From: a virus
Taxonomy: Duplodnaviria > Heunggongvirae > Uroviricota > Caudoviricetes
Virus record (IMG/VR): IMGVR_UViG_2554235127_000006
Length of the DNA stretch: 16,598 nt
Strand: one strand, 5' to 3'
In this document: in pieces, positions 1-16,598 of the stretch
How the letters are laid out: the number at the start of each line of letters is the position of its first letter
How positions within the stretch are numbered: position 1 is the stretch's first letter
The notes under the pieces: generated by a model
The model's input: only the letters and a program-made list of their open reading frames with translations
Told to the model about the DNA's origin: nothing
Database searches by the model: none
Program-made: the position numbers and the translations under genes

Positions 1-986
1 ATATAATTCATTATCCCGTTAATTGGTTTGTTTTGTTTAAAATTATGCTTAGCGCAATAACGAGCATAATTTGAGTTAACTGGCCGCATTAACGGTTCAT
101 TTTTCCAGGGCGATGCTTCTTTGGCTTTGATAAAAGGTTGCGCACTTGGATAACCGGCCCAGTAATGCCAGGGTTTTGTCGGGCCGACATAATGAATTAA
201 TACGGTTTCATCATTAATTGGACAAACAAATGATTTTTTTAATTCATAATTTAAACTAAATTGCGTATTGTATTTAGCATCAATGAATTTAACTTTCCCT
301 AACAGGATAAGATTAAGGATATCTTGATCCATATAGGTTAAACGGGAAACGATGGCTTTATCAGCAAGCATCGACATCGCTTTAGCAGAAACGGACTCCT
401 GCGCCCACGCTAGTGTATTAATTAACAGGACACCTGAATTAAAGTAACCCTTTTCAAGTTCATTACACTGCAGACTTTGACCCCGTAACGACCACCAGTT
501 AGCATCGCGTTCAGTAACAACAGCAGCAACGTTATTGGCAAGATCCATTGTTATCAGCGGCTTTAAGTTTCCCTGACAGGCGATATCAGCATCCAGGTAC
601 AGGATCTTATCTTGTTGATCAATAAAGTAATCTGCAATTACAAAACGGAAATACATGGCAATAGACCAATTTTTGGTCGTCGGTAATGCCTTAAGCCGTT
701 CACAATTCACCAGATGGATCTGGATACAGGTATGATAGCTTTTCGCTAATTGGGATAAACGCTGGATATCGGCTTCAGGGATATCATCAATAAAAACGTG
801 GAAGACAAAACTCACGTCGTTGTTATGTAACAAAACTGACGTGATTGAAACACCACAACCAAAAAGAAAGTTCTGATCAATGCCATAAGCAACATGGAAT
901 GATGATGCCACTGACGCCTCTGGGCTTTCATCGAAGATGATTGTCTTATTGATCATCTCTTGTGGATTAAAATAGTGGGCACTCAT
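1..986 (-). CDS. waaO: LPS core alpha-1,3-glycosyltransferase, GT8 family (WaaO/WaaI type); partial, 3' end lies beyond the window start
   Basis: Minus-strand ORF running off the window edge, start ATG at 984-986. My translation begins MSAHYFNPQEMINKTIIFDE... and reads as a GT8-family core glycosyltransferase. It sits immediately downstream of waaP in the operon. Symbol is uncertain: waaO (R1/R4 cores) versus waaI (R3 core). Confidence 0.72.
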   Translation of the reverse strand, partial: MSAHYFNPQEMINKTIIFDESPEASVASSFHVAYGIDQNFLFGCGVSITSVLLHNNDVSFVFHVFIDDIPEADIQRLSQLAKSYHTCIQIHLVNCERLKALPTTKNWSIAMYFRFVIADYFIDQQDKILYLDADIACQGNLKPLITMDLANNVAAVVTERDANWWSLRGQSLQCNELEKGYFNSGVLLINTLAWAQESVSAKAMSMLADKAIVSRLTYMDQDILNLILLGKVKFIDAKYNTQFSLNYELKKSFVCPINDETVLIHYVGPTKPWHYWAGYPSAQPFIKAKEASPWKNEPLMRPVNSNYARYCAKHNFKQNKPINGIMNY

Positions 987-1001
987 ATTTCTCTCCGGAA
1001 A

Positions 1002-1799
1002 TTACAACGATTTTCGAATCGTTCTTTCCCTGATTTTTGTGGCTTTTTCTTCTGCTTGCGACAGCAGCCCTTGTTCCTGCTTGATAATGTCTTTAAGCGG
1101 GGCGACAAAATACACTTTCATAAACCGCCAGATATCCCGCTGAGTCAGGCCAATATTCATCGAAGAAAAATAAAGTCCAATAAGATCTTTATCCCGCCAA
1201 CGACGCGGTACTTTTGCACGTATCTGCGCCCGGTGCAGGTCAATTACTGAAATTTTTAACACCTCTTCCTTACCGGAAAAAGGCAAGTGCAGCAGGAAAT
1301 GACAGATATAACAGTCACGGTGGTTAATGCCCGCAGCATGCATATCGCGCACCATCGTCGCGACACGCTTAATAAGCATACGCTTTACGCGAACATCTGG
1401 TGAGTTGGTCGCCCAGTCAGCACAGTAATCTTCCAGACTGATGGTTGGTGTCAGATCTTCGGTAATAATAAACGAGGTTCTGGTCAGCGGATTAATGCCT
1501 TTTTCGCCGAATGCCACCCCATACATAGTATCAACGCCGACATCCCGCAGTCGATGAATCGCATTCCATTCGCGGTCTGCGCCTAATACTGGCATCCGCA
1601 ATGAGAGTAAATTTTTGATTATCTCTTTCAGGGTCGTGCCGCGATGCCATTTGAGAAAATAGCTTTTGCCCGCCATTTCAAAGCGCAGAGTGCGGCGAGT
1701 TTCCAGTTCACGAAATACCTCACCCTGCAAGGTTTTAACTTCCTCAAAAGGATCTTTACCGCGCCATAACGTGGCAAACGGCTCTTTAAGTTCAACCAT
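1002..1799 (-). CDS. waaP: LPS core heptose(I) kinase WaaP
   Basis: Track ORF 1002..1808; protein [21 protein letters not shown]... matches WaaP as I recall it (265 aa). I place the start at the ATG at 1797-1799 rather than the upstream GTG. Start overlaps the waaG stop by 8 nt. Confidence 0.9.
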
Positions 1800-2916
1800 C
1801 CAGACCACCCGTTATGATGTCCGCCGCTTTCTCTGGCAGACTGTATAAATCTTGTGTATCAGCATAATGTCGCGCATTTTCCGCCCAGGCCTGGCGCAAT
1901 GAAGATTGCGTTAACGCTTTGCGTAAAATCTCATTCAATGTTTCCTGGCGGAATGGCTCAGCAATAGCCTCGCCGCAATTGGCATCGACAATATAATGCG
2001 CATAGCCACAAACGGCTGTTGTTAGTACCGGTAATCCTGCAGTTATCGCTTCCAGCAGCACAATTCCCGCCGCTTCCTGGTAGGCAGGATGAAGTAATAA
2101 ATCCGCCGCCGCCATTAATTCCGAGACATCGTTGCGCCCCGAGAAGAAGTGAACATTACTGCGCACGCCGCGTTTTTCTGCCAGCGCCTCAAATTTTCGC
2201 GGTTTATCCTGCCCAACAACATATAGTAATGTGTTGTGGCGCAGCGAATCCGGTAACGAAGCAAGTGCTTCAATGGAACGATCGACACCTTTACGCGTGA
2301 AGTCTGAACCGACCTGCAACAATAAATATTGTTGTTCGGTTATTCCATTCTTCTTACGGAAGATTTCACGGCTATTGGCTGGCTGCTGGCTATATTTACG
2401 ATCAGGATAAATCCCCGGAGGCAGAATATGAAAACGCTCCGCTTCAGTCTGATAATGTTTCTGGAAATCGGCGATTTGCTTATCTGTCAGCATCAGCAGC
2501 TGTGTCGGCTTGCCCTGTTCGAAGGTTGCCCGCTCAAAGGCGGCATAATGGCGATAACGTGACGTCAGGCGATAGAAAAAGCCTTTCTCCTGCGCTACTT
2601 TCTCGGCATAACAAACATCAGCGGCATAATAAACGTCCAGCCCCGGCATTTTATTAAATCCAACGACTCTATCGACGGGGTGTTCACGTAAATGTTTTTG
2701 CACCCAGGCAAAATATTCCGCATTGCGCCCGTGATTGGTATGCGATTTAACCGGCACTTTGATCAGTTCAAATACATCAGGGCATTCGCCTTCCCACGAC
2801 TGGGTATAAACCCGAACATGATGACCTCGGGCGGCGACTGTCTGAGCAATACGCATAAAATCGCGCTGCAAACCGCCAAAGGGAAAATATTTATATAAAC
2901 AAAAAGCAACGATCAT
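1792..2916 (-). CDS. waaG: LPS core glucosyltransferase I WaaG
   Basis: 374-aa [27 protein letters not shown]..., glycosyltransferase. Start ATG (2914-2916) overlaps the waaQ stop in a 4-nt TCAT/ATGA arrangement. Confidence 0.92.
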
Positions 2917-3935
2917 AACGACGTACCTGTCGTGGAGGAGGGAAGTAATTTATCGACAGCTGCAATGACATCTGCCGCCGGAATAACCGAAAGATACATC
3001 TCATTTCGGTCACGCTGATCGCGCGTTGGCATTTCCCGGTAATCTCCCGCCCAGAATTGAATCATGTTATTTGACCAGGGACGCCAGAAAATATGGTCTG
3101 TCGCACCAAACAGCGATATCAGCGGCGTATTAACTGCAGCGGCAATATGCGCCGGTGCGGAATCAACGCCAATAAACAGCTGCGCATGATCGATTAACGC
3201 ACCAAGTTCCGGGAAGGTCACCTTTCCGGCCAGCGCCGTTACTGGTGGCGTCTGGCATCCCTGCGCAATTTCATTGACGCAGGCCAGATCGTCTTTATCT
3301 GGGCCGGACGTCAGAACGACTTCATAACCACGAGCATGTAAGGCATCAATCACAGCGGAAAACTTGGCGTTGTCCCAGCATTTGAAGATTTGCCGCGCCG
3401 TAGGTTGGATAACCACATAATTTTGTCCAACACCAGCGTGATCAAGTTCGCGACGCATACGTTTCCAGCTTGCAGGCGGGTAACTCATGGTTGTCTGCTT
3501 CACCAACGATTCAAGTCCCAATGGCGTCAGCACGGATAAGTTACTTTCCACCACATTTCCACCCTGCAACGGCACCAAATGAGTGAAACTATTACGCCAA
3601 AAAGCAGACTGCCGATGATGATAATCCTGGGAAATTTTCACACGGGCATTTAATAAACGAACCAGTATAGCAATCATCCATTGATCGGTAAGATTAACGA
3701 TAAGGTCATACTTATTGGCACGTAATACCTTGATGAGATGAAAAAAGTTGGCAATTTTTTCTGAGGCTTTTGCTTTTTTATTTTTTATGCCGTAGAGCGC
3801 GTTAATCTCTGGATTTTCAGACAGGATCGGGATGGTGTCCTGATAAAGCAGCACATCGATTTTTGCGTCAGGGTAATTTTTTTTCAGCGAACTAATGACG
3901 GGAGTAGTTAATAACATATCCCCATGAAAACGCAT
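2913..3935 (-). CDS. waaQ: LPS heptosyltransferase III WaaQ
   Basis: Track ORF 2913..3971. The recognised WaaQ sequence begins MRFHGDMLLTTPVISSLKKNYPDA, which is the 13th codon of the track ORF, so the start is placed at 3935. First gene of the minus-strand waa core operon. Confidence 0.88.
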   Translation of the reverse strand: MRFHGDMLLTTPVISSLKKNYPDAKIDVLLYQDTIPILSENPEINALYGIKNKKAKASEKIANFFHLIKVLRANKYDLIVNLTDQWMIAILVRLLNARVKISQDYHHRQSAFWRNSFTHLVPLQGGNVVESNLSVLTPLGLESLVKQTTMSYPPASWKRMRRELDHAGVGQNYVVIQPTARQIFKCWDNAKFSAVIDALHARGYEVVLTSGPDKDDLACVNEIAQGCQTPPVTALAGKVTFPELGALIDHAQLFIGVDSAPAHIAAAVNTPLISLFGATDHIFWRPWSNNMIQFWAGDYREMPTRDQRDRNEMYLSVIPAADVIAAVDKLLPSSTTGTSL

Positions 3936-4020
3936 CTTAATGAGCAAAATTCTTCGAAATGGCTTATCCACAAGTAACTCTTTTTGTTGAGATTATCCGA
4001 TTAAGGTGAAGCAGAAAAAG

Positions 4021-4032
4021 CACGCTACCGCC
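4021..4032 (-). promoter_or_regulatory. ops element (GGCGGTAGCGTG) of the JUMPstart sequence in the waaQ operon leader; RfaH recruitment site
   Basis: Plus strand 4021-4032 reads CACGCTACCGCC, the reverse complement of GGCGGTAGCGTG, an exact ops match. It lies about 90 nt upstream of the waaQ start on the transcribed strand. Confidence 0.8.
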
Positions 4033-4383
4033 CCAGGCTCAACAGCTACCTGAATACTGATACCGCACTGATATTGACGCGCTAGTGTATCACTTCTTTC
4101 GCGGCAATCCGACCCGAATGATTTTTAAGCACATTGTTGATTTTCAATAAAGAAATCAATCAAATAAAATCATTAGCAACCATATTCTTTTACTGTTGCT
4201 CTGCGATTCCTTCCTGCACGTACTGCAGAAATCAATGAATCGCATAAAAATACAAAAAAAGTATAGATGTTCAGCAAGAATTGGCGGGTAAATTGCTATT
4301 TAAGTCAAAAACGGGAAAAGTAATGGTAAAGCCACAGCTAAATACATAGAATCCCCAGCACATCCATAAGTCAGCTATTTACT

Positions 4384-6148
<1,765 letters not shown>

Positions 6149-6155
6149 AGTTTAT

Positions 6156-6177
6156 GCCGGATGGTATGCCATCCGGC
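6156..6177. repeat. Perfect 9-bp inverted repeat (GCCGGATGG / CCATCCGGC, 4-nt loop) between convergent coaD and mutM
   Basis: Read directly from the sequence. No clean T-run follows on either strand, so it is a hairpin or REP-like element rather than a canonical intrinsic terminator. Confidence 0.4.
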
Positions 6178-6186
6178 GCGCATCAA

Positions 6187-6996
6187 TTACTTCTGGCACT
6201 GCCGACAATAAAACGTTGCCCGCTGCGCATGTTTAGTCGCCACAATCGGCGTACCGCACACCCGACACGGCTCACCTTTTCGCCCGTAAACCTGCAATTC
6301 CTGAGCGAAATAGCCCGGTTTACCATCACTTTGCAGAAAATCTTTCAGCGTTGTACCGCCCTGCTCAATCGAACGCAGCAACACCGCTTTAATCACCCGA
6401 GCTAACAATTCACACTCCGCCAGCGACAGTGATGACGCCAGCCGATCCGGATGGATCCCCGCCGCAAACAGCGATTCGCTGGCATAGATATTCCCTACGC
6501 CTACCACCAGCTTGTTATCCATCAGCCACGGTTTAATCGCCGTTTTTTTCTTCGCGCACTTCTGATGCAGGTACTCACCGTTGAAATCGTCACTAAGCGG
6601 CTCCGGTCCAAGATGGGCCAGCACGTTGTGCCCTTCCAGCTCTTTGGTCCATAGCCAGGCACCAAAGCGGCGCGGATCGGTGTAGCGCAGCACTTTGCCG
6701 TTGCTCATCACCAAATCCACATGGTCATGCTTTTCAGGGGGAAGTTCTTCTGGAAGGATGCGCAGGCTGCCAGACATCCCCAAATGAATGATAATCCAGC
6801 CCTCAGGCAGCTCCAGCAGCAGATATTTAGCCCGGCGCTGCACGCTAAGCACTGGTTGGTCGCTTAAACGGTAGATCTCTTCTGAAACCGGCCAGCGCAA
6901 GCGTCCGTTGCGCACCACCGCATGAAGAATGGTTGCACCAACGAGATGCGGTTCTATGCCGCGACGGCTGGTTTCAACTTCGGGTAATTCAGGCAT
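6187..6996 (-). CDS. mutM: Formamidopyrimidine-DNA glycosylase MutM/Fpg
   Basis: 269-aa [23 protein letters not shown]... (N-terminal PELPEVE catalytic region); C-terminal CRVCGTPI...CRQCQ zinc finger. Confidence 0.95.
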
Positions 6997-7049
6997 AGCA
7001 TCTCCAGGAATGAACAGATGCAGTCAATATGGGGGCAAGCAGATAACAA

Positions 7050-7078
7050 AAAACCCCGCCGGGGCGAGGTTTTTTGTT
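7050..7078 (-). terminator. GC-rich hairpin flanked by A-run and T-run between rpmG and mutM; probable intrinsic terminator of the rpmBG transcript
   Basis: Plus strand reads AAAAAACCCCGCCGGGGCGAGGTTTTTTGTT; the minus-strand transcript has a short GC stem followed by a U-run, 16 nt after the rpmG stop. The stem is short, so this is probably a partial terminator. Confidence 0.55.
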
Positions 7079-7093
7079 ACATCAAAGCGAGAA

Positions 7094-7264
<171 letters not shown>

Positions 7265-7281
7265 TTATTTCCTCTAAGTAC

Positions 7282-7539
<258 letters not shown>

Positions 7540-7663
7540 TTAGCTCGAGCTTCGTATGGGGTATTGGCGCCTCGTCAGGCTTTACAGCCCGGTCATCGCA
7601 GTTCTATGTGAACTCTCGATTGCCAGGCCCAAATGCCAAACCCGAGATTCTCAAAGGTGGCGT

Positions 7664-7692
7664 AGTATACGCTGACTCAGCGATGTGCTCAA
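7664..7692 (-). promoter_or_regulatory. Candidate sigma70 promoter for rpmB-rpmG (TTGAGC, 17-nt spacer, TATACT on the minus strand)
   Basis: Minus-strand reading gives cTTGAGCacatcgctgagtcagcgTATACTacg, about 150 nt upstream of rpmB. Found by eye; not verified. Confidence 0.4.
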
Positions 7693-7708
7693 GTCCCGAA
7701 CAGACAAA

Positions 7709-7722
7709 GATCCCGAAGGATC
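7709..7722 (-). terminator. Hairpin GATCC-UUCG-GGAUC followed by a U-rich tract, downstream of yicR; weak terminator candidate
   Basis: Plus strand gatcccgaaggatc at 7709-7722; on the minus-strand transcript it is followed by UUUGUCUGUU. Short stem and interrupted U-run. Confidence 0.35.
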
Positions 7723-7734
7723 GCGCATAGCGGG

Positions 7735-8403
7735 TTAAATCCAGCCGCGTTCGGCAAAAGAAACATACTCTCCACGCCCAATCACGATATGGTCGAGCAC
7801 GCGTAAATCCATGAACTGACAACTCTTTATTATCCGTTCAGTAATGAGTTTATCCGCTTTACTGGGTTCAGCACAACCCGAAGGGTGATTATGCGCAAGG
7901 ATCAGCGCCGAGGCGTTTATTTTTATCGCTTCGCGGATAATTTCCCGAGGATGGACTTCAACATGGTTTAGCGTGCCGGAAAAAAGACGGCTATGCGTTA
8001 TAACTCTGTGTTGGGAGTCGAGAAAGATCACCATAAAGATCTCCCGCTCCTCGCCCGTGAGCTGGCTTTGTAAAAATTCCCTCGTCATCTCCGGGCTGAG
8101 TAAAGGGCTTTCTTCACGCATCCGTACGTTGTAGTAACGCCGCGCCAGTTCGGCAATCCCCTTTAACTGGGCGAATTTCGCCACGCCAATTCCATGAACG
8201 CCACTAAATTGCTCATATTCAGAGGTTAACAAGCCATAAAGAGAGCCGAAATTCTCCAGCATCTCTTTTGCCAGGGTTAATACATCTTTACCGCGCGTTC
8301 CGGTACGCAGAAATAGCGCCAACAGCTCGACATCCGTTAAGGCGCTAATACCAAACTTCAGCATTTTTTCGCGCGGCATCAACAGCTGTGCATTGTTTTT
8401 CAC
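7735..8403 (-). CDS. yicR: UPF0758 / RadC-like JAB-domain protein YicR
   Basis: Track ORF 7735..8409 starts at a GTG that abuts the Shine-Dalgarno AGGAGG. The second GTG (8401-8403) has 5-nt spacing and gives [15 protein letters not shown]..., a 222-aa product. Contains HNHPSG (JAMM-like motif). Confidence 0.85.
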
Positions 8404-8574
8404 CTTCACCTCCTTTGTGGTGCTCGCATCCTGTCATAGCCGTTCCTTTAAATCGACGGCCAGTTTTCAATCCTGGAAAGCGCCTCGCAAAGTGAATCTC
8501 AGGTGAAGGCACGACAACAAAAGTATTGTGATAAAATCGCCAACTTCTGGTGTCACCCAACAGGAAAAATCATC

Positions 8575-9795
8575 ATGAGCCTGGCCGGTAAAAAAATCGT
8601 TCTCGGCGTTAGCGGCGGTATTGCTGCCTATAAAACCCCTGAACTGGTGCGTCGTTTGCGCGATCGCGGGGCCGATGTCCGCGTAGCCATGACCGAAGCG
8701 GCAAAAGCCTTTATCACCCCACTTAGCTTGCAGGCGGTTTCTGGTTATCCCGTTTCCGACAGTCTGCTGGACCCGGCAGCCGAAGCCGCTATGGGCCATA
8801 TTGAGCTGGGAAAATGGGCTGATTTAGTGATTCTCGCCCCTGCCACGGCAGATTTAATTGCCCGTGTTGCAGCCGGAATGGCGAATGACCTGGTATCGAC
8901 GATTTGTCTGGCTACACCTGCGCCTGTAGCCGTGCTCCCCGCCATGAACCAGCAGATGTACCGTGCCGCCGCCACCCAGCATAATTTAGAGGTGCTTGCC
9001 TCGCGTGGTTTGCTCATCTGGGGGCCAGACAGCGGCAGTCAGGCTTGTGGTGATATCGGCCCAGGGCGAATGCTCGATCCGTTAACCATTGTGGATATGG
9101 CGGTAGCGCATTTTTCGCCCGTCAACGACCTGAAACATCTGAACATTATGATTACCGCCGGTCCGACGCGTGAACCGCTCGATCCCGTGCGTTATATCTC
9201 TAATCACAGCTCCGGCAAGATGGGTTTTGCTATCGCCGCCGCCGCAGCCCGTCGTGGTGCGAACGTCACGCTGGTATCAGGTCCGGTTTCATTACCGACG
9301 CCACCGTTTGTTAACCGTGTTGATGTGATGACCGCGCTGGAAATGGAAGCCGCCGTGAATGCTTCAGTACAGCAGCAAAATATTTTTATCGGTTGCGCCG
9401 CCGTGGCGGATTATCGCGCAGCTACCGTGGCCCCAGAAAAAATCAAAAAGCAGGCCACGCAGGGTGATGAATTAACAATAAAAATGGTTAAAAACCCCGA
9501 TATCGTCGCAGGCGTTGCCGCACTAAAAGACCATCGACCCTACGTCGTTGGATTTGCCGCCGAAACAAATAATGTGGAAGAATACGCCCGGCAAAAACGT
9601 ATCCGTAAAAACCTTGATCTGATCTGCGCGAACGATGTTTCCCAGCCAACTCAAGGATTTAACAGCGACAACAACGCATTACACCTTTTCTGGCAGGACG
9701 GAGATAAAGTCTTACCGCTTGAGCGCAAAGAGCTCCTTGGCCAATTATTACTCGACGAGATCGTGACCCGTTATGATGAAAAAAATCGACGTTAA
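8575..9795 (+). CDS. coaBC: Bifunctional phosphopantothenoylcysteine decarboxylase / phosphopantothenate-cysteine ligase CoaBC (Dfp)
   Basis: [28 protein letters not shown]... (flavoprotein N-terminus); 406 aa from the ATG at 8575. The track ORF carries a 24-codon upstream extension. Confidence 0.93.
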
Positions 9796-10231
9796 GATTC
9801 TGGACCCGCGCGTTGGGAAGGAATTTCCGCTCCCGACTTATGCCACCTCTGGCTCTGCCGGACTTGACCTGCGTGCCTGTCTCGACGACGCCGTAGAACT
9901 GGCTCCGGGTGACACTACGCTGGTTCCGACCGGGCTGGCGATTCATATTGCCGATCCTTCACTGGCGGCAATGATGCTGCCGCGCTCCGGATTGGGACAT
10001 AAGCACGGTATCGTGCTTGGTAACCTGGTAGGATTGATCGATTCTGACTATCAGGGCCAGTTGATGATTTCCGTGTGGAACCGTGGTCAGGACAACTTCA
10101 CCATTCAACCTGGCGAACGCATCGCCCAGATGATTTTTGTTCCGGTAGTACAGGCTGAATTTAATCTGGTGGAAGATTTCGACGCCACCGACCGCGGTGA
10201 AGGCGGCTTTGGTCACTCTGGTCGTCAGTAA
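9773..10231 (+). CDS. dut: dUTP diphosphatase (dUTPase)
   Basis: [35 protein letters not shown]...; start overlaps the coaBC 3' end by 23 nt. The start could alternatively be the second ATG at 9776. Confidence 0.92.
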
Positions 10232-10337
10232 CACATACGCATCCGAATAACGTCATAACATAGCCGCAAACATTTCGTTTGCGGTCATAGCGTGGGTGCC
10301 GCCTGGCAAGTGCTTATTTTCAGGGGTATTTTGTAAC

Positions 10338-10934
10338 ATGGCAGAAAAACAAACTGCGAAAAGGAACCGTCGCGAGGAAATACTTCAGTCTCTGGCGCTG
10401 ATGCTGGAATCCAGCGATGGAAGCCAACGTATCACGACGGCAAAACTGGCCGCCTCTGTCGGCGTTTCCGAAGCGGCACTGTATCGCCACTTCCCCAGTA
10501 AGACCCGCATGTTCGATAGCCTGATTGAGTTTATCGAAGATAGCCTGATTACTCGCATCAATCTGATTCTGAAAGATGAGAAGGACACCACAGCGCGCCT
10601 GCGTCTGATTGTGTTGCTGCTTCTCGGTTTTGGTGAGCGTAATCCTGGCCTGACCCGCATCCTCACTGGTCATGCACTAATGTTTGAACAGGATCGCCTG
10701 CAAGGGCGCATCAACCAGCTATTCGAGCGTATTGAAGCGCAGTTGCGTCAGGTATTGCGTGAAAAGAGAATGCGTGAGGGCGAAGGCTACGCGACGGATG
10801 AAACCCTGCTGGCAAGCCAGATCCTGGCCTTCTGTGAAGGTATGCTGTCACGCTTTGTCCGCAGCGAGTTTAAATACCGCCCGACGGATGACTTTGACGC
10901 CCGCTGGCCGCTAATTGCTGCACAGTTGCAGTAA
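10338..10934 (+). CDS. slmA: Nucleoid occlusion factor SlmA (TetR family)
   Basis: [55 protein letters not shown]... (TetR-type HTH); 198 aa from the ATG at 10338. Confidence 0.92.
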
Positions 10935-10939
10935 TATGA

Positions 10940-10972
10940 CGCCGGATGACTTTTCATCCGGCGAGTTTCTTT
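10940..10972 (+). terminator. Intrinsic terminator after slmA (10-bp stem CGCCGGATGA / TCATCCGGCG, loop CTTT, then a T-rich tail)
   Basis: Perfect inverted repeat read from the sequence, followed by AGTTTCTTT. It overlaps the 3' end of convergent pyrE. Confidence 0.65.
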
Positions 10973-11612
10973 AAACGCCGAACTCTTCGCGATAGGCCTT
11001 AACCGCCGCCAGATGTTCCGCCATTTCTGGCTTCTCTTCCAGATAGGCAATCAGATCTTTCAAGGTGATGATAGAGATCACTTTGCAGTTGTAATCACGC
11101 TCAACTTCCTGAATTGCCGAAATCTCGCCGCGCCCCCGTTCCTGACGATCGAGCGAAATCAATACGCCAGCAAGCGTCGCGCCATTGGCCTGAATAATTT
11201 CCATCGACTCGCGAATCGCCGTTCCGGCGGTGATCACATCATCCACCAGCATTATGCGTCCTTGTAACGCGCTACCGACCAGATTGCCGCCTTCACCGTG
11301 GTCTTTTGCTTCTTTGCGGTTAAAGCAGTACGGCAGGTCCAGGTCATGATGCTCCGCCAGCGCCACGGCAGTTGTGGTGGCAATCGGGATCCCTTTGTAA
11401 GCAGGGCCAAACAGCAGATCGAACTCAATGCCGGAATCCACCAATGCTTCAGCGTAAAAACGGCCTAACAGTGCCAGATCGCGCCCGGTATTAAACAGCC
11501 CGGCGTTGAAGAAATAGGGGCTTTTGCGCCCGGATTTCAGCGTGAACTCGCCAAACTTTAACACCTGCTTGCTAAGCGCAAATTCAATAAACTGGCGCTG
11601 ATATGGTTTCAT
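10971..11612 (-). CDS. pyrE: Orotate phosphoribosyltransferase
   Basis: [43 protein letters not shown]...; PRPP-binding [10 protein letters not shown] motif; 213 aa from the ATG at 11610-11612. Confidence 0.93.
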
Positions 11613-11643
11613 GCCTTCGCTCCTCATCTTACTTTTCTACAGA

Positions 11644-11672
11644 CAAAAAAAAGGCGACTCATCAGTCGCCTT
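11644..11672 (-). terminator. pyrE attenuator: intrinsic terminator hairpin in the rph-pyrE intercistronic region
   Basis: Minus-strand transcript reads UUAAGGCGACUGAUGAGUCGCCUUUUUUUU: 7-bp GC-rich stem, 4-nt loop, 8 U. It lies 6 nt after the rph stop and about 30 nt before the pyrE start, matching the known UTP-sensitive attenuator arrangement. Confidence 0.8.
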
Positions 11673-11677
11673 AAAAA

Positions 11678-12394
11678 TCAGTTTGCCAGCGCCGCCTTCT
11701 GCGTCGCTACAATGGATTCGATTCCCCCTCGGGCCAGCGCCAACAAGGTGAGTAACTCTTCGTGGGTGAACGGTTCGCCTTCTGCCGTCCCCTGCACTTC
11801 AATGATACGCCCGTCTTCGGTCATCACTACGTTCATGTCGGTCTCTGCGGCAGAGTCTTCAACATATTCCAGATCGCAAACCGCTTCGCCGTTCACAATC
11901 CCGACAGAGACCGCGGCTACCATCCCTTTCATTGGATTAGTTTTCAGCTTGCCGTTTTCCACCAGCTTCTGTAGCGCATCTGCCAGCGCCACGCAGGCAC
12001 CCGTAATCGAAGCGGTACGCGTGCCACCATCAGCCTGAAGCACGTCGCAGTCCAGCGTAATGGTGAACTCACCCAGTGCTTTCAAATCTACTGCCGCGCG
12101 AAGAGCACGGGCGATCAGACGCTGGATTTCCATTGTGCGTCCACCCTGCTTACCTTTCGCCGCTTCACGCGCGTTACGGGTATGGGTAGAACGCGGCAGC
12201 ATACCGTACTCTGCGGTGATCCAGCCCTGGCCCTGACCTTTCAGGAAGCGCGGCACGCCTTCTTCAATAGAGGCGGTACACAACACTTTGGTATCGCCAA
12301 ATTCGACCAGCACCGAGCCTTCTGCATGTTTTGTATAGTTACGAGTCAGGGTAACGGGACGCACCTGATTATTGCTACGGCCTGCTGGACGCAT
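11678..12394 (-). CDS. rph: Ribonuclease PH (full length, 238 aa)
   Basis: [39 protein letters not shown]... through ...[12 protein letters not shown] place the start at the ATG at 12392-12394 (ninth codon of the track ORF). Confidence 0.9.
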
Positions 12395-12520
12395 ATTGAA
12401 ATCTCCGGCTTGAAACAAATGTGGCTGCGCATTATACGGACTTCCGGCGGTTATTCCTATCCTGACAAGGCATCGATGGCTATAATCCTTCCACCTCTCC
12501 TTTTATAAACAGGAACGTCT

Positions 12521-13384
12521 ATGATCCGCAGTATGACCGCCTACGCCCGGCGTGAAATCAAGGGTGAATGGGGGAGCGCAACCTGGGAAATGCGCTCGGT
12601 AAACCAGCGTTATCTGGAAACTTACTTTCGTCTGCCGGAGCAGTTCCGTAGCCTTGAACCTGTCGTTCGCGAGCGTATTCGTTCTCGCCTGACGCGCGGT
12701 AAAGTGGAATGTACCCTGCGCTATGAGCCAGATGTTAGCGCGCAAGGTGAGCTGATCCTCAACGAAAAACTGGCTAAACAGCTGGTAACTGCCGCGAACT
12801 GGGTAAAAATGCAGAGCGACGAAGGAGAAATCAACCCGGTTGATATTCTACGCTGGCCGGGCGTGATGGCAGCCCAGGAGCAAGATCTCGACGCGATTGC
12901 AGCTGAAATTCTCGCGGCGTTGGATGGCACCCTGGATGACTTTATCATCGCGCGCGAAACCGAAGGTCAGGCGCTGAAAGTGTTGATTGAGCAGCGTCTG
13001 GAAGGCGTCACCGCCGAAGTGGTCAAAGTCCGCGCCCATATGCCGGAAATCCTGCAATGGCAGCGTGAGCGTCTGGTAGCGAAGCTGGAAGATGCTCAGG
13101 TGCAACTGGAAAACAACCGTCTGGAGCAGGAGTTGGTTCTGCTGGCACAACGAATTGACGTTGCCGAAGAACTGGACCGCCTCGAAGCGCATGTCAAAGA
13201 GACCTACAACATTCTGAAGAAAAAAGAAGCGGTTGGCCGTCGTCTGGACTTTATGATGCAGGAGTTCAACCGCGAGTCGAACACTCTTGCTTCGAAATCT
13301 ATCAATGCCGAAGTGACGAATTCTGCCATCGAGCTGAAAGTGTTGATTGAGCAGATGCGCGAGCAGATCCAGAATATCGAGTAA
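12521..13384 (+). CDS. yicC: YicC-family protein (YicC/YloC endoribonuclease family)
   Basis: 287-aa ORF MIRSMTAYARREIKGEWGSATWEMRSVNQRYLETYFRLPEQFR..., recognised as YicC. Divergent from rph. Confidence 0.93.
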   Translation: MIRSMTAYARREIKGEWGSATWEMRSVNQRYLETYFRLPEQFRSLEPVVRERIRSRLTRGKVECTLRYEPDVSAQGELILNEKLAKQLVTAANWVKMQSDEGEINPVDILRWPGVMAAQEQDLDAIAAEILAALDGTLDDFIIARETEGQALKVLIEQRLEGVTAEVVKVRAHMPEILQWQRERLVAKLEDAQVQLENNRLEQELVLLAQRIDVAEELDRLEAHVKETYNILKKKEAVGRRLDFMMQEFNRESNTLASKSINAEVTNSAIELKVLIEQMREQIQNIE

Positions 13385-13424
13385 GCTATAAGCAACATTT
13401 AGGACGACGCATAAATCACACCAA

Positions 13425-13448
13425 GCCCGCAACCCAGCGGGCTTTTTT
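13425..13448 (+). terminator. Intrinsic terminator of yicC (GCCCGC-AACCCA-GCGGGC followed by TTTTTT)
   Basis: 6-bp GC stem and 6 T read directly, 41 nt after the yicC stop. Confidence 0.75.
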
Positions 13449-13492
13449 GTTATCATGGGCTATCATAAAGACGCAACAAAGCGCATGATTAT

Positions 13493-13546
13493 GGTGTACA
13501 CAAAGGTGTACCCAATGAGGTTTGGGTACATTGCTTTGGGTACACC
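13493..13546. repeat. Cluster of four GGTGTAC-type motifs upstream of int, including an exact 9-bp inverted pair
   Basis: GGTGTACAC (13493-13501), GGTGTACCC (13505-13513), GGGTACA (13523-13529), GGGTACACC (13538-13546). The second and fourth are exact reverse complements, 24 bp apart. Candidate arm-type integrase or regulator binding sites. Confidence 0.5.
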
Positions 13547-13574
13547 CCCTATTCAAAGTTTGGATATTCGCAAA

Positions 13575-14834
13575 ATGCCAAAACTAACAGACATGCAGAT
13601 CCGCGCATGGATTAAGAGCGGAGAGCGATTCGAGGGGCGGGCAGACGGTAACGGTTTATACCTACGTTACCGTGAAGCCGACAAAACCCCCACATGGAGA
13701 TTCCGCTATAAACTCGCAGGGAAGTCCCGCGCCATGCTAATTGGTTCGTATAGCGAGCTATCACTATCAAAGGCCAGAGAGACAGCCAAAGAGCTATCGG
13801 CTCGCGTTGCGCTGGGCTATGACGTTGCAGGAGAGAAGCAGAAGCGCAAAACCGAAGCACTGGCGAAGATGGAAGCAGAGAAGAACGCTATGCGCGTTTC
13901 AGAGCTTGCCGCTGAATACTTTGAGCGTCAGATACTTCCGAGATGGAAACATCCCGATATCCTTCGCCGGAGAATTGATAAGGATATTAACCCCTGCATT
14001 GGGCATATGAAGGTAGAGGACGTTAAGCCACGCCACATTGACGACATGTTGAAAGGTATCGTTGACCGAGGAGCACCAACGATAGCAACAGATGTATTAC
14101 GCTGGACACGCCGTATCTTTGACTACGGGATAAAACGCCACGCTCTGGAGATAAACCCTTGTTCAGCGTTTGAAGTATCTGATGCTGGTGGTAAAGAGGT
14201 TTCCCGCGACCGTTGGCTAACTCGCGATGAGCTTATCAGGCTATTCGAGGCTATGCGCACCGCAAAAGGATTCAGCCGCCAGAACGAACTGACATTTAAG
14301 CTATTGCTGGCACTATGCGTTCGTAAGATGGAGTTATGCGCCGCACGATGGGAAGAGTTTGATTTAGATGGTGCGGTATGGCATTTGCCGGAAGAACGCA
14401 GCAAAAACGGAGACCCTATTGATATACCTCTACCTTCTCCAGCCGTTGAATGGTTGAGAGAACTACACACCTTTTCATGTAATAGCGCATGGGTGCTTCC
14501 AGCCAGGAAGATGCAAAACAGAATGATCCCACATATTCAGGAAAGCACTTTGCCCGTAGCACTGGCTAAGGTTCGCGCCGAAATGCCGGATGTGCCTAAT
14601 TTCACGATTCACGACTTCCGACGCACCGCACGTACTCATTTAGCAGCGTTGGGTGTTGATCCTGTCGTGGCGGAACGATGCCTCAATCATCGCATTAAGG
14701 GCGTAGAGGGGATTTATAACCGCCATCAGTATTTTGATGAGCGTAAAGCAGCACTGGCACAGTGGGCTGATCTGCTGGTGGCACTGGAAAGCGGAAAAGA
14801 CTACAACGTAACGCCTCTCAGAAGGGCGAACTAA
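13575..14834 (+). CDS. Site-specific tyrosine recombinase, P4-type integrase family
   Basis: N-terminus MPKLTDMQIRAWIKSGERFEGRADGNGLYLRYREADKTPTWRFRYKLAGK is typical of the P4-type arm-binding domain. C-terminus has HDFRRTARTH (HxxR) and GIYNRHQY (catalytic Tyr). Track ORF starts at 13455, but the first 40 codons overlap the terminator T-run and repeat cluster, so I place the start at the ATG at 13575. Confidence 0.88.
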   Translation: MPKLTDMQIRAWIKSGERFEGRADGNGLYLRYREADKTPTWRFRYKLAGKSRAMLIGSYSELSLSKARETAKELSARVALGYDVAGEKQKRKTEALAKMEAEKNAMRVSELAAEYFERQILPRWKHPDILRRRIDKDINPCIGHMKVEDVKPRHIDDMLKGIVDRGAPTIATDVLRWTRRIFDYGIKRHALEINPCSAFEVSDAGGKEVSRDRWLTRDELIRLFEAMRTAKGFSRQNELTFKLLLALCVRKMELCAARWEEFDLDGAVWHLPEERSKNGDPIDIPLPSPAVEWLRELHTFSCNSAWVLPARKMQNRMIPHIQESTLPVALAKVRAEMPDVPNFTIHDFRRTARTHLAALGVDPVVAERCLNHRIKGVEGIYNRHQYFDERKAALAQWADLLVALESGKDYNVTPLRRAN

Positions 14835-14842
14835 CTGAATAG

Positions 14843-14905
14843 ATTGAGCCTAGCCCGACGGGGCGAAAAGCGGAAAGCCTTACCGCCTGGCTCAATTCTT
14901 TTTAA
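14843..14905 (+). terminator. Long-range inverted repeat (ATTGAGCC ... GGCTCAAT) followed by TCTTTTT after int; possible terminator or insulator before the cargo gene
   Basis: 8-bp arms at 14843-14850 and 14889-14896 with a 38-nt interior that has its own short GC palindromes, then a T-rich run at 14897-14903. The structure is unusual, so confidence is low. Confidence 0.35.
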
Positions 14906-14928
14906 GGCAAAGCGTAGAAGGTGACGCA

Positions 14929-15810
14929 ATGAGTAAGTTATTTAAGCTCAAAGAATGGCTGACGTTATCGGAAGCCTCAGAGAGGCTATCAGTATTCTTA
15001 GGTGAAAAGGTTTCTGTTGCTGATTGTTTGCAGCTGGCATTGGATAAGCACATAACCATTTCAGCAATTTTTAACGAGAGCCAGCACGCTATCCATGCGA
15101 AGGTAATCACAACGACCCAACGTAAGCAGTTTTCTAAATTCATTATCCGGACAACAGAGGATGGGGCCTATATTGGCCTTATAGGGGAAGATCGCTTTGT
15201 CTCAAACAGTGAATTAGATTTTGAGTATGAAGATATTGAAAGGTACGGTGATGTTTTCACGTTGCGTCATGGGATCTATGACCTGCCTATGCTGGGGGCC
15301 GAAGAATTGGATGTCATGCATCAGCTTGATTTGAACGCTGGAAGAGCGCCTCGGGAATTCTGCAATATGGAGGGGCCATTTTTGATAACTCCATATGGCT
15401 TGGTGAATATCTTAAACCAGTTCAATCCTTGGATGTTAAAGACGAATGATAGCGGCTCACCAGAGTATTACGATAAGGTAAAAAACGAGTTCGTAGATTT
15501 GAGCCATGAAGGCTACCGCGGGTTTCTTTATCCGGCCGATGCTTTGGGCGATTTTGAGCTTGTATTCAGAAGAGAAAACATCGAAAAGTTTGAGCAAGAA
15601 AATTCTGGTGATGGCCAACAATCGCTAAAACTTGATGAGAGCCTGCATGTAATAGGTGCTCTGCTTAACGCCTTAAAAAAAGCTGAACCAGCATCTAAGC
15701 GATGGACGCAAGAGGCGCTAAAGGCGGAGATGATAGATCACGGGGTTAACCTAAGCCCTCGACATCTCGATAAATATTTCTCGGCAGCGAATAAATCTTT
15801 TAAATCATAG
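14929..15810 (+). CDS. Hypothetical protein (293 aa), island cargo; function unknown
   Basis: Uninterrupted 293-codon ORF, MSKLFKLKEWLTLSEASERLSVFLGEKVSVADCLQ...; GAGG-containing purine-rich stretch upstream of the ATG. It looks more AT-rich than the flanking core genes by eye. I recognise no motif; acidic central region; no obvious hydrophobic transmembrane stretch. Confidence 0.7.
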   Translation: MSKLFKLKEWLTLSEASERLSVFLGEKVSVADCLQLALDKHITISAIFNESQHAIHAKVITTTQRKQFSKFIIRTTEDGAYIGLIGEDRFVSNSELDFEYEDIERYGDVFTLRHGIYDLPMLGAEELDVMHQLDLNAGRAPREFCNMEGPFLITPYGLVNILNQFNPWMLKTNDSGSPEYYDKVKNEFVDLSHEGYRGFLYPADALGDFELVFRRENIEKFEQENSGDGQQSLKLDESLHVIGALLNALKKAEPASKRWTQEALKAEMIDHGVNLSPRHLDKYFSAANKSFKS

Positions 15811-15919
15811 AGATAATTTCGCACCGAAAACCCATTTTTCGCTGCGATGACTTAATCCCCCTCCTGAAGCATGCTTCTTGTAACGACGCAACAGCGTCTA
15901 CAAAGGAGTTACGAGAAGC

Positions 15920-16123
15920 ATGGCTACAGACAACATCCCCAACACAGGTTACATCCGCCGCTTTCGCCTGGCTGAATTGCTGGGCGTTAGTGTATCCACC
16001 ATCGACCGTAAAGTAAGAAACGGTTCACTACCACGTCCGGTAAAGCTGGGCGAGAAGATTACCGCCTTTGATGCGGTAGAGATTAACAACTGGCTGGCAG
16101 AACGTCGGGGAAAGGTGGCTTGA
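15920..16123 (+). CDS. alpA: AlpA-family phage/island transcriptional regulator (small HTH, excisionase-like)
   Basis: 67 aa: RFRLAELLGVSVSTIDRKVRNGSLPRPVKLGEKITAFDAVEINNWL fits the AlpA pattern (HTH, then G-x-FP-xP-KLG, then W-x-EI-x-WL). AAGGAG ribosome-binding site precedes the ATG. Confidence 0.85.
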   Translation: MATDNIPNTGYIRRFRLAELLGVSVSTIDRKVRNGSLPRPVKLGEKITAFDAVEINNWLAERRGKVA

Positions 16124-16554
16124 TGAAAAAGAAAAACCGCCCATTACAGGCGGCTAACTCAGATATTCGCACGTCTGATATTACGCCGACCACCAGCCCG
16201 GTACAAGTACCTAGGCGTACCCCAAAGAAACACCGCGCCCGCGTCTATATGCTGCGTACTGGTATAGAGGGATGGACAGAAAATGACATTCTTCGCTACT
16301 GCCGTCTGTCTTCTGGTCGTAACTATGCAACAGAGTTAGAACGCCAGCTTGGAATCACTCTGGAGCGTATCGACGAAAAGAATCCTGATGGTATCGGAAC
16401 ACACCTTCGCTACCGTTTCTCCTGCCGTGGTGATGTTCTGAAAGTGATCACTCATGTTAACCATCTTGCGAACATAAATGATCACAACGGACTTTCTCAG
16501 CAGGAAATTGCCGACATTCTGAAACTCTACCCGGACGCGTTTAACGCCGCCTAA
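16120..16554 (+). CDS. Hypothetical protein (144 aa) translationally coupled to alpA; function unknown
   Basis: Start ATG overlaps the alpA stop (ATGA at 16120-16123). Basic, Pro/Thr-rich N-terminus (PVQVPRRTPKKHRAR) then a predicted globular region. Not recognised. Confidence 0.6.
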   Translation: MMKKKNRPLQAANSDIRTSDITPTTSPVQVPRRTPKKHRARVYMLRTGIEGWTENDILRYCRLSSGRNYATELERQLGITLERIDEKNPDGIGTHLRYRFSCRGDVLKVITHVNHLANINDHNGLSQQEIADILKLYPDAFNAA

Positions 16555-16566
16555 CGGAGACTGAAA

Positions 16567-16598
16567 ATGAACATCGAAAAAAGCAGATTAATTTCTGA
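16567..16598 (+). CDS. 5' end of a further island gene (partial, only about 10 codons: MNIEKSRLIS...)
   Basis: ATG at 16567 preceded by GGAG at 16556-16559; same orientation as alpA and the 144-aa ORF. Too short to classify. Confidence 0.3.
   Translation, partial: MNIEKSRLIS

Follow-up and report, generated by a model that had tools for sequence, protein, structure and literature searches.

A probable phage satellite of the Gram-negative PICI type integrated in the 3' end of yicC

The last 3.2 kb of the window (the whole 16,598-nucleotide stretch of viral-record DNA analyzed here, IMG/VR record IMGVR_UViG_2554235127_000006) is very probably the left end of a Gram-negative PICI-type phage satellite, integrated site-specifically in the 3' end of yicC. 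We place the probability of this reading, which is drawn from sequence, at about 0.82. It is carried by the anatomy of the region, its junction with the host gene, the existence of empty alleles, the genes that relatives contain, and an integrase site specificity that holds in several genera. The window covers attL, four complete island genes, and the start of a fifth; the replication module, cargo, and attR were read from relatives, of which one is identical over the visible part.

Target gene and island junction

The junction involves two features.

12521-13384, + strand: yicC (YicC/YloC endoribonuclease), the target gene (Pfam YicC-like_N and YicC-like_C; RefSeq annotation of its syntenic counterpart in 64.1)
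13364-13384, + strand: attL identity block CAGATCCAGAATATCGAGTAA, the final 21 bp of yicC, stop codon included (attR/attL comparisons)

Comparison of attL, attR, and empty sites places the left boundary of the island within yicC, at about 13371/13372, so that the final 13 nt of the gene, stop codon included (13372 to 13384), appear to be supplied by the island; they encode the unchanged N-I-E-stop. Likewise, the terminator at 13423 to 13450 is read as island DNA, as is all of the 190-nt "intergenic" stretch. The original prediction ended core synteny at the yicC terminator, which proves to be island-borne and to lie beyond the true junction; it also offered the yicC 3' end or the terminator region as the attachment site, and only the former (13364 to 13384) survives. 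As had been stated, a single junction, attL, is present in the window.

Strand exchange probably takes place near 13371/13372, directly after CAGATCCA, a position that is approximate; for some events, an exchange closer to the stop codon is conceivable. In the intact attR copies of PKF11, ET479, and ETEC1721, CAGATTCAGAAYATTGARTAA runs straight into host flank, while the attR deletions in 12 other E. coli copies begin, in every case, directly 3' of CAGATTCA. The attL of the reference PICI EcCIRM13514 has the island-specific sequence AAATGTGGAGTAA 3' of CAGATTCA, and the attB of SCU-111 joins the left side of attL to the flank found on the right of the 64.1 attR. At the far end, ...CTCAATAAACAGATTCA is common to 15 E. 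coli right ends and two published right ends, with variants in two E. coli copies that read CTCTACAAAC[A/T]GATTCA and in one that reads CTCAACAAACAGATTCA. Next come the final 13 nt of yicC, whole or truncated, and then host flank. This 13-nt remnant is host DNA, because its polymorphisms track the flank haplotype and not the island type. Specifically, among K-12-type E. coli right ends, the position is retained in 10, and in each of these GAATAA pairs with ...GCC or GAGTAA with ...ACT. One of the 10, PCN061, retains only the AGTAA remnant of GAGTAA, paired with ...ACT; EcCIRM13514 agrees with the pairing (GAATAA-GCC), and both 64.1 and CfCIP10159 have GAGTAA and then a GC... flank.

Several other candidates were set aside. 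An 8-bp core over the stop codon, GAGTAAGC, came from the first three-way alignment; after further E. coli right ends were compared, it was replaced, being half of the 21-bp block split by a 6-nt deletion in 64.1. A 26-nt direct repeat, GTGTACACAA[A/G]GGTGTACC..., was considered as the att core, but both copies lie 90 to 120 bp inside the island ends, and because the repeat is internal to those ends and conserved across genera, it is better read as arm-type sites. K-12 could not define the junction alone, since it carries a different allele with dinD, whose sequence departs from that of the window at the stop codon. Finally, an artificial attB (window left flank, repeat, and 64.1 right flank) was matched by no genome in one piece, a result that pointed to the true empty allele. 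For the island of 64.1, which was the first complete island compared and is 98% identical to the window, the matching empty allele is of the yicC-yicG type, e.g., in SCU-111. Thus, the alignment against K-12 that had been suggested for defining attL did reveal the divergence of the dinD allele, and dinD does follow yicC in K-12, but the junction itself required the yicC-yicG allele of SCU-111.

The junction lacks a tRNA, as the original prediction had it: ARAGORN detects neither a tRNA nor a tmRNA across the entire window, and an Rfam search of 13200 to 13700 at an E value of ≤1 returned only sub-threshold Trp/Leu-leader-like matches on the terminator hairpin. A tRNA or tmRNA fragment at the junction, or a lack of empty-site alleles, had been named as evidence that would count against the original prediction; no such fragment is present, and empty-site alleles are abundant. 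A non-tRNA site is not the oddity that had been implied, given that yicC is a published hotspot at which two reference PICIs reside.

Left arm and putative integrase-binding sites

Between the stop codon and int lies the left arm of the island.

13385-13574, + strand: island left arm (P' arm of attP), conserved between genera, with a terminator and repeated integrase-arm-type sites
13423-13444, T tract to 13450, + strand: rho-independent terminator, island-borne, now ending the yicC transcript (terminator scan)
13494-13545, + strand: four GKGTACM repeats (GTGTACA, GTGTACC, GGGTACA, and GGGTACA), putative integrase arm-type sites

The terminator scan reports an 8-bp stem with 6 G-C pairs and a T tract. 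This terminator is absent from both unoccupied alleles, each of which diverges at the stop codon. The first 103 nt 3' of the stop codon share 75% identity with the left end of the reference PICI CfCIP10159, and a consensus of 50 loci from other genera retains CGGGCTTTTTTGTT, TGTAC..GGTGTACC, and CTTTGGGTACA. Seven of the 10 matches to GKGTACM on both strands of the window fall within the 52 nt from 13494 to 13545, where the expectation for the entire window is 3.3, and every related island has a doubled copy of the repeat, GTGTACACAAGGGTGTACC, some 90 bp in from its right end. The GTGTAC-type repeats that flank the core are likely to be arm sites, putatively bound by the N-terminal domain of the integrase.

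Integrase, occupancy, and host range

13575-14834, + strand: int, arm-type tyrosine integrase (P4/CP4-57-like architecture), 419 aa, full length

The gene matches phrog_1 (integrase) in PHROGs, and its Pfam domains are Arm-DNA-bind_3 (residues 4 to 90), Phage_int_M (110 to 198), and Phage_integrase (213 to 385). It thus has the arm-binding, SAM-like, and catalytic domains, with R..K..HxxR..H/W..Y, of an arm-type tyrosine integrase; inspection of the translation by eye located the Arg in VRKMEL, HDFRR, LNH, and the Tyr in GIYNRH. The start is the conserved ATG at 13575, also used by the RefSeq coding sequence in 64.1, whereas the longest open reading frame would start at 13455. These domains, and the 125 nt between the T tract and this ATG, bear out the proposal of a P4-type integrase gene about 125 bp past the terminator.

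The association of this integrase with yicC extends well beyond E. coli. A total of 80 genome loci were compared by alignment of their upstream parts, with downstream parts sampled in two. Where the integrase is at least 41% identical, a full-length, co-oriented yicC ends 170 to 304 bp upstream of int at 50 of 56 loci from other species, and these 50 loci span Enterobacterales, Aeromonadales, Betaproteobacteria, and Steroidobacteraceae. Where it is at most 34% identical, yicC is upstream of int at none of 17 loci. Among 5,426 complete E. coli genomes, the yicC/int junction occurs in 497 (~9%), yicC lies directly before yicG in 678, and the K-12 arrangement of yicC and dinD is found in 4,192. 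Given these occupied and unoccupied genomes, the region is a genuine insertion polymorphism and not a product of chance. The integrase uses both empty backgrounds (the yicG type and the dinD type), and every occupied yicC site that was inspected held a satellite-type island.

Gene content of the island and its relatives

14929-15810, + strand: 293-aa ORF in the slot between int and alpA
15920-16123, + strand: alpA, 67-aa AlpA-family helix-turn-helix regulator/excisionase (Pfam Phage_AlpA and HTH_17; phrog_66, excisionase and transcriptional regulator)
16123-16554, + strand: 143-aa ORF, a conserved backbone gene after alpA
16567-16598, + strand: first 32 nt of an antA/antB antirepressor gene, cut by the window end (coordinates transferred from the 64.1 coding sequence 24047-24880)

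The five island genes visible here all lie on the + strand, with int leftmost and then alpA. The 293-aa and 143-aa ORFs have no family match in Pfam, PHROGs, NCBIfam, or PADLOC. The int-alpA slot is occupied by a 298-aa ORF in Enterobacter and by a 326-aa protein in ETEC1721. The exact 143-aa protein is indexed in 178 blocks of a public assembly collection; 24 contigs were read, and the gene order around it is identical in the 6 places shown.

One relative, contig L099, matches the window at 100% identity from 13372 to 16598, and Pfam AntA is detected on its gene corresponding to the truncated antirepressor. Beyond the window, L099 encodes AntA, DUF4222, Ash, and a 783-aa primase with Zn_Ribbon_Prim, Toprim_3, and DUF5906 domains, followed 30 nt later by iterons (ACCTATACC repeats, L099 positions 16819 to 16922), and it also has P22-like ejection genes (DUF2824, P22_gp7, and an injection translocase). 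The replication module of 64.1 consists of a P4-family primase and then TAGTAGGG repeats at L001 30249 to 30356. Complete relatives measure 12.7 kb (64.1), ~17 kb (PKF11), and ~20 kb (ETEC1721, the complete relative of the exact-match, L099-type variant), and no capsid, tail, terminase, or lysis genes appear in the annotation of these three.

The visible layout, with a left-end integrase, an AlpA-type master regulator, and a single direction of transcription, corresponds to that by which Gram-negative PICIs are recognized (Fillol-Salom et al. 2018, PMC6092414; summarized in PMC10111431). Two further hallmarks concern parts beyond the window: a replication module with short origin repeats just past it, read here in L099 and 64.1, and a size of about 10 to 20 kb. 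That prophages leave the att site unused is indicated indirectly, by the inspected sites and by a search of 50,697 deposited phage records, none of which has an integrase more than 33% identical. As for the absence of structural and lysis genes, the 64.1 variant has none, whereas the P22-like ejection-protein genes of the exact-match variant bend the original PICI criterion; late-gene capture by PICIs is, nevertheless, published and accepted (PMC10111431).

The same backbone was also encountered in E. coli MDR_56 with a different integrase; there it sits at tRNA-Thr, on the thrW side of proA. MDR_56 is 98.9% identical to L099 at the nucleotide level over 10 kb, from AntA to the ejection proteins, a segment after the window's last complete gene; it differs in its 404-aa integrase, its tRNA attachment site, and the lack of an ORF between int and alpA. 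Because one backbone occurs with two integrases and with a tRNA site, the integration module is exchangeable.

Alternative explanations

The alternative that deserves most weight, although we consider it unlikely, is that the window holds a decayed, immobile remnant of a former satellite that became fixed at yicC in this lineage and whose integrase no longer acts. Of the 15 E. coli right ends examined, 12 have lost 2 to 12 nt of the displaced yicC fragment by the crossover point, a loss that could block clean excision, and the copy in the window may be locked in place. However, the integrase, alpA, and all other visible genes are intact, some copies (ET479, PKF11, and ETEC1721) keep an intact 21-bp attR, and only ~9% of genomes are occupied at the locus. 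Moreover, the visible part of the island is 100% identical in the window and in a contig that differs from it at 57 host-flank sites, which points to recent spread or recombination.

Elements of other classes are less probable. A true P4-like satellite dependent on a P2-type helper would account for the arm-type integrase, AlpA, the Ash-family and Icd-like proteins, and the "P4 family" primase of the 64.1 variant, yet we regard it as very improbable: the Sid (capsid-size), Psu, and Delta families are absent from the 18 proteins of the 64.1 island (PHROGs and Pfam) and from the L099 Pfam lists, the window-identical variant has a different primase (DUF5906) and virion genes of the P22 and not the P2 type, and the single direction of the visible genes and the presence of PerC resemble E. 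coli PICIs (PMC6092414). Marginally less probable still is a yicC-targeting integrative mobilizable element, like MGIVflInd1 and MGIVmi1 or the SGI1-like IEEcoMOD1, moved by conjugative plasmids or ICEs. Such elements also integrate at the yicC 3' end with int beside attL (PMC8409611), just as the island does, and the integrase clade is found in Azonexus and Steroidobacteraceae on islands whose cargo is unrelated. On the other hand, the window and its relatives display the PICI layout (int, alpA, antirepressor, Ash, primase with iterons, and PerC); relaxase, mobI, mpsA, traG/traN, and sgaC are absent from the annotation of four complete relatives; and the SGI1-like yicC elements are 23 to 26 kb long, without xis/alpA after int.

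Proposed mechanism and damage at the right end

For the PICI-type satellite, we propose that the integrase recombines an attP core, which would be a copy of the final 21 bp of yicC (CAGATTCAGAAYATYGARTAA), with the same chromosomal sequence, with strand exchange at or adjoining CAGATYCA|GAA. Integration would leave yicC completed by 13 island nt and ended by the island-borne terminator, and the original 13 nt of the gene would end up at attR, the far end. AlpA probably serves as the factor for excision and activation. The primase-helicase, with its downstream iterons, would replicate the excised element, and a helper phage would package it. We infer this helper dependence from sequence; a P22-like helper is hinted at by the P22-like ejection-protein genes in the relative with the identical left end.

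The deletions in the displaced 13-nt yicC end vary in length but share a single start. Tentatively, this satellite class may generate them as it integrates, or they may be selected shortly afterward; a linked and equally tentative idea is that dinD of K-12, which encodes a Bro-N protein at this site, may be leftover cargo of an old satellite. If the deletions do arise in this way, excision would leave a frameshifted or shortened YicC, an addiction-like lock. Reports of "attR damage" have until now concerned tRNA-targeting PICIs; such damage would then extend to a protein-coding target, and the published "attB drift" at yicC would be explained as an artifact of it. Separately, dinD was found as island cargo.

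There is also a lesson for annotation. In E. coli and its relatives, phage satellites land in the interval between yicC and yicG, and the 3' end, stop codon, and terminator of yicC can be island DNA. Because such satellites bring PerC-type regulators, genes for abortive infection, and further cargo from one strain to another, recognizing them matters for strain comparison.

Comparison with known systems

The island is real but ordinary, with nothing new in kind, because its site, integrase type, and element family are all published. yicC is an established integration hotspot (PMC8409611, PMC8978831). The PICIs CfCIP10159 from Citrobacter freundii and EcCIRM13514 from E. coli RM13514 were described by Fillol-Salom et al. 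in 2018 (PMC6092414), and the Williams laboratory has remapped both to yicC (PMC10111431, supplementary files 5 and 6). Both share with the present island the target gene, the side, and the position of int beside yicC. Their left arms are homologous to it (GCTAT.AG, the terminator, and TTGTTATCATGGGCTATCAT...ACGCAACAAAGCGC), with 75% and 65% identity, respectively, over ~100 nt; the right-end motif is the same (ACTCAACAAACAGATTCA in CfCIP10159 and ACTCAATGAGCAGATTCA in EcCIRM13514); and the displaced yicC fragment is short by 2 nt. Outside the arms, the sequences diverge, and the comparison was made through att sequences alone. The published identity blocks ATCGAGTAAGC and GAGCAGATTCAA, read in a preprint as attB "drift" (PMC10111431), appear to be halves of a single 21-bp block that an attR deletion has interrupted.

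PICIs of the EcCICFT073 type, the model for Gram-negative bacteria (PMC6092414), are transcribed in one direction through int, alpA, and pri-rep, with an iteron origin after the primase, PerC-type cargo, and a length of 10 to 20 kb without a capsid, tail, or lysis module; int and alpA are arranged likewise in the window, and the other features recur in relatives of the island. The EcCICFT073-type PICIs differ in integrase and attachment site, and the best-matching relative of the present island carries P22-like ejection-protein genes. Integration at the yicC 3' end with a tyrosine integrase beside attL is likewise shared with MGIVflInd1, MGIVmi1, IEEcoMOD1, and IESenUSA1 (PMC8409611), and the Shewanella islands GISpuPO1 and GISspANA3 occupy the yicC site with a 21-bp att (PMC8978831), which matches the identity block of ~21 bp found here. 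In contrast to the present island, these elements at yicC carry conjugative-mobilization, restriction-modification, or toxin-antitoxin cargo, and their helpers are plasmids or ICEs.

The integrase gene and its neighbors

Site-specific integration of a phage-inducible chromosomal island (PICI), a type of phage satellite, is our favored mechanism for the DNA beyond yicC, with a probability of about 0.8. As the original prediction stated, an island led by an integrase gene lies directly after yicC, with no tRNA at the junction. The features are as follows.

Features of the yicC end and the island part of the window
12521-13384, + strand: yicC, with both YicC domains
13423-13450: terminator hairpin with a T tract
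13575 (conserved start), + strand: int, 419 aa; the start is the RefSeq CDS start in the syntenic E. coli 64.1
14929-15810, + strand: 293-aa ORF between int and alpA, no family match
15920-16123, + strand: AlpA-family regulator/excisionase, 67 aa, family match
Downstream of alpA, + strand: 143-aa ORF, no family match
Window end, + strand: antA/antB antirepressor gene, opening 32 nt only

A domain search identified arm-binding, central, and catalytic domains in the integrase, and inspection of the translation by eye located the catalytic Arg, His-x-x-Arg, His, and Tyr. The slot between int and alpA, a frequent home of accessory or defense genes in satellites, is variable: it holds a 298-aa ORF in Enterobacter (L004), a 326-aa ORF in ETEC1721, and none in MDR_56. 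Searches of Pfam, PHROGs, NCBIfam, and PADLOC gave no match to the window's own 293-aa ORF.

ARAGORN detected no tRNA or tmRNA anywhere in the window. Rfam returned only subthreshold, leader-like matches at the junction (Trp_leader at 13338-13450, E = 0.007, 25 bits where the gathering score is 41; also Leu_leader), which cover the yicC stop codon and the island-borne terminator and most likely reflect just the hairpin and its T tract. Four GKGTACM repeats are grouped at 13494-13545, a cluster that contains 7 of the 10 matches to this motif in the window, where 3.3 are expected overall, and a doubled GKGTACM-type copy lies about 90 bp inward of every island right end compared. We consider these repeats putative integrase binding sites.

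The attachment site

dinD, named in the original prediction as the gene 3' of yicC in K-12, is present there. The proposed alignment with K-12 was run; because that sequence departs from the window at the yicC stop codon and beyond, K-12 is unable to place the left junction (attL), which was located instead via SCU-111 and the right ends of related islands. SCU-111 carries an empty allele without dinD (yicC, 251 bp, yicG), is identical to the window as far as ...ATCGAGTAAGC, and matches the right flank of the complete 12.7-kb 64.1 island starting at GAGTAAGCGACA.

Right ends were compared from 15 E. coli islands (positions examined: L001 33597-33612, L085 about 29585, L084 34532-34558, L086-L097, and L106 25911-25934) and from two published PICIs mapped to yicC, CfCIP10159 and EcCIRM13514. 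All read ...GTGTACA.AAGGGTGTAC.-(about 55 nt)-CTCAATAAACAGATTCA, then a copy of yicC's final 13 nt, and then host flank, with CTCTACAAAC[A/T]GATTCA or CTCAACAAACAGATTCA replacing CTCAATAAACAGATTCA in a few. The right end predicted for the window's own island has C.AA.AAAC.GATTCA in that place, then GAAYATYGARTAA, complete or cut short, and the host flank. A core of 8 bp over the stop codon was the initial guess and was dropped once further right ends had been compared.

Polymorphism in the 13-nt remnant at the right junction (attR) goes with the host and not with the island. It tracks the flank haplotype: GAATAA is paired with CTCGTAACGCC, the K-12 combination, and GAGTAA is paired with CTCGTAACACT, in all copies retaining the position. 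Moreover, the islands of 64.1, NH-21, NT1F10, and PK6 have near-identical right arms and different remnants. In EcCIRM13514, attL reads CAGATTCA-AAATGTGGAGTAA, which resembles no host allele seen, while attR retains the K-12-type CATCGAATAA joined to CTCGTAACGCC. Collectively, these comparisons indicate that the remnant is the original host yicC end and that the 13 nt finishing yicC in attL are island derived.

On this sequence evidence, the attachment site is the last 21 bp of yicC (13364-13384), and the exchange point is placed at or adjoining the boundary between CAGATYCA and GAA, about 13371/13372. The terminator and the entire stretch to int are island DNA; the stretch between yicC and int is kept in 50 loci of other genera. 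The original interpretation is supported with its boundary moved: core synteny, said to end at the yicC terminator, ends instead inside yicC, and of the two attachment regions proposed, the yicC 3' end stands and the terminator falls to the island. The joined island ends (attP) would consist of the right end fused to the left end across CAGATTCAGAATATCGAGTAA.

The displaced 13-nt yicC end is whole in 3 of the 15 E. coli right ends (ET479, PKF11, and ETEC1721), and shortened in the remaining 12 by 2, 3, 4, 6, 8, 11, or 12 nt; both published right ends lack 2 nt. All of these deletions begin immediately 3' of CAGATTCA. They account for the lack of overlap between the two published yicC identity blocks and would explain the reported "attB drift" at yicC. 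Excision at the core, should deleted copies undergo it, would leave YicC shortened (after a 6-nt loss) or frameshifted (after a 2-nt loss).

Occupancy and site specificity

Of the 5,426 complete E. coli genomes searched, 497 have a yicC-int junction of the window's kind, 678 have the empty yicC-yicG allele, and 4,192 have the K-12 yicC-dinD allele. Unoccupied sites are abundant, and the island occurs in both backgrounds. A cross-species survey took a single representative genome from each species. Of its 56 loci whose integrase is at least 41% identical to the window's, 50 have a full-length yicC in the same orientation, with its end 170-304 bp upstream. Of the 17 loci whose integrase is no more than 34% identical, none has yicC at that position. 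The yicC-linked loci span Enterobacterales, Aeromonas, Tolumonas, Zobellella, Vogesella, Azonexus, Propionivibrio, and Steroidobacteraceae, and YicC identity across them drops to 40-45%. These loci define a yicC-specific integrase clade.

Six loci without an adjoining yicC (L034, L064, L029, L042, L061, and L062) have integrases 62-86% identical by tblastn best-segment identity, three of them partial. Apparent GTPase Der coding DNA lies upstream of position 3001 in L034 (Klebsiella michiganensis) and L064 (Kosakonia oryziphila), which suggests a target switch within the clade.

Relatives and exchange of modules

Contig L099, found by an exact-protein look-up, has 0 mismatches to the window over 13372-16598, and 64.1 has 69. 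Beyond the part shared with the window, L099 encodes AntA, DUF4222, an Ash-family protein, several small ORFs, and a Zn-ribbon/Toprim/DUF5906 primase of 783 aa. At 30 nt 3' of the primase gene lie ACCTATACC repeats, and further on come DUF2824, P22_gp7, and injection-translocase genes. ETEC1721 has a complete copy of this backbone at yicC, of about 20 kb, whose final features are an Abi-family gene, PerC, and an intact attR. The 64.1 island has PerC and iterons in addition to a P4-family primase. In the relatives checked, we saw no capsid, tail, terminase, lysis, Sid/Psu/Delta, or conjugation genes. Among deposited phages, none encodes an integrase above 33% identity to the window's.

Homologs of P22-type ejection proteins (DUF2824, P22_gp7, injection translocase, and injection protein) occur at L099 18704-20432, L106 17273-21931, and L084 28203-31774, odd cargo for a satellite without capsid or tail genes. 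The Abi-family gene comes next after them in ETEC1721 and MDR_56. The ejection-protein genes hint at a P22-like helper phage for islands of this type.

The satellite backbone also occurs at tRNA-Thr downstream of proA in E. coli MDR_56 (L105 4482-21243), 98.9% identical over 10 kb, behind a different, 404-aa integrase, indicating that the integration module is exchangeable; the injection-protein gene there is broken by IS1203. Integrases of the yicC clade, 67% and 41% identical, head islands with unrelated cargo in Azonexus (L037 4333-7247) and Steroidobacteraceae (L047 4300-7171), where int has ORFs on the opposite strand and a gene for a 531-aa restriction-enzyme-like protein as neighbors, and no alpA beside it. 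The window and L099 are identical in their island DNA. Their host DNA differs at 57 sites, grouped in two stretches of the window, about 9000-9500 and 10500-11500, near radC and slmA/pyrE, which points to recent island transfer or flank recombination.

The chromosomal dinD at this hotspot, whose product is a Bro-N protein, may have arrived long ago as satellite cargo. In PSS-13 and STN0717-20, the island's last gene, just inside the right arm, is a second copy of dinD. The two copies are tandem in PSS-13 (L098 8164-8988 and 9339-10163; 85% protein identity), the island copy left of the right-arm repeats and the chromosomal copy just past attR. Other dinD loci are L096, L097, and K-12 (L002 4761-5585), and a KilA-N gene occupies the island dinD slot in 2022CK-00450. 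An attR-like remnant was looked for after K-12 dinD and none was found, and so this origin stays a lead.

Comparison with known elements

yicC is the integration site of MGIVflInd1-type and SGI1-like mobilizable elements (PMC8409611) and hosts Shewanella islands with 21-bp att sites (PMC8978831). A published supplement lists attL and attR of CfCIP10159 and EcCIRM13514, to which the left arm of the window is 75% and 65% identical, respectively, and whose right ends share the architecture common to the E. coli right ends. Given the published site and these homologous ends, the island is one more example of an element type already described, at a site already described. The window and its relatives together show the organization of Gram-negative PICIs, in which int, alpA, and pri-rep plus an origin all run one way, over 10-20 kb, at sites that prophages do not use (PMC6092414). 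The repeat layout parallels the doubled arm motifs of other PICI attP sites, and the ejection-protein genes are consistent with the capture of helper late genes by PICIs (PMC10111431). Finally, the fixed-start deletions resemble the "attR damage" described for tRNA-targeting PICIs (PMC10111431), although here the target is protein coding.

Follow-up and report, generated by a model that had tools for sequence, protein, structure and literature searches.

The locus analyzed here raises the question of which protein, if any, recognizes a cluster of four short repeats (positions 13493-13546) located directly upstream of an integrase gene (int, 13575-14834, + strand). A sequence-only reading had described these elements as GGTGTAC-type repeats and interpreted them as protein-binding sites, with integrase arm-type sites named first, followed by an AlpA operator controlling int and by a part of the att region. 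The analyzed stretch of DNA (16,598 nt, referred to as the window) is E. coli chromosome and comprises the rfa cluster followed by coaBC-dut-slmA-pyrE-rph-yicC. Downstream of yicC (12521-13384, + strand), at whose 3' end it is inserted, lies a PICI/P4-like satellite of ~13 kb that carries int, alpA and a primase gene. Within the window, yicC is followed by int, a gene without assigned function, and alpA. A 99.6%-identical island of ~12.7 kb in locus L001 extends past the window end and stops before yicG; its genes beyond the window are an antirepressor gene, an Icd-like gene, a P4-family primase gene and perC. Islands with a related left end at yicC are found in 459 of 5426 complete E. coli genomes (~8%).

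To place the repeats relative to the recombination site, the island boundary was located. Homology to island-free genomes such as K-12 ends exactly at the yicC stop codon (13384), so that the untranslated stretch before int measures ~190 bp (13385-13574) and not ~120 bp, as the sequence-only reading had it for the int leader; the boundary itself falls inside yicC. In L004 and L086, the 21 nt that end yicC are repeated at attR as CAGATTCAGAAYATYGARTAA, ahead of a K-12-type downstream flank. The two copies of the yicC end are identical only across CAGATTCAGAA, which puts the crossover there, at 13364-13374 of the window. The presumed crossover (core) segment CAGATCCAGAA (approximately 13364-13374, + strand) is thus located inside the yicC codons Q-I-Q-N and marks the left island boundary. 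In agreement with this position, the divergent block between the window and locus L003 starts at ~13375. Given a crossover at 13364-13374, the island supplies the last 10 nt of yicC including the stop codon (13375-13384, + strand; identity falls from 13375) as a replacement 3' end, together with a new terminator and all sequence up to int.

The repeats themselves were also considered as crossover core, on the basis of an 18/19 match of 13494-13512 to the right end of L001. This candidate was rejected: in the attR of L004 and L086, the yicC 3' copy and the K-12-type flank are found 70-85 bp beyond the repeat pair, which places the core in yicC. The core CAGATYCAGAA is unrelated to the motif of the repeats. 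With the core inside the last yicC codons, the repeats belong to the P' arm of attL, at +128 to +172 bp relative to the core. The earlier assignment to the att region therefore holds in the sense of an arm, not in the sense of the crossover core.

The sequence at 13493-13546 reads as had been described, with four GGTGTAC-type repeats in 54 bp: GGTGTACAC (13493-13501), GGTGTACCC (13505-13513), GGGTACA (13524-13530) and GGGTACACC (13538-13546). The second and the fourth are exact reverse complements with 24 bp between them (13514-13537), and the first contains the 8-bp palindrome GTGTACAC. The full-length units, however, are longer than first seen and constitute asymmetric 13-mers with the consensus GGTGTACCCAAAG. 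Four putative arm-type sites result. Sites A (GGTGTACACAAAG, 13493-13505) and B (GGTGTACCCAATG, 13505-13517) are on the + strand and deviate from the consensus by one mismatch each. On the - strand, site C (AATGTACCCAAAC on the reverse strand, 13520-13532) is the weakest copy with three mismatches and site D (GGTGTACCCAAAG on the reverse strand, 13534-13546) the best conserved one with none. The centers of the GTAC cores of A, B, C and D are spaced by 12, 18 and 14 bp; A and B, with centers 12 bp apart, form a 'doubled motif'.

GGTGTAC occurs three times in the 16.6-kb window when both strands are counted (0.77 expected), each time within the 54 bp, and three of the four occurrences of GGGTACA in the window (0.93 expected) also belong to the array. 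The repeat cluster is not a chance event. When up to three mismatches to the 13-mer were allowed, the only other hits in the window were located at 8906 and 16214, which is chance level (3.09 expected).

Related islands were collected by an integrase search with one genome per species, which yielded 80 loci. In ~55 of them yicC is encoded immediately upstream on the same strand, with integrase identities of 41-96%. The hosts of these yicC-adjacent loci are Enterobacterales, Aeromonas, Tolumonas, Zobellella, Vogesella, Azonexus, Propionivibrio and Steroidobacteraceae, and thus include Betaproteobacteria (Vogesella, Azonexus and Propionivibrio). The intergenic region follows a common layout of stop codon, short phased repeats, hairpin with T run, 10-bp phased array, repeat array and int. 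Array geometry could be measured in 41 of the ~55 loci. The midpoint of A and B lies +132.5 to +134.5 from the core center in these 41 loci; spacing is mostly 12/18/14 bp, with shifts of 1-2 nt tolerated for C and D.

The presence of individual sites was scored in 40 loci as no more than three mismatches to the consensus of the locus's own site type (see below). Site D is present in all 40 and always in reverse orientation, site A in 36, always forward. Site B is nearly always present in fixed orientation, which is ambiguous in type-3 loci because the A-B spacer is itself palindromic there. Site C is recognizable in just 14 of the 40 loci. In most loci the center of D is found 29-34 nt before the int ATG, mainly 33-34 nt, and it is nearer (13-28 nt) in type-4 loci and in L045. 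The intervening sequence drifts although the spacing of the sites is maintained, as is typical of a protein-binding array. Conservation in homologous islands, on which the first interpretation had been made to depend, is therefore observed in 41 loci. Four int relatives without yicC within 3 kb (L036 from Klebsiella michiganensis, 2870-3000; L031; L044; L063) keep the array as well, L036 with five site copies in another arrangement. Among phage records, no close integrase relative was found, the best showing 33% identity.

The encoded Int is a tyrosine integrase in which an N-terminal arm-DNA-binding domain is joined by a central (core-binding) and a catalytic domain. Its Pfam domains are PF13356 (residues 4-90, 69 bits), PF22022 and PF00589, and the solved arm-type binding domains of the HPI and HAI7 integrases (3JTZ/3RMP and 3JU0) can be aligned to residues 3-82. 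All site copies in one locus share one type. Types were defined on the 41 loci, and further loci left out of the definition served as an extra check. Type 1 combines the site GTAC(C/A)CAAAG with LYLR[YHF]R..D..P[ST]W at Int residues 29-42, type 2 the site GTACATAAAG with LY[IL]C[YF]PKNY..PFW, type 3 the site GTACACCTAG with LYLSYRENYQTPVW, and type 4 the site GTACCAAAG with LYLCYR.[SE]F..PKW. The window, in which codons 29-42 of int read LYLRYREADKTPTW (13659-13700, + strand), has the type-1 site GTACCCAAAG, as opposed to the type-2 site GTACATAAAG in L003.

The site type matches Int residues 29-42 in 41 of 41 typed loci without exception. The loci left out of the definition fit as well (L063, type 2; L031, type 4; L044 and L036, type 1). 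GTGCAC-centered variants are found in L043, which combines GTGCACCCAAA sites with a type-1-like stretch, and in L039 and L040, which combine TAGGGGTGCAC sites with a type-3-like stretch. In the Steroidobacteraceae loci, TGTAGCT sites accompany a further 29-42 stretch. More arm types thus exist in distant clades. Only Int residues 31 and 36 partition all four types, as the pairs R/D, C/Y, S/Y and C/F.

Three pairs of near-identical integrases, drawn from different genera, diverge almost exclusively in residues 29-42 and differ in site type. The Int proteins of the window and L003 are identical at 5 of 14 positions in residues 29-42 and at 298 of 300 in residues 101-400; the corresponding values are 6/14 and 299/300 for L022 and L024 (both Rosenbergiella), and 7/14 and 290/300 for L020 and L026. 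At the DNA level, L022 and L024 show two divergence troughs, one over the sites and one over codons 29-42, with 93-96% identity between them, a pattern that speaks against the mere joint inheritance of one diverged block. In the comparison of the window with L003, sites and codons fall into a single divergent block that runs from 13375 to ~13915 and ends near codon 113; as they lie only ~150 bp apart, the association could partly be co-inheritance. In a single-sequence AlphaFold model of the Int N-terminal domain (low confidence, pLDDT 57), strands at residues 27-33 and 41-47 hint, together with homology, that residues 29-42 may be a 'beta-hairpin' (strand-loop-strand). By sequence comparison, at least four distinct 'arm types' appear to exist among integrases that share the yicC core target and are otherwise up to 99% identical. 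That the P' sites and Int residues 29-42 form an exchangeable specificity module is a tentative proposal, with somewhat less in its favor than against it.

The same comparison bears on AlpA, likely the excision/directionality factor of the island. The repeats could be AlpA sites, either as the AlpA operator of the int promoter or, within attL, as sites of a directionality factor. The AlpA protein of CP4-57 activates its neighboring int gene. In the window, alpA (PF05930, 15920-16123, + strand) is encoded 1.1 kb downstream, and the absence of a consensus promoter before int (see below) would fit an activator-dependent promoter; in addition, AlpA was kept as a candidate binder of an analogous doubled motif by the authors of PMC10111431. 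However, AlpA hardly differs between the window (type 1), L003 (type 2) and L087 (type 3): 62-63 of 68 positions agree, and the near-identity covers the whole helix-turn-helix. A second AlpA variant, that of L004, is likewise found with site types 1, 2 and 3. Int residues 29-42, in contrast, follow the site type in every case. The proposed AlpA operator is therefore not supported, since the site sequence does not track AlpA, and AlpA sites are a quite unlikely explanation of the repeats. Judged from these alignments, AlpA is not the reader of the type-specific bases, although it could bind their invariant GTGTAC part or the neighboring 10-bp phased array.

The opposite island end provides a further line of evidence. 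In six E. coli loci (L001, L003, L004, L005, L086 and L087), GTAC-N8-GTAC occurs exactly twice per 40-kb locus: one copy is the A-B pair, and the other is located near the right junction in the same orientation. The right-end pair is a tandem with a 12-bp period ~79 bp inside attR, centered 78.5-79.5 bp before the core in the coordinates of L001, L003 and L004. A recurrence of the motif at the right end, as anticipated for arm sites, is thus seen in six complete E. coli islands. Sites unlike the core are present on both attP arms, A-D on the P' arm and the tandem pair on the P arm, and the predicted excised circle comprises the pair at -79, the core, the pair at +134, C, D and int. A scan of IMG/VR for the P-arm pair returned eight loci, none of which contains int; in these loci, the pair lies at the same distance from the core, and variable deletions again follow CAGATYCA (see below). 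In the type-2 islands L003 and L004, the far-end sites are of type 2 too. The P-arm pair of the type-3 islands L086 and L087 resembles that of type-1 islands, so that co-variation at the far end holds only for type 2 versus types 1 and 3; it possibly reflects a single evolutionary event.

The far-end pair also bears on the possibility that the inverted repeats act as a nucleic-acid structure, namely an extended hairpin of the int leader RNA, or a cruciform of supercoiled DNA, that controls int expression. The segment 13485-13575 folds at -33.5 kcal/mol (z = -3.6), and the equivalent segment is more stable than its shuffled versions (z < -2) in 40 of 40 loci, but any inverted repeat gives such stability automatically. 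The far-end copy is a tandem pair without an inverted partner. Within the array, the pairing partner changes, D being complementary to A in some loci and to B in others. The repeats of Steroidobacteraceae are mostly direct (four direct in L051, three direct and one inverted in L049), and the arrays of helper-embedded PICIs are direct too. An Rfam search at the repeats found no known RNA family, which counts against a structured RNA as well, and the co-variation with integrase residues would be left unexplained. A structural role of the repeats is thus very unlikely.

Clustered repeats directly before a gene, in an island with several genes of no known function, could also be the operator of another island regulator, for example of the gene next to int or of a repressor encoded elsewhere. 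The gene after int, however, varies within type 2 (321 aa in L003, 216 aa in L004), the motif is confined to the two island ends and does not precede other operons, and the array is kept in distant relatives that carry different cargo. The probability of such an operator is considered minimal.

Integrase arm-type sites, in contrast to these alternatives, are supported by both the recurrence at the two island ends and the conservation among relatives. The four repeats are most probably arm-type binding sites of the island's own integrase, as far as sequence comparisons can tell. The integrase would be heterobivalent: its C-terminal domains would act on the core in the last yicC codons (~13364-13374), while the N-terminal arm-binding domain would dock on the 13-bp sites of the P' arm (A, B, (C), D) and on two further sites of the P arm, at about -79 bp from the core at the far island end, outside the window. 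By analogy with the lambda Int paradigm, arm and core would be bridged via bent DNA, with bending proteins between them, to give the complex that integrates or excises the island. A candidate site for such bending proteins, or for AlpA as directionality factor, is the segment 13451-13485.

This segment is a 10-bp phased array (+ strand; TATCA at 13451, TATCA at 13461, ACGCA at 13471 and GCGCA at 13481), and its columns are strongly conserved across the Enterobacterales loci. It is regarded as a candidate site of a bending or directionality protein (AlpA or IHF). The TATCAT duplication noted earlier (13451-13466) is real and belongs to this array; the terminator at 13423-13444 that precedes it was ascribed to yicC but is that of the island. 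In L009 and L016, a similar unit, CTATCA-N4-GACGCA, is found ahead of the terminator as well (compare 13385-13420 of the window). In other hosts the phased boxes are replaced, by CTCCG repeats in Aeromonas and by CGTCCA/CTTCCG repeats in Steroidobacteraceae.

The intrinsic terminator upstream of the phased array (13423-13450, + strand) has an 8-bp stem, a 6-nt loop and a T run. It is island-borne, as homology to island-free genomes does not extend past 13384, the end of yicC; the terminator native to yicC in K-12 is displaced beyond attR. The island terminator now ends yicC transcription and shields int. Terminator scans detected it in each of the window, L003, L005 and L086, and a hairpin with T run is present in 41 of 41 loci with differing stem sequences. 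No consensus structure of the terminators came out of RNAalifold, as the alignment does not keep the stems in register; in the individual sequences the hairpins can be recognized.

With the terminator ending at 13450 and the ATG at 13575, any int promoter is confined to a gap of 124 bp, of which the array occupies 54 bp. A scan for the sigma-70 consensus between terminator and int found no promoter in the window, L003, L005 and L086, and a conserved TATTCAA box downstream of site D, when inspected, did not yield a convincing -35/-10 pair. The int ATG follows 29 nt after the end of site D. As the four sites fill 54 of the 124 bp, bound integrase should hinder transcription of its own gene. By its geometry only, and by analogy with IntS of KplE1, the integrase bound at the array would probably also repress int. 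Downstream of int, 9 nt after its stop codon, the window contains a match to RF02996 ('int-alpA RNA', 14843-14908, + strand, 69.5 bits with a gathering score of 35.8), a described but functionally uncharacterized motif between int and alpA genes.

Arm-type sites are textbook biology, and their existence here is therefore unsurprising. Most likely, the repeats represent a well-known kind of element, the arm sites of a DUF4102-type integrase, in a family for which, to judge from the comparisons made here, they were previously undescribed.

The closest architectural counterpart is a doubled motif, tgTGTATTGCantgTGTATTGCa, reported in 2023 in the attP of helper-embedded PICIs (PMC10111431). It is placed co-oriented at -81+/-2 and +132+/-2 from the attP center, its binding protein was left open, and it was described as a feature unique to helper-embedded PICIs that other PICIs lack (PMC10111431). 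The sites described here share with it the tandem pair with a 12-bp period, the co-oriented copies at fixed distances (-78.5 to -79.5 and +132.5 to +134.5), and the occurrence in a PICI-type satellite with int and alpA. In contrast, the sequences are unrelated (GGTGTACCCAAAG here, TGTATTGC there), the integrases encoded beside TGTATTGC motifs are only 24-28% identical to the present Int, an extra inverted pair (C and D) is present, and the target is yicC instead of phage late genes. IMG/VR loci with TGTATTGC have a pair before int, a third copy near the int ATG and a second pair 10-11 kb away. The same period and the same two distances, combined with unrelated sequences and distant integrases, imply that the doubled architecture is wider than reported: a distant clade of yicC-specific integrases, which is very widespread, has the -80/+132 arrangement too, with a motif of unrelated sequence. 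For the protein that reads it, the series of site types uncoupled from AlpA provides comparative evidence in favor of the integrase arm domain.

Similarly to lambda Int with its arm sites P1, P2 and P'1-P'3, the integrase has a separate N-terminal arm-binding domain, and repeated sites unlike the core are found on both arms, five of which are well kept here (A, B, D and two on the P arm, all putative). Unlike in lambda, the arm-binding domain is of the DUF4102/PF13356 type (IntSXT/P4-like group, PMC8138268), and a terminator separates the core from the P' sites, which lie at a much greater distance (+128 to +172).

A precedent for the proposed repression is IntS of KplE1, where the int promoter overlaps attL and negative autoregulation was shown experimentally; phage P4 Int with Vis is cited as the other documented overlap of attL and int promoter with autoregulation (PMC2951348). 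As in KplE1 with IntS and TorI, int adjoins attL and points away from the target gene (~55 loci here), an intergenic region of ~190 bp is filled by (here putative) recombination sites, and the recombination-directionality gene is separate from int. The target, however, is the protein gene yicC and not a tRNA gene, and repression by Int is here proposed from geometry, promoter scans of four loci having found none.

Other islands at the yicC 3' end are MGIVflInd1, MGIVmi1 and SGI1-like elements (PMC8409611) and 'reference PICIs integrated into yicC' (bioRxiv 10.1101/2022.07.18.500453). They share the target and an int that adjoins attL with the present island. Those islands differ in being conjugatively mobilized and in using other excision factors (RdfM), and the text consulted describes no arm-type sites for them.

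The co-variation singles out Int residues 31 and 36 as specificity candidates, and integrases with the same core and different arms would be a useful start for orthogonal integration tools. If the sites and residues 29-42 do form an exchangeable module, they would represent a natural recognition code for the DUF4102 arm domain, in which residues 31 and 36 match the bases after GTAC, and diversification may insulate satellites that compete for one attachment site from the integrases of their rivals, much as immunity groups do.

Some further features of the insertion site were recorded. The displaced yicC 3' end at attR is intact in L004 and L086. Elsewhere it carries deletions of 2 to ~22 nt, all of which begin directly after CAGATYCA (L001, 32819-32834; L003, 39409-39420; L005, 36060-36075; L087, ~32469; also L208, L209 and L211-L214). 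These deletions match the target-fragment 'damage' described for PICIs (PMC10111431). To the right of the island, dinD is absent in L001, the strain closest to the window (32754-33084, compared with K-12, L002), and present in two copies in L087, which indicates that the yicC-yicG interval was rearranged differently among island-bearing strains. Outside the island, a JUMPstart element (RF01707, 55 bits) is located upstream of the rfaQ operon (4021-4059, - strand), which we take to be ordinary for this operon.

Follow-up and report, generated by a model that had tools for sequence, protein, structure and literature searches.

The gene that follows alpA in the 16,598-nucleotide stretch of viral DNA analysed here (the window) has the same place, directly behind alpA, in all the related loci that we compared; it belongs to the predicted AlpA-driven early operon of EcCIMP1-type phage satellites of Gram-negative bacteria (phage-inducible chromosomal islands, PICIs). 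It encodes a 143-aa protein with a predicted winged-helix fold, and the explanation which we favour, and to which we give an even chance, is that this protein is a regulator and that the 5' end of its gene doubles as the gene for an antisense RNA. The protein probably regulates the early programme of the satellite itself, either through feedback on the operon or through control of Bro or replication genes, and is probably not an AlpA-specific co-factor of excision.

By its sequence the island is closely related to EcCIMP1, with the gene order int, cargo, alpA, 143-aa gene, antA, DUF4222, an Icd-like gene containing C4/isrK RNAs, a P4-family primase and PerC. The window covers only the left 3 kb of the island. 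A 97.9 %-identical island in NZ_CP104523.1 lies between yicC and yicG, and this relative has the content of a Gram-negative PICI, taken as a length of about 10-15 kb (about 13 kb here), co-oriented int, alpA and primase, absence of a structural or lysis module and flanking core genes. The integrase is placed in Table 1 according to its RefSeq CDS (16176-17435 in the related locus L001, that is the window position plus 2601); its longest ORF begins at 13455. Most related loci have the int-alpA RNA motif after int, and a literature search on this motif found nothing relevant. The 293-aa ORF which occupies the variable slot between int and alpA has no match in Pfam, NCBIfam, PHROG or PADLOC, and homology among the cargo genes of this slot was rejected since unrelated genes fill it in other loci. 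The antA gene starts 12 nt past the stop codon of the 143-aa gene with a GGAG of its own. Matches to C4, isrK and c4-a1b1 RNAs fall about 1.9 kb further downstream, within the Icd-like gene (L001 20588-20813); inside the 143-aa gene no C4/isrK/seqA-type RNA was found, nor was P4-type CI/C4 immunity found within the gene after alpA. There are circular records of 12-22 kb which represent the excised form, those of 12 kb suggesting excision and replication. For EcCIMP1, the one relative in which helper-dependent induction, packaging and transfer have been shown, excision and transfer by phage Kapi1 were demonstrated experimentally (PMC11773190).

Table 1 Features of the int-alpA region in window coordinates; elements of the antisense RNA are predictions
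Feature	Position	Strand	Basis or detail
P4-type tyrosine integrase	13575..14834	+	Pfam Arm-DNA-bind_3, Phage_int_M, Phage_integrase; RefSeq start
int-alpA RNA motif (Rfam RF02996)	14843..14908	+	69.5 bits vs gathering 35.8
293-aa ORF, variable cargo slot between int and alpA	14929..15810	+	ORF
alpA (AlpA-family HTH regulator/excisionase, 67 aa)	15920..16123	+	Pfam Phage_AlpA PF05930
Coupling junction	16113..16125	+	Sequence; SD-like AGGTGG 16113-16118, alpA stop TGA 16121-16123, next ATG 16123-16125
143-aa gene (RefSeq 'PM1773 family protein')	16123..16554	+	Tail 1-33, winged HTH 34-99, helices 102-118 and 126-134
Intrinsic-terminator-like element	16125..16155	-	Scan and conservation; stem-loop 16155->16135 (AGCCGCCTGTAATGGGCGGTT) then TTTCTTTTTC (16134->16125)
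Predicted cis-antisense RNA, about 45-50 nt, ends inferred	16127..16171	-	Promoter-terminator geometry; pairs with codons ~2-17
-10-like hexamer TAATAT, putative antisense promoter	16178..16183	-	TAnnAT conservation
-35-like hexamer TTGTAC	16206->16201	-	17-nt spacer to the -10-like TAATAT
antA/AntB (Bro-network) anti-repressor gene start, truncated by the window end	16567..16598	+	Sequence; RefSeq CDS L001 19168-20001

The product of alpA matches the Phage_AlpA profile with 34.5 bits (gathering score 21, E 1.9e-8), and the ORF after it is genuine and ends at 16554. The initial annotation had the two genes sharing an ATGA at 16120-16123 and the second one encoding 144 residues, and neither detail agrees with the letters, which read TTGA at that position and gcTTGATGaaa across the junction, so that the alpA stop and the next ATG overlap by a single base (TGATG). 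A product of 144 aa would require a TTG start at 16120; homologues have GTA or CTG in place of this codon and all share the ATG, at which the RefSeq annotation also begins the gene, and we therefore take the ATG at 16123 as the start and 143 aa as the length. The SD-like AGGTGG sits within the final alpA codons 4 nt upstream of the overlap, and in sequence scans neither a sigma-70-like promoter nor a plus-strand terminator was found between the two genes. Since stop and start share one base, ribosomes ending alpA can restart on the 143-aa gene, and with these features the prediction that the gene is translationally coupled to and co-transcribed with alpA holds. About 31 of 34 Enterobacterales loci have the same one-base T(A/G)ATG overlap, with one ATGA and one TAAATG. 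The C-terminal R-G-E/K-V-A tail of AlpA and the last ~18 nt of its gene are kept across AlpA clades, and the sharing of the tail is explained by the GAGGTG ribosome-binding site embedded there; in distant loci the tail is absent. Folding the plus strand of the window gives a stem that sequesters the AUG, which we do not claim as the RNAalifold consensus at the junction is negligible (-2.2 kcal/mol) and the single-sequence fold of the region is ordinary (z -0.7). Upstream of alpA no candidate for an operator common to the AlpA clades was seen.

The pairing with alpA extends over the whole range of homologues. An AlpA-family ORF lies directly upstream in all 38 loci scanned with Pfam (all E <= 0.001) and in 4 further loci, giving 42 of 42 related loci down to 25-30 % identity, an arrangement which is far beyond chance; the co-occurrence across islands that the initial annotation proposed to check is thus complete. 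The family comprises 597 homologue clusters with a core under strong purifying selection, and an exhaustive profile search returned only 99 clusters at 50 % identity, with neither fusions nor annotated relatives among them and with no names obtained from cluster look-ups. In complete E. coli genomes the gene is carried by 647 of 5426.

The AF2 model of the protein is confident (pLDDT 85, topology H-b-H-H-b-b-H-H) and divides it into a disordered basic tail, a winged helix-turn-helix and a pair of C-terminal helices, the middle part having both the H1-b1-H2-turn-H3-b2-wing-b3 topology and the structural neighbours of a winged helix-turn-helix. Foldseek agrees with this picture and has RTP among the neighbours, with all E-values >= 0.1, so that only the fold class is established; for the structure searches a deeper alignment was required. 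PadR/MarR/RTP-type winged-helix dimers share the order H1-b1-H2-H3-b2-b3 followed by a long C-terminal helix, and in the 143-aa protein the two C-terminal helices probably serve for dimerisation, the winged helix and the basic N-terminal arm probably for DNA binding. Residues 1-33 are disordered, contain 4 prolines and have a pI of 11.6; with a pI of 8.8 the folded core is close to neutral, and neither the wing tip (NPDGIG) nor the recognition helix (ATELERQL) has an obvious basic character. The motif RRTPKKHRAR, previously described as a basic, proline-rich tail, is present, but PKKHRAR is already part of helix 1 of the fold and the disorder is confined to residues 1-33.

What had been called an unrecognised globular domain therefore has a resolved fold, but remote homology searches and structure prediction yielded no known family with a defined role. 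The protein has no usable match in Pfam, NCBIfam, PHROGs or PADLOC, and none among PDB sequences with either the single sequence or the profile (best profile E 0.79); relatives at 55-89 % identity have no match in NCBIfam either, and no model of NCBIfam release 20.0 matches the protein or its relatives. The window protein scores 15.3 bits against HTH_91 (PF22324), below the gathering score of 27 (E 0.017), and 7 of 41 family members have weak HTH_91 matches (best E 2.8e-4). Membership of the PadR, MarR and ArsR families is not indicated by any Pfam or NCBIfam match, MarR_2 reaching E 0.11 across 20 residues only, and a weak likeness (E 0.4-0.09) to the head-binding domain of the P22 tailspike, which spans a helix-loop region of a different fold, was put down to chance. 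Recent RefSeq annotations name proteins of 89-94 % identity 'PM1773 family protein', a name that implies no function, and the term is absent from the literature searched. The gene is genuine, and the small winged-helix protein that it encodes is predicted to bind nucleic acid.

The first ~60 nt of the gene seem also to encode a short cis-antisense RNA on the opposite strand. Over codons 1-20 the identity of synonymous codons stands at 0.87-0.91 in comparison with 0.58 overall, and the minus strand of this segment contains a G+C stem followed by a U-run which is conserved beyond coding need, as expected of an antisense terminator. Hairpin and U-run are kept in at least 8 sequence versions encoding different tails. 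Of the two strands the minus strand forms the stabler hairpin in 26 of 28 enterobacterial sequences, and likewise in all 12 representative versions, distant ones among them (two examples are -19.7 vs -7.3 and -22.9 vs -11.4 kcal/mol), because of G.U pairs; stem variants are compensatory and re-registered, with a U.G pair that can form in the minus-strand RNA only, and covariation within the alignment is modest (3 pairs, 6 cells). Distant homologues have an unrelated hairpin and U-run in the equivalent place, no hairpin being seen in those of L039, L046 and L049, and overall the element is found in 32 of 35 homologues as against about 3 % of control ORFs, while synonymous re-coding retains it in only 4-22 % of trials. 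In 27 of 28 sequences a TAnnAT with variable middle bases precedes the stem by 24-26 nt, and L028, the sole locus without it, has also lost the hairpin. The putative antisense promoter agrees with 7 of 12 consensus positions in the window, which is below the scan threshold, its -35 (TTG) is not conserved in half of the family, and in the most distant homologues no clear antisense promoter was seen. No Rfam family matches the predicted RNA, literature searches on antisense RNA with AlpA found nothing relevant, and a search of the island for targets of its 5' part found only the cis site.

The main competing account is that there is no antisense RNA at all, with the 5' conservation reflecting the protein tail, translation initiation (A-rich early codons) and recombination at the junction, and with the hairpin as a by-product. 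This is possible, if on the unlikely side. It draws on the weak promoter match, on the ordinary plus-strand fold, on the junction being a recombination break-point (see below) and on the synonymous re-codings of the commonest tail, about 20 % of which still form a terminator-like hairpin, so that part of the signal comes from the amino-acid sequence. It does not readily explain why versions with different tails keep the hairpin and U-run in place and stabler on the minus strand, why synonymous suppression extends to codon 20, past any initiation effect, or why -10 and stem are lost jointly in L028. On the reading that there is an antisense RNA, a large part of the conserved 'basic tail' appears to be a side effect of a nucleic-acid element encoded opposite to it.

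The arrangement can be compared with phage P22, where immI has the order Pant - arc - ant with the gene of a small DNA-binding regulator preceding an anti-repressor gene, and where the short antisense RNA sar starts from a promoter inside the operon, ends at the upstream gene junction and limits expression. The present island likewise has the gene of a probable regulator before an anti-repressor gene and a predicted short antisense RNA from within the operon. The two differ in that Arc is a ribbon-helix-helix protein and sar covers the ant ribosome-binding site, whereas here the protein is a winged helix and the RNA is predicted to lie over the first codons of the regulator gene itself; we know of no sequence similarity between immI and this region.

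Near-identical copies of the 143-aa protein (85-94 %) follow three AlpA clades which share only 20-36 % identity, the integrases beside these copies are unrelated (about 28 %), and nucleotide identity breaks at the alpA 3' end. The divergence of the 143-aa protein is correlated with that of the primase (Spearman rho 0.74) and of AntA (rho 0.63) and not with that of AlpA (rho -0.13) or Int (rho 0.06). At the level of sequence comparison this shows that the int-alpA cassette is exchanged exactly at the alpA/143-aa junction, and that the 143-aa gene is in evolutionary terms a part of the anti-repressor/replication backbone. The idea of a two-gene module thus survives as far as coupling, co-transcription and conserved pairing go, but not as co-evolution with AlpA or Int.

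The correlation with the primase raises the alternative of a replication accessory, that is a winged-helix origin-binding or primase-loading protein of RepA/RTP type, with which RTP among the fold matches and an operon that ends with the primase would also agree. We consider this improbable, as distant homologues precede non-homologous replicases (P4 alpha-type D5_N/Pox_D5, TOPRIM-DUF927 and YagK_YfjJ_C/REP_ORF2-G2P) and adjoin alpA and not a replicase or ori, and as the correlation may reflect the shared backbone alone. Equally little probability attaches to a factor directed at the helper or host, which as one of the first products expressed by the satellite would bind helper-phage DNA or protein for interference, superinfection immunity or derepression, perhaps together with AntA. 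Here antA adjoins the 143-aa gene in most enterobacterial loci and co-diverges with it, and there is precedent in satellite winged-helix or Bro-network proteins which repress helper genes, such as PLE CapR (PMC10111431); antA is however missing from many loci, the protein is highly conserved over hosts whose helpers must differ, and no homologue was found among 50,697 phage genome records.

Somewhat less probable still is the tight partnership suggested by the initial annotation, in which the protein would form a complex with AlpA and act as co-factor of excision or of AlpA-dependent activation. Invariable adjacency and coupling would favour equimolar synthesis, and the R-G-E-V-A tail is common to otherwise divergent AlpA clades, but this tail is accounted for by the embedded ribosome-binding site and is not found in distant loci, and near-identical copies beside highly divergent AlpAs and unrelated integrases, with no tracking of either protein, argue against a specific AlpA partner or excision co-factor. 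That the winged helix binds an island RNA (the antisense RNA, int-alpA or C4/isrK) and not DNA is very improbable, as the eS10 fold score is no better than that of many DNA-binding winged helices and C4/isrK is missing from about 40 % of loci with the 143-aa gene.

The closest described counterpart of the gene is EcCIMP1_004 (WP_000412531.1), a hypothetical protein after alpA (EcCIMP1_003) in the E. coli MP1 satellite, which is 94 % identical over all 143 residues. EcCIMP1 has the same one-base alpA overlap and the same downstream antA, DUF4222, ash/Icd-like gene, primase and PerC, and differs in an AlpA that is only 36 % identical, in its integrase and in its att site (tRNA-Thr/proA vs yicC here). 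It is a verified PICI mobilised by phage Kapi1, the subject of that paper being the element and not EcCIMP1_004 (PMC11773190). The reference Gram-negative PICI EcCICFT073 likewise has int, alpA, a Bro-type gene, an Icd-like gene, DUF4222, primase and PerC co-oriented, and its AlpA is an activator of the operon that contains alpA and the ORF following it (PMC6092414). This ORF is Bro-N-like; the satellite contains no homologue of the 143-aa gene and is functional without it, and equating the gene with 'ORF3' of EcCICFT073, which would have connected it with experiments done on that island, was rejected on the lack of a homologue in CFT073.

The early operon of P4 begins with the AlpA homologue vis (ORF88), which is coupled in translation to eta; translation of eta decides whether transcription continues, and the small CI RNA is the immunity factor (PMC10111431). 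The present island resembles P4 in that an AlpA-family gene heads a coupled early operon and C4/isrK RNAs lie further downstream. It differs in that eta encodes a Bro-network protein, that the CI/seqA-type RNAs are here in the distant Icd-like gene, and that the RNA proposed here would be a true cis-antisense transcript with its own terminator; no homologue or equivalent of the 143-aa protein was found in P4.

In the mechanism that we propose for a regulator gene whose 5' end doubles as an antisense-RNA gene, the 143-aa protein would be made from the alpA transcript by restart after the alpA stop. The antisense RNA would have a -10 box, a single-stranded 5' part of ~20 nt and an intrinsic terminator that reaches as far as the start codon, and by pairing with the early codons it would block translation of the 143-aa gene. 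Through lost coupling, and possibly Rho polarity, everything downstream of alpA would be blocked as well, and leaky alpA transcription would then be unable to fire the satellite. We put forward only tentatively the stronger form of this proposal, in which the 5' end is an undescribed cis-antisense RNA gene that serves as the negative regulator, or immunity function, of a large class of Gram-negative phage satellites, shutting the AlpA operon at the alpA/143-aa junction until transcription induced by the helper overcomes it; the first effector to be set free would be the winged-helix protein, and its tail would largely be a coding spacer hosting the RNA gene.

Gram-negative PICIs are widespread, the 143-aa gene alone being found in 12 % of complete E. 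coli genomes. Should only the ordinary part of our explanation be true, the gene still represents a new and unnamed winged-helix family specific to phage satellites. The alpA/143-aa junction shows precisely where satellites exchange their integration cassettes. Deletions of alpA in EcCIMP1-type islands may be polar on the coupled 143-aa gene, so that phenotypes assigned to AlpA may be shared with it. The founding paper on Gram-negative PICIs describes AlpA as an activator, with no global repressor known (PMC6092414), and a protein always linked to alpA together with a putative antisense RNA at the junction would be testable candidates for this missing silencing layer.

At its right end the window carries the left arm of an island that has inserted into the genome after yicC. 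A 97.9 % identical stretch occurs in E. coli E7 (NZ_CP104523.1), where the island is whole, about 13 kb long and lies between yicC and yicG. Its genes are integrase, a 293-aa hypothetical, alpA, the 143-aa gene, an antA/AntB anti-repressor, DUF4222, an Icd-like gene, five small ORFs, a P4-family primase and PerC, all in one orientation and most overlapping by 4-14 nt. The annotation there calls the product of the 143-aa gene a 'PM1773 family protein'. This is the four-zone organisation (integration, Bro, replication, late) of Gram-negative phage-inducible chromosomal islands (PICIs) (PMC10111431). EcCIMP1 of E. coli MP1, an experimentally verified satellite that phage Kapi1 excises and transfers in a process requiring its alpA, shares the layout (PMC11773190); the gene after its alpA, which lay outside that study, encodes a protein 94 % identical to our 143-aa protein, against just 36 % identity for AlpA. 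No homologue of the 143-aa protein was found in EcCICFT073, the reference Gram-negative PICI, or in phage P4.

Of 5426 complete E. coli genomes, 647 carry the 143-aa gene. It also occurs in seven 'plasmid' records, one a circle of 12,152 bp whose gene content is exactly that of the island. This record (NZ_CP148430.1) and others of 17-22 kb are small non-mobilizable PLSDB 'plasmids' that correspond to the complete circular island (integrase, 143-aa gene, antA, primase, PerC), and are probably excised replicating satellites assembled as plasmids. Islands labelled Chryseobacterium sp. (L011) and, as a MAG, Paenochrobactrum (L021) hold 66-85 % identical copies among enterobacterial-type neighbours, and these labels probably reflect contamination or mis-binning and not true host range.

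Several other elements were seen in and around the island. The int-alpA RNA motif follows int in most related loci irrespective of integrase type. The 293-aa ORF had no match in Pfam, NCBIfam, PHROGs or PADLOC and has homologues (49-62 % identity) in only three related loci, the slot between int and alpA holding unrelated genes elsewhere, one of which codes for a DUF6387 protein; the slot resembles a hotspot for variable cargo, possibly with a role in defence. The RNA motifs in the Icd-like gene form a P1/P4-type RNA immunity module that is found in about 20 of the 33 enterobacterial loci with the 143-aa gene. The JUMPstart element is an expected core-genome feature.

Features of the window, of related loci and of the modelled 143-aa protein
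Feature	Position	Strand	Basis or remark
JUMPstart RNA element (RF01707)	4021-4059	-	55 bits; upstream of rfaQ/waaQ LPS-core operon
int-alpA RNA motif (Rfam RF02996)	14843-14908	+	69.5 bits, gathering score 35.8; directly after integrase stop
293-aa ORF between int and alpA	14929-15810	+	ORF
alpA, 67 aa	15920-16123	+	Pfam Phage_AlpA (PF05930), above gathering score
143-aa gene	ATG 16123-16125, ORF end 16554	+	ORF, shared ATG, RefSeq start
Terminator-like stem-loop	16155->16135	-	consensus scan
Putative -10, TAnnAT	16183->16178	-	24-26 nt upstream of stem
TTG-type -35-like site	16206->16201	-	17 nt spacing; part of family only
isrK, C4 antisense RNA, c4-a1b1 target motifs	L001 (E. coli E7 island) 20588-20813		Rfam; within Icd-like gene, ~1.4 kb past window's right end
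Terminator-like hairpin, 12 pairs + U-run, strong	L044 (EcCICFT073) 12016-12043	-	~300 nt downstream of alpA, within Bro-N-like ORF
Region to which the published alpA deletion relates	L045 (EcCIMP1) 27223-27857
Disordered tail	residues 1-33		AlphaFold2
Helix	residues 35-45		AlphaFold2
One-residue strand	residue 51		AlphaFold2
Helix	residues 53-59		AlphaFold2
Helix	residues 68-76		AlphaFold2
Hairpin strands	residues 80-86 / 93-99		AlphaFold2
Two C-terminal helices	residues 102-118 and 126-134		AlphaFold2

At the junction (gcTTGATGaaa) the alpA stop TGA (16121-16123) overlaps the next ATG by one base, with AGGTGG inside alpA 4 nt 5' of it. The initial annotation had the genes share ATGA at 16120-16123; the overlap is real, but these positions read TTGA. 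It also gave the downstream product as 144 aa, the length obtained from the earliest possible start, TTG 16120. In homologues that codon is GTA or CTG, whereas the ATG is common to all of them and is also the RefSeq start; the product is therefore 143 aa, the ORF and its end being as first described. One-base overlaps (TAATG or TGATG) occur in about 31 of 34 Enterobacterales loci, the exceptions including one ATGA and one TAAATG, and in distant relatives the two genes overlap by one base or stand 2-22 nt apart. Between the genes a consensus scan detected neither a promoter-like site nor a terminator on the plus strand. Our analysis shows co-transcription of the 143-aa gene with alpA and a coupling architecture at their junction.

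The initial annotation proposed checking whether the pair co-occurs across islands, and it does so throughout 32 species-level loci across Enterobacterales, 10 distant-homologue loci from metagenomes and genomes (to ~25-30 % identity, including Zobellella) and the loci of EcCIMP1 and the plasmid records. At each locus examined a small same-strand ORF lies directly upstream of the 143-aa homologue, and this ORF is PF05930 in 38 of 38 scanned and, by precomputed match, in the other four. Further downstream, distant relatives have replication genes that are mutually non-homologous (among them D5_N/Pox_D5, TOPRIM-DUF927 and YagK_YfjJ_C/REP), which leaves the position next to alpA as the one constant in the family's surroundings.

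Such adjacency could suggest an AlpA-specific co-factor, the partner or co-regulator initially envisaged, but against this idea stand the Spearman correlation of the 143-aa protein with AlpA (rho -0.13; Int 0.06, AntA 0.63, primase 0.74; Int with AlpA 0.64) and near-identical 143-aa proteins that follow three AlpA clades (20-36 % identity between clades) and also accompany unrelated integrases (~28 % identity). Nucleotide alignment of islands with different int-alpA cassettes shows identity starting ~18 nt 5' of the alpA stop, and therefore the cassette has been exchanged precisely at the junction, a recombination boundary. The last five AlpA residues, R-G-E/K-V-A (window 16100-16123; related loci L002-L033), are kept across these otherwise divergent clades because their codons are the embedded GAGGTG ribosome-binding site of the next gene. 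These comparisons argue against a co-evolving pair and against a specific complex of AlpA with the 143-aa protein, and show the gene to be a member of the Bro/replication backbone.

Searches with the 143-aa protein drew a blank among the models of Pfam, NCBIfam 20.0, PHROGs and PADLOC as well as among PDB sequences, and the sole family signal was that 7 of 41 members gave sub-threshold matches to HTH_91 'winged helix'. No fusions came up in an exhaustive profile search, which yielded no more than 99 clusters at 50 % identity, with many fragments among them; the family is narrow, mainly Enterobacterales with some other Gammaproteobacteria. Its signatures are KK-x-RA, G-x-TEN-x-IL, LSSGRNY, ELER and NPDGIG-x-H-x-RYR. 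The basic N-terminal tail described initially is borne out (pI 11.6, the core near neutral), and the globular domain, although without a family model, takes a winged-helix fold in an AlphaFold2 model built from a 38-sequence alignment (mean pLDDT 85, core 91-97). It thus belongs to a new family of winged-helix proteins that has no Pfam model and is specific to phage satellites.

As the junction is conserved at the nucleotide level despite encoding a disordered tail, we inspected the first 60 bases of the gene. Across 35 distinct homologous coding sequences, pairs sharing an amino acid used the same codon in 87-91 % of cases at codons 1-20 against 39-62 % elsewhere (58 % overall), although amino-acid identity is lowest in the tail. 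The minus strand here reads as a stem-loop, AGCCGCCTGTAATGGGCGGTT, then TTTCTTTTTC up to the start codon, the one terminator-like site reported by the consensus scan in 14800-16598. The commonest stem is CCGCC/GGCGG; CCACC/GGTGG (L021, L033) differs by two mutually compensating changes, which replace two amino acids, CCCGC/GCGGG (six loci) is re-registered and encodes a different peptide, and L019 has a U.G pair on the minus strand where the plus strand would give a C.A mismatch. Distant homologues (L034, L035, L036, L037, L048) have unrelated tails yet carry a minus-strand hairpin and U-run at the equal place. The hairpin is stabler as minus-strand RNA in 26 of 28 enterobacterial sequences (mean -11.7 vs -8.0 kcal/mol) and in 12 of 12 representative versions, distant ones included (for example -19.7 vs -7.3, -22.9 vs -11.4 and -10.7 vs 0 kcal/mol). 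A terminator filter was passed by 32 of 35 homologues compared with ~14 of ~518 control ORFs taken from these loci, and the terminator survives random synonymous re-coding in ~20 % of trials for T1 and T2 tails and 4-7 % for the T3 tail. At the level of sequence this shows a conserved antisense terminator within the 143-aa gene.

A -10-like box (TAATAT, TAACAT, TATTAT, TACTAT or TAGAAT) is present in 27 of 28 sequences, and the single sequence without one, L028, has lost the hairpin too. Conserved tail residues (K-K-N-R-P...Q-A-A, D19, T21, Q28) coincide with the U-run, stem, -10 and -35, the Q28 codon being always CAA in the T1 group. We therefore predict a candidate cis-antisense RNA of ~45-50 nt complementary to codons ~2-17. 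The least secure element of this prediction is its putative promoter, which would suit the rival view that no antisense RNA exists; that view accounts less readily for a hairpin kept across different tail sequences and for the strand bias. The predicted RNA matched no Rfam family, and a literature search found no paper on it. EcCICFT073 is without the 143-aa gene, yet has an antisense terminator-like hairpin in the ORF after alpA, and antisense transcription into the gene at this place may be a general feature of such satellites.

We propose that the 143-aa protein would bind DNA as a dimer and regulate the early programme of the satellite, and that the predicted antisense RNA would stop its translation at the junction. 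In so tightly coupled an operon this would also shut downstream expression, possibly with involvement of Rho polarity, and would set the threshold for AlpA-driven induction. The protein might instead be a replication accessory, with its primase correlation on one side and the differing replication genes of distant relatives on the other, or a helper-directed factor, with its AntA correlation in favour and the many loci that lack antA against, or, least probably, an RNA-binding protein, a reading that C4/isrK motifs missing from about 40 % of loci with the gene do not favour. A regulator under antisense control resembles the immI region of phage P22, where arc-ant is accompanied by the antisense sar RNA. 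It is also reminiscent of P4, in which translation of eta is coupled to that of the alpA homologue vis and decides between read-through and CI-RNA-mediated termination (PMC10111431). Both precedents differ from the window's island in the protein, in the RNA and in where these are placed.

In EcCIMP1 the published alpA deletion abolishes excision and transfer; since translation of the 143-aa protein is coupled to the deleted gene, part of this phenotype may be a polar effect on the 143-aa gene. The coupled junction with its embedded putative antisense cassette represents a new variation on known phage and satellite immunity logic, and the predicted antisense RNA might prove to supply the negative control that is missing in Gram-negative PICIs.
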